A stretch of 64,000 nt of DNA from NCBI GenBank assembly GCA_047602415.1, contig JASGHH010000001.1, positions 3,671,166 to 3,735,165 of the forward strand, in the 5' to 3' direction. The notes beneath the pieces are model-generated. The model was not told the origin of the DNA and did not search any database. It saw only the letters and a program-made list of their open reading frames with translations. Position 1 is the first letter of the stretch; each line of letters starts with the position of its first letter. Source of the stretch: Myxococcaceae bacterium (GTDB taxonomy: Bacteria > Myxococcota > Myxococcia > Myxococcales > Myxococcaceae). This document shows positions 1 to 64,000 of the stretch, one piece after another. Position numbers and translations under genes: made by a program.

Positions 1-2726
1 CCGCGATCGACTCGTTCGGCCGCGTCGACGTGGTGATCAACAACGCGGGCATTCTCCGCGACGTCAGCTTCCAGAAGATGACGAAAGACGACTGGGATCT
101 GATCTTCAAGGTGCACGTGCTGGGCGCGTTTCGCGTCACCCACGCCGCGTGGCCGTACATGCGCGACCAGAACTACGGCCGCATTCTCTTCACCACCTCG
201 GCCGCCGGCATCTACGGCAACTTCGGCCAGGCGAACTACTCCGCCGCCAAGCTCGGCCTGGTCGGCCTCACCCAGACGCTGGCGCTCGAGGGCGACAAGC
301 GCAACATCAAGGTGAACGCGATCGCGCCGATCGCCGGCTCGCGCATGACCGAGACGGTGCTCCCGAAGGAGCTGCTCGAGTCGCTCAAGCCCGAGTACGT
401 CTCACCGCTGGTGGCGTACCTCGCGCACGAGCAGTGCACCGAGAACGGCGGCACCTTCGAGGTCGGTGGCGGCTTCTACGCCAAACTCCGCTGGGAGCGC
501 GCCGAGGGCAAGACCTTCAAGCTCGGCCGCGACATCACCCCCGAGCTGATCCAAGGCAACTGGGACCAGATCCGCTCCTTCGAGCACACCACTCACCCGG
601 CCAACGTCACCGAGTCGATGGGCCCGGTGGTCTCGAACCTGTCGTCGAAGTCGAAGGGCGGCAACGAGTTCATCGACGTCGACCAGGCGCTCGGCTTCGA
701 GATGGAGTCGGCCGACTCGCAGTACGACGAGCGCGACCTGGCGCTCTATGCGTTGGGTGTCGGCGCGGGCAAGAACCCGACCGACGAGAACGATCTCCAC
801 CTCACCTACGAGCGCAACTCCGACGGCTTCTACGCGCTGCCGACCTACGGCGTGATCCCGGCGATCAACTCGATGCTGAAGCTGGCGGCGGAGGGCAAGG
901 CGGCGCCCGGCCTCAACTACGGCCTCGACCGCATTCTCCACGGCGAGCAGTACACCGAGGTGCTCAAGCCGCTGCCTCCGTCGGCGCAGCTGAAGCACAA
1001 GGGCAAGATTTCGGAGATCTGGGACAAGGGCAAGCACGCGGTCGTCGTCACCCACATCGACACCTTCGACGCGAAGACCGGCGAGCTGCTGGTGAAGAAC
1101 GACGTCTCGATGGTGGTGCGCGGCGCCGGCGGTTGGGGCGGCGAGCGTGGGCCCCAGGGCGAAGCGAACGATCCGCCGTCGCGCGCCCCTGACGCGGTGG
1201 TGCAAGAGAAGACGACCGCCGACCAGGCGCTGCTCTACCGGTTGTCGGGCGACTGGAACCCGCTCCACGTCGACCCGCAGTTCGCCACCATGTTCGGCTT
1301 CGACAAGCCGATCCTCCACGGGCTCTGCACCTTCGGCTACGTCGGCCGGGCGGTGATCAACTCGTTCTGCAAGGGCGACCCGCGGCTGTTCAAGAGCATC
1401 AAGGTTCGGTTCGCCGACTCGGTGTACCCGGGTGAGACGATCAAGACCGAGATGTGGAAAGAGAAGGACCGGATCATTCTGCGCGCCACCTCGGTGGAGC
1501 GGAACAAGCCGGTGATCACCAACGCGGCGGTGTTCCTCTACGACGCGATCCCGACCGGGAAGCGGGTCGAAGCGCCCAAGGCGGCGGCGGTCGCCGCGGC
1601 TCCGGTGGTGACCTCCGACCTGATCTTCAAGGCGATCGGCGCGTACCTCGGCGCGCACCCCGAGCTGGTGAAGCAGGTCGGCACCGTCTACCAGTTCAAC
1701 CTCAAGAACCCGGCCAGCGCGTACACGATTGACCTGAAGAACGGCGCCGCTGGCACGGTGAGCCCGGGCACGGCGAAGGCCGACTGCACGCTCGAGCTGA
1801 CCGACGCCGACTGGCTCGACATGACCTCGGGCAAGGCCGACCCGCAGAAGCTGTTCATGAGCGGCAAGCTGAAGATCACCGGCAACGTGATGGCGTCGCA
1901 GAAGCTGGAGTTCCTCAAGAAGATCGACCGCAAGGAGATTGAGGGCGCGCTCGCGGGCGCTCCGGCGGCGGCTTCGGCTCCGGCAGCTGAAGCGGCGGCG
2001 GCGATCACCTCGGGAGCGATCTTCCAGGCGATCGGCGCTTACCTGGGCTCGCACCCCGAGCTGGTGAAGCAGGTGAACACCGTCTACCAGTTCAACCTGA
2101 AGAACCCGGCGAGCGCCTACGTGCTCGACCTGAAGACGGGCGCGACCGGCACGGTGGCGGCGGGCAACGCGGCGAAGGCCGACTGCACGCTCGAGCTGTC
2201 CGACGCCGACTGGCTCGACATGACCAGCGGCAAGGCCGACCCGCAGAAGCTGTTCATGAGCGGCAAGCTGAAGATCACCGGCAACGTGATGGCCTCGCAG
2301 AAGCTCGAGTTCTTGAAGAAGCTCGACAAGGGCGAGGTCGAGGCGGCGATGAAGAAGGCTCCGGCGGCTGGTGCGCCGGCGGCGGCGTCTTCGTCGGCTC
2401 CGGCTTCGGCGAACGCGCCCAAGGTGCTGGCGGCGTTGAAGGAGCGCCTCGGCAAGAGCCCGCAGCTGGCGAAGGAAGTGAACGCGGTGGTCGTGTTCAA
2501 GGTGAAGGACCCCGACGCGATCTTCGTGGGCGACTTCGTCAAAGGCGAGGTGCGCGACGGCGCGGCCGAGAAGCCGAACCTCACCCTGACGATGACCGAC
2601 GAGGTGCTCACTCAGCTGGCGAAGGGCGAGCAGTCACTGAAGGAGCTCTACATGCACGGCGCGATTCGGGCCGACGGCGACATCTTGATCGCGCAGCGGC
2701 TCGGGCTCCTGAAGCAGCTGATCTGA
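1..2726 (+). CDS. Multifunctional beta-oxidation enzyme type-2-like protein: SDR 3-hydroxyacyl-CoA dehydrogenase domain, MaoC-like enoyl-CoA hydratase domain and three C-terminal SCP2 sterol-carrier domains; 5' end runs off the window edge
   Basis: ORF 30..2726 continues open to position 3. SDR motifs (NNAG, YSAAK), a MaoC hot-dog region (LSGDWNPLHVD), and three SCP2-like segments with the KLKITGN/MASQKLEF signature. High GC3 codon usage. Confidence 0.85.
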   Translation, partial: AIDSFGRVDVVINNAGILRDVSFQKMTKDDWDLIFKVHVLGAFRVTHAAWPYMRDQNYGRILFTTSAAGIYGNFGQANYSAAKLGLVGLTQTLALEGDKRNIKVNAIAPIAGSRMTETVLPKELLESLKPEYVSPLVAYLAHEQCTENGGTFEVGGGFYAKLRWERAEGKTFKLGRDITPELIQGNWDQIRSFEHTTHPANVTESMGPVVSNLSSKSKGGNEFIDVDQALGFEMESADSQYDERDLALYALGVGAGKNPTDENDLHLTYERNSDGFYALPTYGVIPAINSMLKLAAEGKAAPGLNYGLDRILHGEQYTEVLKPLPPSAQLKHKGKISEIWDKGKHAVVVTHIDTFDAKTGELLVKNDVSMVVRGAGGWGGERGPQGEANDPPSRAPDAVVQEKTTADQALLYRLSGDWNPLHVDPQFATMFGFDKPILHGLCTFGYVGRAVINSFCKGDPRLFKSIKVRFADSVYPGETIKTEMWKEKDRIILRATSVERNKPVITNAAVFLYDAIPTGKRVEAPKAAAVAAAPVVTSDLIFKAIGAYLGAHPELVKQVGTVYQFNLKNPASAYTIDLKNGAAGTVSPGTAKADCTLELTDADWLDMTSGKADPQKLFMSGKLKITGNVMASQKLEFLKKIDRKEIEGALAGAPAAASAPAAEAAAAITSGAIFQAIGAYLGSHPELVKQVNTVYQFNLKNPASAYVLDLKTGATGTVAAGNAAKADCTLELSDADWLDMTSGKADPQKLFMSGKLKITGNVMASQKLEFLKKLDKGEVEAAMKKAPAAGAPAAASSSAPASANAPKVLAALKERLGKSPQLAKEVNAVVVFKVKDPDAIFVGDFVKGEVRDGAAEKPNLTLTMTDEVLTQLAKGEQSLKELYMHGAIRADGDILIAQRLGLLKQLI
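1609..2340 (+). repeat. Near-identical tandem duplication (about 390 bp x2, roughly 90% identity) encoding two SCP2 domains inside the MFE-2 gene
   Basis: Direct comparison of 1609-1950 with 2002-2340. Long identical runs such as gccgactgcacgctcgagctg...gactggctcgacatgacc...ccgcagaagctgttcatgagcggcaagctgaagatcaccggcaacgtgatgg. Confidence 0.75.
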
Positions 2727-2763
2727 AAACCTCCACACACCAACTTCGAAAGAGAGAACTCAA

Positions 2764-3945
2764 ATGGGACGCAGAGTGAACGTGATTGGCGTGGGGATGG
2801 TGAAGTTTCAGAAGCCGGGCGCTTCTGACCCCTACGAGGTGATGGCCGGCAGCGCGATCAAAGACGCGATGAAGGACGCCGGCGTCGACTTCAAGGAGGT
2901 CGAGCAGGCGTACGCGGGCTACGTGTACGGCGACTCGACCTGCGGTGAGCGCGCGGTCTACGGCGTCGGGCTGACCGGCATTCCGGTGCTCAACGTGAAC
3001 AACAACTGCTCCACCGGCTCGTCGGCGCTCTACCTGGCGCGGCAGGCGGTCGAGGGCGGCATCGCGGAGTGTGTGCTCGCCGTCGGCTTCGAGCAGATGG
3101 AGAAAGGCGCGCTCAACTCGAAGTACACCGACCGCACCAACCCGCTCGATCAGCACGTCAACGTGATGAACAAGGTGCAGGGCTTCAACTCGGCACCTCC
3201 GGCGGCGCAGATGTTCGGCGGCGCGGGCCGCGAGTACCGGTGGAAGTACGGCACCAAGCGCGAGACCTTCGCCAAGATCTCCGAGAAGGCGCGCAAGCAC
3301 GCCTCGAAGAACCCGTACGCGCTGTTCCGCGAAGTGCTGAGCGTGGACCAGATTCTGGCGAGCGACGAGGTGTTCGACCCGCTCACCCGCTTCCAGTGCT
3401 GCCCGCCGACCTGCGGCGCGGCGGCGGCGATCGTCTGCTCCGACGAGTTCGCGAAGAAGAAGGGCATCTCGAAGCCGGTGTTCATCGCCGCGCAGTCGAT
3501 GAAGAGCGACTTCCCGACCGCGTTCGAAGACTCGATGATCAAGATGTGCGGCTTCGACATGGCGGCCGCGGCGGCGAAAGAAGCGTACGAGAAGGCCGGC
3601 GTGGGCCCGAAAGACGTCGACGTGATCGAGCTCCACGACTGCTTCACCGCCAACGAGCTGCTCACCTATGAGGCGCTCGGGCTGGCGGCCGAGGGCACCG
3701 CCGAGAAGATGGTCTGGGACAACGACAACACCTACGGCGGCAAGTGGGTGACCAACCCGTCGGGCGGTCTGCTCTCGAAGGGCCACCCGCTCGGGGCCAC
3801 CGGGCTCGCGCAGTGCACCGAGCTGGTGTGGCACCTCCGCGGTCAGGCGGGCGAGCGCCAGGTGCCGAACGCGAAGGTCGCGTTGCAGCACAACATCGGG
3901 CTCGGCGGCAGCTGCGTGGTGACGATCTACAAGCGCACGGCGTGA
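2764..3945 (+). CDS. SCPx-type (nonspecific lipid-transfer protein) 3-ketoacyl-CoA thiolase
   Basis: 393 aa, thiolase fold with active-site Cys context (NNNCSTGSSAL) and C-terminal GHPLGATG. RBS-like gagag upstream. Immediately downstream of MFE-2. Confidence 0.85.
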   Translation: MGRRVNVIGVGMVKFQKPGASDPYEVMAGSAIKDAMKDAGVDFKEVEQAYAGYVYGDSTCGERAVYGVGLTGIPVLNVNNNCSTGSSALYLARQAVEGGIAECVLAVGFEQMEKGALNSKYTDRTNPLDQHVNVMNKVQGFNSAPPAAQMFGGAGREYRWKYGTKRETFAKISEKARKHASKNPYALFREVLSVDQILASDEVFDPLTRFQCCPPTCGAAAAIVCSDEFAKKKGISKPVFIAAQSMKSDFPTAFEDSMIKMCGFDMAAAAAKEAYEKAGVGPKDVDVIELHDCFTANELLTYEALGLAAEGTAEKMVWDNDNTYGGKWVTNPSGGLLSKGHPLGATGLAQCTELVWHLRGQAGERQVPNAKVALQHNIGLGGSCVVTIYKRTA

Positions 3946-4025
3946 TCCAAGACGAAGCAGGTGGGCACAGCTTCCGGTCCTTCGAGCCGTTCTGGGAGGG
4001 ACCGGCCCACAACTCGCTTCTGGAC

Positions 4026-4571
4026 GTGAGCGCGGACGCGCGCAGGAACATCGAGCGGCTGATGGACCTGCTCGATGCCTGCGCCGACCCGTTGCCCGAG
4101 CTGCAGGCGATGCTCTCTGAAGTGAACTGGCGCCCGCAGCTCGTCGCTGCGGTTGCGATGTTGTGTTGCCGGCCGGAGCAGCGGCCGGTGGATGCGCTGT
4201 GGCGTGCGATGGACGACGGCAGTTGGGTCTCCCCACAGCTCGCGGTCGTCGCCTCGGCGGTCGACCCCGGCTTCCTCGAACAGGCCCGGCGCAGAATCGA
4301 AGCGCGCTGCCCGATCTCCGAGCGGCTCTCTGGGATCCCGTGGGAGATGCGCCACTCCGCGGCCGGCCCGGGCAGCGTCGTCGGCCACTCGGCGAAGTTG
4401 CTCTCGTCACTGGTGGCGGTGGTCGGGCATTCGGCGGCGCCGCCGGCCTGGTTTGCCCAGCAGCGCGACGATGCCGAGGTGAAGGCGATGATCGCCTCCG
4501 ATCTCGATCGCGGTGGGTTCCTTGCGCTCGATTGGCTCGCCCGGCTGCACGCGCTGCGCAACGAACGCTGA
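4026..4571 (+). CDS. Hypothetical protein (start uncertain; GTG 4026 or ATG 4062)
   Basis: Open frame with high GC3 after the thiolase stop. The annotated 5' extension from 3744 overlaps the thiolase and is rejected. Confidence 0.4.
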   Translation: MSADARRNIERLMDLLDACADPLPELQAMLSEVNWRPQLVAAVAMLCCRPEQRPVDALWRAMDDGSWVSPQLAVVASAVDPGFLEQARRRIEARCPISERLSGIPWEMRHSAAGPGSVVGHSAKLLSSLVAVVGHSAAPPAWFAQQRDDAEVKAMIASDLDRGGFLALDWLARLHALRNER

Positions 4572-4689
4572 ACCGCGATCAGAGATGCGCCGCTTGTGCG
4601 CGGAGCCGACTCGCGTTTCTGACGCTCGTGGATCAGACGAGCGGGTGGGCGTGAATCGCATCAGGCCGCGGCGTTACGATCGTTCGATC

Positions 4690-4971
4690 ATGATCGACAC
4701 CAACGAAGTTCAACGAGGCCGTGAGGCGCAGTACCGCGAGATGATGAACGCGCTCTCTTCGCTCGAGGGCCACTACGGCGGGGTGCGCGGCGCGCTGCTG
4801 AAGAAGGTGCGCAGCGAGCTCGAGAAGCTGGAGCCCAAGAGCGGCTTGAGCCTGGTGACCACCACCGCCGAGGCGACCGCGCAGACCTGCCGCGCGTGCG
4901 GGCGCGAGCTGAAGCGCACCGGCACCGACGGCACCCTGGTCTGCATGAACGGTCACCGCGCGGTGGGCTGA
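4690..4971 (+). CDS. Small zinc-ribbon protein (CxxC...C..H), hypothetical
   Basis: ATG at 4690 (MIDTNEVQ...), C-terminal CRACGRELKRTGTDGTLVCMNGH. Confidence 0.45.
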   Translation: MIDTNEVQRGREAQYREMMNALSSLEGHYGGVRGALLKKVRSELEKLEPKSGLSLVTTTAEATAQTCRACGRELKRTGTDGTLVCMNGHRAVG

Positions 4972-5774
4972 AGCTCGATCTGCGGTGGGAACGTGTGGTG
5001 TGGCCGCGGAAAAGTGGCGGCCCAGGCGGCGAGCTCGACCTGGAACGAGATCGGCCGCAGCACGAGAACTTCGATCGCCGCGGCGACGACCCGTAGAACC
5101 ACCCCGACCATTTCGGGCGCATGAATTCTGCCGTGCTTGATGAACGAGGCCGGCCAGCCGATCAGAATCTCTGCCAGCAACAGCACCAGCATCACCAACG
5201 CCAGGCGAAGCCAATGGGGCTTCGTACGCCGCCACGAGTCGCGCAACGTGTCGAGCGGGCCGGTCTTCTCGAGCAACACGATCGGGATCGCCGGCAACAA
5301 GATGCCACCCGCGATCGGAGCTCCGATGCAGGTGCAGAGCATCACGGTGGCCGAGATCTGCTCGACCAGGTTCACCAACATCATCGGGAGCAGCCGGGGC
5401 AACGTTTGCCGCCACGCCACCCGGTGACCCGCGGCACCCCCGAGCAATCGGTTGGCGGCGAAGCGAATTGAAAACGCCTCCGCGATCGAGCCTGCCAGCA
5501 CCGAATACGCGACCAGCCCGTAGACCGGCACGTCCCAGTTCCACATGATCGCTTCGCGCGGCAGGTAGATCAGCAGCACGATCGGCAGCGTCGCCCACCA
5601 GGTGGCGCGCATCGCGCGAAAGGTCGTCTCGAAGATTCCCCCGAACGTCGGTTTGGCTTCTTCGAGAGCTCCACGGGTGAGCTCCATGCACGGCTGGCAG
5701 AGCGACCGCCACTCACTGACCGCCAGTGGAGCAAACGTGCCGCAGCGGGGACAGGGCGTGGCGGCCGGGCTCAC
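4953..5774 (-). CDS. Membrane protein with N-terminal zinc ribbon (CPRCG...CQPC) and about 6 TM helices, hypothetical
   Basis: GTG start at 5774. Hydrophobic segments throughout. The larger overlapping ORF 4633..5712 is Arg-rich and rejected. Confidence 0.55.
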   Translation of the reverse strand: MSPAATPCPRCGTFAPLAVSEWRSLCQPCMELTRGALEEAKPTFGGIFETTFRAMRATWWATLPIVLLIYLPREAIMWNWDVPVYGLVAYSVLAGSIAEAFSIRFAANRLLGGAAGHRVAWRQTLPRLLPMMLVNLVEQISATVMLCTCIGAPIAGGILLPAIPIVLLEKTGPLDTLRDSWRRTKPHWLRLALVMLVLLLAEILIGWPASFIKHGRIHAPEMVGVVLRVVAAAIEVLVLRPISFQVELAAWAATFPRPHHTFPPQIELQPTAR

Positions 5775-5937
5775 GCGGCCAGCAAAGCACGCGCGTTACT
5801 TTTCAGTAATCAGGCCCGAGAGCGGTTTGCGCGCCGCCCGGTTCAGCGTGACAATTTCATCTGTACGCAGAGCCCAACGCCGCCTCGAGCCATGGTGACC
5901 CGGACGACGCAGCTCCACACGTCCGCCTGGGTGCCCA

Positions 5938-6372
5938 ATGAAGCCGGTGATCGAACTGCTGCAGAACAAACCGATTCAGACCATTTTCGCCGTCGAACCC
6001 GAGACGAAGGTGATCGAAGCCGCGCAGATGATGGCCGAGCACAACGTCGGTGCGCTGCTGGTGATGCGCGGTGAGCAGATCGTGGGCATCGTCAGCGAGC
6101 GCGACTACGTGCGCCGCATCGCCGCCTCCGAGCGCTCACCCCACGACACCACCTGCGAGGAGATCATGACCCGCCAGGTGAAGACGGTGACCCCCGACAC
6201 CTCCGACGAAGAGTGCATGGCGCTGATGACCCACGGCCGCCTGCGCCACCTGCCCGTGGTCGCTCAAGGGCAGGTGATCGGGGTGATCTCGATCGGCGAC
6301 CTGGTGAAAGACATCATTCACGAGCAGCAGTTCGTGATCGAGCAGCTCAGCCACTACATCATCGCGGGCTAG
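5938..6372 (+). CDS. CBS-domain pair protein
   Basis: 144 aa with two CBS motifs (VGALLVM..GIVSERD; GRLRHLPVV..GVISIGD). Confidence 0.85.
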   Translation: MKPVIELLQNKPIQTIFAVEPETKVIEAAQMMAEHNVGALLVMRGEQIVGIVSERDYVRRIAASERSPHDTTCEEIMTRQVKTVTPDTSDEECMALMTHGRLRHLPVVAQGQVIGVISIGDLVKDIIHEQQFVIEQLSHYIIAG

Positions 6373-6373
6373 C

Positions 6374-6847
6374 TCAGCGCGCGCACTTGCCGCTGCGGCA
6401 CGAGCCTCCGCCGCAGTCGCGGTCGGAGCCACAGGTGCCGTCGGGCGCGTTGGCGCACTTGCCGCTGCGGCACGAGGCGCCGCCACAGTCGCGGTCGGAG
6501 CCGCACGACGAGCCCGGCGCGGTCGCGCACTTGCCGCTCCGGCAGGCCGCGCCGCCGCAGTCGGAGTCGGAGCCGCAGCTGCCGCCCGCCGCCGCGCACT
6601 TCCCGCTCCGGCACGAACCGCCGTTGCAGTCGCGGTCGGAGCCGCAGGTGCCGTCGGGCGCGTTGGCGCACTTGCCGCTGCGACACGAGGCGCCTCCGCA
6701 GTCGCGGTCGGAGCCACACGACGAGCCGGGCGCGGTGGCGCACTTGCCGCTTCGGCAGGCCACCCCGCCTCCGCAGTCGGAGTCGGACCCGCAATCGGCC
6801 CAGGCGCTCAACGAAAACAACGACATCGCGACGATCAGAGTTTTCAT
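6374..6847 (-). CDS. Secreted cysteine-rich tandem-repeat protein (8 repeats of about 20 aa: CGSDxDCGGxxCRSGKCAxAPxG)
   Basis: Signal peptide MKTLIVAMSLFSLSAWA then 8 near-identical 3-Cys units. The DNA shows about 60/120-bp periodicity. Confidence 0.7.
   Translation of the reverse strand: MKTLIVAMSLFSLSAWADCGSDSDCGGGVACRSGKCATAPGSSCGSDRDCGGASCRSGKCANAPDGTCGSDRDCNGGSCRSGKCAAAGGSCGSDSDCGGAACRSGKCATAPGSSCGSDRDCGGASCRSGKCANAPDGTCGSDRDCGGGSCRSGKCAR
6380..6800. repeat. Coding tandem repeat, about 60-bp unit x8 (120-bp super-period)
   Basis: Repeated gccgctgcggcacgaggcgcc... and gtcgcggtcggagcc... motifs. Both strands give periodic ORFs. Confidence 0.7.
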
Positions 6848-7521
6848 GAAGGCGTTACCCCGGTGGCGCGTTTGATGCGCATGGTTTCGCGCACCGTCAG
6901 CACCATCCACACCATCGAGCCGAACACCGCCAGCTTCTCCAGCACCGGCAGACCGGTGGTGGTCTCGACCCCGCGCATCAGCTGCACCGCGAACACCGCC
7001 ACCGACAAGGCGGTCACCACCAACGTCAGCGCCGCCGCCTTCCAGATCGCCGGCGCAGAGCTGCGAGCGCCATAGTGACCCACGGTGGTGGCGATGATCG
7101 CGGTCAGGCCCGGCACCGCGGCGAGCAGCACCGCGACTCCGTGCACCGCCGCGCCGTACTTGTACGACGGCACCAGCACGATGCCGACCCCGCCGAGCGC
7201 GCAGAGCACGCCGGAGATCGCCACCACCTGCCCCAGCCGTTTACGCTGCGCGAACACCCGTGGCGCGGCGAGAAAGAACGGTGCGAGCGCGATCGAGAAC
7301 GCGACCAGACTCCAGTCGGCGCAGGCGGCTCCGAAGTCGTTGGGCTGGCCGTTGAGCGCCACCGGCCGCTCGAGATCGCAGAAGTAGTTTCGCAGCTGCG
7401 AGTGGCTGGTCTCGTGCGGGTCTTCCCAGGTTCCACCCGGGTAGCTGGCCATCGCGGTGCCCATCAGCCCGCTGAAGGCGAGCAGCGGCACCACCACGGC
7501 GACGGCGAGCAGGCGTTCCAT
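6844..7521 (-). CDS. Polytopic membrane protein, hypothetical; overlaps the start of the Cys-rich repeat gene by 4 nt
   Basis: 225 aa, about 6 hydrophobic helices. Stop overlaps the downstream start (operon). Confidence 0.6.
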   Translation of the reverse strand: MERLLAVAVVVPLLAFSGLMGTAMASYPGGTWEDPHETSHSQLRNYFCDLERPVALNGQPNDFGAACADWSLVAFSIALAPFFLAAPRVFAQRKRLGQVVAISGVLCALGGVGIVLVPSYKYGAAVHGVAVLLAAVPGLTAIIATTVGHYGARSSAPAIWKAAALTLVVTALSVAVFAVQLMRGVETTTGLPVLEKLAVFGSMVWMVLTVRETMRIKRATGVTPS

Positions 7522-7589
7522 TCGGGCCGGGGCAGACTACCTGAAGCTTCGCGGAAATCTGAGGCCGCTCGCACGCCAACCCCGCGAGA

Positions 7590-8492
7590 ATGAGGAGAAC
7601 CATGCAAACTTCGAAGACGCTGTTGCTCGTCGGCACCGCGGTGCTGTGGACCGGCTGTTTCAACCCAAGCAGCGAAGACGGCGGTCAGGGCGGCGGGGGC
7701 AGCGCGACCGGCGGCGGCTCGGCGACGGGCGGCGGCAGTGCGACCGGCGGCGGAGGCTCAGCGACGGGTGGTGGCTCAGCGACCGGCGGAGGCGCGGCGA
7801 CAGGTGGCGGTGCAGCCACGGGCGGTGGTGGAGCCGCGACCGGCGGAGGCAGCGCGACCGGCGGTGGCGGACAGGGCGGCGGCGACGCAGACGCGGGCGC
7901 GTGCTCTCCGAGCTGCACCCAGGGCCGGCTGTGCTGCAACGGCCAGTGCATCAACCCCGACAACGACCCCAACAACTGCGGCAACTGCAACGTGAAGTGC
8001 GACGGCGCCACGCCGTACTGCGGCGGCTCGTGCCAGCCGCTCCCCTGCACGCTCGGCGGCAACAGCTGCTCCAACGACGGCGGCTTCTGCTGCGGCTCGA
8101 CCTGCTGCGGCGCAGGGCAGATCTGCTGCCAGACCGAAGGCCCGCAGAGCGGTGAGCCCGAGTGCTTCACCCCCGACGCCGGCGAGACCACCTGCCCGCA
8201 GGGCTGCGCGCCGCTCTGCGTGTCGGACCGCGAGGTGAAGGTGAACGTCGAGTCCGCCGACGAGCAACAGGTGCTGCAGCGGGTCGCCGCGATGAAGTTC
8301 AGCTCGTACGACGACCGCGGCGCCCACGTCGGCGCGCAGCTCGCCGATCCGATCGACGTGCACGGCACCGCGCTGGCGGCGATCAAGGCGCTCAACCAAC
8401 GGCTCGAAGCGCAGCAGCGCCGGCTCGATCAGCTCGAGGCCGAGCACGCCGCGCTCGAGGCGCAGACCAAGGCGCTGAGCTGCCACCCGTGA
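7590..8492 (+). CDS. Lipoprotein with GGGSAT glycine-rich linker, Cys-rich module and C-terminal intramolecular-chaperone auto-processing domain (peptidase S74 / endosialidase-chaperone-like)
   Basis: Lipobox LWTGC. 9x GGGSAT. C-terminal SDREVKVNV...VLQRVAAMKFSSY...GAHVGAQLADPID...AAIKALNQRLEAQQRRLDQLEA matches the S74 ICA-domain pattern. Confidence 0.7.
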   Translation: MRRTMQTSKTLLLVGTAVLWTGCFNPSSEDGGQGGGGSATGGGSATGGGSATGGGGSATGGGSATGGGAATGGGAATGGGGAATGGGSATGGGGQGGGDADAGACSPSCTQGRLCCNGQCINPDNDPNNCGNCNVKCDGATPYCGGSCQPLPCTLGGNSCSNDGGFCCGSTCCGAGQICCQTEGPQSGEPECFTPDAGETTCPQGCAPLCVSDREVKVNVESADEQQVLQRVAAMKFSSYDDRGAHVGAQLADPIDVHGTALAAIKALNQRLEAQQRRLDQLEAEHAALEAQTKALSCHP

Positions 8493-8842
8493 AGAAGCGC
8501 CTCGCCATCGCAGCGCTCGTCCTCGCCGCCTGCACGGTGAAGCCCGAGCCACGCCCGGTCGACGAGCGGCAGCTGCTGCAGAAGGTCGCGCAGCTGCCGA
8601 TCTCCACCTGGAGCTACCAGTGGCAACCGGAGCGCCGTCACCTCGGCCCGATGGCGCAGGACTTTCACGCCGCGTTCGGCCTCGGCGACAGCGAGCGCAC
8701 CTACGACCCGCGCGACGCCGACGCGGTGACGCTCGCTTCGCTCAAGGCGCTCTCGCAGCTGGCCGACGAGCAGGACCGGCGAATCGCCACGCTGGAAGCA
8801 CAGAACGCAGCTCTGAGAGCGCGACTGGCGGTTGCGAAGTAA
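8489..8842 (+). CDS. Small lipoprotein consisting essentially of a stand-alone intramolecular-chaperone (peptidase S74-like) domain
   Basis: GTG start overlaps the upstream stop (GTGA). Lipobox LAAC. ISTWSYQWQ...HLGPMAQDFHAAFG...ASLKALSQLADEQDRRIATLEAQNAALRARL. Confidence 0.6.
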   Translation: MKKRLAIAALVLAACTVKPEPRPVDERQLLQKVAQLPISTWSYQWQPERRHLGPMAQDFHAAFGLGDSERTYDPRDADAVTLASLKALSQLADEQDRRIATLEAQNAALRARLAVAK

Positions 8843-9692
8843 GCTGCCGCCGCCCGTGCGAGCCCCCGTCTTTGCGTCGTTGCTGCTCCTCTGCTGCACC
8901 ACCGTCGAGCGTGAAGGCCCTCGGCTGTCGGTCGAGGAGCTCTCGCGCGAGTGCCACGACACTTTGGTGAAGGGCACGATGGAGCGCGGCTCCAACAAGA
9001 ACCTCCACCTGAAGCTGAGCGCCGAGGCGAGCTGCAAGGTGGCCGAGGCCAGCACCGTCACCACCGAGCGCTACCACCAGACCTACGTGCTCACCTTCGC
9101 GATCGCGCTCGTGTCGGCGGTGGCGGTGGCGATTCCCACCGCGATCGGCGGAGGCATGCTCGGCACCGCGGTGAGCGACTCCAAGGGAGCCAAGGCCACC
9201 GGCGCCACGCTCGGAGTGCTGCCCGGCATCGCGGTCGGCCTCGCCGTCGCCGCCGGAGTTCCTCCGCTGGAGACGCGGGTCGAAGACGGCCAGCCGAAGC
9301 AGGTCGAGCACGAGGTGGTGAGCGAGAACAAGCGCGCGCCCGGCGGCATGCTGCGGGTGGCGGGCGACACTCAACACTTCTGGGTGCTGGAAGACGGCAA
9401 GGCGGCGATCCCGCTGGCCGACGCGGTGAAGGTGAAGCTGTCGAAGCTGACCTTCGACGAGGTGCCGGTGCAGCTCGACGCCGCCGGCAACACCCTCGAT
9501 CTCTCGCTCGACCCGTGCCGCGAAGCGCTCGACGGCTTCAAGCCGACCGAGGCGCCGGTCTGCCCCGACGCCGCCAACAAGCTCGCCGCTGCCAAGCAGT
9601 GCAACAAGAACGGCTGGGACCTCGCGCTGCCGGTGGAAGCGAAGTTCGGCGCCGTGCACTGCGCGCCAGTAGTAGATGGCGGAACACTCTGA
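8832..9692 (+). CDS. Hypothetical secreted/lipoprotein
   Basis: Hydrophobic N-terminus (VFASLLLLCCTT), central Gly/Ala-rich hydrophobic stretch. Stop overlaps the next start (ATGA). Confidence 0.5.
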   Translation: MRSKLPPPVRAPVFASLLLLCCTTVEREGPRLSVEELSRECHDTLVKGTMERGSNKNLHLKLSAEASCKVAEASTVTTERYHQTYVLTFAIALVSAVAVAIPTAIGGGMLGTAVSDSKGAKATGATLGVLPGIAVGLAVAAGVPPLETRVEDGQPKQVEHEVVSENKRAPGGMLRVAGDTQHFWVLEDGKAAIPLADAVKVKLSKLTFDEVPVQLDAAGNTLDLSLDPCREALDGFKPTEAPVCPDAANKLAAAKQCNKNGWDLALPVEAKFGAVHCAPVVDGGTL

Positions 9693-10084
9693 TGTTCACC
9701 TGGTTGATTCGTACCGCAGTGGTCGCCCTCTACCCCCGCGCCAGCTGGCCGGGCGTCGAAGACTGCGACCTCGACGGCTTTCTCACCCGCTTTCGCGAAG
9801 AGACCCCGCCGCTGATCTGGCTCGGCACGGTGATGGGCGCGGTGGTGTTTCACCTCACTCCGGTGCTGACCGTCTTTCTGCCGGTGCCCGCGTTCGTGTT
9901 GCCCAAGCGCCTGCTCGATCTCCACGCGCAGCGCATCACCGCCACCAACGTCTACCTGCTCCGCCAGGCGATCTTCCTGGTGAAGATGGCAGCCGGGTTT
10001 TGCTGGGGCACCGACCCGAAGATTCGCGCCCGGCTGGCGCTGCCTCCGCTGCCGGCCGACCCCGGCACCTGGAGGGTCGATTGA
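9692..10084 (+). CDS. Small membrane protein, hypothetical, translationally coupled to the GMC oxidoreductase
   Basis: MFTWLIRTAVVALYP... with 2-3 TM helices. The ATG shares an A with the upstream TGA. The alternative-frame N-terminal extension of ORF 9676 is Arg-rich junk. Confidence 0.5.
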   Translation: MFTWLIRTAVVALYPRASWPGVEDCDLDGFLTRFREETPPLIWLGTVMGAVVFHLTPVLTVFLPVPAFVLPKRLLDLHAQRITATNVYLLRQAIFLVKMAAGFCWGTDPKIRARLALPPLPADPGTWRVD

Positions 10085-11586
10085 GAGGCCCGCACCAGAG
10101 CTACTCCGAGAACGCGTTCGAGACCGACGTCGACTTCGTGGTGGTCGGCTCGGGCGCCGGCGGAGCGACCGCGGCGGTGACGCTTTCGCGCGGCGGTGCG
10201 AGCGTGGCGCTGGTGGAGGCCGGCGCCTGGCGCGACGCGACCGATTACCCGTTCAGCGCCTATGGCGGCCTGCGCGACCTGATGGACGACTTCGGCGGCC
10301 AGGTGACGATGGGCCGCGCGTTCTGGCCGGTGGTGCAGGCACGAACGATGGGCGGCACCACGGTGATCAACAGCGCGATCTGCGTGCGCACGCCCGGCGA
10401 CATCTTCGAGAAGTGGGAGCGCGAGCACGGCGTCACCGGCCTGCGCGAGGCGGTGCTCACCGAGCAGGATCAGCTGGAGCGCGAGCTCTCGGTGGAAGAA
10501 GTGCCGCCGAAGGCGCGCGGGCGCTCGAACGAGCTGGCGATGGCGGGCGCGACCGCGCTCGGCTGGAGCGACTCGCACTACATGCGCCGCTACGTGAAGG
10601 GCTGCGAGGGCTCGGGCCAGTGCCTCCAGGGCTGCACCCGGCTGCGCAAGCAGAGCCTCAACCTGAACTACGTGCCTGAGGCGCGCGCGCTGGGCGCCAC
10701 CATCGTCTCCTGCGCTCCGGTCGACCGGGTGACCTTCGAGGGCAAGCGCGCCAGCGGCGTGATCGGCCACTTCGTTCACCCGGTGACCCGCGAGCGCGGC
10801 GGTCCGTTTCGGGTGCGCGCCCGCAAGGCAGTGGTGGTGGCCGCCTCGGTGACGCACTCGCCGGTGCTGCTGATGCGCTCAAGGTTGAAGCTGCCGATGC
10901 TGGGCGAGCTGTTTCGCTCGCACCCGGGCACCGGGGTGTTCGGCGTCTACGACCAGCCGGTGGATCAGAACGTCGGCGCGACCCAGGGCTGGGCGAGCAT
11001 CTCGTTTCGGCAGTCACCGGGCCTGAAGCTGGAGACGCTGGCGATTCCACCCGAGATGGTGGCGAGCCGGCTGCCTGGCGGCGGCACCGAGCTGATGAAG
11101 CGGCTGGAGGAGATGCGTCACCTGGCGATGTGGTGTCTGGCGGTGCGCGCCGAAACCAAGGGGCGGATCACCAAGTCGCTCTTCGGCAAGCCGGTGGTGC
11201 ACTACACGCTCGATCGCGCCGACATGGAGCGGTTTCGTTTCGGGCTGGTGGCGCTGGCGAAGCAGCACTTCGCGGCCGGTGCGCGAGAGATCATTCCCGG
11301 GGTGTCGGGGCTGCCGTACAAGCTCACCGCCGATCAGATTCCGCTGCTCGAGTCGGCGCCGCTCGACCCCCAGAAGTACATCGCGATTCTGAGCCACCTG
11401 TTCGGTGGCTGCGTGATGGGCACCGACGCGAAGAACAGCGTGGTCGATTCGCTTGGGCGGGTGCACGGCGTCGAAGGCCTGGTGGTGGCCGACGCCTCGG
11501 TGATTCCCACCAACCTGGGCGTGAACCCGCAGCACACCATCATGGCGCTCGCCGCCACCTTCTCGCGGGCGCTGTTGGCCAGCTGA
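10081..11586 (+). CDS. GMC-family FAD-dependent oxidoreductase
   Basis: TTG start overlapping the upstream TGA. N-terminal FAD fingerprint DFVVVGSGAGG, GMC signature regions, C-terminal HGVEGLVVADASVIP. Confidence 0.8.
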   Translation: MRGPHQSYSENAFETDVDFVVVGSGAGGATAAVTLSRGGASVALVEAGAWRDATDYPFSAYGGLRDLMDDFGGQVTMGRAFWPVVQARTMGGTTVINSAICVRTPGDIFEKWEREHGVTGLREAVLTEQDQLERELSVEEVPPKARGRSNELAMAGATALGWSDSHYMRRYVKGCEGSGQCLQGCTRLRKQSLNLNYVPEARALGATIVSCAPVDRVTFEGKRASGVIGHFVHPVTRERGGPFRVRARKAVVVAASVTHSPVLLMRSRLKLPMLGELFRSHPGTGVFGVYDQPVDQNVGATQGWASISFRQSPGLKLETLAIPPEMVASRLPGGGTELMKRLEEMRHLAMWCLAVRAETKGRITKSLFGKPVVHYTLDRADMERFRFGLVALAKQHFAAGAREIIPGVSGLPYKLTADQIPLLESAPLDPQKYIAILSHLFGGCVMGTDAKNSVVDSLGRVHGVEGLVVADASVIPTNLGVNPQHTIMALAATFSRALLAS

Positions 11587-11640
11587 CGGATGGGCTGTTG
11601 CCGTCGAGGCAACAACCCCGGTGCTAAGAGTGACCGCTCG

Positions 11641-12687
11641 ATGAGCAAAATCACCGCCGCGACCCAGAAGAAGATCGACACCGCGCTGTTGAACGACGGA
11701 AAGATCGACGCCAAAGAGGCGCTCGCGATCGCCGACGCCGCCAAGCCGGCCGAGCGCGCCGACGTCGCCCAGGCGCTGATGGACGACGGCTTCACCGGGT
11801 CTGCCGACGAGAAGAAGGCGGTGGCCGACAAGCTGAAGCTGGGCGCGATGCCGTCGACCGACTTCAAGTACTCGGTTCAAGACGTGAAGCAGGACCTGGC
11901 GATCGAGCACGTCGAAGTCGACGGGGTGAAGTTTCTGATCGCCGAAGACGACAAGCACAAGGTCTCGCCCGAGAAGCTGAAGGAGATCGCTAAGCGGGTG
12001 AACGAGAACAACCAGCTGATCGGCGACAAGAACCTGCAGGTGAAGTGCGTGGCGATCGCTCCCGACGCGATCACCCGCATGGCGACCTACCAGGGCAAGC
12101 CGATGCTGGTGATGGACACCAAGTACGCCGACGGTGCCACCGCGGCGCACGAGTCGGGCCACGAGGTGCTGCTGGCGCTGAAGAAGAGCGGCAAGGCGAA
12201 CGACGCGCTGCTGAAGGTGGGCGATCTCTACAACCAGCTGATGCACACCAAGCAGGTGAACGGCACCACCGTGCTCGACGGGAAGACGAAGACCGAGAAG
12301 GGCCCGTCGGGAATGTGGCCGTTCGATCCTCCGACCTGGAACAAGGGCGACAAGTCGGCGACCAGCGAGCACCCGACCGACAACGCCGACGAGTTCTTCG
12401 CCAGCGCCGTCGCCGCGTGGCGCACCGACCGCAAGGGGCTCGAGAAGGCGATCGACGACTACGCCAAGAAAGACCCGAAGGGCGCCGCGCCGGCCAAAGA
12501 GATGTTGAAGCTGCTCGATACGCTGGCGGCGAACGGCCAGATCCCCTCGCCCGGTCTGACCGGCGACGCGAAGACCAACGCGCAGTACCAGGTCGACAAG
12601 ATCGGCGACCCGAGCGACGTGAAAGACACGCTCGACCTGCACCTGGGTCTGTCGCTGACGCTGAAGTACGGGGCGAAGAAGCCGTAG
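11641..12687 (+). CDS. Lys-rich HExxH motif protein, putative zinc metallopeptidase-like, no signal peptide
   Basis: HESGHEV motif at about aa 190. An alternative upstream ATG at 11590 is possible. Confidence 0.55.
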   Translation: MSKITAATQKKIDTALLNDGKIDAKEALAIADAAKPAERADVAQALMDDGFTGSADEKKAVADKLKLGAMPSTDFKYSVQDVKQDLAIEHVEVDGVKFLIAEDDKHKVSPEKLKEIAKRVNENNQLIGDKNLQVKCVAIAPDAITRMATYQGKPMLVMDTKYADGATAAHESGHEVLLALKKSGKANDALLKVGDLYNQLMHTKQVNGTTVLDGKTKTEKGPSGMWPFDPPTWNKGDKSATSEHPTDNADEFFASAVAAWRTDRKGLEKAIDDYAKKDPKGAAPAKEMLKLLDTLAANGQIPSPGLTGDAKTNAQYQVDKIGDPSDVKDTLDLHLGLSLTLKYGAKKP

Positions 12688-12741
12688 CTCGAGCCCACGC
12701 AGCAAAATGAATCGGTGTCCGTGTCTGGCGTCGATCCAGAC

Positions 12742-14340
12742 ATGAAGACCCACATCGGCAGCGCAGCGGTTCTCTTAACCTTTTTGGCCGTCGGGGGTTG
12801 TGCCACGCCGCAGCAGGCCGAAGTCGCGCCTGCGCCCGAGACGTCTTATCCGGAGGTGGTGCCGCCGGTGCAGACGGAGACTCCGCCCGCGCCCCAGTAC
12901 CAGCCGCCCCAGCAGACGTACGTGGCGCCGCCTCCTCCGGTGTACGTGGCGCCGCCTCCGCCCGTGGTGCAGCCGCCGCCGCAGGTGGTGGTCGAGGCTC
13001 CGCCGGTGACGGTGGTCGATGGTCCTCCGCCTTCGCAGGACGTGTACCTCGACGCGCCGCCTCCCGCGTACGCGATGCCCGACGTGACCGGCATGTCGAT
13101 CGGCCAGGCGGAGTCGCTGATGGGCGGCGTCGGCTACGACGTTCGCTATGCCGACTGCGGTGAGCTGGGCGGAATGGTGTGCTCGACCTTCCCCGAGCCC
13201 GGCCAGCCGATGATCAACCAGGTGGTGATCTGGGTGCAGGCGCAGCAGGTCGTCTACGTGACCGTCGAAGAGCGTCACCACCACCACGACGACTGGATGC
13301 GCCGCGAGCAGGAGCGCTGCCGGATCGAGCGCGAGCGTGAGCGTCAGCGCGAAGAGCGCGCCCGCATCGAGCGTGAGCGCCGCGACCAGTTGGCTCGCCA
13401 GCAGGCGGCGCGTGAGCAGGCCGAGCGCGATCGGTTGGCCCGGGAGCAGGCGGCGCGCGATCAGGCCGAGCGCAATCGAATCGCCCGCGAGCAGGCGGAG
13501 CACGACCGCATCGCCCGCGAGCAGGCGGCGCGTGACCAGGCCGAGCGCGATCGGTTGGCGCGTGAGCAGGCGGCGCGCGATCAGGCCGAACGTGACCGGA
13601 TCGCCCGCGAGCAGGCCGACCACGATCGGATCGCGCGTGAGCAGGCGATTCGCGATCAGGCGGAGCGCGAGCGCATCGCCCGTGAGCAGGCGCGGCAGCA
13701 GGCCGAGCAGGCGCGTCAGCAGGCGCTGAAAGACCAGGCAGATCGCGAGCGCCTCGCCCGCGAGCAGGCGCGGCTGCAGGCCCAGCAGGCGGAGCAGGCA
13801 CGGCAACAGGCGCTGAAAGACCAGGCCGATCGCGAGCGCCTCGCCCGCGAGCAGGCCCGCCAGCAGGCGGAGCAGGCCCGGCAACTGGCAGAGCAGCAGC
13901 GCCAGCAGGCCGAGCAGCAGCGATTGGCCGACGCCGCCAAGCTCCAGCAGCAGCAGCTCGAGCAGCAGCGCCGCGCCCAGGAGCAGGCGATGCGTGAAGA
14001 GCAGGCCCGTCAGCAGGCCGAGCAGCAGCGGTTGGCCGACGCCGCCAAGCTCCAGCAGCAGCAGATCGAGCAGCAGCGCCGCGCCCAGGAGCAGGCGATG
14101 CGCGAAGAGCAGGCCCGTCAGCAGGAGCAGGCCCGTCAGGTGGCCGAGCGGCAGGCGGCGCAGCGTCAGGCGGAGCAGCAGCGGCGCGAGCAGCAGGCGC
14201 GTGAAGAGCAGGCGCGTCAGCTCGCCCAGGCGAACCAGCAGCGGCTCGCCGCCGAAAACCAGAAGCGCGCCGACGACGACGAGCGCAAACGCCAGGAAGA
14301 CCAGAAGAAGCTCCAGGCGCGCACGCTTCCCCACCGCTGA
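12742..14340 (+). CDS. Lipoprotein with Pro-rich linker, PASTA-like domain and a roughly 330-aa E/R/Q-rich perfect-repeat charged helix region
   Basis: Lipobox LAVGGC. PDVTGMSIGQAESLMGGVGYDVRY (PASTA-like). About 10x REQAARDQAERDRIA, then QARQQAEQARQQALKDQADRERLAREQAR repeats. Confidence 0.7.
   Translation: MKTHIGSAAVLLTFLAVGGCATPQQAEVAPAPETSYPEVVPPVQTETPPAPQYQPPQQTYVAPPPPVYVAPPPPVVQPPPQVVVEAPPVTVVDGPPPSQDVYLDAPPPAYAMPDVTGMSIGQAESLMGGVGYDVRYADCGELGGMVCSTFPEPGQPMINQVVIWVQAQQVVYVTVEERHHHHDDWMRREQERCRIERERERQREERARIERERRDQLARQQAAREQAERDRLAREQAARDQAERNRIAREQAEHDRIAREQAARDQAERDRLAREQAARDQAERDRIAREQADHDRIAREQAIRDQAERERIAREQARQQAEQARQQALKDQADRERLAREQARLQAQQAEQARQQALKDQADRERLAREQARQQAEQARQLAEQQRQQAEQQRLADAAKLQQQQLEQQRRAQEQAMREEQARQQAEQQRLADAAKLQQQQIEQQRRAQEQAMREEQARQQEQARQVAERQAAQRQAEQQRREQQAREEQARQLAQANQQRLAAENQKRADDDERKRQEDQKKLQARTLPHR
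13300..14300 (+). repeat. Coding tandem repeats (45-bp and about 90-bp units) encoding ER/Q-rich heptad-like repeats
   Basis: Repeated gcccgcgagcaggcggcgcgcgatcaggccgagcgcgatcg units. This also generates long spurious antisense ORFs. Confidence 0.7.
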
Positions 14341-14360
14341 AGAGCACGCACAGCCCCCTA

Positions 14361-14390
14361 CCCCGCCGCGGTGAATAGCGGCGGGGTTGG
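14361..14390 (+). terminator. Stem-loop (9-bp GC stem ccccgccgc/gcggcgggg, 8-nt loop) followed by a ttgg T-containing tail; putative intrinsic terminator
   Basis: Perfect inverted repeat 21 nt after the stop of the repeat lipoprotein. Confidence 0.45.
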
Positions 14391-14423
14391 TGCGTCGTTA
14401 GGTACAAATCAGGGGGTCGAGCG

Positions 14424-14852
14424 ATGCGCGTGCGAACCCAAGAGGTCTTCGCAGCAGACGACGGCCGCGAGCTCCGCGACGAGCTGGAGCGAACGCAGGC
14501 CGAGTTGGCCCGCAGCCAAAAAGACGCCATTCGAAATCAGGAATCGATCGCCAACCTCCAGCATCAGGTCGAGCAGCAGAAGAGGGTTGTCGCGCAGGAA
14601 CACCAGAAGCTCGAAGAGGCGATCGCCGAGCACGCGAAGCTGCGCAAAGAGCTCGGTCAGCTGAAGGGCCGGAAGGCCGCTGCGCAGCGCCGGATCATCC
14701 GCAAGTACATCGGCGACCGCTTGTGGTGGCTGTGGGTACTCGGCACCGCATTGGTGCTGGGCGCGCTGGCCGTGGCAATGGGGATCATGATCACCCACGG
14801 CCCTCCGTCGGTGCGAGACACCCCGCAGGTGTGGCGCGGCCGCAAGTTCTGA
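14424..14852 (+). CDS. Coiled-coil protein with C-terminal transmembrane anchor, hypothetical
   Basis: 142 aa; charged coiled-coil segment (ELERTQAELARSQKD...), then LWWLWVLGTALVLGALAVAMGI. Confidence 0.5.
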   Translation: MRVRTQEVFAADDGRELRDELERTQAELARSQKDAIRNQESIANLQHQVEQQKRVVAQEHQKLEEAIAEHAKLRKELGQLKGRKAAAQRRIIRKYIGDRLWWLWVLGTALVLGALAVAMGIMITHGPPSVRDTPQVWRGRKF

Positions 14853-14855
14853 CCA

Positions 14856-16046
14856 CTACGGCTGCACCAGGTAATCCCGCACCACCGCCATGTGCTGCAT
14901 GTTGGTCGCCGCGCTGTCGGTCTGAAGCACGGGCGGCACGTCGGTGAGGGGCGTGTAGACGCGGCTGTCGAACACCAGGCCTCCGTCGAACACCGAGGTG
15001 CCGATCGTCACCGGCACTTCTTCGAGCGCCAGGCAGCGCGACTCGAGCACGTGGTCGTACGGCTTGGCGCGGCTGGCGTTGGTGCCGTCGACGCCCGCCT
15101 GGTCGGCGGGGTACGGCGCGGCTTCGCTCACCCGCGGCGCGAGCGTGGAGAGGCAGGCTTCACTTCGGGTGTCGGTGTTGAAGTCTCCGCCGACGATCAG
15201 CAGCTCGCCGAGGCCCACGCCGGCGTCGAGCTGGCCGACCAGCGAGACCGCCTCGAGGTTGCGTTCGCCGCCGCTGCTGGTGAGCAGGTGCACCGAGACC
15301 ACCCAGAGGTCGCGTTGGCCCGGCAGGTCGATCTGCGCCCACGCGAAGGTGCGGTTGCCGACGCGCGGGTCGATCCACTCGCCCGAGGCGATGATCGGCC
15401 ACCGGCTGATCACCCCGTTCGGGATCTGTCCGGTGCCGCGCGAGTACGAGTAGCCCGCGTCGGGGAAGGTCGCGGCCACGAACGAGGCGATGTCGGCGGC
15501 CGAGTTGGTGCCGAAGTTGAACTCCTGCATCATCACCACGTCGGGCTGCAGGCCCTGGAGAATCCGCTGGCCCTCGCCGGGATCCCACGACTGCAGGTTG
15601 CCGCTCGACAGGTTCGCCGCCGCCACCCGCACGTGGAACGGAGCCCCGATGCCCGAGGCCATCGCGCAGCCGTCGCCGGCGTCGACGCCACCGCCGTCGC
15701 TGAACCCACCGTCGAAGCCGCCGTCCGTTCCCGCGTCGGCCCCACCGTCGATTCCTGCGTCGGTTCCCGCGTCGAAGCCTGCGTCGAAGCCCGCATCCGT
15801 ACCTGCGTCGAAGCCGGCGTCGAAGCCCGCATCCACACCGGCGTCGAAACCGGCGTCGAAGCCCGCATCCGTGCCCGCGTCGAGACCGGCATCGACACCA
15901 CCGTCGAGGCCGGCGTCGACGCCCGAATCGGCGCCCGCGTCTTCGCCGGAGTCGGGCTCAGGACCCGCATCGACAGCCGGGCGCTCACCGCACCCAGAGA
16001 TGAACAACAACGCTGCACCGAGGAGGACGAGTCGAAGGCGGAACAC
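14856..16046 (-). CDS. Lipoprotein with DAG(F/T/L)D repeat linker and endonuclease/exonuclease/phosphatase (EEP) family domain
   Basis: Lipobox FISGC. About 20 DAGxD repeats. EEP motifs (VMMQEF, WVVSVHL, GGDFN). Confidence 0.8.
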   Translation of the reverse strand: MFRLRLVLLGAALLFISGCGERPAVDAGPEPDSGEDAGADSGVDAGLDGGVDAGLDAGTDAGFDAGFDAGVDAGFDAGFDAGTDAGFDAGFDAGTDAGIDGGADAGTDGGFDGGFSDGGGVDAGDGCAMASGIGAPFHVRVAAANLSSGNLQSWDPGEGQRILQGLQPDVVMMQEFNFGTNSAADIASFVAATFPDAGYSYSRGTGQIPNGVISRWPIIASGEWIDPRVGNRTFAWAQIDLPGQRDLWVVSVHLLTSSGGERNLEAVSLVGQLDAGVGLGELLIVGGDFNTDTRSEACLSTLAPRVSEAAPYPADQAGVDGTNASRAKPYDHVLESRCLALEEVPVTIGTSVFDGGLVFDSRVYTPLTDVPPVLQTDSAATNMQHMAVVRDYLVQP

Positions 16047-16084
16047 CTGCGCCCAGTGTAGCGCACCGGTGGTAGCGTGACCGC

Positions 16085-17566
16085 GTGCTCGGCTTCGCGC
16101 TCGTCGCTGTGCTGTGTCAGGCGCCGGTCGCCGCGCCTGGAGTGACCGCCGCGCGCACCTCCGGCCACCCCTCCGACCTGTTGGTGGTGCTGAAAGAAGG
16201 CGAGAGCCCCGACGCGCTGCTCGCCGGGTACCCCACCCTCACCGTACGGCGCCGCTACGTGAACCTCCCGCTGTTGGCGGTTCGCGCCGACCCCAACGTG
16301 CTGGGCGCGCTGCTGGCCGACACCCGAGTGAAGGCGGTGCAGCTCGATCACAAGGGCCGGCCTCACACCGCCGAGAGCGCGGTCGCGATTCGCTCGCTCC
16401 CGGCGCGGCAGCAGCTCGGCATCGACGGCACCGGAGTGGTGGTCGGCGTGCTCGACACCGGCATCGACTCCACCCACCCCGACCTGCAGGGCGCGCTCGC
16501 CGCGCAGAAGTGCTTCGTCTTCAGCGGCTGCCCCGGCAGCGACGGCGGCGTCGGCGACCTCGCGCCCGAAGGCAGCGGGCACGGCACTCACATCGCGGGA
16601 GTGATCACCTCCGATGGCCACGTCGCGCCTCCCGGCATCGCACCCGGAGCGAACCTGGTGATGGTGCGGGTGTTCGACGACACCTCCTACGGCATCGAGT
16701 CGGATTGGGCGGCGGCGCTCGACTGGCTCCTCTCGCAGAAATCGACGCTCGGAGTTCGGGTGGTGAACATGAGCCTCGGGGCCGACATGCCCACCACCGG
16801 CTTCTGCGATGCCGCCGAGCCCGCGCTCGCCGACGCGATCGGCCGGCTGCGCACGGCGGGAATTCTCAGCTTCGTCTCTTCGGGCAACGACGGGCTGAGC
16901 GGGCAGATCGACGCGCCCGCGTGCATCGAGAAAGCGGTAGCGGTGGGCGCGACCTACGACGCCGAGCTGGGGCGTCAACCGCCGAGCGGCACCTACACCT
17001 CGGGTTGCTTCGACGCGGCGAGCGACGCGGGCACGGTGATCTGCTTCTCCGATTCTTCCGACGCGCTCGACCTGCTCGCACCGGGCGCGGAGATCACCTC
17101 CTGCGCGGCGGGCGGCGGCTCGACGGTGAAGCGCGGCACTTCTGCGGCGGCGGCCCACGCCTCCGCGGCGGCGGCGATGCTGATTCAAGCCGACCCGCTG
17201 CTGTCGGCCGACGAGATCGAGAACATTCTGAAGTCGACCGGCAAGCCGATCACCGACCCGAGGAACATGCGGGTCACTCCGTTGATCCAGGTCGATCGCG
17301 CGGTGGAGCAGGTGCTGGCGACGTTCTGCGCCCGGCACACCGACGGCGTCAGCTGCCCCGGGTGCGACGGTGGAACCTGCCGCTGCCTGCAGGGCAAGTG
17401 CGGTCTGCCCTCGAGCTCGCACGACGGTGGCACCGAGAACCCCGACGGCGGCCAGACCCACCCGACGCCCCCGAACAAAGGCTGCGGCTGTGACGCAGGC
17501 GCGGGAGTGGCCGCGCTGATCGCCGCCGGCCTGCTGTTGGCGCGCCGGCGCCGGCTCAACGGTTGA
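16085..17566 (+). CDS. Subtilisin-like serine protease (S8) with C-terminal MYXO-CTERM sorting signal
   Basis: Catalytic triad contexts VLDTGID, HGTHIAG, GTSAAAAH. C-terminal GCGCDAGAGVAALIAAGLLLARRRR. Confidence 0.85.
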   Translation: MLGFALVAVLCQAPVAAPGVTAARTSGHPSDLLVVLKEGESPDALLAGYPTLTVRRRYVNLPLLAVRADPNVLGALLADTRVKAVQLDHKGRPHTAESAVAIRSLPARQQLGIDGTGVVVGVLDTGIDSTHPDLQGALAAQKCFVFSGCPGSDGGVGDLAPEGSGHGTHIAGVITSDGHVAPPGIAPGANLVMVRVFDDTSYGIESDWAAALDWLLSQKSTLGVRVVNMSLGADMPTTGFCDAAEPALADAIGRLRTAGILSFVSSGNDGLSGQIDAPACIEKAVAVGATYDAELGRQPPSGTYTSGCFDAASDAGTVICFSDSSDALDLLAPGAEITSCAAGGGSTVKRGTSAAAAHASAAAAMLIQADPLLSADEIENILKSTGKPITDPRNMRVTPLIQVDRAVEQVLATFCARHTDGVSCPGCDGGTCRCLQGKCGLPSSSHDGGTENPDGGQTHPTPPNKGCGCDAGAGVAALIAAGLLLARRRRLNG

Positions 17567-19373
17567 GCCGCGGCTCCACCACCTCGGGCTGACGGTCTCC
17601 CATCAGATCGAAGCGCACCCGCGGCAACGATGCGCCCGACTGGGCATCGCTGCTGTGGGTGAACGGCAAGGTGATCGCCGACCAGTCGTCGAAGTCGCGG
17701 AGCACGCCCGACGCGTTGCTGCCGAGCGGGCAGGTGGGCGAGCCCGCGGCGGAGTCGATGTCGGCGCTCACCGGCGTGGCGTCGATCATCCCGTTCCAGT
17801 TGAAGTCGACGCCAGTGCTCCCGGTGCGGCCCAGGCCCTTGGTCTCGTCGAGCGCCGACTGATCGAGCGGCGCGCCGCTGCCGTCGGAGTAGTCGAGCCG
17901 GAAGGTGCCGGGCGCCGCCGCGGGGCCCTGGGTGAGCTGGAGCAGCCCGGTGACCGCGGGAGGATCGGACGAGCAGAGCCCGGTGTCGCCTCCGTAGAAC
18001 CAGTAGTAGCGATCGCCTTCGTTGGTGCCGATCACCGGCAGGCCGACCAGTTGGTAGAGGTAGTTCATCACCGACAGGTAGTTGGGCTTGTAGCCGACGT
18101 CGTCGGAGCCTCCGTGCCGCAGCCCGAAGTTGTGCCCGAGCTCGTGCATCAGCGTCGCCGACTGCACGTTGATCACCTGGTTGACCCGGTTCTGGGTGTC
18201 GTCGTGGTAGAGGCCGGTGCCGAGCGAGATCTCGATGTCGTTGCCGCCCTCCTCTGCCCGGCCGGTGGCGCCGCGATCGCCGCAGCTCACGTCGGCGATC
18301 GAGTTGCCGAACACCACGTAGTGAAAGCTCGGGCGCCGGCGCAGGTCGAAGTTGTTCGCCTTCAGCTCGTAGAACGACTGCGCACCCGGCACCGCCGACA
18401 TGGTGAGCGTGCACGCGAACGGCAGCTCGTTGCCGCCGCCGAGGTCGTAGCTGCCGAGCGGGAGCTCTCCGCCGTCGAGGTATGCGCGGGCGCCGACGTC
18501 GAAGTGCAGCGTGATGCCGTGACCGGCGAAGACCTTGCGAATCTGGTCGAGCGCTTCGACCCGCGGCGTGACGCCGGGGTCTCCGGGAGCCGGCCCGCCG
18601 TCGGTCGACATCCAGTCGATCTCCACGAACACATCGCGCTCACCGGTGCGCGCCCCGAGGTCGTAGAGCGGAATGCCGGCGAAGGTGCCACCGGAGCGCT
18701 CGGCGCTGTCGGGCAGACCGTCGAGATCCTGATCGGTCGGGTCGAAGGCGTCGTTGGCGCCCGCCGGAGTCGAGAACTCGCACACCGCCCAGTCGGCCGC
18801 CGAGTTGGTGTCGTCGCGATCGAGGTGACGCGCGAGCACCCGGCCGAAGTCGGTGGGCGCCGAGGGCAAAGGCGCTCCCGCTCCCGACCAGCCGTCGACC
18901 GGCGCACCGAACGAGACCGCGTCGACCAGCTCGCCGCTCGTCTTGTACAGCTGCACGAACGACGGCCCGCCATCGGCGGTGAAATAGAAGCTCGCGCCCG
19001 GCGTGCCGAGCAGCATCAGCTGCGGCGACTCGTAGAGATCGGCGAACGGCTTGCCCGACGCGACGATGAAGCCGCCGGGAGCGAGCGACCGCATCGGGAG
19101 CGTGAAGTCACTGCCCGCCGACTCGACGCCGCCATCGTCGAGCAACAGCCCGCTGCGGAGCTTGTAGCCGGAGAGGTCGATCGCCTGAGAGGTGCCGTTG
19201 AACAGCTCCACCCAGGCGGGCGTGCCCGGGGTGATCGCCGCCGAGGCCTCCGAGAGCACCAGGTGCGGAGGCGGTTGATGGCCTCCGTCGACGCCTCCGT
19301 CAGGCGTGCCTCCGTCGGTGGTTCCACCGCACCCCAAGACACTCAGCGCGAGCAGCGCGACCGTCAGGCGCAT
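17556..19373 (-). CDS. Lipoprotein: N-terminal lamin-tail (LTD) domain plus zinc metalloprotease (HELGHNFGLRH, metzincin/pappalysin-like)
   Basis: Lipobox VLGC. LTD signature VELFNGTSQAIDLSGYKL. HExxHxxGxxH zinc site. Confidence 0.8.
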   Translation of the reverse strand: MRLTVALLALSVLGCGGTTDGGTPDGGVDGGHQPPPHLVLSEASAAITPGTPAWVELFNGTSQAIDLSGYKLRSGLLLDDGGVESAGSDFTLPMRSLAPGGFIVASGKPFADLYESPQLMLLGTPGASFYFTADGGPSFVQLYKTSGELVDAVSFGAPVDGWSGAGAPLPSAPTDFGRVLARHLDRDDTNSAADWAVCEFSTPAGANDAFDPTDQDLDGLPDSAERSGGTFAGIPLYDLGARTGERDVFVEIDWMSTDGGPAPGDPGVTPRVEALDQIRKVFAGHGITLHFDVGARAYLDGGELPLGSYDLGGGNELPFACTLTMSAVPGAQSFYELKANNFDLRRRPSFHYVVFGNSIADVSCGDRGATGRAEEGGNDIEISLGTGLYHDDTQNRVNQVINVQSATLMHELGHNFGLRHGGSDDVGYKPNYLSVMNYLYQLVGLPVIGTNEGDRYYWFYGGDTGLCSSDPPAVTGLLQLTQGPAAAPGTFRLDYSDGSGAPLDQSALDETKGLGRTGSTGVDFNWNGMIDATPVSADIDSAAGSPTCPLGSNASGVLRDFDDWSAITLPFTHSSDAQSGASLPRVRFDLMGDRQPEVVEPRLNR

Positions 19374-19399
19374 CGGCTGACGATTTCACAGCCAGGGCT

Positions 19400-20540
19400 T
19401 CACTGCACGGTCAGCGTGGTGGGGAAACCCTTCGCCTGGAGGTCGGCGGTGTAGAGCGAGACTCCGTTGCCGATCGCGTCGTAGGCCTCGGCGTACGACA
19501 GCGTCCACACGCCGGTCTCGGCGAACTGGGGGAACGTCGCGGTGAACGAGTAGTTGCCGTTGAGCGCGGTGCCGCTGACGCGGTTCGAAGAATAGGCGTA
19601 CCCGCTCTGCGACTGATTCCCGCTCGGGCTGGTGAAGCTGACGTAGAGGTTCGACACGCCCGCGATGTTGTCGGTGGCAGTGGCGGTCAAGGCGACGTTG
19701 GCGCTGCCGCTGCTGGTGCTGATCGTCGTCGGCGAGAACGAGAGCGCGGTGATCACCGGCGGCAAAGTGTCGGAGGCGCTGGTGACCGAGAGCGTGGTGG
19801 GGAAGCCCATCGCCTGCAGGTCGGCGGTGTAGAGCGAGATGCCGTTGCCGATCGCGTCGTAGGCCTCGGCGTACGACAGCGTCCAGGTGCCGGCCTCGCA
19901 GTACTGGGGGAAGGTCGCCGAGAACGCGTAGGTGCCGTTGAGCGCGGTGCCGCTGGTGCGGTTCGAGGCGTACGCGTAGCCGCTCTGCGACTGGTTGCCG
20001 CTCGGGCTGCTGAAGCTGACGTAGAGGTTCGACACGCCCGAGAGGTCGTCGGTCACGGTGGCGGTGAAGTTGACCATCGCGCTGCCGTTGGTGGCGTTGA
20101 TCGCGCCGGGAGAATACGAGAGCGCGGTGATCGCCGGCGGGTTCACGTCGGCCGCGCTGGTGACGCTCAAGGTGGTGGCGATGCCGCGCGCCTGCAGGTC
20201 GGCGGTGTAGAGCGAGATGCCGTTGCCGATCGCGTCGTAGGCCTCGGCGTACGACAGCGTCCACACGCCCGCTTCGGCGAACTTGGGGAAGGTCGCGGTG
20301 AACGAGTAGGTGCCGTTGAGCGCGGTGCCGCTGATGCGGTTCGAGGCGTAGGCGTAGCCGCTCTGCGACTGGTTGCCGCTCGGGCTGCTGAAGCTGACGT
20401 AGAGGTTCGACACGCCCGAGAGGTCGTCGGTCACCGTGGCGGTGAAGCTGACGGTCGCGCTCCCGTTGGTGCAGTCGATGCTGCTCGGGCTGAAGCTGAG
20501 CGCGGTGATCACCGGAGGCGTGATGTCGCTCGCGCCGCCA
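19400..20540 (-). repeat. Three tandem roughly 378-bp coding repeats
   Basis: Visible long repeated blocks, e.g. gcgtcgtaggcctcggcgtacgacagcgtcca... at about 19480, 19860 and 20240. Confidence 0.7.
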
Positions 20541-21043
20541 CCGCCGCCGCCCACTGCCGAGCCGCCACCGACCGCGGATCCACCGCCGGCCGCCGAGCCA
20601 CCGCCGACCGCCGAGCCGCCGCCGACTGCCGAGCCGCCCCCGACTGCCGAGCCACCGCCCGTCGCCGAGCCACCGCCTGACGCGAAGCCACCGCCCGTCG
20701 CCGAGCCGCCGCCCGTCGCGGAGCCCCCGCCCGACGCGAAGCCGCCACCGGTGGCCGAGCCGCCTCCCGTGCCCGAGCCGCCGCCGGTGCCGGAGCCTCC
20801 GCCCACCGGATTCGGGTAGCGGCAGAGTCCCGCGGTGCACTGCTGGCCACCGAGGCACACGCTGCAGACAGCGCCCGCCGAGCCGCAGGCGCTGAAAGTG
20901 ACGCCAATCTCACAGGTTCCACCCGAGCTGCAGCAGCCGGGGCAGTTCGACGGCCCGCAGGCGGGCGGCGGCTTGGCGCCGCACGCGAGGACAAAAGACG
21001 ACAGAAACAAGGCCAGGACGAGGCGGATCATGAGCACCGGCAT
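19400..21043 (-). CDS. Lipoprotein with Cys-rich N-module, GGGSAT/GGGSAV linker and three tandem roughly 126-aa repeat domains
   Basis: Lipobox FVLAC. Three about 80%-identical units PPVITALSFSP...TLSVTS. Confidence 0.7.
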   Translation of the reverse strand: MPVLMIRLVLALFLSSFVLACGAKPPPACGPSNCPGCCSSGGTCEIGVTFSACGSAGAVCSVCLGGQQCTAGLCRYPNPVGGGSGTGGGSGTGGGSATGGGFASGGGSATGGGSATGGGFASGGGSATGGGSAVGGGSAVGGGSAVGGGSAAGGGSAVGGGSAVGGGGGGASDITPPVITALSFSPSSIDCTNGSATVSFTATVTDDLSGVSNLYVSFSSPSGNQSQSGYAYASNRISGTALNGTYSFTATFPKFAEAGVWTLSYAEAYDAIGNGISLYTADLQARGIATTLSVTSAADVNPPAITALSYSPGAINATNGSAMVNFTATVTDDLSGVSNLYVSFSSPSGNQSQSGYAYASNRTSGTALNGTYAFSATFPQYCEAGTWTLSYAEAYDAIGNGISLYTADLQAMGFPTTLSVTSASDTLPPVITALSFSPTTISTSSGSANVALTATATDNIAGVSNLYVSFTSPSGNQSQSGYAYSSNRVSGTALNGNYSFTATFPQFAETGVWTLSYAEAYDAIGNGVSLYTADLQAKGFPTTLTVQ

Positions 21044-21074
21044 GACACCCGGCACCCCCGCGATGCGCAAAAGC

Positions 21075-22460
21075 CTAAAGCAGGCCGGTGAGCGGCCCGG
21101 TGCAGTGGGCCGGGTCACCGAAGGTCGTCGACGCCACGCCCATCGCGTTGAGCACCGAGACCCAGAGGTTGTTGTGCGGCACGTCGCCGGGGAACGAGAG
21201 GTAGCGGTTGGTGGTCCACGAACCGCCGAAGCCTCCGCAGAGCAGAAACGGCGCGTCGTAGTGGCTGTGGGTGTTGCCGCGGGCGATCTCGGAGCACCAG
21301 ATCACCACCGTGTTGTCGAGCAGCGTGCCCGAGCCCTCCGGCACCGCCGCGAGCTTGCCGAGCAGGTAGGCGAGCTGCTGCATGTACCACTTGCGAATCA
21401 CGTCGAGCTTGCCCCACGCCACCGTGTCGTCGTCGGGCTGGTGGCCGAGCAGGTGCTCGTCGCCGATGATCGGCTGCGGCCCCGCGCCCGAGCCGTCGTC
21501 GTAGTTCAAGAACGGGTACGGCCGGTTGTTGGTCGAGGCGCTCCACTGCAGCGTCACCACCCGGGTGAGGTCGCAGGCGAGCGCCATCGACACCAGGTCC
21601 ATCTGCAGGGTGCCGAGCGCGCCGTAGTTCGCGGGGTCATCGAGCGCGATCGGCGAAGGCAACGTCGGCTGCATGCACGCGCCGCCGATGGTGCCGGTCG
21701 GGTTGTCGAGGCGGGACTCGACGTCGCGCACCGAGGCGAGGTGCTGCTCGAGCTTCTGGCGATCGGCGGCGCTGACCTTCGACTCGACCTTGGCGAAGCG
21801 GTCCTTCACGAAGTCGATCACCGAGTGGCGGCGCAGGCGCGCACGCTCGAGCCCGAACGGGTCGGCGCCCAGCTGAGAGAAGACGGTGTTGTAGAGCGAC
21901 CAGGGGTTGTTCTCGTTGGCGATCGGCTGATCGCTGCCGGCGTACGAGAGCACCGTGCGCACCTCGGTCCCGCCGTACTGGGTGCTCTGCACTCCGACGT
22001 TGAGGGTCTTGAAGCGGTTGTCGGCGCCGACCGCTCCGCCCAGCACCTGGTCGAGGCTGACGTTCGACGCCCAACCCGAGAGCGAGCCGTCGCCGCCGAC
22101 CTGGGTGCCGCTGTTGAGCTGCTGGCCGGTGAGCAGCGCCATGCCGCGCTGGTGCGGCTCGCCGGGGCCGATGTCGTTGGCGAGCAGATCGAGGCCCGAC
22201 AGCACCACCATCTTGTCCGCGAACGGCGCCAGCGGCTCCAGGTGCGAGCCGGTGAAGTCCATCGCCGGCGGGAGCACCAGGTTGCCGTTCGGCGTGTAGA
22301 AGAAGATGACCCGCTTGGGGAACGAGAGCCCCTCGACCGACTTGGAGACCTGCTGCGGCGTGAGCGCGCTGCGGGTGCAACCCAGGCTGCTGAGCAACGG
22401 CAGCGACAGCGCGCCTCCACCCAACCCACGCAACATCACCCGGCGAGTGAGCTTCGTCAC
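21075..22460 (-). CDS. DUF1552 family protein with twin-arginine-like signal (RRVMLRGLGGGALSLPL)
   Basis: GTG start overlapping the upstream stop (GTGA). The N-terminal extension to 23294 in the six-frame track is alternate-frame junk. Confidence 0.7.
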   Translation of the reverse strand: MTKLTRRVMLRGLGGGALSLPLLSSLGCTRSALTPQQVSKSVEGLSFPKRVIFFYTPNGNLVLPPAMDFTGSHLEPLAPFADKMVVLSGLDLLANDIGPGEPHQRGMALLTGQQLNSGTQVGGDGSLSGWASNVSLDQVLGGAVGADNRFKTLNVGVQSTQYGGTEVRTVLSYAGSDQPIANENNPWSLYNTVFSQLGADPFGLERARLRRHSVIDFVKDRFAKVESKVSAADRQKLEQHLASVRDVESRLDNPTGTIGGACMQPTLPSPIALDDPANYGALGTLQMDLVSMALACDLTRVVTLQWSASTNNRPYPFLNYDDGSGAGPQPIIGDEHLLGHQPDDDTVAWGKLDVIRKWYMQQLAYLLGKLAAVPEGSGTLLDNTVVIWCSEIARGNTHSHYDAPFLLCGGFGGSWTTNRYLSFPGDVPHNNLWVSVLNAMGVASTTFGDPAHCTGPLTGLL

Positions 22461-24136
22461 GGCGCACCCGCCTTGTAGAGAAACGCGTCGGAGCCGCTGA
22501 GCGAGAGCAACAGCGACTTCACGCCGTGGCCGTCGGCTTCGAAGGACTTCTCGAGGCGCTCCAGCGAGCACGCGTCGGCCGGTTGCTCGCCGCGGCCGTA
22601 GCCGTAGCGGAACCACTGCTTCACGTAGCAGTTCTTCGCCGCGGTGCTCTGGAGCAGCTTCTGCGCGAGCCCGGCGGCGCCCTGAAAGTCGCCCGCCACG
22701 TCGGCGCCGATCAGCGAGCCCGAGGCGTCGATGGTCTGGTTGTTCTCGGTGGTGCGGAAGCGGCCGATGCCGTCGAAGTTCTCGAAGCCGAAGCCCACGC
22801 CGTCCATCAAGGTGTGGCAGCCAGAGCACTGAGGGTTGTTGGAGTGCTCGGCGAAGCGCTGCCGCGCGGTGGTGTTGGAGTCGGGCGCGGGCACTTGAAT
22901 CACCACTCCCGCGGGCGGAGGCGGCAGCGGCTGGCAGAGGTACTGCTCGCGAATCAGCTTGCCGCGGTGCACCGGCGAGGTCTGGTCGGAGTGGGCGTTG
23001 ATGGTCATCATCGTGCCCTGGGTGAGCAGCCCGGCGTGCTGCGCGTCGAGCGCGGTCTTGGCGAAGCCGGCGTTGTTCATGCCGCCGCTCGCGCCGTAGA
23101 AGCTGGCCAGCTGCGGGTTGAGGTACGAGTACTGCGCGCCGAGCAGCGCATCCCAGGTGCCTTCGCCGTCGAACACCACGTGCTCGACGAACTGCGAGGT
23201 CTCCTGGAACATCGCGACGCCGATGTCGTTCGACCAGTCGGGGTAGATCGACGCCGCCTTGCCGACCTTGCTGATGCGATCGAAGTCGAGCCACTGCTGG
23301 TGAAACTGCACCACCAGCTGCCGGGCGCGCGGGTCTTCGATCATGCGCTGCGCCTGGGTCAGCACCTGCGCCGGCGTGTCGAGCTGGCCGCTGCCCGCGG
23401 CGGTGAGGAGCGCGTCGTCGGGCGTCGAGCCCCAGAGCAGATACGAGAGCCGCGACGCCATCTCGTAGCCGGTGACCGGCTGGGTGCTCCCGGTCGTTGC
23501 GTCTTCGAGCCGGTAGAGAAAGTCGGGCGACTGGAGCACCGCTTCGATCACCAGCTGCACGCCGGAGTCGAAGGCGCTCAGCTCGCCACCGTCGGCGTCG
23601 AGGCCGCCGATCATCTTCCCCGAGTCGTAGAGATCGGTCAGCGCCTGGTGCTCGTCGGCGGTGAGCGCACGCCGCCAGGCGCGCGAGGTGAACGCGTCGA
23701 TGAACGCCGCCGCGCAGGTGTCGTCGTAGGTTCCGTTGCAGCTGACCCAGGCGATCGCGGCGAGGTTCTGGGTGGCGCGCGAGGCGACGCCCTCGGAGGC
23801 GCTGATCAGCTTCTGCACCATCGCCGACGAGGTGGTGAGCGCGCCGGAGTTGTTGTTGAAGCCGAGCACTTCTTCTTCGGCGTCGAAGGCGGCCGCGGGC
23901 TGGGTCTGATCGCCGAGCAGATCGCGCAGCGTGTTGTCGTACTCCCAGCGGGTCATGCGGCGCGCGACGGTGGGAGCGACGCTCGGCGTACCGGTACAGG
24001 CGCTCACCACCGGCGGTGGAGAAGGCGGCATCTGCACCGGCGCCGGGTGCGGCGTCGCCGGCTTCGGCACCGCGATCTGCCCGACGCAGGCGGAGCTCAG
24101 CAGCGCGAGAATGAGGAGCGGGCGGGAAACCGGCAT
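22457..24136 (-). CDS. DUF1592/DUF1588-family lipoprotein with CxxCH heme-binding motif (partner of DUF1552)
   Basis: Starts at MPVSRPLLILALLSSAC (lipobox). CSGCH motif. Long N-terminal extension to 25630 rejected. Confidence 0.7.
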   Translation of the reverse strand: MPVSRPLLILALLSSACVGQIAVPKPATPHPAPVQMPPSPPPVVSACTGTPSVAPTVARRMTRWEYDNTLRDLLGDQTQPAAAFDAEEEVLGFNNNSGALTTSSAMVQKLISASEGVASRATQNLAAIAWVSCNGTYDDTCAAAFIDAFTSRAWRRALTADEHQALTDLYDSGKMIGGLDADGGELSAFDSGVQLVIEAVLQSPDFLYRLEDATTGSTQPVTGYEMASRLSYLLWGSTPDDALLTAAGSGQLDTPAQVLTQAQRMIEDPRARQLVVQFHQQWLDFDRISKVGKAASIYPDWSNDIGVAMFQETSQFVEHVVFDGEGTWDALLGAQYSYLNPQLASFYGASGGMNNAGFAKTALDAQHAGLLTQGTMMTINAHSDQTSPVHRGKLIREQYLCQPLPPPPAGVVIQVPAPDSNTTARQRFAEHSNNPQCSGCHTLMDGVGFGFENFDGIGRFRTTENNQTIDASGSLIGADVAGDFQGAAGLAQKLLQSTAAKNCYVKQWFRYGYGRGEQPADACSLERLEKSFEADGHGVKSLLLSLSGSDAFLYKAGAP

Positions 24137-24301
24137 TACACCCGGAGTTCTGCGGGTTTCGTGCCGTTCCGAGGGTGGGCTCTTTGCCCCATAAACAGCT
24201 GAAATTCTGTACCTCGAACCGCGCTGTGCACTCGATGCGCAGTTTTCAGATGGTGCGGGGACACTCCAATTGGTTCGCGGTGTTCTATCGTCGGCCGCCA
24301 G

Positions 24302-25846
24302 ATGGACGAGGGCGATGAGCTCGGGCGTACGCAGCACCAGCTGTCGCCTCCCAGACGGCGGGTGAGCACGGGCGGGCGTGACGCGCTGATCGGCCAGAAG
24401 CTCGGCGAGTACACCGTGCTCGAGCGCATCGGCGGCGGGGCGATGGGCACCATCTACCGCGGCGAGCAGCAACTGCTCGGCCGGACGGTGGCGATCAAGC
24501 TGGTGTCGGCGGCGTACGCCAACGATCAGACGTTCATCGATCGCTTTCTGGCCGAAGCGCGCGCGGCGGCGAGCGTGCGGCACCCGAACATCATCGACGT
24601 GTTCAGCCTCGGCCTGACCCCCGGTGGGCACCCGTACCTGGTGATGGAGCTGCTCGAGGGCGACACGCTGGAAGAGTACCTGCGGTACGAGGGCGGCAAG
24701 CTCGAGCCGCGCGACGCGGTGGAGCTGTTGTCGCAGACCACCGCCGCGCTCGCCGCCGCTCACCGTGCCGGCGTGATTCACCGCGACCTCAAGCCCTCCA
24801 ACATCTTCGTGGTGCGGCTGGAAGACGAGAGCCGCTTCATCAAGCTGCTCGACTTCGGGATCGCCAAGCGCACCGCTCCGGGCCAGGGCGCGCGGGCGAC
24901 CGCGGCGATGGTGGGCACGCCGATCTACATGGCGCCCGAGGCGGCCGACGGCGGCGTGGTCGGGCCGTACACCGACCTCTATTCGCTCGGGTGTCTGGCC
25001 TACGAGCTGGTGACCGGGAAGGTGCCGTTCGAGCGGCCGTCGTTGATGGCGGTGATCGACGCGCACCACACCTACGTGCCTCCTGCACCGGAGGGACCGG
25101 GCGTGCCACCGGGGCTGAGCGCGCTGATCCTCGAGCTGTTGGAGAAAGACCCGGCGCAGCGGCCGGCGTCGATCGCGGTGATGAAGAAGCTGCAGCAGCT
25201 GGCGCTCGAGCTCGACAACGATCAGAGGACCTCGCCCGCGCTCCACAACCGCGCCACCCGTTCGACCCGCCTTCGCCCCGCGCCGACCGACATCTCGGCG
25301 CCCGCGTTCGCCGAGCCGGCGGTGATTCACGCTCGCCCGACTTCGATCGACGCGGCGCCGACGCGACTGAAGACCCCTGCCCTGAAGCGATCGCGCGCGG
25401 CGATCGGGTTGGGGCTGCTCGGCGCCGTTGCCGTGGTGGGCGCGGTGGCGTTCGCGCTCTGGCCGCAGAGCACCCCGCTGGCGCCGGTGCCTGCCGCGAC
25501 GCCGATTCGGCCGGCTGTGGCGGCGACGCCTCCGCCCGAGCCCGAAGTCGTGAAGCCCTCGCCGCCGCCTCCGTCTCCGCAGGAGCCCGCGCCGAAGACC
25601 CGGGCGACCGCGCCGGCGAAGGCGACGCATGCGGCGCAGCCGGTGAAGGAAGAGACGATCTTCGCGCGCGAGAAGAGAGTTCAGGCGTTGAAGCAGCGGG
25701 CGTCGCAGCTCGACACCGCGAAGATGCGCGCCGCGGCGATTCAGCTCGACGAGCTGCTCGGAGATCTCGGTCGTGCCGACATCGACCAGACGATCGACGG
25801 CTGGGAAAAGAAGATCGCAGCAGCCGAAGCGGAGGCGCGCCCGTGA
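24302..25846 (+). CDS. Hanks-type serine/threonine protein kinase with TM segment and Pro-rich C-terminal region
   Basis: GxGxxG, VAIK, HRDLKPSN, DFG, APE motifs all present. Confidence 0.9.
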   Translation: MDEGDELGRTQHQLSPPRRRVSTGGRDALIGQKLGEYTVLERIGGGAMGTIYRGEQQLLGRTVAIKLVSAAYANDQTFIDRFLAEARAAASVRHPNIIDVFSLGLTPGGHPYLVMELLEGDTLEEYLRYEGGKLEPRDAVELLSQTTAALAAAHRAGVIHRDLKPSNIFVVRLEDESRFIKLLDFGIAKRTAPGQGARATAAMVGTPIYMAPEAADGGVVGPYTDLYSLGCLAYELVTGKVPFERPSLMAVIDAHHTYVPPAPEGPGVPPGLSALILELLEKDPAQRPASIAVMKKLQQLALELDNDQRTSPALHNRATRSTRLRPAPTDISAPAFAEPAVIHARPTSIDAAPTRLKTPALKRSRAAIGLGLLGAVAVVGAVAFALWPQSTPLAPVPAATPIRPAVAATPPPEPEVVKPSPPPPSPQEPAPKTRATAPAKATHAAQPVKEETIFAREKRVQALKQRASQLDTAKMRAAAIQLDELLGDLGRADIDQTIDGWEKKIAAAEAEARP

Positions 25847-26619
25847 CGCTCGCCGTGGCGCTCGCGCTCACCCTGGCGGCGGCTCCGAAGGTGATGATCG
25901 CTGACGGCGATCACGAAGGAGTCGCGCCCAATCGGGTGAGCGAGCTTTCGAGCGACGTACGCGCGCGCTGCGCGACTGCGCGTCTGGAGGTGGTGGGCGC
26001 CGACGCCGCGTGCGAGAGCCCGGGCAAGTGCGTGCCCAAGGCAGAGAAGGCGGGCGCCGACGCTTTCATCGTCGTCTCGCTCTTCGCCGGGCCGAAGGGA
26101 GTGACGGTCGATCTCGACGCGCGCAAGGCCGACGGCTCGAAGCTCGAGGTCTTCACGGTGAACCTGCCGCCTTCGGCGCACGCGCTGCCCGACGAAGCGG
26201 CGGCGTTCTTCGGCCGAATCGCGAAGCGCCTCACGCCGGAGGAAGCGCCGAAGGTGGTGTCGCTGCTGCCACCGCCACGCGAGACGGTGCCGGTGGTGGA
26301 GACGCCCGCCTCACCGTCGGTGCGTTCGCGCGCGTGGATTCCACTGGTGCCCGCGGCGGTGTTCGCGGTGACCGGAGCGGCGCTGCTGATCAACGCGGCG
26401 GTGATCGACGGGCAGATTCGCGGAGGCGCGGCGACGTTCACCGATGACCCGTCGCAGACGCGTTCGCGGCTCGACTCGGCGGTGAGCGCGGGGAAGTTGT
26501 CGCAAGGGCTGGGCTACGCCGGGTTGGGGCTGGCGGTGGGCTGCCTCGCGGTGAGCGTGGTGATGTATCTGCTCGGCGCCCCGGTCGAGCCCGAAGCCGT
26601 CGCGGTGAGGTGGCCTTGA
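25843..26619 (+). CDS. Hypothetical secreted/membrane protein translationally coupled to the kinase
   Basis: GTG start overlaps the kinase TGA. N-terminal signal-like VTLAVALALTLAAAP and C-terminal TM. Confidence 0.5.
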   Translation: MTLAVALALTLAAAPKVMIADGDHEGVAPNRVSELSSDVRARCATARLEVVGADAACESPGKCVPKAEKAGADAFIVVSLFAGPKGVTVDLDARKADGSKLEVFTVNLPPSAHALPDEAAAFFGRIAKRLTPEEAPKVVSLLPPPRETVPVVETPASPSVRSRAWIPLVPAAVFAVTGAALLINAAVIDGQIRGGAATFTDDPSQTRSRLDSAVSAGKLSQGLGYAGLGLAVGCLAVSVVMYLLGAPVEPEAVAVRWP

Positions 26620-28758
26620 GAGCGGTCGCGCTGCTCGTCGTCGCCGCGCTGAGCGGTTGCATCGACTTCGACCAGTCGAAGCGCGTGTTCTGCGAGAAAC
26701 ACCCGGGGCTGGGAGATTGCCCGGGCGACGGCGGTGCCGGCGGAGGCGCGGGTGGCGGCGGCGTCTCGGGAGGTGGTGCGGGCGGTGGCGCGGCGGGCGG
26801 CGGAAGCGTCGGAGGAGGAACCGGTGGTGGCGGCGGTGGCGGAGGCGCGGCTCCGATGTGCACCATCACCAGCATCGAAGGTGACGGCGGAGCCAACGTC
26901 GCCGCCCCGACCAATCAGCAAATCGGAGCTGCTGCAGGGAACTGCCCCGCGTTGGGACCGGTCGGCTCGGCGATCTACGTGTCGAGCGACGGCGGCAGCG
27001 ACACGAACGACGGTGGGCTCGCATCACCGCTGAGGACGATCACCGCCGGGCTCGCGGCTGCGAGCGCGATCGGCGCGAGCGAGGTGCGGGTCTGCTCCGG
27101 CACCTACCGTGAACGGGTGCAGATGACCGATCCCGCGGTGTCGCTGCGCGGCGGCTTCGACTGCGTCACCGGGCAGCGCATCGCCGGCTGCTTCGATCCG
27201 TCGCTGCCGAGGGGCTTTCCTGCGCCGAACCTCGGTGCGTTGGCCACCACCATCATCGACCCCGGCGATGCGGGCACCGGCGTGGTGACGACCGTTTCGA
27301 TCGCGTTCACCGGAGGCGCTGCCGGCTCCAACCCCCAGCTCGATTTCTTCACCATCGTCGGCTCCGACGGAGGCGACGAGACGCGGGCGGTCGACGTGAG
27401 CGTCGGCCTGGGCGTGCGACCGGTGATCTCCAACAACGCGATCATCGGCGGCTCGACGTCGTGTCAGCTCAACCAGTGCAACGTCGGGCTGCGGAGCTCA
27501 GGCGGGAACATGATGGTGGAGTGGAACTTCATCAGCGGCGGCGCGGGCACCGGCGGCAACGTCGACTGCGCCAGCTGCGGCGTGGTGGTGGCCGGTGACG
27601 CTTTGCTGCAGCTGAACAACAACCTGATCGAAGGTGGCACCGGCAGCGTGACGGCCGGAACCGGGTCGGTGGGCCTGCTGCTCGCAGCGACCACCGCGCT
27701 GACCGGGCCTCTGTCGTTGAAACTGAATGACATCAGCGGCGGAGCGGGCACCTGCACCGCTCCAGAGTGCAGTGGCACCATCGGGGTCGAGGTGCTGCCC
27801 CAAGACACCGCTGCGGTCCTCTTGGAGCGGAACCAGATCTTCGGCACCCGGCCCGATGTTCGCGGCGGTGGAGCTTCCACTGGCGTGCTGGTGGCGACGC
27901 CGGGCACGGTGCAGGTCAGCGGCAACAAGATCTTCTCGGGGCTCAGCAGCGACACCGGCTCGTTGCTGGTGGGCGTCGACCTCGAGGCCGCCGGCGGGCA
28001 GTTCGAGGTGACGAACAACATGATCTACGCGGGCGACCCCTTGGGGCCGACCACGCTCGCGCCGGCAGGGTTGGTCTATGGCGATCATCAGACCGGTGGC
28101 AGCGTGATGGTCGCGCACAACGCGATCGTCGCGATCGGGTCCTCAGGCGCCTCGGCGGTGCAGGTGCGCGCCGACTCTTCGCGAAGCACGGGCACGCTCG
28201 ACCTCATCGACAACATCCTCGCGTCGAACGGGGTGATCAACACCACGGCGATCGAGCTCGGCCAGTGCCCTTCGGCGGCCCCCGTGCTCAAGGTGCGCAG
28301 CAATCTCTTCGCAGGCGTCTTTTACGCGGCCACGTACACGGGCGGCGGCGCCTGCCTCGCTCCGCCGGTCATGCTCCTGCCGTCGACGTTCCAGATGTGG
28401 GCGGGCGTCGGCACCGTGATGAATCAGAATCCTCGAAAACTCCGAATACATCGTCGGGTGCTCGACCACGGACGGATGTGTATGCCGGCCGGCGTGCGTG
28501 CAAGCTGGCGGCTGCCTCGTCGATCTGTTCGGCCCGCAGGACGCAGGCACGTTCGGTCTCGACGAGCTCTTCCGGCCGGGCCAGTGGAACCTCGACCCCA
28601 ACCCGGCGTTCGGCCCACCCTCGTGCAATCTGGTCCACGGCTACGACGACACGGCGGCCGTGCCTTACGACATCTATGGCTATGGGCGCACCGTGCCGCC
28701 GGCCGTCGGGCCGGTGGAGCTCAACGCCACGACCTGCGCGAACAGCGCGCCTCAGTAG
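26610..28758 (+). CDS. Lipoprotein with Gly-rich linker and right-handed parallel beta-helix (pectate-lyase-like) repeats; contains an apparent +1 frameshift near 28420-28423, and the C-terminal 112 aa are in another frame
   Basis: Lipobox LSGC. Repeated NNxI..G/beta-helix motifs. GC3 periodicity switches from frame 0 to frame 1 at about 28421. Confidence 0.6.
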
Positions 28759-28761
28759 CGG

Positions 28762-29494
28762 TCAGCCCTTCACGACCGGGACGCCAAGATCGCTGAGCGC
28801 CTTGGCGAGGTCGTCGATGTTGCTGAGAGGCAGGCTCCAGATTCTCAGCTCACCCGCTTTCGTCTGAAGCGCAAACGAGGTCTCCTTGTTCCGCCAGCTG
28901 TCGGTGAAGCTGACGAGCTTCAGCTCACGCAGGTACCACTGAGCCCGGTCGACGATCAGGCTACGCCGCGTGACGACCACGTTCATCGTCGCAGGGAAGA
29001 GCTTGAACGACGCCAGCAGAAGCACGAGTCCGCCCACAGGTGGCAGTGGCGACTCCAGAATCACTGCGAAAGGCATCGTCACTGCGATGCAGAGGAAGAC
29101 GCGGACACTGAGAATCGCCTCTCCAGTGTCTGGCGACGTAGCGGACGGGGAGGTTCTCGACCAGCCGCCGGACTTTGTGCTCTCGCGTGTCGACGTCGAC
29201 CGTCTCTCCAAGCCCGCGAAGCCGCAGATCGAGCGCCTCGCGAAACGCCGTCTGCGCCTTCATCAGCCTCGCGACGAGCTGCGTTTCATCGGGCTCACCC
29301 GCTTCAGCCCGCTTCGCAAATTGCCGCAGGACCGGTGCGAGGCTCACGGTGTTGTCCTTCAGGTCACGCCACTCCGAGCGCTGGTCCCACGCCGCATCGG
29401 CGAGCGACTGAGCCGCGGCTTCCCAATTCAACACCTCGGCTTCGACCAACTCGTAGGCGCCCTCGAGCTGAATTCTGAGGTCAGCTGCGCTCAT
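28762..29494 (-). CDS. Paralog A of the coiled N-domain/2-TM/PH-like membrane protein family; frameshifted near 29120-29140 (possible pseudogene or sequencing error)
   Basis: N-terminal part (MSAADLRIQLEGAYELVEAE...) in one frame, and the TM plus C-terminal domain (ILSVRVFLCIAVTMPFAVI...VVVTRRSLIVDRAQWYLRELKLVS) in another. Both are homologous to B and C. Confidence 0.5.
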
Positions 29495-30221
29495 CGCGCA
29501 CCTCCGCATCGCCAGAGACCACGACGCCCCGCGACCGGAGGGCCGCGGCGAGCTCGGCAGCCCGAGCCGGCGACATCAGCAGCTGCCGATACCGGCCGGC
29601 GGTGGTCTTCACGTCGACGCTCCGACCGCCACGGCCCCACTCTGCGACGTACACGGAGGCGAGGTCGCCGAATCGAATCGGAAGGTCGTCGGCGATCAGT
29701 ACCTTGTTCGTGACGCTGATCTTCGGCGCGATCGCACACTTGAGCGCGGCCCACCATGCTCCGAGCGTGACCACCGCCACTGCGGCAGCCGCGTAGCCTT
29801 CGAACACCAGGCAGACCGTGAGTCCGCTGATCAACACGGAGAGGCCAAACAGGTAGGAACGCAGATCGTGAACCAGTACGACAGGAAGGTGGCCGGCGAG
29901 GGCACTCACCTGCTCCCCTATCGATCCGTCGACGTGCTCTCCCAGCTCCCTCAATCGGCTCGCAAGATCGGCCCGGGCGCGCCGTTCGTCGCGTTCGAGC
30001 TTCTTCAGCAGCGACGCACACGGCTCGAGGCTGGCTTTGCGCGTCAGCGCGGCGACCGCGGCCAATTCGTCTGGGCTCAGATCGCGCAGCGAGATCCACC
30101 CCGCCGAGCGGTACCATTGGGAGCGTCGAAGTCCCCGAGCCGCCGCTGCGAAGCGCTCCTGCGCGGCATCGACCTGCTCGTACGCGCCCTCGAGCTGAAC
30201 CTTGAGGTCGTTCAGCTCCAC
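29481..30221 (-). CDS. Paralog B: N-terminal helical domain, two TM helices, C-terminal bPH_2/YdbS-like PH domain (inferred)
   Basis: GTG start at 30221 chosen by alignment with A and C (ELNDLKVQLEGAYEQVD). ATG 30377 would overlap paralog C by 165 nt in an Arg-rich frame. Confidence 0.55.
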   Translation of the reverse strand: MELNDLKVQLEGAYEQVDAAQERFAAAARGLRRSQWYRSAGWISLRDLSPDELAAVAALTRKASLEPCASLLKKLERDERRARADLASRLRELGEHVDGSIGEQVSALAGHLPVVLVHDLRSYLFGLSVLISGLTVCLVFEGYAAAAVAVVTLGAWWAALKCAIAPKISVTNKVLIADDLPIRFGDLASVYVAEWGRGGRSVDVKTTAGRYRQLLMSPARAAELAAALRSRGVVVSGDAEVRDERS

Positions 30222-31009
30222 CAGTTCCTCCGCATCCAGCGATCGAACCAATCGAGCTCGCTGTCGGGTACTGGCGGCGGCTCTTTGAACACCGGAGCCA
30301 CCGGGCACGAAGTCGCATGCACGCCTTCGGCAGAGAGCAGCTCGATCACATCGGTCAGCGGCGAGCCGAAGGTCCATCGATGAGCCTTGCCTCCGTCAGA
30401 CATCACGACCAGGACGTACCCGCCCGGCACCTGGCGCAGCGCCGCGCTGTCGAGCTGCTGGAATGGCGCCACGAAGTCGTTCACCACCAGAACACGCTGC
30501 GTGACGACCACTCGGGCCTTCACGCGCACGCTCAACAGTGCCAGGCCGACCGCTCCTGTTAACAAGACGAGCGCCCATGGCTGGAGGAAGGCCAGCGCGA
30601 CGCTGCCAACCCCGAGCAAGAGCGCGTGCAGCAACAACGCGGGACGCATGAATACGCGGGTGCACTGCAGCGGGAGGTGCTCTGCCAGCGCAGCCACCGA
30701 CGCCCTCAACCCGGCTCCGTCGACACCGCCAAAAGCTTTCACCCGCTCGCTCAGCACCTTCTCGAATGCGCCGCGCGCAGCCTGGTACTCGCGCAGCAAC
30801 GCCAGGCCCTCGGGCGACTCGCTCGCCTTCTTCTCGAGCGCGGCGACAGCCTCGGCTTCGCCCTCGGTCTCCTCCCCGGCCGTCACCCAGCCGCGCCGGC
30901 GGTCCCACTCTCCATCGCCGAGCTCCTGCAGCGCCGCGTTCCACCGCAGCGTCGCCTGCTCGACCCGCTCGAGCTTGCCCTCGAGCACGATGCGCAGATT
31001 CGAAACCAT
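30212..31009 (-). CDS. Paralog C of the same family
   Basis: ATG 31009 preceded by gagagg RBS. MVSNLRIVLEGKLERVEQ..., two TM helices, C-terminal VVVTQRVLVVNDF...VLVVMSDGG. Confidence 0.65.
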   Translation of the reverse strand: MVSNLRIVLEGKLERVEQATLRWNAALQELGDGEWDRRRGWVTAGEETEGEAEAVAALEKKASESPEGLALLREYQAARGAFEKVLSERVKAFGGVDGAGLRASVAALAEHLPLQCTRVFMRPALLLHALLLGVGSVALAFLQPWALVLLTGAVGLALLSVRVKARVVVTQRVLVVNDFVAPFQQLDSAALRQVPGGYVLVVMSDGGKAHRWTFGSPLTDVIELLSAEGVHATSCPVAPVFKEPPPVPDSELDWFDRWMRRNWWS

Positions 31010-31018
31010 GGCGCCTCT

Positions 31019-31054
31019 CGAAAAAGAAAGCCCCCTCCCGCTTTCGCGGGAGGG
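31019..31054 (-). terminator. Intrinsic terminator: 9-bp GC-rich stem (ccctcccgc/gcgggaggg), 4-nt loop, followed on the minus strand by ggcuuucuuuuucg
   Basis: Perfect hairpin plus U-tract 14 nt downstream of the flotillin stop. It abuts the RBS and ATG of paralog C. Confidence 0.6.
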
Positions 31055-31067
31055 AGCCTTCACACCG

Positions 31068-32933
31068 CTACTGCCGGCCGTTCACCGGAGCGGCAGCCAC
31101 CACCGGCGCCTTCGCGCCCGCGTCTGCCTTCTGCGCCACCGGGACGAGCAGCCGCCCCAGCATCGCGGTGGCCAGCCCATCGCTGCCACCACCCGACTGA
31201 ACCGCCACCTCGGGCACCAGCTTCACGTGGTGCTCGCCCAACGCAGTGGCCAGCTGCAGCGCCGAGTACGCGTCTTGGCCCATCGCCTCGACGCCGGCCT
31301 TGAAGGCCTCCGCCTTCGCCGCACCGACCACCTTCAGCTGCGCCGCCTCGGCCTCGCCCTTGATCCGCATCGCGTGGGCTTCCGCCTCGGCCTCCAACCG
31401 CACTCGCGCAGCCTGGCCCTTCGCCTGCTCGGCGGCCGCCAACGCGTTCTTCGCGCTGATCGCCACCATCTGCTCCGAGCGAACGACCTCACCCTGCATG
31501 TTCGCGATCGACGTCTCGCGCTCGAGCTGCTGGCGGTTGACCTGCGCCGCCCGCTGAACCTCGTACGTCCGCTGGAGCTCCTCGGCGATCTTCCGGTCGG
31601 TCTGAGTCTTCATCAGCTCCGCCGGAGGCACGATGTCGCCAATCAGGGTGTCGATGCACTCCACGTCGTACGCCTCGACCGCTTGCTTGATCGCGTCGAA
31701 CGCCTCCTTCTGGCGCTCACTGCGCGCCGAGAGGAACTCCAGCACCGTGTAGTGCTGCGCCGAGTTCCTGAAGTAGTTGGCCACCGTCGGCTGCAACACG
31801 TGATCGACCAGGTTCTGCATCGACCCCACCCGCGAGATGACCCGCGGCGCCGACTTCATCCCCACGTGAATGATCTCCGACACGTCCAGCGAGAAGCTGA
31901 ACCCGTCTTTGCTCCGCACCAGCACCGACGAGAGCTTCTCGTCGTAGTGATGCGCCTCCACGCGGTTCGCCCAGTTCAGGACGATGTTGGTCGTCGGTAC
32001 CAGCTCGACCTTCATCACCCTGGTGTTGATCGGGTGCTTGCCCGGGAGCAGCGGCTCGATCCACACGCCTTTGTGGCCCTTCGCCACCAGGTCGCCGTGA
32101 GTGAACTCATCGCCGCTCAGGTCGATGTGCTCCCGACCGACGTAGCTCACCACCACTCCGACGTAGCCGATCGGAACCTCGGTCATCGGAACCTGCTCGA
32201 CCTGCACGAACCAGGGGTTCAGGTTCCACGAGCCGGCAAGAAGCACCTGCTCCTGCAACCCGCGACACCCGGTCGCGTCGATGAAGGCCTGGCCACGCTG
32301 GAAGTTGTCGTGGCCCACCACTTCGGGCCCCGCCAGGTCTCCAGAGGGGATCGGCTTGCCATCGAGCGCGGTGACGATGCCCACCCGATCGGGCCTCACC
32401 TCGTAGACGGAGAGCTCCGCCTGCGAGACGTCGAAGTGATCGGCGTTGTGAGTCGTCACCACCTGAAACAGCGACGGGTTGATCCGGTAGGTGCCCGAGG
32501 TCAGAAAGGCGAGCTGACGCCCCTTCTCGCCGCCGTTCTTGAGGAACAGCCGCGCGTTCTGGAAGTCGTCGCACTCCACCTCCTGCCCCAGAATCCGCTC
32601 CGACGGAATCGCGTCTCCATCGGCCGCCACAACCAGCGCGATCTCACCCGGCCGCACCGTCAGCACCGGCACCTTGATCACCTTGTACTTCCAGCGCCAA
32701 AGCCCGAAGTGCCAACCTGGCGAGAGCATGTCGGCCTGGTAGCCGGCCTCTCCCTCGAGGGCGATCAGCCGCCCCGCGGGCAAAGACCGCCCGAACTTCT
32801 TCACCACCAGCCCCGACTCGTTCTCTTTGATCACCACCAGGCTCAGCCGGGTGACGAACCAGATCGCGAACGAAACCGCGAACGCGCCCGTCAGCACCCA
32901 GTGCTCCCTCAGTTGGTTCAATAGAAGCTCCAT
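31068..32933 (-). CDS. Flotillin-like SPFH/band-7 domain protein (YqiK/FloT-like), 621 aa
   Basis: N-terminal TM, SPFH domain, long Ala/Glu-rich coiled-coil (EAEAEAHAMRIKGEAEAAQLK). Confidence 0.85.
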   Translation of the reverse strand: MELLLNQLREHWVLTGAFAVSFAIWFVTRLSLVVIKENESGLVVKKFGRSLPAGRLIALEGEAGYQADMLSPGWHFGLWRWKYKVIKVPVLTVRPGEIALVVAADGDAIPSERILGQEVECDDFQNARLFLKNGGEKGRQLAFLTSGTYRINPSLFQVVTTHNADHFDVSQAELSVYEVRPDRVGIVTALDGKPIPSGDLAGPEVVGHDNFQRGQAFIDATGCRGLQEQVLLAGSWNLNPWFVQVEQVPMTEVPIGYVGVVVSYVGREHIDLSGDEFTHGDLVAKGHKGVWIEPLLPGKHPINTRVMKVELVPTTNIVLNWANRVEAHHYDEKLSSVLVRSKDGFSFSLDVSEIIHVGMKSAPRVISRVGSMQNLVDHVLQPTVANYFRNSAQHYTVLEFLSARSERQKEAFDAIKQAVEAYDVECIDTLIGDIVPPAELMKTQTDRKIAEELQRTYEVQRAAQVNRQQLERETSIANMQGEVVRSEQMVAISAKNALAAAEQAKGQAARVRLEAEAEAHAMRIKGEAEAAQLKVVGAAKAEAFKAGVEAMGQDAYSALQLATALGEHHVKLVPEVAVQSGGGSDGLATAMLGRLLVPVAQKADAGAKAPVVAAAPVNGRQ

Positions 32934-33095
32934 GACCCACTCCTTTCGTTGTGGAGGGGTGCAAGAGCATCAGCGGTGCCACCCCCCAAACGGCCGTGGT
33001 CAGGTCACCGGCGGTCGCGCCCCGTGATTCAACTGTCGGCAAACGCGATTTGAATCACGCCGAGCCAGAGGCGGGGTTGGGAGTACAGTGCGCCC

Positions 33096-33299
33096 ATGCC
33101 GGACGAACCGAAGAAGCCGCCTCCGCCGCCGAATCCGTTCCTGGCGAACATTCTCAGAAACGCCAAGGCGGCACCGAAGCACGGCGTCGCCGCGGCCGGG
33201 CTCGAGACGCGGGTGTGCAGCAAGTGCGGCGCCGCCCGGGCCGAAGGCTCCGACCTCACCGTCTGCGAGTACTGCGGCGGCTCGTTCAAGGAGAGCTGA
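33096..33299 (+). CDS. Small zinc-ribbon protein (CSKCG...CEYCG)
   Basis: 67 aa. Stop overlaps the next ATG (ATGA). Confidence 0.5.
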   Translation: MPDEPKKPPPPPNPFLANILRNAKAAPKHGVAAAGLETRVCSKCGAARAEGSDLTVCEYCGGSFKES

Positions 33300-34048
33300 T
33301 GGCGGAGGACCCGCGCGCGCGGTGGTCGGCGTTTCTGGAGAAGATCGAGGCCCGCCACGGCGAGCTGCTCACGGGCGCCCGGGAGTCGCTGCCGGGGCTG
33401 GTGCCCGACTCCGGCTACGAGCTGTCGCCGTTCAGCAATGCGCTCACCGCGATTCGAACCCAGTGCATCGGGCTGTCGCAGAAGATCGATCAGACCTGGT
33501 CGCAGTCGGCGTGCGCTGCGATCGAGGGCGCCGGGCTCGACTCGAACGCCGAGCGGGCCAGGGGCGACGCGTGCTCCAAGCGCATGGCGCACGCGCTCAA
33601 GCGCGCCGAGGTCGAGATCTCCGCCGCGGCGGCGAACGTGGTGTGCGATCTGGCAAAGCAGACGCTGGCGAAAGACTTCAAGTGCACCCGCTGTGGCGCG
33701 CCGCTGAGCCCGAAGCAGAGCTTCTTTCGCTCGCATTACGTGCCCTGCCAGTTCTGCCAGTCGATGAACACCTTCGAGCCGGGCATGGTCGCCCGCCAGG
33801 TGGAGCACTTCGCGGTGCACGCGCTCGCCGAAGGAGCCGCGCTCGACGAGCAGCTCGCGTTTCTCGCCGGTGAAGAGCGGTACCGCGAGCGGCACTCGAC
33901 GGTGAGCAAGGAAGCGCTGGTCGCGCTCTACGAGGCCTACGTCGACGCCTACCTCGCCGAGCGGGTCCGGCTGCTGCCTGATCTGGCGGCCGATCTCGAC
34001 AAAGATCGACACGCGAAAGTGAGCGCATTCGTTTACAGCATCGCCTGA
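33299..34048 (+). CDS. Hypothetical protein with C-terminal zinc ribbon (CTRCG...CQFC)
   Basis: 249 aa, high GC3 frame. N-terminal extension from 32951 rejected. Confidence 0.55.
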   Translation: MAEDPRARWSAFLEKIEARHGELLTGARESLPGLVPDSGYELSPFSNALTAIRTQCIGLSQKIDQTWSQSACAAIEGAGLDSNAERARGDACSKRMAHALKRAEVEISAAAANVVCDLAKQTLAKDFKCTRCGAPLSPKQSFFRSHYVPCQFCQSMNTFEPGMVARQVEHFAVHALAEGAALDEQLAFLAGEERYRERHSTVSKEALVALYEAYVDAYLAERVRLLPDLAADLDKDRHAKVSAFVYSIA

Positions 34049-34070
34049 CGTTGCCTACCGTCCGGCCACC

Positions 34071-35252
34071 ATGACCGATCCCAAGACGAGCAAGGCGTTG
34101 GCGGATGCGCAGCGCGCCAAAGAAGCGAACCAGCGCGAGCGTGACGCGAAGATCGCCGAGGCGATCGAGGGCCCGCGGTACCACAAGTTTTCCGACTACG
34201 ACAACAGCCCCCAGGGCCAGAAGGCGATCTCTCAAGGCATCGCCAACAAGCAGGGCGCGCCGTACGACTACCTGAAGTCGAAGGGCGCCAACTTCAACTG
34301 GCCCGACCTCGACCCGGCGTCGATCGGCAACCTCGAGCCCTGGCTCTGCTACGCCAAGGGCGGAGGGTGGAAGGACCTCAACGCGGTCGCCAACGGCGCC
34401 GAGCGCCGGGGCATGGCGGCCTACCGCACCCTGGGCGACGTCGAAGGCCCGACCTTCAACAAGGTGATCGACGACTCGACCTTCGCGCTGATCTCCAAGA
34501 TGCAGGCGATGTCTGACGCCGAGCTGGCGACGCAGGGGCCGCCGGCCGGTCTGAAGAAAGACGCGCGCTACAGCTACCGCGACTACCTGATGGGCATCAA
34601 GCTGGAGTGCGAAGACGCGCTCCGCCGGGCCAACAAGAAGGGCCAGGCCGCGCTCGACGCCGCGATGGCGCACGACAAGAAGCAGATGGACGGGCACATC
34701 GCCGCCGCGAAGTCGGGCGGGCTGCTCGACCCGGTGCAGGGCGTGACGATGGAAGACTGGGCGGGCGCGAACGCGAAGCTCGCCGCCGGTGAGCCGCTCG
34801 CCAACGTGCTCAAGGTGCTGCAGATCGAGAAGCCGGCGTGGGACGCGATCTCCGCGGAGTGGATGGGCCGGATGTCGCGCGACACCACCTTCGCCATCTC
34901 CACCGTCTACGGCGGCGCGTTCACCAACCCGAACATCGGCCGGTTCGCGGCGGGCGGGGGCGCGGCTGCTCCGAAACCCGCGGCAGGTGGAGCGCTCGAC
35001 AAGGTGCTGGGCGACTTCGAGCTCTACGTGAAGATCATGACCCACCAGAGCGTGGGCGCGGGCCAGGGCCTCGACGCGGCCGCGATTCTGAAGAAGTACG
35101 GCCTCAGCGTTGCCGACTGGGCCAAGGTCGGCATGCACTGGGGCACCAAGATGACCACCGACATGGCGCTCGCCACCAAGATGGGCGGGCTGATGCAGAA
35201 GTACACCGCCGAGCTGTCGGCTCCGGGCGCGGGCGACGACATCAACTTCTGA
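34071..35252 (+). CDS. Hypothetical cytoplasmic protein, 393 aa
   Basis: Clean ORF with RBS-like upstream. Stop overlaps the cytochrome ATG (ATGA). Confidence 0.55.
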   Translation: MTDPKTSKALADAQRAKEANQRERDAKIAEAIEGPRYHKFSDYDNSPQGQKAISQGIANKQGAPYDYLKSKGANFNWPDLDPASIGNLEPWLCYAKGGGWKDLNAVANGAERRGMAAYRTLGDVEGPTFNKVIDDSTFALISKMQAMSDAELATQGPPAGLKKDARYSYRDYLMGIKLECEDALRRANKKGQAALDAAMAHDKKQMDGHIAAAKSGGLLDPVQGVTMEDWAGANAKLAAGEPLANVLKVLQIEKPAWDAISAEWMGRMSRDTTFAISTVYGGAFTNPNIGRFAAGGGAAAPKPAAGGALDKVLGDFELYVKIMTHQSVGAGQGLDAAAILKKYGLSVADWAKVGMHWGTKMTTDMALATKMGGLMQKYTAELSAPGAGDDINF

Positions 35253-36199
35253 TGTTTCAGGCGGTCGCGTTCATTCTCGCGGCGAGCCCGCTGCTGTTCG
35301 GCGAGGCGCGCGCTCCGTTGCCGGTGGAGGCCGACTCCACCGCGCAGCAGTGCGGCGTCTGTCACGCCGAGGCGCTCGAGAAGTGGCAGCACTCGATGCA
35401 CGCTCTCGCCACCAGCAACGAGCTGTACGTCGTCTCGCACCGCCGCGAGCCGATGAAGTGGTGCGACGACTGCCACGCGCCCAACCGCCTCGGTGAGCAG
35501 GGCAAAGCCGAAGGCGTGTCGTGCGCGGCCTGTCACGTGCGGGCCGGCGTGGTGCTCACCGCGCATGCACCGACCAGGAAGGGCCAGGAGTGCCACCCGA
35601 TGCGGGAGGAGCCGGCGCTGGCGGGCAACCAGGTCTGCGCCGAGTGCCACCAGTTCAACTTTCCCGCCGGGCGGGCAGATCCCGTTCGGTACGGCCCGTG
35701 GCCGATGCAGAACACTGCCGAGGAGTCGAAGGGCGCCGCGTGTGGCAGCTGTCACGATGCGCATTCGCCGAACGGAGCCCACGACGTCGAGGCGCTGCGC
35801 AAAGCGATCGTCGCCACGGCCTCTCGGGACGGGGACGCGGTGAAGGTGCGGGTGTCGACGGTGGGCGTGAGCCATCACCTGCCGACCGGAGATCCCAACC
35901 GGCGCATTCGCGTCGAGCTCTGCTCCGACGAGTCGTGCCTGGGCGCGGTGGCGTCACGCGAGCTGGAGCGCCGGGCGCAGGTCTCTGGCGATTCCTGGCG
36001 CATCTCGAGCGACACCACCGTCGGGCCGAGCGGTCTCACCCTCACCTTTCCCGGTGTGCCCGAGGTTCAGTGGGTGCGTCTGAGTTACCGGTACGCCGCG
36101 CGGAGCAACGAGAACGCGCTCGCTCCGGAGCAGGTCGAAGCCTGGTTGAACACGATTCCAATCAAGCCCGAGGTCGGGGCTGTCGGGGGTGCGCGATGA
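35252..36199 (+). CDS. Periplasmic pentaheme c-type cytochrome
   Basis: Signal peptide MFQAVAFILAASPLLFGEARA. Five CxxCH motifs (CGVCH, CDDCH, CAACH, CAECH, CGSCH). Confidence 0.75.
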   Translation: MFQAVAFILAASPLLFGEARAPLPVEADSTAQQCGVCHAEALEKWQHSMHALATSNELYVVSHRREPMKWCDDCHAPNRLGEQGKAEGVSCAACHVRAGVVLTAHAPTRKGQECHPMREEPALAGNQVCAECHQFNFPAGRADPVRYGPWPMQNTAEESKGAACGSCHDAHSPNGAHDVEALRKAIVATASRDGDAVKVRVSTVGVSHHLPTGDPNRRIRVELCSDESCLGAVASRELERRAQVSGDSWRISSDTTVGPSGLTLTFPGVPEVQWVRLSYRYAARSNENALAPEQVEAWLNTIPIKPEVGAVGGAR

Positions 36200-36999
36200 G
36201 ACGTTGGGTCTGGTTACTTCTGCTGTGGAGTGCGCCGGCGTTCGCCGGTCGAGTCGAGCTCGACGACGATGACCTCCAGAGCGCTCTCGGGTGGACCCAG
36301 GACAGCCGATACTTCGCGTGGGCGGGCCAGAAGAGCTGGGGCTACTGGGACGTCTCGACGGCGTCGGCGAAGCAATTCCAGGATCAGAGCGGCAAGGACA
36401 AGTGGCTCGAAGCGCACCCTCTGGCGCCCAAGAGAACAGGCCGCAAAGGCCCCAATGGAGCGATCGCCGAGGTGGTGATCACCAAGAACGATCGCCCTGG
36501 CAAGTGGGACGAGAAGAAGGCGGAGTGGACCCCCGAGGGCTACGCGGGCTCCGAGCTTCGGGTCTCGCGCGGAGGCAAGAGCTACATCTCCGTCGACTGG
36601 TTCTCGAGCGTGGACAACGTCACGCCGTATTGGTCGGAGGACGGCCGCCGGGTGGTCTGGGAGTTGTCCGAAGGCGGGGCGATGCGTCCCGTGCTCTACG
36701 ACACGCTCTGCTTCGGCACCGGCGGGTTTCCCCGGGTGCACGTCTTGGGTGACCCGACGCTGTTGAAGACGCGGGCGCCCGCGGTCAGGACTGCACTCGA
36801 CGCGCAGGGCTTCGTGACCCTCTACGTGGGGAAGTCGCTCAAGTCGCGCGACGCGACGGTCGTCTACGCGGCCGACGGGATGGAGGCGGAAGCAGCGAAG
36901 GCGGCGAAGGCCATCGGTGGCGCGAAGATCGAGAAGCTGAACTGGGTGGTCGACGCCGACCTGGTGGTGGCGCTCGGCGCCGACAAGGGGGTGAAGTGA
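36196..36999 (+). CDS. Secreted protein with C-terminal LytR_C-like domain (paralog of the next gene)
   Basis: Signal peptide MRRWVWLLLLWSAPAFAG. C-terminal ...AKAIGGAKIEKLNWVVDADLVVALGADKG. ATGA overlap with the cytochrome stop. Confidence 0.55.
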   Translation: MRRWVWLLLLWSAPAFAGRVELDDDDLQSALGWTQDSRYFAWAGQKSWGYWDVSTASAKQFQDQSGKDKWLEAHPLAPKRTGRKGPNGAIAEVVITKNDRPGKWDEKKAEWTPEGYAGSELRVSRGGKSYISVDWFSSVDNVTPYWSEDGRRVVWELSEGGAMRPVLYDTLCFGTGGFPRVHVLGDPTLLKTRAPAVRTALDAQGFVTLYVGKSLKSRDATVVYAADGMEAEAAKAAKAIGGAKIEKLNWVVDADLVVALGADKGVK

Positions 37000-37859
37000 T
37001 GAAGACGATCAGCGTGGCAGCGATGCTGTTCGCAAGCCTGGCGATGGCCGAGCCGTACCCCGAGTGGGTCGACGAGCTCCGCGGTGTGACGGCCGACGGC
37101 CGCTACCTGGTGTGGGTGGGCAAGGCCAGCGACGGAGAAACGGCCCTCACCTATCAAGTGGTCGAAGACATGATGCTCGGCAGCCACATTGCGTATCGGC
37201 AGGCAGACCCGGGCGATCTCCTCGACTCGCTGACACCGCAGGAGGCTCCTCATGGGCCTGCCGCGTTCCGGAAGTGGCTCGCGGCCCACCCGATCAAGCC
37301 GTTGATCGTCGACCGGAGCTCGCCCGACCACAAGCGGGTCGCCGACGTGGAAGTCAAAGCGGGAACAGGCTCCTGGGCCGGCGACTCCTTCAGCTCCGAC
37401 GGCACGGTGGGCTGCTCGCTGCTGGTGCGTCACGACGGAACGGCCGACGAGGTCGGGTTCTCCGGCAGCGGAGACGCGGTCTCGGTCGCTTGGTCTCCCG
37501 ATGGCAAGCACACCATCTGGGTCGTGCACCGCCGCGGCCGCTCGATCCGTGACGAACCCTCCGACGAGTTGGTGATCGGCACCGACGGCAGCCCGGCGGT
37601 CGCGGTGTTGGCGCCGAGGGCGAAGATGGGCCCCGCGAAGGACGTCGCCGAGAAGCTGGCCAAGGCCGGCTTCGAGGTGGGTTCGCTCGCGCCGATGATG
37701 AAGCCGCGCGACAAGAGCGTGGTGTTCGGCGCCAAGAACCAGCTCGAGCTGGCGAAGAAGGTCGCCGCTGCCGTCCCCGGCGGCGCCACCGTCGAGGCGC
37801 TCACCTGGCACACGCCCTTCGACGTGGTGGTGGCGCTTGGGCCCGACGCGCTGAAGTAG
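36999..37859 (+). CDS. Secreted protein with C-terminal LytR_C-like domain
   Basis: Signal peptide MKTISVAAMLFASLAMA. C-terminal AKDVAEKLAKAGFEVGSL...VEALTWHTPFDVVVALGPD. ATGA overlap with the upstream stop. Confidence 0.6.
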   Translation: MKTISVAAMLFASLAMAEPYPEWVDELRGVTADGRYLVWVGKASDGETALTYQVVEDMMLGSHIAYRQADPGDLLDSLTPQEAPHGPAAFRKWLAAHPIKPLIVDRSSPDHKRVADVEVKAGTGSWAGDSFSSDGTVGCSLLVRHDGTADEVGFSGSGDAVSVAWSPDGKHTIWVVHRRGRSIRDEPSDELVIGTDGSPAVAVLAPRAKMGPAKDVAEKLAKAGFEVGSLAPMMKPRDKSVVFGAKNQLELAKKVAAAVPGGATVEALTWHTPFDVVVALGPDALK

Positions 37860-37874
37860 GTACATTCGCCGCCG

Positions 37875-38480
37875 ATGGCCGACGAAGCCGACTACCTGGT
37901 CAGCGCCGCCTACGTCGACGAGATGCTCAAGCCGATCAAAGCGGCCGGGCACTTCGAGGCGTTGCTGGCCGAGCTCGGCCCGCGAACGAGCCAGATGGTC
38001 CTCCAGCCGTGGAGCGAACCGTTCCACCCGGCGGCGCTCACCGAATCGCTCGGCGAGCACATCGTGAAGATCGCCGGCGAGGAGTTCTACGCCGAGATGA
38101 CCTACCTCACGGTGAAGAACAAGTTCGGGCCGATTCTGCTGCCGCTGATGTCGACCACGGTGAAGAAGGGCTCGCCCGCCGGCTTCTTCAGCCGCCTCGA
38201 GGGCCTGGTCGACGCCGCGATCAAAGGCGTCACCATGCGCTGGGACAAGAAGTCGGAGCTCAACGGCACCCTCTGGGTGTTCTACCCGCGGGTGGTGTCG
38301 CCGGTGGTGGAGCACAGCTGGCGCGGCGTGATTCGTTTCATCTACGAGCTCACCCAGCGGCCGGGAAAGGTCGACGCCTTTCAGATCACCGCCGCCGGCA
38401 ACGCGCTCGAGTACCGCTTGTCGTGGCCCGCGGCGGAAGAGCCGAAACCCGCCCCGCCGGCGCCTCCTCATAAAAAGTGA
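37875..38480 (+). CDS. Hypothetical protein, likely the myxobacterial paralogous DUF2378/TIGR02265-like family
   Basis: 201 aa. Architecture similar to the 57073..57705 gene in this window. Confidence 0.45.
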   Translation: MADEADYLVSAAYVDEMLKPIKAAGHFEALLAELGPRTSQMVLQPWSEPFHPAALTESLGEHIVKIAGEEFYAEMTYLTVKNKFGPILLPLMSTTVKKGSPAGFFSRLEGLVDAAIKGVTMRWDKKSELNGTLWVFYPRVVSPVVEHSWRGVIRFIYELTQRPGKVDAFQITAAGNALEYRLSWPAAEEPKPAPPAPPHKK

Positions 38481-38525
38481 CCGAGGGGTCTTCTTTTCAA
38501 ATCAGGCCCCTGGTAGAGCGGCCCG

Positions 38526-38966
38526 ATGCGCGTTCGCCACATCGCGACCGAGAAGAAGGTCTACGACGCCGACTTCGCCTGCGCGGCGTGCGGCTACAAA
38601 GCCAAGGTGCAGGTGCTCGGCGTCGGAGTCGGCTCCGCTTCGGAGGGCCTGTTCGAGAGAGGCGCCGCGAGCGACGCGGTGATCGAAGCGCGGGCGAACA
38701 TCTCGGCCGACGTGCTGCGCTCGCTCGAGCTGGTGCGCTGTCGCAAGTGCGGCACCCGAAAGGGAATCAAGAAGTGGTCGGTGCAGGCCTGGTTGACCAG
38801 CGCGGCGTTCGCGTACGCCCTGGTGTGGATCGCCGAGAAGTTTCTGCCCGAGCCGTGGTTGCTCGCTCCGGGTCTGCTGCTGGTGCCGGCGATCTACTGG
38901 GTCTACTTCCGCCCGATGCTGCGGGTGGTCGACGAGCGGGTGAGCTTTCCCAGCCGGGGCTGGTGA
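38526..38966 (+). CDS. Zinc-ribbon plus 2-TM small protein, hypothetical
   Basis: CAACG...CRKCG, then hydrophobic helices. Confidence 0.5.
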   Translation: MRVRHIATEKKVYDADFACAACGYKAKVQVLGVGVGSASEGLFERGAASDAVIEARANISADVLRSLELVRCRKCGTRKGIKKWSVQAWLTSAAFAYALVWIAEKFLPEPWLLAPGLLLVPAIYWVYFRPMLRVVDERVSFPSRGW

Positions 38967-38970
38967 GGCT

Positions 38971-39870
38971 TCAGAACGGCTGACAGGCCTGGTGGCGAAA
39001 GTGCGTCACGCACAGTTGCCCGGTGGCGCCGGCGTCGACGGTGAAGCTCTGGGTGCACGCGCCGCCATCGAACCACTGGGTCTCGCCGCCGGAGCTGACC
39101 GAGAAATCGCAGACGAAGTTGGTGGTGACGAAGCCGCCGTCGGGGTCGGCGTTGGGCACCGGGCGCGCGTCGGCGTCGAGGTAGGTCAGCCCCGGAGTAG
39201 ACGTGTCGGGCGTCACGCTCAGCAGCACCCGCCACTGGGTGTCGTCGAGCACGGTGAGCGGCAGCTGCGCGGTCACCGCGCCGGCGGAGACCTTCGGCAT
39301 CACACCCGCGCTCAGCGCCACCACGTCGAACGCCATACCCTGGCTGAGCTGCTGCTCTTCGTCGATCGAGATGAACTCCGGTGTGTCGAGCGGCGCGAAG
39401 CCGTGCCCGCCCACCGTGCTGCCCGAAGGAGCGCTGGAGTCGAACACCACCTGCATCTGCTGCTCGGCGCCGACCGCGAGGTAGTTGTTGCCGAGAAAGG
39501 TCACGCCGTTGAGGGGCACGCAGTCGAGGTCGAAGCGGTCGTGGTACTTCTCGTCGCTCCCCTTCATCACCTTCACCGACAGCTCGCGCTTTTCGGCAGT
39601 GCCATCGGCGTCGCAGCGAACGCGCAGGCGCCAGCCACCGGTGGCGAGCTGCTCGCTCTCGAGCACGGTGAGGTTCGGCCCGCTCGCTTCGAGGGTGGTG
39701 CCGGTGAAGTCGGCGTGAAAGCCGGGAGAGCGCCGCGCATCGGGCAACAGCACGTCGGTGGCCAGGCCGTTCGCGACCTGGGTGAACTCGACGCCGAAGT
39801 AGAGCTGCTGGTCTTTGCCGTTGGGCTTCACGCAGCCGGCGAGCAGCAGCAGCAAGGCCGCGCGCTTCAC
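38971..39870 (-). CDS. Lipoprotein, hypothetical
   Basis: GTG start (VKRAALLLLLAGC lipobox) overlapping the upstream TGA (GTGA). Long N-terminal extension rejected. Confidence 0.55.
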   Translation of the reverse strand: MKRAALLLLLAGCVKPNGKDQQLYFGVEFTQVANGLATDVLLPDARRSPGFHADFTGTTLEASGPNLTVLESEQLATGGWRLRVRCDADGTAEKRELSVKVMKGSDEKYHDRFDLDCVPLNGVTFLGNNYLAVGAEQQMQVVFDSSAPSGSTVGGHGFAPLDTPEFISIDEEQQLSQGMAFDVVALSAGVMPKVSAGAVTAQLPLTVLDDTQWRVLLSVTPDTSTPGLTYLDADARPVPNADPDGGFVTTNFVCDFSVSSGGETQWFDGGACTQSFTVDAGATGQLCVTHFRHQACQPF

Positions 39871-40232
39871 TTGCGCCTCCGGATCATGCGCATCAGCAGG
39901 AACAGGCCGAAGCCACCGACCGGGAGCACGCCGCAGCCGCAGCCATACGTGTTGCCGCCGTAGTTGGCGCGCTCGACGCAGACCTTGCCGTCGGTGCCGC
40001 CGTCGGTGGGCACGTCGCTCGCGGCCACCTCGACGCTGCCGTCGGGCTGCCCGGCGTCGTCGGGAAACTCCCAGCGGATGCACTCGAAGTCGTAGTCGGG
40101 CCCCGAATTCTTGGTGGTGGAGCTCGAGCCGCCGCCGAACGGGTCGCCTCCGCCGCCATGGTGATTCGCCCAGGCCACGCACGGCAGGAGCCCCACGCAG
40201 AGCACCGCCCAAAGTCTGGTCCCCATCGTCAC
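39867..40232 (-). CDS. Small secreted Gly-rich protein with MYXO-CTERM sorting tag
   Basis: Signal peptide MGTRLWAVLCVGLLPCVAWA. C-terminal GCGCGVLPVGGFGLFLLMRMIRRRK. Confidence 0.65.
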   Translation of the reverse strand: MTMGTRLWAVLCVGLLPCVAWANHHGGGGDPFGGGSSSTTKNSGPDYDFECIRWEFPDDAGQPDGSVEVAASDVPTDGGTDGKVCVERANYGGNTYGCGCGVLPVGGFGLFLLMRMIRRRK

Positions 40233-40247
40233 AGTCTAATGGTTGCC

Positions 40248-40298
40248 GCAGACCGGCCGGCCGATCCGCAGGCGCAGACCGGCCGGCCAATCCGCAGG
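40248..40298. promoter_or_regulatory. Two tandem 25-bp direct repeats (gcagaccggccggccRatccgcagg, 24/25 identical) about 55-100 bp upstream of the sigma-54 activator gene; putative operator
   Basis: Read directly: copies at 40248-40272 and 40274-40298. Each has a central ccggccgg palindrome. Confidence 0.4.
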
Positions 40299-40351
40299 TG
40301 CCAGTCACTTTTCTGACCCGCATTCGAATCCTGAAGTACGTTGTTTGAATC

Positions 40352-41676
<1,325 letters not shown>

Positions 41677-41680
<4 letters not shown>

Positions 41681-42102
41681 ACCCCCACGCTCGAACCCGC
41701 TGGCTGCTGGGGCCGCTGCTGTTCTTCGGCTTCATGGGCTGCTTCGATCCGTTCGGGCTGGGCAACACCGACTGCGTCGGGCCGCAGGCCGCGGGCTCGC
41801 GGTGCCAGGTCGGCAAGTCGACCTGCTCGACGGGCTACTACTGCGCGCTCACCGAGACCTGCACCCGTGGCTGCGAGAAAGACTCGGACTGCCTGGTGAC
41901 CTGTCACTCGAGCACCGACAACGGCAACGGCTGCGGCGTGGGCGACGTCTGCGACGAAGACGCGGGCGCGTGCACGGCGAGCATACCGATGCGCTGCATC
42001 GAGGGTTTCTGCCAGGGCAACTGCCCGATGCCGCCGGCGTACGACGGAGGCCCATGCGAGTACGACCTCTACGGCCCGAGCAGCTTCGACGGAGGCTCCT
42101 AG
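41677..42102 (+). CDS. Cys-rich small lipoprotein (14 Cys)
   Basis: GTG start overlaps the EBP TGA. Lipobox FMGC. Confidence 0.6.
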
Positions 42103-42447
42103 ATGCGCGCCCTGCTCTTCGTCGCGTCGTTGTCGCTGGTCGCGTGCCACTCGGGCATCGGCAACACCTGCAAACAGAACGGCGACTGCGGTGGTTACGA
42201 CCTGGCGTACTGCTCGCGCGCGCGGCTGTGCACCCGGCCCTGCGGCGTCGACACTCCGACCGACCCCGACAAGAAGTTCTCGAGCACCTGCCCGAGCGAC
42301 TCGGCCTGCGTGCAAGAAGGCCCGCGGCTGGTGTGTCTCAGCACCTGCAAGACCTCGAAGGACTGCCCCGAGCACTACATCTGCAGCGACGAGGGCACGG
42401 CGAAGGTCTGCGAGCTCGCCACTCCACTGGGCCAGCCGCCCGGCTAG
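42103..42447 (+). CDS. Cys-rich small lipoprotein (12 Cys)
   Basis: ATG immediately after the upstream TAG. Lipobox LVAC. Confidence 0.6.
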   Translation: MRALLFVASLSLVACHSGIGNTCKQNGDCGGYDLAYCSRARLCTRPCGVDTPTDPDKKFSSTCPSDSACVQEGPRLVCLSTCKTSKDCPEHYICSDEGTAKVCELATPLGQPPG

Positions 42448-44129
42448 CGTTCCTCGAACCGCGCACCGAACGTTTCCGCGAGCGAGCGATGAGCAGCACC
42501 CTTGCCGACGATGGTCGATCTCGAGAAATCGATTCGATGCTCGACAGCGAAGGCCGCGAGCAACCCCGGTAACGGCGGCCTGCACCAGCACGCCGGAGGC
42601 CCGGCCGAATGCCGGCAAACGGAGACCTGCGCGTCAGCTCGAATCTTCTTCACCGACTCGACGAACTCAGCCGCCTGCGCCTGCGAGACATCCGGTTTCC
42701 ACGCGTAGACGAACACGCGCTCTGAGCCCTCGAGCAGCTTGGGATTCCCCTTCAGCGAGTCGGCGTTCACCAGGCGTGCAGCCGTCTCACCGAAGCCGGC
42801 GCCACGCGAGAAGGCCGAGACCTCGAGCGAGCTGAAACCCTCGTCCTGCGTGGGCTCCTCGACCTGCTTCAAAGTTCGGAAGTACGCATTGGGAGACAGC
42901 CGCGTCGGATTCTTCCCCTTGGCGAGCTCGGCAGGCTCGAGCAGCCGGGAGTGCGCCTTGAGCATGCGCAACACCACGTTCAGCTGCGCCTGCGCGGTGG
43001 GAATGTCGATCCAGATTCCGCGCACGGGCACGCCGTGCTTCGCGGCGACCTCGAGAAAGTCGCGGCGCTGCGCGCGGGTGACGAAGGTGTTGTCGAGCAC
43101 CACCCGCCGCTTGCCCTGCGCCAAATGCGCTCCGAGGCGCTGGGCCAAGTCCCTCAGTGTCCCGCCCTCGTCATCGCGGTTCAGCCGGGCGTAACCCTGC
43201 GTGGTCCAGCGTTCGACCGAGCTGGTCTTCCCCGAGCCCTGCACGCCCATCACCAGCACCACCTCACCCTCGCCGCTCGCGACGGGTGCCGGCGCGCTCA
43301 CCTTGCCACGGAGCTCCTCGAAGTCTTCTGCCGCGAGCTTCAACTTCGCGGACGCGGCCGCATCGCGCGCGGTCTCGGGTCGCCGAGCGCCGGGAATGAC
43401 GACCACGTTGGCGCTGAGATCCATCAGCGCGGCGAGCGCGACCTGCGCGGCGCTCACTCCCCGCCGCTGCGCCACCGCCTGAACGCCGGGCGCTTTGATC
43501 GCGTGCGCAGCCTTCTTCACTCCACCGAGCGGAGAGTGGGCGATCAACGTCAGCCCGAGCTCGAGGCAGCGACCCACCACGCCGGCCCGCAGCGCGGTGT
43601 CGTCGAAGAGACTGAACCCCTGCTGCACCGCCGAGATCGGCGCCAGGGCGGACGCCTCGTCGAGCTGATCGCGGGTGACATTCGACACGCCGATGCGCCG
43701 CACCATCTTCTGCTCGAGCAGCTCCGCCAGCGCGCGCACGGTGGTCGCCCACGGCACTTTCGGATCTGGCGCGTGCACCAGGTAGAGATCGATCGGCACG
43801 CCGTCGAGCTTCCGCAGGCTGGACTCGCAGTCGTCGCGAATCGCCTTCGCGCGACCATCTGGCACCCAGCGGCCGAACGGCCTGCGCATTCCACCCTTGG
43901 TCACCACCCGCGCTCGGGTACCCTTCAACAACCGGCCGAGCAGCGCCTCGTTGTGACCGAGCTCGCGATCATCGTGGCCATACGCGTGCGCGGTGTCGAA
44001 CACAGTGACACCGGCCTCGAGCGCGGCACGCACGGTGGCCTCCGCACGCGCGTCTTCGCGGTCGGCGTCGGTCGACAACCGCATGCAGCCCAGCCCGACG
44101 CGGAGCTCGTCAGGCTCGAGCCAGCTCAT
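42444..44129 (-). CDS. Fusion protein: aldo/keto reductase domain plus P-loop polynucleotide-kinase-like (AAA_33/Pnk) domain plus C-terminal Cx7CxCR..PGLL motif region
   Basis: AKR N-terminal region (VFDTAHAYG). P-loop GVQGSGKTS. C-terminal CRHSAGPPACWCRPPLPGLL resembles the GmhB/PNKP phosphatase zinc motif, but no DxDxT motif precedes it. Confidence 0.75.
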   Translation of the reverse strand: MSWLEPDELRVGLGCMRLSTDADREDARAEATVRAALEAGVTVFDTAHAYGHDDRELGHNEALLGRLLKGTRARVVTKGGMRRPFGRWVPDGRAKAIRDDCESSLRKLDGVPIDLYLVHAPDPKVPWATTVRALAELLEQKMVRRIGVSNVTRDQLDEASALAPISAVQQGFSLFDDTALRAGVVGRCLELGLTLIAHSPLGGVKKAAHAIKAPGVQAVAQRRGVSAAQVALAALMDLSANVVVIPGARRPETARDAAASAKLKLAAEDFEELRGKVSAPAPVASGEGEVVLVMGVQGSGKTSSVERWTTQGYARLNRDDEGGTLRDLAQRLGAHLAQGKRRVVLDNTFVTRAQRRDFLEVAAKHGVPVRGIWIDIPTAQAQLNVVLRMLKAHSRLLEPAELAKGKNPTRLSPNAYFRTLKQVEEPTQDEGFSSLEVSAFSRGAGFGETAARLVNADSLKGNPKLLEGSERVFVYAWKPDVSQAQAAEFVESVKKIRADAQVSVCRHSAGPPACWCRPPLPGLLAAFAVEHRIDFSRSTIVGKGAAHRSLAETFGARFEER

Positions 44130-44746
44130 CGCTCGGGACAGCTCGGGTCAGACGAGGCCCAGACGTCGACGTCGTCGATCTCGAGGGTGTCGCCCATCAC
44201 CGCGTTCATTCCGGTCGGCCGGGTGTTCTGCACCTCGAACACCAGCTGAACCGTCTTCGCGTTGTTGTTGGGCTGGCGGAGGTTGATGGACGGAGGCTCG
44301 CGCCCCCAGTCGGTGCCGCCGGGTGCGGAGAACTCCGCGCTCACTCCGTTGCCGGTCGCATCGGTGAGCAGCAGCCGCATCTTCATGAACGGAGTGGTGC
44401 CCTTGACCCACGCGTGCGCGCAGATCGTCTGCATGCCGGCGTCGGTGATCACGTTCGGCACGTAATAGAACTTGCCGGCGCCGTTGTTGCCCGCGGTGAG
44501 GCGCGCGTTGCGCATTCCGCCGTGCGCCGATCCGCTCGGGAAATCGAGGGTTCCGAACTGCGACGCCCACTCCGCGGGGTTCGCGCCACCACACTCGAAG
44601 GTGTTGTTGTGGACCAGGTTGGGGGGATTGAGCGGCATCCCGTCGCAGGTGGTGTCGACGCCACCGTCGGTGCCTCCGTCGTTGCCGTTCGAAGGGGAAC
44701 CACACGCGATGAGAACGAGAGCCGCGGCGAAGGTGAGTGCACGCAC
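44126..44746 (-). CDS. Lipoprotein, hypothetical; translationally coupled (ATGA) to the AKR-kinase fusion
   Basis: Lipobox LIAC. 206 aa. Confidence 0.55.
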   Translation of the reverse strand: MRALTFAAALVLIACGSPSNGNDGGTDGGVDTTCDGMPLNPPNLVHNNTFECGGANPAEWASQFGTLDFPSGSAHGGMRNARLTAGNNGAGKFYYVPNVITDAGMQTICAHAWVKGTTPFMKMRLLLTDATGNGVSAEFSAPGGTDWGREPPSINLRQPNNNAKTVQLVFEVQNTRPTGMNAVMGDTLEIDDVDVWASSDPSCPER

Positions 44747-44806
44747 GGCGCAGTTTCATCGCCCAACGCGCCGTCGAAGGCAATCCCGGGCATACTTCGC
44801 CGGCCG

Positions 44807-46459
44807 ATGCTGACGCCCTGCAGCCACTGCGGTGACTCGCACGACGAGGCGTTGCAGGCGTGTCCGCGGTCGGGGCTCTTACGCAGCTTCGAGGGGCCGT
44901 GCGGCAAGACGATCGACCGCTACAAGGTCGAGCGGCTGGTCGGCGCCGGTGGCTTCGGCACGGTGTACAGCGCGAAGCACGCGCACACCCACCAGCCGGT
45001 GGCGCTGAAGCTGCTGCGGCAGGAGCTGGCGAAGGAACCGCAGATGCTGGAGCGGCTGTTCCTCGAGGCGCGCGCCGCGGCCGTGGTCGACGATCCCCGC
45101 ATCGTTCGAGTGAGCGACTGCGGCGTGGCGGCGACCGGTGATGCGTTCATCGCAATGGAGCTGCTCGAAGGCGGCGATCTGCGAGAGCTGTCGCGCGAGG
45201 CCGAGCTGCTGACGCTCCGCCGGGTGGTGGAGATCATGATCGACGTGCTCGAAGCGCTCGACGCCGCGCACGCCAAGGGCGTGGTGCACCGCGACTTGAA
45301 GCCGGCGAACGTGTTCCTCGCCAACGTGCAAGGACAGCAGCAGGTGAAGCTGCTCGACTTCGGCATCTCGAAGGTGCGCGGCGCAGACTCCAGCGGGCTG
45401 ACCCGCTCGAACGTCGCGCTCGGCACGCCGACCTACATGGCGCCGGAGCAGATGCGCAACGCGCGCGACGTCGATGCGCGGGCAGACGTCTATTCCGTCG
45501 GAGCGATGACCTACGAGCTGCTGGCCGGTGAGCCTCCGTTCGTGGGCGCGGGGTACGAAGACGTAGTGGTGAAGGTGCTGACCGCCGCGTTCACCCCGCT
45601 GCGCGATCTCAACCCGAGGCTGCCGGTGCCGCTGTGCTCCGCGATTCAGCGCGCGCTGGCACGCGACCCGGCCGAGCGGTGGCCGACCGCGAAGGCGTTC
45701 GCCGATGCGCTGCGCTCTGCCCTGCAAGACACGCCGGCCGAGTCGATCACGGTGACCGCCGGTCAACCGTACGAGCCGACGATGCCTTCGCCGGCGAAGA
45801 ACGAGCCGGTGCGCCGCAACACTGCGACGCCGGCGGTCTCGCCGATGCCTCCGCCCGCGCAGGTGACCGCGGCTCCAATTCCGCAGCGCTCAGGTTTGGG
45901 CACCGGCTTGATTCTCGGGGCGCTGATCGCGATCGCTGCGGGCGCGCTCGGCGTCTTCGCCACGCGCGAACACGGTCCCTCTCCTGACAGGAGAGGGCCG
46001 ACGAGCCCATCGGGCTCGCGGGGTGAGGTTATCGAACCACCTGCCCCGAAACCGCCCGAGCCAATCGCTGTTCAAGAGCCCCGCAAACCGCCACCTGAGC
46101 CGATCAAAATCGACGAACCGCCCAAGCCGCCGCACAAGCTGGTGATGCCCGAAGGACCGGTGCTGATTCACGAGCCGAACATCATCGGCCAGCTCGACTA
46201 CGCTGCGGTGCGCACGCTGCTCAACGGCGCGCGCGCTTCACTCGACGAATGCCGCGGAGCGAAGACGGTGACGGTGTTCGTTCACCTCCACACCCACGGC
46301 GAAGGCGTGACGCTCGCGCGCGACGACCCAAACGAGAAGAACGTGGATCTCGAAGCCGCGCGCTGCGTGGCGAATCACCTGAAGGCCGCGGCCGGCTACG
46401 GCTGGAAGAGCGGCGGCTCGGGAATCGTCGCGGTGTCGGTGACGCTCGGCGCGCGATGA
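44807..46459 (+). CDS. Hanks-type serine/threonine protein kinase with N-terminal Cys-rich motif, TM helix and extracellular C-terminal domain
   Basis: HRDLKPAN, DFG, APE motifs. The upstream part of ORF 44414 is junk. Confidence 0.85.
   Translation: MLTPCSHCGDSHDEALQACPRSGLLRSFEGPCGKTIDRYKVERLVGAGGFGTVYSAKHAHTHQPVALKLLRQELAKEPQMLERLFLEARAAAVVDDPRIVRVSDCGVAATGDAFIAMELLEGGDLRELSREAELLTLRRVVEIMIDVLEALDAAHAKGVVHRDLKPANVFLANVQGQQQVKLLDFGISKVRGADSSGLTRSNVALGTPTYMAPEQMRNARDVDARADVYSVGAMTYELLAGEPPFVGAGYEDVVVKVLTAAFTPLRDLNPRLPVPLCSAIQRALARDPAERWPTAKAFADALRSALQDTPAESITVTAGQPYEPTMPSPAKNEPVRRNTATPAVSPMPPPAQVTAAPIPQRSGLGTGLILGALIAIAAGALGVFATREHGPSPDRRGPTSPSGSRGEVIEPPAPKPPEPIAVQEPRKPPPEPIKIDEPPKPPHKLVMPEGPVLIHEPNIIGQLDYAAVRTLLNGARASLDECRGAKTVTVFVHLHTHGEGVTLARDDPNEKNVDLEAARCVANHLKAAAGYGWKSGGSGIVAVSVTLGAR
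45977..46017 (+). repeat. 41-bp double-hairpin element (ccctctcc-tgaca-ggagaggg ... gagccc-atc-gggctc) embedded in the kinase ORF; an inverted copy lies at 46483-46522
   Basis: Read directly. The reverse complement of 46483-46522 matches 45977-46017 at about 37 of 41 positions, including the identical tgaca loop. Confidence 0.6.
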
Positions 46460-46482
46460 CGGTGGGCTCTAACCTCACCCCG

Positions 46483-46522
46483 GAGCCCTTTGGGCTCTCG
46501 GCCCTCTCCTGTCAGGAGAGGG
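46483..46522. terminator. Double hairpin (gagccc-ttt-gggctc and ccctctcc-tgtca-ggagaggg) between convergent genes; probable bidirectional terminator and second copy of the 41-bp element
   Basis: Abuts the TAG of the minus-strand lipoprotein gene and lies 24 nt after the kinase stop. Confidence 0.5.
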
Positions 46523-46523
46523 G

Positions 46524-47267
46524 CTACTTCGTCTTCTTCGACTTTTTCTTCTTCTTCTTCTCGGGCGGCGGAGGCGGCGGATCCGGATCGGGCTCTGGAG
46601 CAGGCGCGGTCTCGACCACCGGCGGGTTCGCGGGAGGCAGCTCGGCCGCGTGGTACACGCCGTGCGCGTCTTTCTCGACGCCACGCTCGGCGACGATCAG
46701 CTCGATCGCCGGGCCGGCCGGAGCGCCCGGCGCCGTCTTCACCGGCTGGGTCTGATCGGTCGCCTTGCCGACGTCGTCACCCGCCAGCCTGAACTTCTCG
46801 ATCTCGGGCTGAGCGAAATGCCGTGCCTTGACGAAGAACCACTCGGGCACCGGCGCCGGCTTGTTCGCCGGAGGCAACGTGGTCCACCCGACGTACTCGC
46901 TCGAGGTCTTCCACTGCACCCAGGCCGGGCCCCACTCCTTGTCTTCGACCCAGAGCCAGTCGAGCGACTGCACGTGCACCCAGCGGCCGTAGTGAAAGAC
47001 GAGGTCGCCGAACTTGTAGTTCGAGTCGAATACCCAGCCCTTCTTCGGGTCGTACACCCACTGCCCGTTGGTGACGTAGGGCACGAAGTTCTTGCCCACG
47101 ATCTCCGGGTTCGGTGCCCAGACCTTTCCGTAGGGCTCTTCGATCAGCCACTGGCCGTAAGGCCGGAGCTCCTGGCGAAAGTCGATCTGTGGAGGAGGCG
47201 GCGGAGGCGGCGCGGTCTTGCAACCCGCGACGAGCAGCAACACGGCGAACAGCGGCCAGCGACACAT
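46524..47267 (-). CDS. Lipoprotein with poly-Pro N-terminal linker and C-terminal poly-Lys tail, hypothetical
   Basis: Lipobox LLVAGC. Ends EKKKKKKSKKTK. Confidence 0.6.
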   Translation of the reverse strand: MCRWPLFAVLLLVAGCKTAPPPPPPPQIDFRQELRPYGQWLIEEPYGKVWAPNPEIVGKNFVPYVTNGQWVYDPKKGWVFDSNYKFGDLVFHYGRWVHVQSLDWLWVEDKEWGPAWVQWKTSSEYVGWTTLPPANKPAPVPEWFFVKARHFAQPEIEKFRLAGDDVGKATDQTQPVKTAPGAPAGPAIELIVAERGVEKDAHGVYHAAELPPANPPVVETAPAPEPDPDPPPPPPEKKKKKKSKKTK

Positions 47268-47287
47268 GCGCCGACCCTAGCTCACCG

Positions 47288-48646
47288 TCACACAGCGGTG
47301 GAGTGCTTCGGCTTCGACTTCGCTTCGCGAAAGTACCGATCGAAGACCGCGGCCACGTTGCGCAGCAGCAACTGGCCCTCGGGGGTGACGCGAATGTGGC
47401 CTGGCTCCTTGCGAACGAGGCCGTCGCGCTCGAGACGTTCGAGGTCTTTCAGCTCGGTGGCGAACGTCTGCTCGAAGTCGACCTGGTGCTCCCGCGCCAA
47501 CGCGGAGGTGTCGAGGTCGAGCCGGCAGAACAACCGTTGAATCAGATCGCGGCGCAGATCGTCGTCGCGGGTCGGGTCCCAGCCGCGCTCGGTCGGGTAG
47601 TGGCCGCTCTCGAGCGCGAGCGCCCACTCGTAGACGCCCCGGGCGTTCTGAACGAACGCGCCACCGACCTCGGAGATCGCCGACGGCCCGAGCGCGATCA
47701 CGTCGGTCGCCGCGCAGGTGGTGTAGCCCATGAAGTTGCGCCGCAACGTGCCCTCATCGCGCGCCTTGCAGAGCTCGTCGGACTCGAGCGCGAAGTGGTC
47801 GAGGCCGATCGCGCGATAGCCGGCGTGGGTGAGCTCGTCGATCGCCCGCTCGAGAATCTTCAGCCGCAGCGGCACGTCCGGGCGATCCTGTTCAAGCATG
47901 CGGTGGTGCTTCTTCAGCGTCGGCATGTGCGCGTAGCCAAACAGCGCGATCCGGTCGGGGCGCAGCTGCTTCACCTTGTCGAGGGTGAGCTGAAAGCGCT
48001 CGGGCGTCTGGAGCGGCAGGCCGTACATCAGGTCGACGTTGACGCTCTGAAAGCCGAGCTCGCGCGCGAGCTGAATCAGGTGCGCGGTCTGCTCGAACGG
48101 CTGCGGCCGGTTGATGCGCTGCTGCACCTCGGGATCGAAGTCTTGAACGCCCATCGAGAGACGATTGAAGCCGAGGCGCCGCAGCGTGCGGAGCTGACCG
48201 TCGGTGGTGACCGGCGGGTGAATCTCGATCGACGCCTCGAGCTCGTCGGCGAAGTCGTAGTGCTTGCGGAGCGCGCCGATCAGCCGCTCGAGCTGCGCCT
48301 CGTCGAGGTGCGTGGGGGTGCCTCCGCCGAGGTGCAGCTGAACCACCTTCGGGCGGCCGTTGATCTGCTTCGAGACGTACTCGGCCTCGAGCTCGATCGC
48401 GCGGAGGTAGCGCTCCACCCGCTGGTCCGAGTGGTTCACCATCATGTTGCAGCCGCAGTAGAAGCAGAGCTTCTCGCAGAACGGCACGTGCACGTAGAGC
48501 GAGAGCGGCTGCGCGCCGGCGCGCTTGAACGCCTTCTTCGCGAAGTTCTCATCGGCCGGGGTCCAGAGGTTGGCCGAGGGGTAGCTGGTGTACCGGGGAA
48601 CGGCTGCGGTGCCGTAGGTGGCGAGAAGGTCGGGTCGGAGGTTCAT
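47288..48646 (-). CDS. hemN: Oxygen-independent coproporphyrinogen III oxidase (radical SAM HemN family)
   Basis: CxxxCxxC (CEKLCFYC), HemN-specific motifs, about 450 aa. Start at MNLRPDLL. Confidence 0.85.
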   Translation of the reverse strand: MNLRPDLLATYGTAAVPRYTSYPSANLWTPADENFAKKAFKRAGAQPLSLYVHVPFCEKLCFYCGCNMMVNHSDQRVERYLRAIELEAEYVSKQINGRPKVVQLHLGGGTPTHLDEAQLERLIGALRKHYDFADELEASIEIHPPVTTDGQLRTLRRLGFNRLSMGVQDFDPEVQQRINRPQPFEQTAHLIQLARELGFQSVNVDLMYGLPLQTPERFQLTLDKVKQLRPDRIALFGYAHMPTLKKHHRMLEQDRPDVPLRLKILERAIDELTHAGYRAIGLDHFALESDELCKARDEGTLRRNFMGYTTCAATDVIALGPSAISEVGGAFVQNARGVYEWALALESGHYPTERGWDPTRDDDLRRDLIQRLFCRLDLDTSALAREHQVDFEQTFATELKDLERLERDGLVRKEPGHIRVTPEGQLLLRNVAAVFDRYFREAKSKPKHSTAV

Positions 48647-48760
48647 GTCGGGCCTGTGCACCGGAGTTGTGCAACCCGTGCGCCTGCGGATCACCCGTCA
48701 CTGGGCGCAAATCGTGCGCGAGAGGCAGGTCGGCGGATTGGACGCGCAAAATGCGCGCGG

Positions 48761-49696
48761 TCATGGGCTGAGGAGAACAAACGCCCAAACAACCGCACTG
48801 AGGATCCCGACGAACGACAGGTAGTACGCCCGGTCGGCTTCAACCTTGCGACCCGAAGGCGGGTTGCCCAGCGGGTCGACGGCGCGGCGAGCGGCGCGCG
48901 CGACGAAGTGCGCCGGCAGCGAGAACGCCGGCATCAACACGCCCCAGAGCGCCAGCATCATCGCGACGTTCGCCAGCGGGTTGTTACCGTAGGCGAGGTA
49001 GTCGACCACCAGCTTCTCGCGCGACACCGAGCCGCCGAAGAACAGCGTGGCGCGCGTGGAGCCCACGAACACCAGCATCAGCACCGCGAGTAGGAGAAGG
49101 CTCACGGTCAATCCCAGCTCGGTTCCCCTGGAGTCCGAGCCCGAAGCACCCACCAGGCCGATGAAGGTCACCAGCATGCTGGCGACGTTCAGCGCCGGCA
49201 GCACCCACCTGACACGCGCGGCGCGACGCACATACAGCACCGCGCTCGCGATCGAGCCGACGCCGCACAGCGCGCCGAACACCAGCGCCACCTGTGCCGG
49301 GCGTGGCATCGCTTGATGCGGCAACGTCACCGACAAGATCGCAATCGACGCCAGACCGACCAGCACCGACGTGGCGACGACCCACACCACGCCGCCGCTC
49401 AGCTTGCCCACCCGGCTGCGCCGGTAGATCTCGAGCCACTCGACGTCGGGCAGCTCGCAGCACTTCGGGCACCACGCCTTGCGGTCGTAGACGATCAGCT
49501 CCGCACGGCAGACGAAGCCGCCGCACCGCGCGCAGATGCCGACCGCGGCGCGATCCGAGTGAGCCGCGCAGGTCGCTCCGAGCGGCGCCCGCGCTTCAGG
49601 CAGCAGCGCCTCGATCGCGACATCGGAGCTCACGCTCCAAACGGTACTACTTCGCGCGCATCCGGTTGTTCTTGGGGTTGTGCTCGAGCTCAACAA
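48761..49696 (-). CDS. Membrane protein with N-terminal B-box-like zinc finger, hypothetical (start uncertain: ATG 49696 or GTG 49633)
   Basis: CAAHSDRAAVGICARCGGFVC...CPKCC, then about 6 TM helices. Confidence 0.5.
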   Translation of the reverse strand: MLSSSTTPRTTGCARSSTVWSVSSDVAIEALLPEARAPLGATCAAHSDRAAVGICARCGGFVCRAELIVYDRKAWCPKCCELPDVEWLEIYRRSRVGKLSGGVVWVVATSVLVGLASIAILSVTLPHQAMPRPAQVALVFGALCGVGSIASAVLYVRRAARVRWVLPALNVASMLVTFIGLVGASGSDSRGTELGLTVSLLLLAVLMLVFVGSTRATLFFGGSVSREKLVVDYLAYGNNPLANVAMMLALWGVLMPAFSLPAHFVARAARRAVDPLGNPPSGRKVEADRAYYLSFVGILSAVVWAFVLLSP

Positions 49697-50060
49697 GCCC
49701 CAACAGCTCCATCACCGGTGGCACGTACATGCCGAACCGGCCGCGAAAGCCCTTCTTCAACCCGTACCAACCCTTCACCGGGTTCTTCGCCGAGCGGCCC
49801 CACGCTTCGACCGTGCCTTCGGCGGCGTCCTTCTTCTCGTCGGCGGCGCCGAGCAGCATCCAGTCGCCGTGCTTCTTCAGCATCGCGTGAAGATCGTCGA
49901 GGCAGCGCAGCTGGTAGCTGAGCACCGTGGTGCCCACCTTGCAGACCAGCGCAGGCGGGTCGAGCGTCTCGTCTTTCCACACCAGGTAGTCCGACGTGCC
50001 GGGAGGCGTCTTCAGCTCCCACGGGCTCTCTTTGGTTCCTTTGCCTTTGGCTTTGGCCAT
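49647..50060 (-). CDS. Small basic hypothetical protein (MAKAKGKG...)
   Basis: 137 aa. Divergent from the HxlR regulator gene. Confidence 0.5.
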   Translation of the reverse strand: MAKAKGKGTKESPWELKTPPGTSDYLVWKDETLDPPALVCKVGTTVLSYQLRCLDDLHAMLKKHGDWMLLGAADEKKDAAEGTVEAWGRSAKNPVKGWYGLKKGFRGRFGMYVPPVMELLGLVELEHNPKNNRMRAK

Positions 50061-50125
50061 GGGGGATTCGTAGGCCGGCAGACCGCCTGATTCAACGAAC
50101 CTTCAGGTGCGCTAGAAAGGAGCCG

Positions 50126-50515
50126 ATGCTCGACGACTCCAGCGAGAACGTTCCGGCGGCGCCGGCGGTGGTGGAAGCGAAGTCCAACCCGGTGACCTGC
50201 CCGGTCGAGTTCACGGTGCGGCTGATCGGCGGCAAGTGGAAGCTGCTCGTGTTGCGCGCGCTGCTGTTCCACACCCGGCTTCGTTACAACCAGCTGCTGT
50301 CGACGATTCGCGGCATGAGCCCCAAGGAGCTCACCCGAAACCTGCGCGAGCTCGAGGAGTCGGGCCTGGTGCAGCACGAAGGCTCGGCCGCCGAGCAGCA
50401 CGTGGAGTACGCCCTCACGCCGCTCGGCGCCGAGCTGATGCCCGCGTTTCAAAGCCTCGCCCCGGTGGGCACCAAGCTGATGGAAGCCTTGGGGCCCGAC
50501 CGGGAGTGCGAGTAG
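50126..50515 (+). CDS. HxlR-family winged-helix transcriptional regulator
   Basis: CPVEFTVRLIGGKWKLLVLRAL signature. Confidence 0.8.
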   Translation: MLDDSSENVPAAPAVVEAKSNPVTCPVEFTVRLIGGKWKLLVLRALLFHTRLRYNQLLSTIRGMSPKELTRNLRELEESGLVQHEGSAAEQHVEYALTPLGAELMPAFQSLAPVGTKLMEALGPDRECE

Positions 50516-50518
50516 CCG

Positions 50519-51310
50519 CTACTTCTGCAGCGTCGAGAGCCCCTGCTCCGCCGGCTGCGTGGTGACCTCGCGGTAGCTCAAGGTGTTGCCGCTCACGCAG
50601 TAGTCGTAGTCGCGCTCGGCGTTGGTGCCGGGGTCGGTGGTGATGCGCGTGCCCACTGCGGTGTACGCCGCGTTGTCGGTGTTCACGAAGTCGTAGACGA
50701 ACGCGCAGTCGCAGGAGCTGGTGCCGGTGCAGCTGATCGAGGTGAAGCCGTGCGACAGCGTCTGCTGAATCGCGGCGCAGCCGGCGAGCGTGCACTGGCC
50801 CGCGAGCGTCATCGTGCCCGCGAGGTGGAGGTGCACGTTGCGGTGGACGGTGGCCGCGTCGAAGTCGACTCCGCCCTGCTGCGTGCCCGACAGGTTCGAG
50901 AAGGTCGAGCCCGGGCATTGCGCCTGGAGATCGGGGAACAGCTGCGAGGAGTCGATGCAGACGTTGGTGAACGCCCAGTTGCCGGCCACCGCGCCGCCGC
51001 AGGGCGTGAAGCTCGGGCAGCTGTTCGAGAAGGTGATCGCGATCGGAGTGCCGCCTCCGCCGCCCGCTCCGCCGCCGGTTGCGCTGCCACCGCCGGTTGC
51101 TGAGCCTCCACCGGTCGCGCTGCCACCACCGGTCGCGCTGCCACCACCGGTCGCGCTGCCACCACCAGTCGCGCTGCCTCCGCCGACGGCCGAGCCACCG
51201 CCGACAGCTGAACCTCCGCCTGCTCCTCCGCCGGTGTTGCCGTTCACGCTGCCGCAGCTGAACGAGGCCGTAACTGCCACTGCGATCACTGCCGAAATGA
51301 GTGTGCGCAT
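50519..51310 (-). CDS. Lipoprotein with GGGSAT/GGGSAV linker and Cys-rich C-terminal domain
   Basis: Lipobox ASFSC. 10x GGGSA(T/V). Third GGGSAT-linker protein in the window. Confidence 0.65.
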   Translation of the reverse strand: MRTLISAVIAVAVTASFSCGSVNGNTGGGAGGGSAVGGGSAVGGGSATGGGSATGGGSATGGGSATGGGSATGGGSATGGGAGGGGGTPIAITFSNSCPSFTPCGGAVAGNWAFTNVCIDSSQLFPDLQAQCPGSTFSNLSGTQQGGVDFDAATVHRNVHLHLAGTMTLAGQCTLAGCAAIQQTLSHGFTSISCTGTSSCDCAFVYDFVNTDNAAYTAVGTRITTDPGTNAERDYDYCVSGNTLSYREVTTQPAEQGLSTLQK

Positions 51311-51619
51311 CGTTTCCTTTCCAGGCGCCGGAAAATTCCCGCGTCGGAAAGCAGGTGCCGCCGTGTGCGCTGATGATCCTCAGCCGGGTTCGGCGCTGCA
51401 ACGGTGCGGATCAGCGTGCGCGGCGGTGCACCAGTGTCCTCGGGTTGGGACAGGCGGGAGGCGAGAACTGCATTGAGGGACGTGGCCGTTGAGGTCGGCG
51501 CGGTTGCCTCCGCCGCGACCGCCCGCGATCTCGCGACCAGCCGTTCGATGGGTCGTGAGCCTCTCGGCCGAGCTGCCGTTCGTCGCTCGAGACTCCGGCG
51601 CTCGGCCACTTTGCGCGGC

Positions 51620-51671
51620 GCTATCAAAGTGTCGGTGGATGGGCCGTTCCAACGTCCGACACTTTGATAGC
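51620..51671. repeat. Perfect 16-bp inverted repeat (gctatcaaagtgtcgg ... ccgacactttgatagc) with 20-nt spacer in a 410-bp intergenic region
   Basis: Read directly. About 50 nt downstream of the minus-strand lipoprotein gene stop, with no U-tract after it. Confidence 0.5.
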
Positions 51672-51724
51672 AGCTCGACAACAGGGTCGGCGGCGCGCAC
51701 GAAGTGTGTCGTCGCGGAGCCGCG

Positions 51725-52465
51725 CTATTCGATGCCGTCGAGGCCGAGCTCTTTGTGCATCCGGAGCCCGAGCTGCGCGGTCGCGTCCTTGTAGAGCGCG
51801 TTCTTCGCAGGGTCGGTCTCTTTGTTCTCGATGCGCCGGCTGATCTCTTTGCCGGTCCGCCGGTTCTTGGTGATCACCAGCCACTGCTCGGTGTGCTGCC
51901 CTTCGAGACTGGGGTCGCCGGAGGGCGTGAACGTTCCGCGACAGACGATCGAAGGCTTCGCCGGGGCGAGATCGACGAGAAAGTAGTCGAGGTTCTGCGC
52001 ACGCTCGCGAACGAGCACCACGTTCTGCACTTTGAGGCCTCTCTTCACGCCGTCGGTGAAGTCGTCCTGAGCCGTGTCACGGAGCATGTAGTCCGCGTAG
52101 AACCCGGCGGTGCCACGCATCACCCGCGCGAACGGGTTGGTCGCGAAGTAGAGGTTGAGCGACTCGTCTTTCGCATCGTCGGTGGCAGCCGCGCCTCCAC
52201 GCTTTGCCTCCTGAAGCATCATGAAGTCGGTGTCGTGGGCGTCGCTCGACGGGTCGAAGGTCAGCTTCTTCGGAGACGCGCAGGCCGCAGATGCCGCGGG
52301 GGCCGGCTCGGCGTCGACCAACTTCGCGGCGGTGACCAACTTTGCCCGCAGCACGTCAGCCGCGGGCTTGGCATCGGCGTAAACCTGCTTCTGTGTCTTA
52401 CCGCACGCGGCAACCAAGACGGACACCAGCAACAACCAACCAAGACGAGAGGGGGTCGAGGCCAT
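51725..52465 (-). CDS. Lipoprotein, hypothetical
   Basis: Start at MASTPSRLGWLLLVSVLVAAC (lipobox). Upstream extension rejected. Confidence 0.55.
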   Translation of the reverse strand: MASTPSRLGWLLLVSVLVAACGKTQKQVYADAKPAADVLRAKLVTAAKLVDAEPAPAASAACASPKKLTFDPSSDAHDTDFMMLQEAKRGGAAATDDAKDESLNLYFATNPFARVMRGTAGFYADYMLRDTAQDDFTDGVKRGLKVQNVVLVRERAQNLDYFLVDLAPAKPSIVCRGTFTPSGDPSLEGQHTEQWLVITKNRRTGKEISRRIENKETDPAKNALYKDATAQLGLRMHKELGLDGIE

Positions 52466-52506
52466 TCGCCGACGATAGACGACATCGGCTCCGATCAGGC
52501 GATCCG

Positions 52507-53244
52507 CTATTTGACCGAAACGGGCACGAAGCCGCGCTTGGACAACTCGTCGAGACGTTTCAGCACGGGTTGCTGCGGACATTCCTTGATCATCCGGCGC
52601 AGCTCGGCAAAACCGCCATCGAATCGTTGGGCGTAGTCGACGAAGTTTGTCTGAAGCGCCTGCCGAATCTGCGCGTGGCTCTGTGCTCTTTGTCCGGCTG
52701 TCAGCCTCGACGACTTGATGACTTCTGACTGGGTCTTGACCGTGGCGTCGTACTGGTCGAGCTCCTCAGCGACGTGCTTCATCACCTCGTTGGAACACGA
52801 GTACCCGCTCTGAGTGAGCATCAGTAGGGCCATTCTGACCGTGTGGATTCGCTCGACGTTCAGCGCGCAGATCGCCCATTCGAATTGAAGTCGAGGGACG
52901 TCGGCCTTCGCGAGACACACGCATCGAAACCCTTCGTGCGACGTCGCTCCACAGTCCAGCTGCTCGAGGTCGCTCATCACCAACGACTCACTCCCGTCGT
53001 CGCGGTAGACGTCTCTCAGACGCACGGTGCAACCATCGACGGAGTTCGTCGCGTCGAGGCCATACCCTCCGCCGTCGGCTGCGACGTAGACGCCATGTTC
53101 CTCGAGGAGATTCGTGCATCGCTCGGTCAGCGGCACGAGCTCGAACCGAACCGGCGTGTCAGGTTCTGTCCATCGCTCGGGTGCAGACTTTTTCGGGGTC
53201 CCGGTGAGCAGACCGAGCACGACAATCGAGAGCGCGAGCTTCAT
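52507..53244 (-). CDS. Secreted hypothetical protein with noticeably lower GC3 than its neighbours; ATGA-coupled to the acyl-CoA dehydrogenase
   Basis: Signal peptide MKLALSIVVLGLLTG. Codons such as tct, aaa, aga and aca are frequent. Confidence 0.55.
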   Translation of the reverse strand: MKLALSIVVLGLLTGTPKKSAPERWTEPDTPVRFELVPLTERCTNLLEEHGVYVAADGGGYGLDATNSVDGCTVRLRDVYRDDGSESLVMSDLEQLDCGATSHEGFRCVCLAKADVPRLQFEWAICALNVERIHTVRMALLMLTQSGYSCSNEVMKHVAEELDQYDATVKTQSEVIKSSRLTAGQRAQSHAQIRQALQTNFVDYAQRFDGGFAELRRMIKECPQQPVLKRLDELSKRGFVPVSVK

Positions 53245-54353
53245 TTCAGCAGGTGCCGCGCGATCACCAGGCGCTGCACTTCACTCGCGCCCTCGTAGAT
53301 GCGCAGCGCGCGAATGTCGCGGTACAGCCGCTCGGGCACCGAGTCTTTCACCACTCCGTTGCCACCGTGGATCTGCACGCAGCGATCGATCACCCGCTGT
53401 GCCGCCTCGGTGGCGAACAGCTTGCCGACCGCTGCCTCGTAGGTCACCCGCTCTTGCCCGGAATCTTTCACTGCCGCTGCCTGGTGCACCAACAGCCGCG
53501 CCGCCTCGAGGTCGACCGCGCTCTCCGCGATCATCGCCTGCACCGCCGGCAAGTCCGCCAGCGGAGCACCGAACTGCTTGCGGCGCTTGGCGTACGTGAT
53601 CGACTCCTCCAGCGCGCGTCGCGCCATGCCCACCGCTGCAGCGCCAACGGTCGAACGGAAAACATCGAGCGTCGACAGCGCCAGCTTCATGCCCGCGCCG
53701 AGCTCACCGATGCGCGCCGAACTCGGCACCCGGCAGCCCTCGAACCCCAGCTCGCCGATGGGGTGATCGCCGGTCATCTCCATCTTGGTGAACGTCATGC
53801 CCGGCGCCTTCGCCGGCACCAGAAACGCGCTGATGCCTTTTGTGCCTTCACCGGTGCGCGCGAACACCGTGTAGTGCGTCGCCACTCCGGCATTCGAGAT
53901 GAACCGCTTGCGGCCATCCAACACCCAGCCGTCACCGTCGGCCCGCGCGCGCGTCGACAGCGCCGCCACGTCGGAGCCCGCCTCCGGTTCGGTCAGGGCG
54001 AACGCGAACAACGCCGCACCCGACGCCACCTTCGGCAACAGCTCGCGCTTCTGCTCCTCACTGCCCGCCAGCAACACGGGATGAGAGCCGAGGCCCTGCA
54101 CCGCGAAGACGGAGTCCGCCGCCGCGTTCACCGCCGCGATCTCTTCGCGAATCACGCACAGCGAGCGCACGTCGACCGCGTCGAGCGCGCCGCCGAACGC
54201 CTTCGGCACCAGGTACGGGTAGAAGCCCAGCCCCGCCACCTTGCAGGTGAGCGTGGCGTAGTCCATCGCCGGCCCGTGCGGCTCCAGCTTCGCCGCGTCG
54301 GCCTTCACCTTCGCCGCGAGCGCGCGGTGCGTCTCGGTCAGCAGCAGGCTCAT
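53241..54353 (-). CDS. Acyl-CoA dehydrogenase
   Basis: ACAD fold motifs (GSEEQK, TEPEAGSD, YEGASE). ATGA overlap with the upstream hydratase stop. Confidence 0.85.
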   Translation of the reverse strand: MSLLLTETHRALAAKVKADAAKLEPHGPAMDYATLTCKVAGLGFYPYLVPKAFGGALDAVDVRSLCVIREEIAAVNAAADSVFAVQGLGSHPVLLAGSEEQKRELLPKVASGAALFAFALTEPEAGSDVAALSTRARADGDGWVLDGRKRFISNAGVATHYTVFARTGEGTKGISAFLVPAKAPGMTFTKMEMTGDHPIGELGFEGCRVPSSARIGELGAGMKLALSTLDVFRSTVGAAAVGMARRALEESITYAKRRKQFGAPLADLPAVQAMIAESAVDLEAARLLVHQAAAVKDSGQERVTYEAAVGKLFATEAAQRVIDRCVQIHGGNGVVKDSVPERLYRDIRALRIYEGASEVQRLVIARHLLK

Positions 54354-55147
54354 CGTCCCGTGAACTGCGCCGGCCGCTTGGCGGTGAACGCCTCGTACGC
54401 CTCGCGGAAGTCCTTGGTCAGCATGCACACCGCTTGCGCGCGCGCTTCGTTGTCGAGCGCCCCGTTCAAGTCCTGGTTGAGCTCGCCGTTGAGCAGCTCT
54501 TTGGTCATGCCCAGCGCGAACGTCGGCCCCTGCGACAGCCGCTTCGCCCACGCGAACGACTCCTCGAACACCTTCTCGGGCGCCACTACCTTGTTGAACA
54601 ACCCGAAGCGCTCGGCCGTTACCGCGTCGACGGTGTCGCCGAAGTAGAGCCACTCGGTCGCCTTCGACAGCCCCACCACCTTCGGCAACAGATACGCCGC
54701 GCCCATGTCGGCGCCCGCCAGGCCCACCTTCACGAACAGGAACGCGATCTTCGCCTTCTCGCTCGCCACCCGGAGGTCTGACGCCAGCGCGATCACCGCG
54801 CCCGCACCCGCCGCGGTGCCGTTCAGCCCCGCGATGATCGGCTTGCGCAGCGCCCGCATGTTCTTGATCAGGTCGCACGTCATGCGGGTGAACTCGACCA
54901 GCCCCGGCATGTCGCGGCTGAACAGCTCCCCGATGATGGAGTTCACGTCGCCGCCCGAGCAGAAGCCTTTGCCCTCTCCGGTCACCACCACCGACTTCAC
55001 TTCGGGCGTTTTCTCGAGCGTCGAGAAAAGGTCGGTCAGCTCCCGGTACACCTCGAAAGTCAATGAGTTGAGGGTGTCAGGGCGGGAAAAAGTCACTACA
55101 CCCACACCTTCTCGAATCTCGAACCGAAAACTCTTCGGGCTGATCAT
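54350..55147 (-). CDS. Enoyl-CoA hydratase/isomerase (crotonase family)
   Basis: Crotonase oxyanion-hole contexts (FCSGGD, GLNGTAAGAG). Confidence 0.85.
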   Translation of the reverse strand: MISPKSFRFEIREGVGVVTFSRPDTLNSLTFEVYRELTDLFSTLEKTPEVKSVVVTGEGKGFCSGGDVNSIIGELFSRDMPGLVEFTRMTCDLIKNMRALRKPIIAGLNGTAAGAGAVIALASDLRVASEKAKIAFLFVKVGLAGADMGAAYLLPKVVGLSKATEWLYFGDTVDAVTAERFGLFNKVVAPEKVFEESFAWAKRLSQGPTFALGMTKELLNGELNQDLNGALDNEARAQAVCMLTKDFREAYEAFTAKRPAQFTGR

Positions 55148-55204
55148 TGCGCCCTCTTAGCACCGCTGGTGTAATTCACCGCAGTCCCCCTTACCGGAGC
55201 GTTC

Positions 55205-55936
55205 ATGGGTCTGAAGATCGGCGACGCCATCAAGTCCTTCGAGAACAAGATCGAAGGCGGCGTGAAGAAGGTCGGCAGTGAGATCAAAGCCGAGGCCGGC
55301 AAGGTCGAAGCCGAAGTGAAGAAGGGCTGGGGCGCGGTCGGTGGCGCGGCGAAGAAGGTCGGCGACGGCTTCCAGGCGGCGGCGAAGTCCGCGGTCGAAG
55401 CGGTCGAGAACGGCGCGGCGGAGTCGATCGGCGTGGCCGAGCTCGCGGGCCTGCGGTACCCGGTCTCGCACTACGAGTCGAAGGTCGACGCCAACCTCAC
55501 CCGCGGCTCGCGCATCGAAGATCAGAAGGGCTACGACTCGCTCAAGCAGCAGGGCTTCAAGGGCATCGTCGACCTGACCCTCGAGGGCACCAACGACGCG
55601 AAGATGGCGCCCAAGGCGGGCCTCAACGCGCTCAACGTGAAGATCCTCGACAACTCCGCGCCCACCCAGGCGCAGATGAAGCAGTTCCTCGACTTCGCGA
55701 CCAACCCCAAGAACCAGCCCTGCTACGTGCACTGCGAAGCGGGCAAGGGCCGCACCGGCGTCGCGTCGGCGTGCTACCGCATGGCCGTCGATGGCTGGCC
55801 GCCCGAGAAGGCGATCGCCGAGGCGAAGAAGTTCGGCCTCGCGCTGCCCAACCAGACTCAGTTCCTCGAGCAGTTCGGCAAGGACCTGCAGGCGGGCAAG
55901 ATCTCCGGATACCCGAAGGTCGCTGCTGAGCAGTGA
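55205..55936 (+). CDS. Protein-tyrosine/dual-specificity phosphatase-like protein with N-terminal Lys/Ala/Glu-rich region
   Basis: CX5R P-loop VHCEAGKGRTG. Confidence 0.75.
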   Translation: MGLKIGDAIKSFENKIEGGVKKVGSEIKAEAGKVEAEVKKGWGAVGGAAKKVGDGFQAAAKSAVEAVENGAAESIGVAELAGLRYPVSHYESKVDANLTRGSRIEDQKGYDSLKQQGFKGIVDLTLEGTNDAKMAPKAGLNALNVKILDNSAPTQAQMKQFLDFATNPKNQPCYVHCEAGKGRTGVASACYRMAVDGWPPEKAIAEAKKFGLALPNQTQFLEQFGKDLQAGKISGYPKVAAEQ

Positions 55937-55944
55937 TCGCTTTT

Positions 55945-56000
55945 AGGGGCGGCTCCTTTTTCGACGCGTCTCTTTCAGGGGCGGCCCCTCTTTCGACGCG
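55945..56000 (+). repeat. Two 25-bp direct repeats (aggggcggcYcctYtttcgacgcgt) spaced 31 bp, immediately 3' of the phosphatase gene
   Basis: Read directly: 55945-55969 and 55976-56000. Confidence 0.4.
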
Positions 56001-56023
56001 TAGATAGGGCTGTCCCTCACCCG

Positions 56024-56064
56024 CGAGCGCCTATGGCGCTCGTCGGCCTCTCCCAAAGGAGAGG
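56024..56064. terminator. Cluster of hairpins (cgagcgcc-tat-ggcgctcg; cctctcc-caaa-ggagagg) in a convergent intergenic region; putative bidirectional terminators
   Basis: Perfect 8-bp and 7-bp inverted repeats. Confidence 0.45.
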
Positions 56065-56078
56065 GTCGTGCTCGGCGC

Positions 56079-56384
56079 TCAGTGAGCTCTCGCGGCGACT
56101 CGGTCGATCTCGGCTTCGATCTGCATCAACTGCGAGCGCGCCTCGTCGTGCCACTTCGAGCGGCGCGGGTCGTCCAACGTCTTGCGGGCGCGGGCGGCGA
56201 GGTACTCGAGATCAGCCAGGCGGGGATCGGCGCCTCGGCCGAGCCCGCGTGACGGCCGATCCACCAGACGGGGATCGAGCCACACCGACCATTCGTCGCC
56301 GTGCTGCCAGGCGGTGCCCAGCTGAACCCGGGTCTCCGAGCCGTCTTCGTTGGCGATCATGACCACGACAGGAAACTCAGTCAT
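56079..56384 (-). CDS. Small hypothetical protein
   Basis: 101 aa. ATG overlaps the upstream stop (ATGA). Confidence 0.45.
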   Translation of the reverse strand: MTEFPVVVMIANEDGSETRVQLGTAWQHGDEWSVWLDPRLVDRPSRGLGRGADPRLADLEYLAARARKTLDDPRRSKWHDEARSQLMQIEAEIDRVAARAH

Positions 56385-57073
56385 CGCTTCGACTCCAGTG
56401 CGTTGCGTGCGGCTTCGATCTGCTCGTTGGTGCGGCCGTCGTCGGTCACGTTGAACGAGTGGTGCGAGGGGCGATCGTGGTGCACGTCGTCGTCGTCGTC
56501 GCCATCGCAGTCACCGTCGTGGCCGTGATGCGGCGGCGGAGGCGTGAAGTACTCCAGCACCGTCCACATCGAGCCGGTGTTGAACCCCGAGAGCTTGAGC
56601 GGGTTGAAGGTCGACAGGCTGGTGAACGCGCCCTTCAGCGTGTCGGGAGGACCCGAGACGATCGCCAGGTTGCAGCCGGCGAGCACCAGGCCCGCCTGCG
56701 GCACGCTGTTGCTGATCAGCGTGCAGGTGCCGTTCACCACGTAGCTGCCCTGCGGCAGATCGAACTGGGCGTAGAAGTTCTGCTGCAGCCCCGGCGGGAA
56801 CAGAAAGTTGGTCAGCTGCACGCAGGCGGTCGCCTTGCCGATCTGCTTCACCTGCTCGTCGACCACCTTGCCGTCGCGGCGGCGGGTGCGGTCACTCCAG
56901 AGGCTGGCGCCGAGCTTCACGTTCACCGCGAACGGCGCCTGAGCGCAGATGTTCGGGTCGGGCGGAAACGCCGGATCCTCGATCGACTGAAAGCGAAACT
57001 CACGGTCGGCACCGAACGCCGCGCTCGCCAACAACACCACGCCCACGAACAGTTGCCTCATCACCGCCTCCAT
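56381..57073 (-). CDS. Secreted hypothetical protein with His/Asp-rich C-terminal region
   Basis: Start at MEAVMRQLFVGVVLLASAAFGA. HHGHDGDCDGDDDDDVHHD. Confidence 0.5.
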   Translation of the reverse strand: MEAVMRQLFVGVVLLASAAFGADREFRFQSIEDPAFPPDPNICAQAPFAVNVKLGASLWSDRTRRRDGKVVDEQVKQIGKATACVQLTNFLFPPGLQQNFYAQFDLPQGSYVVNGTCTLISNSVPQAGLVLAGCNLAIVSGPPDTLKGAFTSLSTFNPLKLSGFNTGSMWTVLEYFTPPPPHHGHDGDCDGDDDDDVHHDRPSHHSFNVTDDGRTNEQIEAARNALESKR

Positions 57074-57705
57074 CACGTCCAGCTCACGTCGTAATCGGTG
57101 TCGAGCTGCCCGACCCGCCGGCCACCGACCTTCACCTCGTTCGCGCCGACCGCCTGCAGCACCTGCTCCACCACGCCCTCGTGGTACGGGTGCGGCATGA
57201 AGTCGCGCCGCATCTTGAAGGTGCAGGTCTTGGCCGCGCTCCACACCACCTGGCGCTCGCCGTAGCTGACCGCGGTCTTGTACCCAGAGGGCAGCGAGCT
57301 CATCAGCCGCCGCGCGTCGTCGTTGGCGAGCAGCAGCAGCGTCTTGCCCACCGCGGTGGCGAGAAAGTCGTCGGTCGCCTGGCGGCCCAGCCGGCGAAAG
57401 CCCGCCTCCCAGCTGCCCTCCTTCGGCAGCAACAGCTCGACCGCGTTGAACGCCAGCGGCAAGAAGTCGGAGATCGGGTAGTTGAAGAAGTCGACGAACT
57501 TCTTGCCGCCCGCCTTCGCGAACAGCCCCTTGCGCGCGTCGACGTTGATCAGGCGCTCGGTCGCCAGCAGCACGCCGTTGAAGAACATGCCCTTGCAGGT
57601 GTCTTTCGGAGTGGCGAGCGCGAGCCGCTGAGCGAGGTCGAGCTCGTCGAGCGTGTAACGCGGCGCCGGGTTCGACGAAGGCTGCGCGTTGGGTACGGTC
57701 ATCAC
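57073..57705 (-). CDS. Hypothetical protein, DUF2378/TIGR02265-like myxobacterial paralogous family
   Basis: 210 aa. Similar layout to 37875..38480. Confidence 0.5.
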   Translation of the reverse strand: MMTVPNAQPSSNPAPRYTLDELDLAQRLALATPKDTCKGMFFNGVLLATERLINVDARKGLFAKAGGKKFVDFFNYPISDFLPLAFNAVELLLPKEGSWEAGFRRLGRQATDDFLATAVGKTLLLLANDDARRLMSSLPSGYKTAVSYGERQVVWSAAKTCTFKMRRDFMPHPYHEGVVEQVLQAVGANEVKVGGRRVGQLDTDYDVSWT

Positions 57706-57718
57706 GAGTGCGTTCCTT

Positions 57719-58813
57719 TCAGAGTGCGATCAGCTGCGCGGCGTAGTGAACGTTGGCGCCCACCGCCGCGATCACCGTCATCGCGCCAGACCCGAGCGAG
57801 ACCCGGCCGGCGGCGAGGTCTTCAGACAGCAGCACCAACATGCCCGCCGCCGAGGTGTTGCCGTAGCGGTCGACGTTGACCGCCACCTTCGACGGCTCGA
57901 GCTCCGACTTCTGCACCAGCAGGTCGAGCAGCCGCTTGTTCGGCTGGTGGAGGTAGTAGCGCTCCACGTCTTGCCGCAGCAGCTGCGAGCTGTCGGTGAC
58001 GGTGGCGATGCACTCCTCCATCACCCGCGGGTAGCTGAGCGCGACCTTCTGCCCGTGCACCACGAACGCCATCTGGGCTCCGCCGGCGCGGCCCTGGTGA
58101 CAGTGACGCATCGAGCCACCCCCGCGTCGCAGCACCAGCTCCTCATGGGTGTTGGCGGAGAAGGAGCTCACGATGCCGTGCTTGCCCCCGCTGTCGCCGC
58201 GGAGAATGACCGCGCCGGCGGCGTCTCCAAAGACGTACATCGACAAAATACCCGAGAGAGCCTTTTCGCCCGGAGAAGGCTCGATCTCGGCGGTGAACAC
58301 ATCTCGATTCACCAGTGGAGAGGTAAAGGCAGACGCGACCACCGCCACCGTTCGCAGCGCGCCCGACTCGATCATCTTGCGCACCAGGTCGATCACGTAC
58401 GGCGTGCCGCCGCAGCCGTCGTCGATCACCATCGCGAAGGCGTCTTTGCGCATCGCGAAGCGGCGATGGAGCTCCATCGCGTCGTGCGAGAAGTTGAGCT
58501 CGTCGGGCGTGCAGGTGACCACAAACACCGCGTCGAGATCGGTGGCCTGCATGCCCGCCATCTGGAGCGCGCGCTGCAGCGCCACCTCGTTCATGTCGCA
58601 GCCGCTGATCGGGTAGAGCGACTCGCCCTCAGGCGGAGCGATCGCGACGCCCTTCTTCTCGTCGAAGTCCCAGAGGAAGCGGCGCTCCCGAATGCCGGTG
58701 CGCTCGATGATTCGCTCCGCACTCCACCCGGGGATCGCGTTTGCGATCCGCTCGGTGGTCACCACTCTCGCCGGTACAAAGTGTCCGGCACCCACGACAC
58801 GCGCCCGCTGCAT
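57719..58813 (-). CDS. 3-oxoacyl-ACP synthase III-like (FabH/KAS III family) ketosynthase
   Basis: Active-site Cys context DDGCGGT, His/Asn region, C-terminal GSGAMTV. Confidence 0.85.
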   Translation of the reverse strand: MQRARVVGAGHFVPARVVTTERIANAIPGWSAERIIERTGIRERRFLWDFDEKKGVAIAPPEGESLYPISGCDMNEVALQRALQMAGMQATDLDAVFVVTCTPDELNFSHDAMELHRRFAMRKDAFAMVIDDGCGGTPYVIDLVRKMIESGALRTVAVVASAFTSPLVNRDVFTAEIEPSPGEKALSGILSMYVFGDAAGAVILRGDSGGKHGIVSSFSANTHEELVLRRGGGSMRHCHQGRAGGAQMAFVVHGQKVALSYPRVMEECIATVTDSSQLLRQDVERYYLHQPNKRLLDLLVQKSELEPSKVAVNVDRYGNTSAAGMLVLLSEDLAAGRVSLGSGAMTVIAAVGANVHYAAQLIAL

Positions 58814-58953
58814 TTGTCCTCACACTCGCTGTTGTTGTTCCCGGCTCAGGACAGTGAGCGTGAGCATGGTGCTTGCCACCCCGTAGCTTCTTGAAATCAC
58901 TCGGGATGGGTCAATCCGACACTTCAAGCGTCAGCGGCGCTTTTCCGTAACAA

Positions 58954-60786
<1,833 letters not shown>

Positions 60787-60789
60787 GCT

Positions 60790-61731
60790 TCAGCGCTGCC
60801 CGATGCGCGCGTCGACCCACTCGACCGTCGTTTGCACCACCTGGTCGCGCTCCGGCTCGTGGAGGAGGTCGTGGTAGGTGCCCTCCCACTTCTTGAAGGT
60901 CTTGTCGGTGCTCTTCGCGCTCTCGTAGAGCTGCTGGCTGCCCTCGATGTTGGTCGCCTTGTCCTGGGAGCCGTGCATCACCAGGAACGGCACGCTGAGC
61001 TGGCTCATCTTCGCCTGGATCAGATCGATCGCGTCGAGGCTGGCCGCCGCTGAGCGCGCGGGCAGCGCCGAGTGGTCGACCTCAGGGTCCGAAGCGAGCT
61101 CCTTCTTCGCCTCCGGCTCGCGAACGAACTCCGTATCGTCGACCTCCTGCACGTGGAGCGAGGGGATCAGCGCACCGAAGAAATGCGCTCCGGCCTTGGC
61201 GCCGCCCGAGACGCCGGGCAGCAACTTCAACGCGGGCCCGCTGAGGATCAACCCGTTGATCTCGTCACCGTGAGCCAGCCCGTAGCTGGCGGTGATCAAC
61301 CCGCCGAGCGAGTGCCCGTAGACGAACACCGGGACACCGGGGTTGCGCTTCTTCGCCTCGGCGACGGTCCGCTCGACGTCGGCGACCAGGTCGTCGATCG
61401 AGTCGAAGCGCTGGCGATCTCCGCCCGACTTGCCGTGGCCCCGCAGGTCGGTGCCGTAGACGACCACACCCTTGGCCGCCAACGCGTCGGCGAGCGCCTG
61501 ATACCGGGTGGCGTGATCGCGAATGCCGTGCACCACCACCACCGCGCCCCGCACCGGAGCGGCGCCCTTCCACTCGTAGCTCTGCAGGCACTCGGCGCCC
61601 GGCGCTTCGGTCCGGTAGGCGGTGCGGGTCACCCCCTGGTCGAGCAGCATGTCTGGCGGCGGCCCCAGGCATGGCCCGGTGCTGGCGCACGCAGAGAGGG
61701 TGATGATCGAAACGGTGAGCAAGAGACGCAT
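60790..61731 (-). CDS. Lipoprotein alpha/beta-hydrolase (lysophospholipase/monoacylglycerol-lipase-like)
   Basis: Lipobox TLSAC. HG box VVVVHGIRDH. Nucleophile elbow GHSLGG. Confidence 0.8.
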   Translation of the reverse strand: MRLLLTVSIITLSACASTGPCLGPPPDMLLDQGVTRTAYRTEAPGAECLQSYEWKGAAPVRGAVVVVHGIRDHATRYQALADALAAKGVVVYGTDLRGHGKSGGDRQRFDSIDDLVADVERTVAEAKKRNPGVPVFVYGHSLGGLITASYGLAHGDEINGLILSGPALKLLPGVSGGAKAGAHFFGALIPSLHVQEVDDTEFVREPEAKKELASDPEVDHSALPARSAAASLDAIDLIQAKMSQLSVPFLVMHGSQDKATNIEGSQQLYESAKSTDKTFKKWEGTYHDLLHEPERDQVVQTTVEWVDARIGQR

Positions 61732-61797
61732 CGGCAGTTCCTCCAGTGAGGTGAGGAAGGTGCCGGGGAAGCGCGGCGGGCGAATCGGCCAGTTGGC

Positions 61798-63333
61798 CTA
61801 TGCGATCAAACCGCGGCGGGTCGCGATCAGTGCGGCGCCCGCGCGGGTGTCGACCGACAGCTTCGCGTAGATGTGAATGGTGTGGTGCTGCACTGTGCGC
61901 GCGGAGATGCCCAGCGCCTGCGCGATCTGCTTGTTGGTGCGGCCGAGCGCGAGCAGGCGGAGCACTTCGATCTCCCGCTCGGTGAGCTCGCCCCCAGCGG
62001 CCCGGCTGAGCCGATGACCCTGCGCAAAAGCAACGGTGGCCTCGACGCACTCGGAGTCGAGGGCTCCGGCGCGCGCCATCGCGCGGAGCTCCTCGCCGGC
62101 GCGGCCGTTCGAGAACGCCTGGCGGTGAGGCCGCGGCTGGAGAAGCGCCGCGTAGACGTCGGCGGCGGCGAGCAGGCGCGCGGGCCGGGAGAGCATCGCG
62201 GCGGCGCTGCCCCGGTGGTACCCGCTGCCGTCGAGGCGCTCGTGATGCGCGGCCGCGAGCGGCGCAATCGCGGACAGCGGCGCGGCGGCGGCGAGCACCC
62301 GCTCGGTGAAGTAGACGTGGGTGCGAATGCGCTCGCGCTCGGTCGGGCGGAGCGCACGCGTCGCGGTCCAGATGCCGGTGGAGATCGCCGCCTGACCGAC
62401 GTCATGCAGGTGCGCCGCCAGCACCAACTTCTCGCGCTCGGCCACCGCGATGCCGAGCTGCTGCGCGGCGCCGTCGACCAGGCCGGCGACGGTGCGCGAA
62501 TGCCCTCTTCCGTGAGGCGACTGGAGGTCGCCGAAGTCGCCGAACGCTGAGGCCACGTCGAGCAGCGTGGCCGGCAGGTCGCGAGCACCGGCGAACACCA
62601 CGAGCTTGCCCTGGCGAGCGGCGAGGTAGTCGGCGGCGGAGGGACCGAGGCTGCCGGTGAGCGCCTTCGCGCGCGCCGCCCAGTCGGGAGCGAGCACCGT
62701 GCCCGAGCGCTGCTCGAGCACCCGCTGCGCCAGTGGGGCGCCGCCCTCGAGAAAGAACGCGGTGGCGACGTGGGCAGCGTTGGCGACCCGGCCGACGACG
62801 CTGATCTCCTCACCCGCCCAGCCGTGGGGCGAGCCCGCCCCATCGTGCCGCTCGAACACCTCGTCGAGAGCGCGCGCCACCTTCGGGTCGAGCCGCAGCT
62901 GGCCCGCGAGGAGTCGCGCCGCTCCGCACGCCTCGCGCGCCAGCTCGACCCGCAGCTCCTTGGCGCGGGAGGCGAGCCGCAGCAGTCCCTTGCCGGCGGC
63001 CCAACGACCTCCCGCCGCGGCGGCCACCGCCTTCACCACGTCGGTCGTCTGGCTCGAGTCGGAGCGGAGCAAGCGGCTCCTGAGCGCGATGTCGTCGCCC
63101 GCGACCTCGGCTTCGACGCTGGCGAACGCGGTGCAGCCCAGGTGGCGCAGCAGCGCGGAGAGCAGCGCCGCCCATTGGTCTTCGGGGCCGAGGCCGGCGT
63201 CGGCGGCGAGCTCCCAGGCGAACACCGCGGCCAGCACGCTCTTGTCCTCGGCCAGACCGTTGGCGAGGTCGAGGATCACCGAGAGTGCGGTGAGGCACTC
63301 GAACGCGCCGTTCGCGCCGGGGGTCGGCCGCAT
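61798..63333 (-). CDS. LuxR-family regulator with HD-GYP-like domain (HD...GYH variant) and C-terminal LuxR HTH
   Basis: HLHDVGQ...HHERLDGSGYHRG, then REIEVLRLLALGRTNKQIAQALGISARTV. Confidence 0.75.
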   Translation of the reverse strand: MRPTPGANGAFECLTALSVILDLANGLAEDKSVLAAVFAWELAADAGLGPEDQWAALLSALLRHLGCTAFASVEAEVAGDDIALRSRLLRSDSSQTTDVVKAVAAAAGGRWAAGKGLLRLASRAKELRVELAREACGAARLLAGQLRLDPKVARALDEVFERHDGAGSPHGWAGEEISVVGRVANAAHVATAFFLEGGAPLAQRVLEQRSGTVLAPDWAARAKALTGSLGPSAADYLAARQGKLVVFAGARDLPATLLDVASAFGDFGDLQSPHGRGHSRTVAGLVDGAAQQLGIAVAEREKLVLAAHLHDVGQAAISTGIWTATRALRPTERERIRTHVYFTERVLAAAAPLSAIAPLAAAHHERLDGSGYHRGSAAAMLSRPARLLAAADVYAALLQPRPHRQAFSNGRAGEELRAMARAGALDSECVEATVAFAQGHRLSRAAGGELTEREIEVLRLLALGRTNKQIAQALGISARTVQHHTIHIYAKLSVDTRAGAALIATRRGLIA

Positions 63334-63353
63334 GCGCGTCACTCGGCGCCGGC

Positions 63354-63755
63354 CTACAGCGCCGCGGTCGCCTCGATCTCCACCATCGCGCCGTCTTCGA
63401 GCAGATCGGCGACCTGAACCAGCGACATCGCCGGGTACACCGGGCCGACGTACTTGCGCCACGACTGCCCGACTTCCTTCATCGCGGCGACGTACGCCTT
63501 CTTGTCGGTGACGTAGACGGTGACCCGCGCGAGGTGCTCGGGCAGACCGCCGGCCTCACGCAGCACCCGCACCACGTTGGCGAGCGCGAGATCGAACTGC
63601 GCCGCGAAGTCGCCCTTCACCTTGGCGTCTTCCTTCGTCGCGTCCCAGCCGATCTGGCCGGCGATGAAGAGCATCTTTCCCTCGGCGACGATGCCGTTCG
63701 AGTAGCCCTTGGGTCGCGCCCAGCCGCTCGGTTGAATGACCTTGGTGTTTGCCAT
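63354..63755 (-). CDS. RidA/YjgF-family enamine/imine deaminase
   Basis: 133 aa with RidA signature region. Confidence 0.85.
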   Translation of the reverse strand: MANTKVIQPSGWARPKGYSNGIVAEGKMLFIAGQIGWDATKEDAKVKGDFAAQFDLALANVVRVLREAGGLPEHLARVTVYVTDKKAYVAAMKEVGQSWRKYVGPVYPAMSLVQVADLLEDGAMVEIEATAAL

Positions 63756-63764
63756 GGCTGTTCT

Positions 63765-64000
63765 CTACACCGTCTCGCCGCCGTCGACGACGTACGCGCT
63801 GCCGGTGATCGACGGAGCGGCCTCCGAGGCGACCAGCAGGTGCACCACCGCGGCGACCTCCTTGGGGGTGACGAAGCGGCCGGTGGGCGTCATCGAGCGG
63901 AGCGCGTCGCGCGCCTCGGTCTCGGGGCGGCCGGTGGTCTTCACGATGCGACCGACCGAGTCGGAGAGCATGTCGGTCTCGGTCCACCCCGGGCAGACCG
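63765..64000 (-). CDS. Short-chain dehydrogenase/reductase C-terminal fragment (gene continues beyond the window end)
   Basis: Ends ...ITGSAYVVDGGETV, a typical SDR C-terminus. Confidence 0.7.
   Translation of the reverse strand, partial: VCPGWTETDMLSDSVGRIVKTTGRPETEARDALRSMTPTGRFVTPKEVAAVVHLLVASEAAPSITGSAYVVDGGETV

Follow-up and report, generated by a model that had tools for sequence, protein, structure and literature searches.

A flotillin-type gene followed by three tandem TM-hairpin/PH-like paralogues in one Myxococcaceae clade

SPFH proteins are described with NfeD partners in the pairs YuaF-FloT, YqiJ-YqiK and PH1510-stomatin (PMC2636767, PMC4208085). These partners are small membrane proteins co-transcribed with the SPFH/flotillin gene and bearing a small β-rich soluble domain (PMC2636767, PMC4208085). 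A second described group comprises YdbS, with two transmembrane (TM) helices and one PH domain, and YdbT, in which three such TM-hairpin/PH units are fused in one protein (PMC8657885). Homologues of YdbS/YdbT are required for the export of leaderless bacteriocins (PMC8657885), and the group includes DdE/DdF of the enterocin DD14 loci. Here we compare with both systems a locus in which a flotillin-type gene precedes three tandem genes for membrane proteins.

The window, the whole stretch of 64,000 nucleotides that was analysed, carries this unit on its minus strand, flanked by one divergent and one convergent gene. The SPFH/flotillin-type gene (31068..32933, 621 aa) is followed by paralogue C (30212..31009, 265 aa; family HMM E 7e-56), paralogue B (29481..30221, 246 aa; family HMM E 6e-53) and paralogue A (28762..29494, ATG at 29494), the last being 243 aa once corrected for a 1-nt insertion at 29113/29114 that splits it. 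The longest ORFs are too long for both C and B, whose true starts are ATG 31009 and GTG 30221; NCBI QM723_17075 (P0002) contains paralogue C and is annotated there from an upstream GTG, and QM723_17070 (P0001) is paralogue B, an identical protein of 246 aa. An earlier sequence-only reading had placed a 621-aa flotillin-like SPFH gene upstream on the same strand, with B overlapping C and A overlapping B at start and stop codons. The Band_7 match of the upstream gene bears out the first point, and overlaps of 10 nt (B start with C stop, 30214-30212) and 14 nt (A start with B stop, 29483-29481) the second.

The flotillin belongs to the SPFH/Band_7 superfamily (PF01145, residues 252-462, 85.4 bits against a gathering cut-off of 23.6, E 6e-24). 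It resembles the YqiK/FloT group (COG2268) in this domain, in its N-terminal membrane anchor (TM segment at residues 11-36) and in its Ala/Glu-rich C-terminal region. It differs from that group in scoring far below the FloT equivalog cut-off (NF058507, 13.4 bits against a curated 700 bits), in having about 200 residues without an assigned domain that separate the anchor from the SPFH domain, in having no NfeD partner and in its apparent sigma-54-type promoter. A sequence search of the PDB gave no match. Relatives at 70-78% identity are abundant and are named YqiK, SPFH or flotillin family protein in the source records, and at least 7,999 of 8,000 scored candidates match at E<=1e-10; the gene is a widely conserved one of the SPFH/flotillin type.

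Transcription of the flotillin is apparently driven by a predicted sigma-54-type promoter. The −24/−12 element TGGCACcgctgATGC (32967..32981, minus strand), which precedes the flotillin ATG by 34 nt, is the sole match within the window to TGGCAC-N5-TTGC with one mismatch, and its GG-N10-GC is kept in the related loci L002, L003 and L004 (four genomes with the window). In L003 and L004 a sigma-54 activator gene lies divergently upstream of the flotillin. Further upstream of the promoter, an inverted repeat GATTCAA-N17-TTGAATC (33026..33056, minus strand) can be read from the sequence; it is conserved in L002, can still be recognised in L003 and L004, and is a candidate enhancer-binding-protein site. 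No sigma-70-like promoter was found in 28500-33400.

Between the flotillin and C lies a G+C-rich stem-loop followed by the T-run CTTTCTTTTT (31061..31021, minus strand). The hairpin has a 16-bp stem with 11 G-C pairs and a GAAA loop, and its folding energy of −42 kcal/mol (z = −3.95) upholds the canonical intrinsic terminator that had been proposed there; we regard it as a predicted Rho-independent terminator. It had been placed about 10 nt from the ribosome-binding site of C, but its T-run ends only 1-2 nt before that site (GAGAGG) and 12 nt before the C ATG. The hairpin is conserved in L001 and L002, and L003 has a homologous one after its flotillin stop codon, with no paralogue behind it. 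The flotillin terminator is older than the insertion of the downstream genes, and the earlier idea of an attenuated read-through that sets stoichiometry, in the sense of a purpose-built attenuator, falls with the L003 hairpin. The gap separating terminator and C is too short to fit a promoter, so that read-through from the flotillin promoter most likely accounts for transcription of all three genes, at a level that would be below that of the flotillin itself, and the overlapping C, B and A are probably translationally coupled to one another. A strong terminator could alternatively mean that the paralogues are barely expressed from the flotillin promoter.

The paralogues are collinear and share 29-32% pairwise BLASTP identity (E 2e-13, 5e-11 and 3e-12), in keeping with the three diverged copies of about 30% identity first described. 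Paralogue A is not a complete ORF in the window: residues 1-127 are encoded by 29494..29114 and residues 128-243 in the +1 frame by 29112..28765, the two halves matching family HMM positions 1-121 and 130-237. With the intact L002 orthologue (P0127) as reference, the break amounts to one extra T in GATTCTC. Because three of the 13 window genes syntenic with L002 are frameshifted (A and genes at 28394-28438 and 40265-40285), the frameshift is probably an assembly error; an assembly indel is the most likely explanation, and therefore all three paralogues are probably functional. Programmed +1 frameshifting in A was considered and rejected on the same two further frameshifted genes and the intact orthologue. 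Comparison of the window with L001 gives a dN/dS of 0.37 for C, and comparison with L002 gives about 0.2 for each half of A; these values point to purifying selection on the paralogues.

An exhaustive HMMER profile search of 1.84 billion representatives recovered 101 proteins at E<=1e-3, mostly full-length (230-275 aa); they represent clusters at 50% identity, and about 85 are of typical length. This search was needed to recover the family, since word-index protein searches with the family profiles returned 4 proteins only. A degenerate DNA pattern for R-I-x-L-E-G found true members in 5 of 119 loci among the matches listed, most of which were unrelated and largely from Solirubrobacteraceae. 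One candidate, P0142 (1846 aa), was discarded as a repeat-driven false positive. All organism-titled family loci are Myxococcaceae/Archangiaceae MAGs. The family was rightly called uncharacterised: A, B and C have no Pfam or NCBIfam match at E<=1, none of 86 members has a family-level Pfam match, and nothing on the family or on myxobacterial flotillin partners was found in the literature. Its N-terminal motif reads R-I-x-L-E-G-x-L-E-x-V-E, with E10 and G11 invariant across the 86 members and R6, L9, E14 and E17 nearly so.

In each paralogue about 45 residues, at about 120-165, form a hydrophobic stretch long enough for two TM helices. K/R residues flank it on the outside but are missing from the connecting loop, and this distribution together with the hydropathy indicates an N-in/C-in topology. 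An AlphaFold model of the fold (pLDDT 90, pTM 0.80) gives, in paralogue C, a helical bundle at 4-109, a TM hairpin at 123-160, a PH-like domain at about 163-235 and a Trp-rich C-terminal helix at 254-263, and Foldseek supports the TM-hairpin/PH-like fold with probabilities near 1.0 and weak E-values. As modelled, a paralogue sits in the inner membrane by its TM hairpin and exposes both the helical bundle and the PH-like domain to the cytoplasm; hydropathy, AlphaFold and Foldseek agree here with the N-terminal helical domain, two TM helices and C-terminal PH-like domain first suggested.

This places the paralogues close to YdbS/YdbT in architecture: two TM helices run directly into a small cytoplasmic PH-like β-sandwich with a C-terminal helix, as in bPH_2-type proteins, and the units come in multiples, three fused in YdbT and three as separate genes in the window. 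They differ in an additional helical bundle of about 110 residues at the N-terminus, which carries the invariant LEG motif, in occurring only in Myxococcaceae/Archangiaceae among titled records, and in lacking a bacteriocin or transporter context. Nor does the bPH_2/YdbS-like assignment first made by pattern hold at the level of sequence, as PF03703 gave no match at E<=1 for C, B and both halves of A and is absent at E<=0.01 from the 86 members. The only Pfam families touched are other TM-hairpin PH-like ones, DUF3093 (7 of the 86 members, best E 1e-4), bPH_6, bPH_10, DUF2244 and DUF6232, in weak, sporadic matches that stay below family level and never cover the N-terminal helical domain. Against the PDB the family profile gave marginal matches, the best being the FtsH periplasmic domain (E 0.023); Foldseek also reaches this domain (probabilities 0.85-0.92), its membrane topology differs from that of the paralogues, and the likeness is an unverified lead. 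With NfeD the paralogues have in common that they are small membrane proteins with a small β-rich soluble domain, probably transcribed together with an SPFH/flotillin gene. They have no Pfam or NCBIfam match to it, however, and their C-terminal fold is PH-like whereas that of NfeD is an OB-fold barrel. They also follow the SPFH gene, with a terminator in between, and their linkage is confined to one clade, whereas that of NfeD to SPFH proteins is ancient and widespread.

That clade, A, B, C and their orthologues, holds 10 of the 89 leaves of the family tree. Five of its loci have a visible upstream region, all with a spacer of 58-60 nt. An SPFH/flotillin gene is confirmed upstream in four (the window, L001, L002 and JGI 3300047160); on the P0004 contig the upstream gene is visible only as a 56-aa fragment without assignment. 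L001 retains C and, besides it, a remnant some 50 codons long; L002 retains one B-type and one A-type copy only, and in JGI 3300047160 the order is Band_7, a C-type copy (44% identity) and an A-type copy. Close relatives of the flotillin were examined at 80 metagenomic loci, 64 of them with at least 800 bp downstream; none has a family member, nor do the two MAG loci L003 and L004 (0 of 82 other flotillin loci in all), and close flotillin relatives share no common downstream partner gene. At the other family loci examined no SPFH gene was present in the sequence available; members there follow a SNF2 helicase gene (4-nt overlap), lie between fusA and rpsJ, stand by themselves or form tandem pairs or triplets. 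The proposed flotillin module stands within the A/B/C clade, with four confirmed contigs and a shared spacer, and largely fails outside it, where the family loci examined show no SPFH gene in view and the flotillin relatives no paralogue. On these neighbourhoods the arrangement is real but narrow and lineage-specific, and does not amount to a widespread new system.

We favour, with confidence no better than even, a lineage-specific tandem expansion behind the flotillin, expressed by read-through and possibly flotillin-associated. In one narrow Myxococcaceae clade a family member lies 12 nt behind the older flotillin terminator, and this gene has duplicated in tandem into the three diverged types C, B and A, with copy number still changing, probably by recombination between copies. 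By analogy with YdbS/YdbT-type proteins, the paralogues probably form homo- or hetero-oligomers at the inner membrane, on its cytoplasmic side, where the flotillin SPFH domain and their own soluble domains are predicted to lie. Within the clade they are probably accessory or client proteins with or inside the flotillin microdomain, and the family as a whole appears, from its contexts, independent of flotillin.

A somewhat unlikely alternative is that the paralogues are neutral hitch-hikers of a family that spreads between unrelated transcription units, each time to the 3' end, and duplicates in place, their position reflecting shared ancestry in a young clade with no functional SPFH link. The contexts of other members (SNF2 helicase, fusA-rpsJ, alone, or tandem with no SPFH gene in view) are mutually unrelated, a member is missing from all 82 other flotillin loci, the terminator was there before the insertion, and copies were readily lost in L001 and L002. 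However, the link between flotillin and C-type gene and the 60-nt spacer are kept at 44% C-type identity despite different downstream genes, dN/dS of 0.2-0.37 signals selection on the proteins, and no space is left for a promoter of their own. A stronger version of a flotillin association, which we think unlikely, would make A/B/C a new class of dedicated flotillin partner, membrane-anchored PH-domain proteins that in this clade replace NfeD as accessories or clients of the SPFH cage, with the ancestral terminator reused as a fixed-ratio attenuator to give a few hetero-trimeric C/B/A units per flotillin oligomer.

An improbable reading takes the three TM-hairpin PH proteins as a YdbS/YdbT-like resistance, export or immunity module, a membrane complex acting against, or transporting, a membrane-active compound, its copy-number variation reflecting an arms race. 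The shared building block and the role of YdbS/YdbT homologues in leaderless-bacteriocin export (PMC8657885) fit such a module, as do the differences among close relatives in divergence and in how many copies they carry (1, 2 or 3) and the PIN/Phd toxin-antitoxin pair adjoining one distant family member. Against it, bPH_2 is not matched, the operon has no bacteriocin, toxin or transporter gene, other family contexts are housekeeping ones (fusA-rpsJ), and there is no sign of diversifying selection, since dN/dS is below 0.4. The defence role once suggested by the YdbS/YdbT analogy likewise found no supporting evidence, A, B and C giving a single chance-level match to PADLOC models (E 0.038). It is very improbable that a monocistronic flotillin gene is followed here by nothing but decaying pseudogenes or annotation noise. 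The frameshift of A in the window, the truncated remnant in L001 and the strong terminator upstream would fit this, but the genes are under purifying selection, neither B nor C is disrupted, conservation of the family extends to invariant motifs and a high-confidence fold, and the two further frameshifted genes syntenic with L002 point to assembly error.

Current views are not overturned by a flotillin linkage that is clade-specific and a function that is putative. A family outside all Pfam and NCBIfam models is now defined, with a confident fold assignment, and its invariant N-terminal motif could guide mutagenesis. The locus shows a route by which insertion behind a terminator already in place can turn a gene into a read-through cistron, and provides a natural setting for testing whether flotillins of bacteria recruit any partner besides NfeD.

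The flotillin-type gene and the three paralogues form a four-gene unit on the minus strand of the window (G+C about 68%), flanked by a divergent gene upstream and a convergent gene downstream. The SPFH gene (32933..31068, (−); 621 aa) encodes a Band_7/SPFH domain at residues 252–462 (Pfam, E 6e-24) and a single N-terminal hydrophobic segment at residues 11–36. Seven nt past its stop codon begins a terminator-like hairpin (31061..31021, (−)) with a 16-bp G+C-rich stem and a GAAA loop followed by CTTTCTTTTT (folding energy −42 kcal/mol, z = −3.95). GAGAGG lies 1–2 nt past the T-run, ahead of the ATG of paralogue C at 31009 (stop at 30212, (−); 265 aa). Paralogue B ((−); 246 aa, the same protein as NCBI P0001) starts with GTG at 30221 and paralogue A ((−), preceded by GGAGG-N6) with ATG at 29494; the first 10 nt of B lie within C, and the first 14 nt of A within B.

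Paralogue A is split across two frames, residues 1–127 being encoded at 29494..29114 and the rest, shifted to the +1 frame, at 29112..28765; public annotation of the identical DNA lists the pieces as two proteins, of 177 aa (P0128) and 74 aa (P0131). Alignment with the intact A orthologue of L002, a related locus with flotillin and paralogues, places a single surplus T in GATTCTC at 29113/4. In the window, three of the 13 genes shared with L002 are frameshifted. Besides A, these are the adjoining beta-helix lipoprotein gene, with an apparent frameshift at an A4 run (28394–28438, (+)), and a 296-aa gene (40265–40285, (−)), the L002 orthologues of both being intact. Three independent pseudogenes within 16 kb of a free-living genome are unlikely, and a rate of one indel per ~5 kb suggests, and is consistent with, the indels of a long-read assembly. 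For these reasons A is treated here as probably intact in the organism.

C, B and A, once the frameshift is corrected, align collinearly from end to end at 29–32% identity (E 2e-13, 5e-11 and 3e-12). An AlphaFold2 model of C (pLDDT 90, pTM 0.80; 86-sequence alignment) has helices over residues 4–109, a short strand at 116–120, transmembrane (TM) helices at 123–142 and 146–160, six strands over 165–214, a helix at 219–227, a strand at 231–234 and a terminal Trp-rich helix at 254–263. Lys and Arg occur ahead of the first TM helix and past the second, with none in the short loop between, placing both soluble domains of the paralogues in the cytoplasm; the bulk of the flotillin, past its N-terminal anchor, would lie on the K/R-rich side too. 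Model and charge distribution together bear out the architecture proposed in the sequence-only reading, that of a helical domain, two TM helices and a PH-like domain. Trp/Phe-rich C-terminal tails recur in the family (ELDWFDRWMRRNWWS in C, residues 250–265, window 30215–30262; GWTFFW, SWWW and QWWSE elsewhere) and may form a membrane-interface helix. In L001, a second related locus, a premature stop has removed the tail of the C orthologue.

Pfam and NCBIfam gave no match to A, B or C at E≤1, and Pfam scans of 86 family members gave only sporadic weak matches, to DUF3093 in seven members (best E 1e-4) and to bPH_10, bPH_6, DUF2244, DUF5673 and DUF6232 in one member each, several of which are TM-hairpin/PH-like families. 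The scans of the paralogues and of these members thus do not place the family in bPH_2 by sequence, as had been proposed. YdbS consists of two TM helices and one PH domain, and YdbT of three such units (PMC8657885). This building block is common to A, B and C, but there is no sequence resemblance; the paralogues carry an additional, new N-terminal helical domain, and their locus lacks any bacteriocin or transporter context. SPFH genes of the YuaG/YqiK group usually have an NfeD partner, with NfeD-less cases known (PMC2636767). The soluble domain of NfeD is an OB-fold (PMC4208085), unlike the PH-like domain of A, B and C, and the paralogues fall outside the NfeD family; they could be its functional counterparts. 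In the PDB, the family profile (positions 181–238) best matches the FtsH periplasmic N-domain (4m8a, E 0.023), and Foldseek also picks out N-domains of FtsH, taken from FtsH-HflK/C complexes (probability 0.85–0.92). Both matches are marginal, and the membrane topology is unlike that of the family; the match is intriguing because FtsH is an SPFH client.

Word-index searches recovered two close relatives besides B and C themselves, and nothing else. When 1.84 billion representatives were searched exhaustively with the family profile, 101 proteins scored E≤1e-3, and 28 of them E≤1e-10; almost all measure 230–275 aa and match over their entire length. Residues E10 and G11 never vary among 86 members, and R6, L9, E14, E17 and L108 hardly do, giving the N-terminal signature R-I-x-L-E-G-x-L-E-x-V-E. 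The titled genome records positive for the family are all Myxococcaceae or Archangiaceae MAGs. A defence or resistance role had also been considered; a PADLOC search of the paralogues returned only a chance-level match.

The flotillin is a common protein and a strongly conserved one. Of 8,000 candidates scored, 7,999 reach E≤1e-10, and relatives at 70–78% identity are numerous in Myxococcota and other soil bacteria, under the source names YqiK, SPFH and flotillin family protein. In L003 and L004, from two other Myxococcaceae/Archangium MAGs, the gene is monocistronic. No family member lies downstream of close flotillin relatives (65–75% identity) at any of 80 metagenomic loci, 64 of which have at least 800 bp downstream; the downstream neighbours there share no common family and are convergent in 37 of the 66 called. 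Members of the family were found in other surroundings: P0192 (L124), whose gene has a 4-nt overlap with the end of one for a 1081-aa SWIM/SNF2 helicase; one between fusA (EF-G) and rpsJ (L131, 6001–6801; MAG GCA_044225205.1), a ribosomal-protein operon and an odd location for a lineage-specific membrane protein; one alone (L132); two in tandem, close to genes for BolA and glutaredoxin (L133); and a tandem triplet (L019). The available sequence of these five loci contains no SPFH gene, some of the 8-kb genome loci ending close to the family gene. P0192 is followed by a PIN/Phd toxin–antitoxin pair and by an SMC-like ATPase and a PP2C phosphatase, an arrangement (L124, 2226–6241) present in six contigs. 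Judged by the refuting condition that the sequence-only reading had set itself, these results do not support a general SPFH module. The array picked out by that reading is real, with corrections.

Within one branch of the family the picture is different. In a neighbour-joining tree of 89 leaves, A, B, C and their orthologues make up a single clade of 10, which divides into subgroups of A-, B- and C-type. The window carries C, B and A; L001, C and a ~50-codon remnant of a second copy; L002, a B-type and an intact A-type; the P0004 contig, a C-type (59% identity) and next a gene that overlaps it; and a JGI contig (3300047160), a Band_7 gene, a C-type (44% identity) and an A-type, with different downstream genes. 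A spacer of 58–60 nt follows the upstream gene at every locus of the clade with a visible upstream region (five loci), and that gene is confirmed as SPFH/flotillin in four of the five, the exception being a 56-aa fragment on the P0004 contig. The link to flotillin therefore outlives the surrounding synteny, which is moderate evidence that flotillin and paralogues may be functionally coupled within the clade.

The dN/dS values (0.37 for C, window versus L001; ~0.2 for both halves of A, window versus L002) place C and A under purifying selection. Between window and L002, dS rises from 0.14 in the flotillin and 0.21 in the DUF6620 gene upstream to 1.2–1.5 in A and 0.71 in the beta-helix gene. This jump (28762–35252; 0.14–0.21 to 0.7–1.5) suggests a recombination boundary at the array. 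Between L001 and L002 the beta-helix gene has a dS of only 0.07, although the paralogue sets differ. Together, the two observations point to recombination and unequal crossing-over among tandem copies. The L001 remnant (907–1100, behind the C orthologue) has a B-like start and an A-like continuation, runs antisense into the convergent gene and has the appearance of a scar left in the array by recombination or deletion. A further ~2.6 kb (window 35252–37875) is missing from the syntenic L002 contig; it holds two ORFs, one in the frame of 34838..36199 that contains several CxxCH haem-binding motifs and another at 35521..36999.

The hairpin and the 12 nt to the ATG are near-identical in the window, L001 and L002, whether the first gene past it is C-type (window, L001) or B-type (L002). 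L003, which has no paralogue downstream, also carries a homologous hairpin after the stop codon of its flotillin gene; the terminator is therefore the flotillin gene's own, older than the insertion, and not the built attenuator previously proposed. There is no promoter room ahead of the paralogues, so the simplest route is that they would be expressed by read-through past this terminator. Possibly, they are served instead by a promoter within the 3'-terminal part of the flotillin gene. Upstream of the flotillin gene lies a −24/−12 element of the sigma-54 type, TGGCACcgctgATGC (32981..32967, (−)), the sole match to the sigma-54 consensus with one mismatch in the window, and an inverted repeat, GATTCAA-N17-TTGAATC ((−); together 32967–33056). 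The GG-N10-GC core and the repeat are kept in L002, L003 and L004, and a sigma-54 activator gene lies divergently upstream in L003 and L004. From the element, its conservation and the activator, we infer that the flotillin–paralogue unit is probably under sigma-54 control.

The array is thus a tandem expansion, specific to its lineage and variable in copy number, of an unannotated family of membrane-anchored proteins with a PH domain, so far known, among titled records, only from Myxococcaceae and Archangiaceae genomes. Ahead of it stands the ancestral terminator of a conserved gene of the flotillin type that appears to be driven by sigma-54. The flotillin tie is a property of neither flotillin nor the paralogue family at large; within the A/B/C clade a functional tie is plausible, with the chances about evenly balanced.

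Follow-up and report, generated by a model that had tools for sequence, protein, structure and literature searches.

Seven consecutive plus-strand genes lie at 33096-38480 in a 64,000-nucleotide stretch of a Myxococcaceae contig (the window), with a pentaheme cytochrome in their midst. Do they encode a single extracytoplasmic redox or envelope system, as the sequence-only reading had suggested, or are separate gene sets joined here? The seven ORFs are real, as proposed, and all have coding-type GC3 (0.86-0.93). The features of the locus are listed below.

31068..32933, minus strand: g0, 621-aa flotillin-like SPFH/Band_7 protein (Pfam Band_7, E 6e-24)
33024..33058, no strand assigned: perfect 9-bp inverted repeat GTGATTCAA-N17-TTGAATCAC in the divergent g0/g1 intergenic region
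33096..33299, plus strand: g1, 67-aa Zn-ribbon protein (CSKC...CEYC), trio member
33299..34048, plus strand: g2, 249 aa, helical, with a Zn ribbon at its center (CTRC...CQFC), trio member
34071..35252, plus strand: g3, 393 aa, cytoplasmic, with a DUF6620 domain at the C-terminus, trio member
35252..36199, plus strand: g4, exported pentaheme cytochrome c (315 aa) with the PHC fold and five CxxCH motifs
35253..37888, plus strand: g4-g5-g6 cassette, an insertion/deletion unit defined by blastn collinearity and junction sequences
36196..36999, plus strand: g5, secreted, 267 aa, with part of a PD40/TolB-like beta-propeller and LytR_C at the C-terminus, its ATGA lying over the g4 stop
36999..37859, plus strand: g6, 286 aa, paralogous to g5, with three propeller blades and LytR_C
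37875..38480, plus strand: g7, 201-aa lineage-restricted orphan, directly 3' of g3 in relatives that lack the cassette
38526..38966, plus strand: g8, 146 aa, with a Zn ribbon (CAAC...CRKC) and hydrophobic helices at the C-terminus, beyond 33096-38480

Six of the seven genes had been described as joined by ATGA overlaps. Four of its six junctions overlap: g1/g2, g3/g4 and g5/g6 by TGATG (the last may also be read as GTGA), and g4/g5 by the sole true ATGA. The g2/g3 and g6/g7 junctions are gaps of 22 nt and 15 nt respectively. Other four-nucleotide overlaps occur in the same high-GC window (e.g. 41680/41677 and 44129/44126); overlaps are enriched in the chain, but are not exceptional for this window. 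A promoter and terminator scan of the chain, which is uninformative for Myxococcota, returned no sigma-70-like site and no plus-strand terminator.

The g4-g5-g6 cassette (2.6 kb) lies exactly within the spacer that runs from the g3 stop codon to the start of g7. By blastn collinearity and junction sequences, it is carried by the window and by the relative L172, and is missing from L169 and L086; in both of these, 4-5 nt separate the g3 stop codon from the g7 ATG. The flanks in L169 are 91-93% identical to the window and keep the order g0|g1 g2 g3 g7 g8 without g4-g6; L086 lacks g8 as well as g4-g6. The full seven-gene chain is present in L172, whose flanks are almost identical to those of L169 (dS 0.016-0.07). 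Between the window and L172, dS is 0.47-0.75 in the cassette and 0.15-0.32 in the flanks. The cassette dS is thus 2-3 times the flank dS, and the cassette therefore has its own evolutionary history. In the same comparison, dN/dS was 0.14 for g4, 0.34 for g5 and 0.41 for g6, with all genes other than g5 and g6 at or below 0.16.

The same division was seen farther afield. Across the 85 loci retrieved for relatives of the cytochrome, none of g0, g1, g3, g7 and g8 had a homolog, and g2 gave one marginal match (E 8.6e-5, 21.5 bits). No homolog of g4, g5 or g6 was found in 80 metagenomic g3 loci. Antisense shadow ORFs of high-GC genes swamped the all-against-all clustering of neighbor ORFs, which for the g3 loci collapsed into one cluster; only clearly separate clusters were used. 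The Zn-ribbon proteins, g3 and g7 had been proposed as partners of the cytochrome, and apart from the marginal g2 match they do not co-occur with it across these 85 + 80 loci. The chain is a mosaic of module A (g1-g2-g3) and module B (g4-g5-g6), both transcribed in the same direction. The sequence-only reading had let the seven-gene unit depend on its co-conservation elsewhere. That co-conservation fails, with L169 and L086 carrying g1-g2-g3-g7 without g4-g6, and since the gene sets are not co-conserved the seven-gene unit falls on the reading's own terms.

Module A is found as a cytoplasmic trio across many bacteria, arranged either as g1-g2-g3 or as g3-g1-g2. At the metagenomic g3 loci, g2-like ORFs adjoin the g3 homolog in 52 of 80 cases and g1-like ORFs in 31 of 80. 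The trio often occurs with a YdjI-type SPFH gene (Band_7_1 + SHOCT), which lies between g2 and g3 in nine of the g3 loci. The 67-aa zinc-ribbon protein g1 is as described earlier, with its CSKC...CEYC found. The ribbon reported for g2 is present too, placed centrally (C129...C153 of 249) and not C-terminally. Described as a 393-aa cytoplasmic unknown, g3 does have that ORF and location, and its C-terminal half matches Pfam DUF6620 (PF20325; 59.9 bits, cut-off 27), over profile positions 267-450 of 450 only. Matches to g3 comprise 306 representative clusters, mostly over residues ~200-393. Signal peptides are absent from g1-g3, as are obvious TM segments from g1 and g2. A PDB profile search with g3 gave coiled-coil noise only, and a literature search for DUF6620 found no reports. 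PADLOC, run on g0-g3, g7 and g8, returned no defense-system match apart from trivial Zn-ribbon similarity to Cas12. Another ORF of 393 aa, at 2764-3945, has the length of g3 but is unrelated to it.

The SPFH gene g0 is divergent from g1, and its position is kept in L169 and L172; it is context of module A and lies outside the cytochrome cassette. The inverted repeat between g0 and g1 is a candidate operator: L169 has it unchanged and L172 has part of it, in a spacer that otherwise varies. A sigma-54 consensus scan of this spacer gave one weak minus-strand match only. At the other end of the chain, g7 had been called DUF2378-like, a designation that finds no footing: no match to DUF2378/TIGR02265 was obtained in Pfam and NCBIfam even at E<=1, and its close homologs number only seven, none with a Pfam domain. 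The g8 gene is an indel in its own right, present in L169 and missing from L086. Both g7 and g8 are lineage-specific additions to module A.

What, then, does the cassette encode? As proposed, g4 is a pentaheme cytochrome with a signal peptide; its N-terminus is hydrophobic but has no basic n-region. It has exactly five CxxCH motifs (aa 34, 71, 91, 129 and 164), invariant in 40 aligned homologs, conserved distal histidines at H50, H115, H171 and H208, and pocket residues Q153, D214 and R217. The fold consists of an N-terminal five-heme helical domain and a C-terminal Ig-like beta-sandwich with a long hairpin, in models that include no hemes. Profile comparison with the PDB returned 5ze8 (E 3.8e-32) and 9wt8 (E 1.5e-18). 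This places g4, in compact form, in the pentaheme PHC superfamily, which includes the low-potential c552 of Thermochromatium tepidum and Geobacter MccSep/ExtKL. A match to a well-known family within a known pathway, such as NrfB or cytochrome c554, had been named as grounds for refutation. Neither was matched (NrfB TIGR03146 14.8 bits, cut-off 166.6; PF22678 12.4 bits, cut-off 27; c554 PF13435 15.4 bits, cut-off 20.8), but the recently described c552/MccSep family was, without its catalytic residues. The protein is identical to NCBI protein QM723_17100 from a Myxococcaceae MAG, and tblastn searches of species-representative genomes confirmed at least 546 relatives, chiefly from Myxococcota, Leptospiraceae and Nitrospirota. 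No other ORF in the 64-kb window has more than one CxxCH, and no electron donor, second cytochrome or outer-membrane porin is encoded there; a porin-cytochrome conduit of the Mtr/Pcc/Ext type was rejected on these grounds.

MccSep is a pentaheme selenoprotein with polysulfide reductase activity, a homotetramer with a substrate channel (bioRxiv 10.1101/2025.11.18.688581). It has four bis-His hemes and a special heme 2 whose pocket is closed by a loop of the Ig-like domain; a strictly conserved distal Cys ligand of the heme (C239) and selenocysteine U325, a position held by Sec or Cys in the MccSep family, are both essential (10.1101/2025.11.18.688581). In the HMMER alignment, GHSIPDG-U325 of MccSep corresponds to GHxxPTG-D214 of the g4 family. 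All 40 aligned sequences have this Asp, as do nearly all of the 85 loci. C239 was paired with Q153 through the x-x-T motif shared with c552 (PLCQT in c552, PMQNT in g4), the HMMER alignment of this loop being shifted by five residues. Around the position of the MccSep active site, Gln153, Thr155, Glu158, Asp214 and Arg217 are invariant, and g4 has no Cys between heme motifs 4 and 5. Met152, beside Gln153, is common in the Myxococcota clade and is A, L or I in other members. Cys114 (ECHPM, beside His115) was considered as an extra ligand and rejected; it is rare, the family having Ala there.

The partner proteins g5 and g6 are paralogous secreted LytR_C proteins, as had been stated. They share 30% identity (E 3e-21), both have AxA-type signal peptides, and both contain the LytR_C fold with scores above gathering (PF13399; 23.6 for g5 and 28.5 for g6, gathering score 22.2). 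Their propeller part comprises about three blades in a chain of ~200 residues, with matches limited to one or two PD40 repeats. The invariant columns of the family are only M1, R237, V241, V242, A256, G262, W270 and G281. Lacking any conserved Cys or His, g5 and g6 would therefore be non-redox adaptors. They are fast-evolving, which could reflect relaxed constraint. LCP phosphotransferases were rejected, as there is no LCP-domain match and a beta-propeller fragment lies N-terminal to LytR_C; TolB was rejected as well, given about three blades instead of six and no TolB N-terminal domain.

Adjacency of g4 and g5/g6, usually with a 1- or 4-nt overlap, was found in 12 independent loci (L001, L003, L005, L006, L007, L008, L010, L011, L012, L016, L020 and L172). 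This bears out the earlier suggestion of an extracytoplasmic multiheme and LytR_C module that is not a standard respiratory operon. Such genes adjoin the closest relatives of g4 only; in other subclades the neighbors of the cytochrome are SH3_3-like or F5/8-type-C secreted proteins, a pattern that fits a cytochrome paired with a variable binding adaptor. More distant g5/g6-like proteins occur without a cytochrome in L167 and L168. The gene upstream of the cytochrome in L009 was rejected as a partner of this kind (N-terminal GW(S/T)xD..F only; hhalign 12% probability). A literature search for LytR_C together with multiheme proteins found no reports.

The best reading of the cassette is an accessory periplasmic redox module, built of an active-site variant of a known cytochrome family and non-redox adaptors. 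After Sec export and heme attachment, g4 would be periplasmic and work like its enzyme relative MccSep. H50, H115, H171 and H208 would make four bis-His hemes, and electrons would pass from the exposed heme 1 through hemes 3 and 4 to heme 2. At heme 2, the distal Cys of MccSep would be replaced by invariant Gln153 and the catalytic Sec by invariant Asp214, beside Arg217. With Cys and Sec so replaced, heme 2 is probably open or weakly ligated and would act on a small non-polysulfide substrate. Peroxide or a nitrogen oxide are candidates; Myxococcaceae are typically aerobic, and either would suit them. The half-propellers of g5 and g6, three-bladed each, may pair as a TolB-like six-bladed unit, and the cytochrome may be positioned by binding of their LytR_C domains to the cell envelope. 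Taken as a whole, this mechanism of heme-2 chemistry in the periplasm with g5/g6 adaptors is a tentative proposal, somewhat short of an even chance. The overall explanation, a two-module mosaic with an accessory periplasmic redox module around the PHC-superfamily protein g4, is held with moderate confidence.

The explanation that all seven genes form one extracytoplasmic redox or envelope system, the Zn-ribbon and DUF6620 proteins aiding the cytochrome, draws on the common strand, the four overlapping junctions of six, the absence of a plus-strand terminator-like site inside the chain and the identical gene order in L172. However, L172 and the window organism are closely related, and L172 does not provide independent evidence. 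The g1-g3 and g4-g6 sets are never together in 85 + 80 independent loci, g1-g2-g3-g7 is intact without g4-g6 in L169 and L086, and g4-g6 are exported whereas g1-g3 have no signal peptides. The explanation is largely refuted already and very unlikely. More improbable still is the view that the cassette now has no function and is merely carried along, neutrally or in decay. Its presence/absence polymorphism and the raised dN/dS of g5 and g6 would agree with this, but the three ORFs are intact in two genomes diverged to dS ~0.5-0.75, dN/dS is well below 1 (0.14 for g4, 0.34-0.41 for g5/g6), and every heme motif and pocket residue is retained.

Alternatives to the proposed chemistry concern g4 itself. 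A non-enzyme, either an electron carrier or store or a nanowire-like polymer that g5 and g6 anchor or assemble, is unlikely, yet it is the most serious of these competitors. T. tepidum c552 has no assigned function, PHC proteins have been likened structurally to archaeal cytochrome nanowires (PMC11976967), and a NapC/NirT-like quinol dehydrogenase follows the cassette in L005. Met152 could complete a His/Met heme 2, which could make g4 a pure electron carrier. However, the invariant Gln153, Thr155, Glu158, Asp214 and Arg217 argue for a pocket and not a mere ligand, and the 64-kb window encodes no outer-membrane porin or second cytochrome. A polysulfide or sulfur reductase of the MccSep type would account for the profile homology (E 1.5e-18) and the five-heme plus Ig-like architecture common to both proteins, and Nitrospira members of the wider clade adjoin a rhodanese. 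This function is nevertheless highly improbable for g4: both essential residues are missing, U325 being an invariant Asp and C239 a Gln (by motif alignment), and the host lineage is typically aerobic.

The PHC pentaheme fold has one member of known function, MccSep, described in 2025. The g4 locus falls in a sister clade of much greater size, where invariant Gln/Asp replace Cys/Sec, and the fold therefore probably serves other chemistry, probably in aerobic predators rather than sulfur respirers. In its boldest form, g4 would represent a large "Asp-type" PHC clade, strain-variable, of enzymes with a Gln/Asp/Arg pocket, tethered by g5 and g6 in Myxococcota; as a full set of claims this is rather doubtful. 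If true, it would define a new class of periplasmic multiheme enzymes with that pocket instead of Cys/Sec, and in Myxococcota a cytochrome tethered to the envelope by a split beta-propeller/LytR_C heterodimer of g5 and g6. Natural strains with the cassette as their sole difference (L172-like and L169-like) provide a ready-made knock-out comparison. An over-extended operon call is also corrected here, start/stop overlaps made by insertion being no evidence that genes share a function, and the two Zn-ribbon proteins with DUF6620 are defined as an independent conserved trio that is frequently linked to SPFH proteins.

Among known systems, the membrane-stress operon pspA-ydjGHI (samGHI) of Bacillus subtilis is an analogy for module A only. 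It encodes a Zn-ribbon protein alongside a cytosolic Band_7-family SPFH protein (PMC9239133, PMC8581546), and the combination of Zn-ribbon genes with a Band_7-family SPFH gene is its likeness to module A loci. In contrast, no equivalent of PspA or YdjH was seen near module A, and g1 and g2, likened to YdjG by gene content, show no obvious TM segment, YdjG itself being a membrane protein. The g5 and g6 proteins share LytR_C with the Mycobacterium tuberculosis structures 6Q10 and 2M5Y but not the LCP catalytic domain, and they differ from TolB and other PD40 propellers in having about three blades rather than six and no TolB N-terminal domain. The cable-bacteria PHC proteins (sPHC/lPHC), with PtdA of ptdABCDEFG, are described as accompanied by porins, further multiheme proteins or globin domains, and none is reported with LytR_C/propeller partners. 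Compared with c552 (LPC) of T. tepidum (PDB 5ZE8), g4 is ~120 residues shorter, and c552 has Cys at the position of Gln153 and Ala at that of Asp214. From MccSep/ExtKL (GSU2937-2936), the Geobacter sulfurreducens polysulfide reductase (PDB 9WT8), g4 differs in having Asp214 for U325 and Gln153 for C239 (by motif, the loop alignment being uncertain), in its score against NCBIfam ExtKL (14 bits, cut-off 250) and in having no porin-cytochrome gene cluster around it. By profile the two belong to the same superfamily, and they share the cap-and-stem architecture.

The seven consecutive plus-strand genes proposed by the sequence-only reading were borne out as open reading frames with a third-codon GC of 0.86-0.93, as is typical of genuine coding sequence at a genomic GC content of 67%. 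The same reading had joined six of them by ATGA overlaps. Overlapping start and stop codons were found at four of the six junctions, and ATGA at g4/g5 only. Four-nucleotide overlaps of a similar kind are present at other places in the window.

Genes of the chain (g1-g7) and its flanks, with the junction to the following gene (window coordinates).
31068-32933, divergent, upstream of g1: g0, 621 aa, flotillin-like SPFH/Band_7 protein
33096-33299, plus strand: g1, 67 aa, zinc-ribbon protein; junction TGATG
33299-34048, plus strand: g2, 249 aa, zinc-ribbon protein; gap of 22 nt
34071-35252, plus strand: g3, 393 aa, DUF6620 protein; junction TGATG
35252-36199, plus strand: g4, 315 aa, pentaheme cytochrome; junction ATGA
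36196-36999, plus strand: g5, 267 aa, secreted LytR_C protein; junction TGATG (or GTGA)
36999-37859, plus strand: g6, 286 aa, secreted LytR_C protein; gap of 15 nt
37875-38480, plus strand: g7, 201 aa, orphan
38526-38966, directly after g7: g8, 146 aa, zinc-ribbon protein with C-terminal hydrophobic helices
40352-41680, about 2 kb downstream: sigma-54-dependent activator

The divergent spacer between the flotillin gene and g1 carries a perfect, AT-rich 9-bp inverted repeat (GTGATTCAA-N17-TTGAATCAC, window 33024-33058). The repeat is unchanged in L169 and partly retained in L172, two loci of close relatives, the rest of the spacer being variable. It is probably to be regarded as a candidate operator.

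Gene neighborhoods were compared in 85 loci around g4 relatives, taken from genomes and metagenomes, and in 80 metagenomic loci around g3 relatives. Homologs of g0, g1, g3, g7 and g8 were absent from all 85 cytochrome loci, where g2 gave one marginal match only (E 8.6e-5, 21.5 bits). Conversely, none of the 80 g3 loci contained homologs of g4, g5 or g6. Of these loci, 52 have a g2-like ORF beside g3 and 31 a g1-like one, arranged as g1-g2-g3 or g3-g1-g2. Because of this two-way pattern of co-occurrence, g1-g2-g3 is an independent conserved trio of which the cytochrome is no part. In 9/80 loci (L090, L091, L094-L097, L099, L103, L105; e.g. L091 4978-5979) an SPFH gene of the YdjI type (Band_7_1 plus SHOCT) either separates the g2-like gene from the g3-like gene or follows both. 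The single ribbon of g1 (CxxC...CxxC) is as previously described; in g2 a ribbon is present, but it is central and not C-terminal. g3 matched the C-terminal part of DUF6620 (Pfam, 59.9 bits), a domain of about 190 residues, and N-termini differ among the 306 representative clusters that have it. The label DUF2378-like was unsupported for g7: at E<=1 it matched neither DUF2378 nor TIGR02265. The close homologs of g7 number only seven, none of them with a Pfam domain.

The close relative L169, 91-93% identical to the window in DNA, has the divergent flotillin gene, then g1, g2, g3, g7 and g8, then a convergent gene. It is without g4-g6 (window positions 35253-37888), and the stop codon of g3 is followed by GCTCC and the ATG of g7. 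L086 (85-89% identical) is likewise without g4-g6, and the complete chain is present in L172. L172 (SRR27977642) and L169 (SRR27977633) come from one sequencing project; between their flanks dS is only 0.016-0.07 and amino-acid identity 98-100%. When L172 is compared with the window, dS is 0.47-0.75 in g4-g6 against 0.15-0.32 in the flanks; at the protein level g4 is 88% identical and g5 and g6 are 66-67% identical, the flanking products being at 91-98%. The corresponding dN/dS is 0.34-0.41 for g5/g6 and at most 0.16 for the other genes. The indel pattern and the contrast with the flanks in dS and identity indicate that the cassette g4-g5-g6 has a separate history, having been gained, lost or exchanged between close relatives. 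The overlap of start and stop codons at g3/g4 results from the position of the cassette and is no evidence of common function. g8 is an indel too: L086 lacks it, and there the stop codon of g7 lies right against the convergent gene. In L171, which is more distantly related, only the flotillin gene, a g7-like gene and the sigma-54-dependent activator (L171 8604-9941) are retained. The region is plastic and the locus a hot spot of gene turnover, as g1-g6 and g8 are all missing there. In L171 the activator directly follows the g7-like gene.

The original observation is thus real, but over-extended. The seven-gene system does not exist, g1-g3 and g4-g6 being separate modules, and what remains of it is a three-gene, strain-variable periplasmic cassette.

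As had been read, g4 is a pentaheme cytochrome c with five CxxCH motifs; an identical protein is on record (QM723_17100, Myxococcaceae MAG, 9.0-Mb contig). A family profile built from 40 sequences was compared with solved structures and matched the T. tepidum pentaheme cytochrome c552 (5ZE8) with E 3.8e-32 and the Geobacter multihaem selenoprotein MccSep (9WT8) with E 1.5e-18. MccSep, a polysulfide reductase of the periplasm, has bis-His ligation at hemes 1, 3, 4 and 5 and His/Cys239 ligation at haem 2, and its active site is completed by Sec325 of an Ig-like domain (bioRxiv 10.1101/2025.11.18.688581). In the g4 family alignment the five CxxCH, His50, His171 and His208 are invariant and His115 is nearly so, giving four extra His for five hemes. 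By HMMER, GHSIPDG-U of MccSep aligns with GHxxPTG-D of the family, where Asp214 is invariant; it is retained in nearly all 85 cytochrome loci. PLCQT of c552 aligns with the invariant P-M-Q153-N-T, and Cys239 of MccSep most likely corresponds to Gln153, judging from the common C/Q-x-T pattern, the HMMER alignment of this loop being shifted. Because of the profile matches and the replacements at Asp214 and Gln153, g4 belongs to the pentaheme cytochrome (PHC) superfamily but not to the MccSep type, and it falls in a clade that is large and uncharacterised. In species-representative genomes tblastn confirmed at least 546 relatives; the best 80 are mostly from Myxococcota, with others from Leptospiraceae and Nitrospirota. 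Taken jointly, the description of the chain as a mosaic carrying a PHC-fold cytochrome is very probably correct.

At window 35591-35596, g4 reads ECHPM against the family consensus AHP, so that an extra Cys114, not conserved among homologs, stands beside the conserved haem-ligating His115. In Nitrospira-clade members of the Asp-type pentaheme family, the cytochrome gene lies between a histone-deacetylase-family gene before it and a two-domain rhodanese (Pfam E 3e-33) after it (L051, L073, L076, L078-L081, L083; e.g. L078 9179-10051), which hints at a sulfur link for this subclade.

The two secreted proteins were confirmed as paralogs (30% identity, E 3e-21), each with an AxA signal peptide and a LytR_C domain above the Pfam threshold. 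In the predicted model of g6 (pLDDT 89.3) about three blades of four strands each precede an alpha/beta domain, and the g5/g6 family profile matches PD40 blades (acyl-peptide hydrolase E 5e-9, TolB E 7e-5). No Cys or His is conserved in this family, and g5/g6 are therefore predicted not to be redox-active. The combination of cytochrome and LytR_C-type proteins recurs: g5/g6-like genes adjoin the cytochrome, on either side and usually with an overlap of 1 or 4 nt, in 12 independent loci (L001, L003, L005, L006, L007, L008, L010, L011, L012, L016, L020, L172), among them every locus with a cytochrome at least 39% identical to g4. Other, more distant Myxococcota subclades have secreted partners of two different kinds. 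One, of about 230 aa, carries a DLDGDGKPE motif and a C-terminus that weakly resembles SH3_3 (L004, L015, L017, L019); in the other, about 500 aa long, the domain is an F5/8-type-C 'NADase_transloc' (E 4e-18 to 5e-20; 17 loci, including L034, L039, L053). More distant g5/g6-like proteins occur free of the cytochrome in L167 and L168. In L005 the cytochrome, g5-like and g6-like genes are followed by a 477-aa NapC/NirT-like cytochrome (5063-6496), a candidate quinol-dehydrogenase electron donor; no NapC/NirT-like or any second multihaem gene was found in the 64-kb window.

As c-type haem attachment requires export, g4 would be exported, and the periplasm would be its place of action. If it works as MccSep does, haem 1 would be the entry point of electrons and haem 2 their destination; in g4, haem 2 would have lost its Cys ligand and would face a conserved Gln/Asp/Arg pocket. 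Haem 2 would probably be open and catalytic, its substrate being some small molecule and not polysulfide; for aerobic Myxococcaceae the most plausible candidates, speculatively, would be peroxide and nitrogen oxides. g5 and g6 may serve as adaptors, whose two three-bladed halves could make a six-bladed, TolB-like unit. LytR_C suggests binding of an envelope polymer, as do the SH3-like and discoidin-like domains of the partners in other clades. As a whole this mechanism is tentative, and we rate its chances somewhat below even. The main alternative, which is less likely, is that g4 carries electrons without catalysing a reaction, perhaps with a His/Met haem ligated by Met152, the residue preceding Gln153; a catalytic haem with adaptors is the reading we prefer.

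No account of the pairing of cytochrome and LytR_C protein was found in the literature, and the g5/g6 architecture is not previously studied. The zinc-ribbon/DUF6620 trio, often SPFH-linked, is reminiscent of the pspA-ydjGHI stress operon of B. subtilis and may be a similar SPFH-associated membrane module. With MccSep g4 has the PHC fold in common, but both defining features of that enzyme fail in g4, which is a new active-site variant within a recently characterised family.
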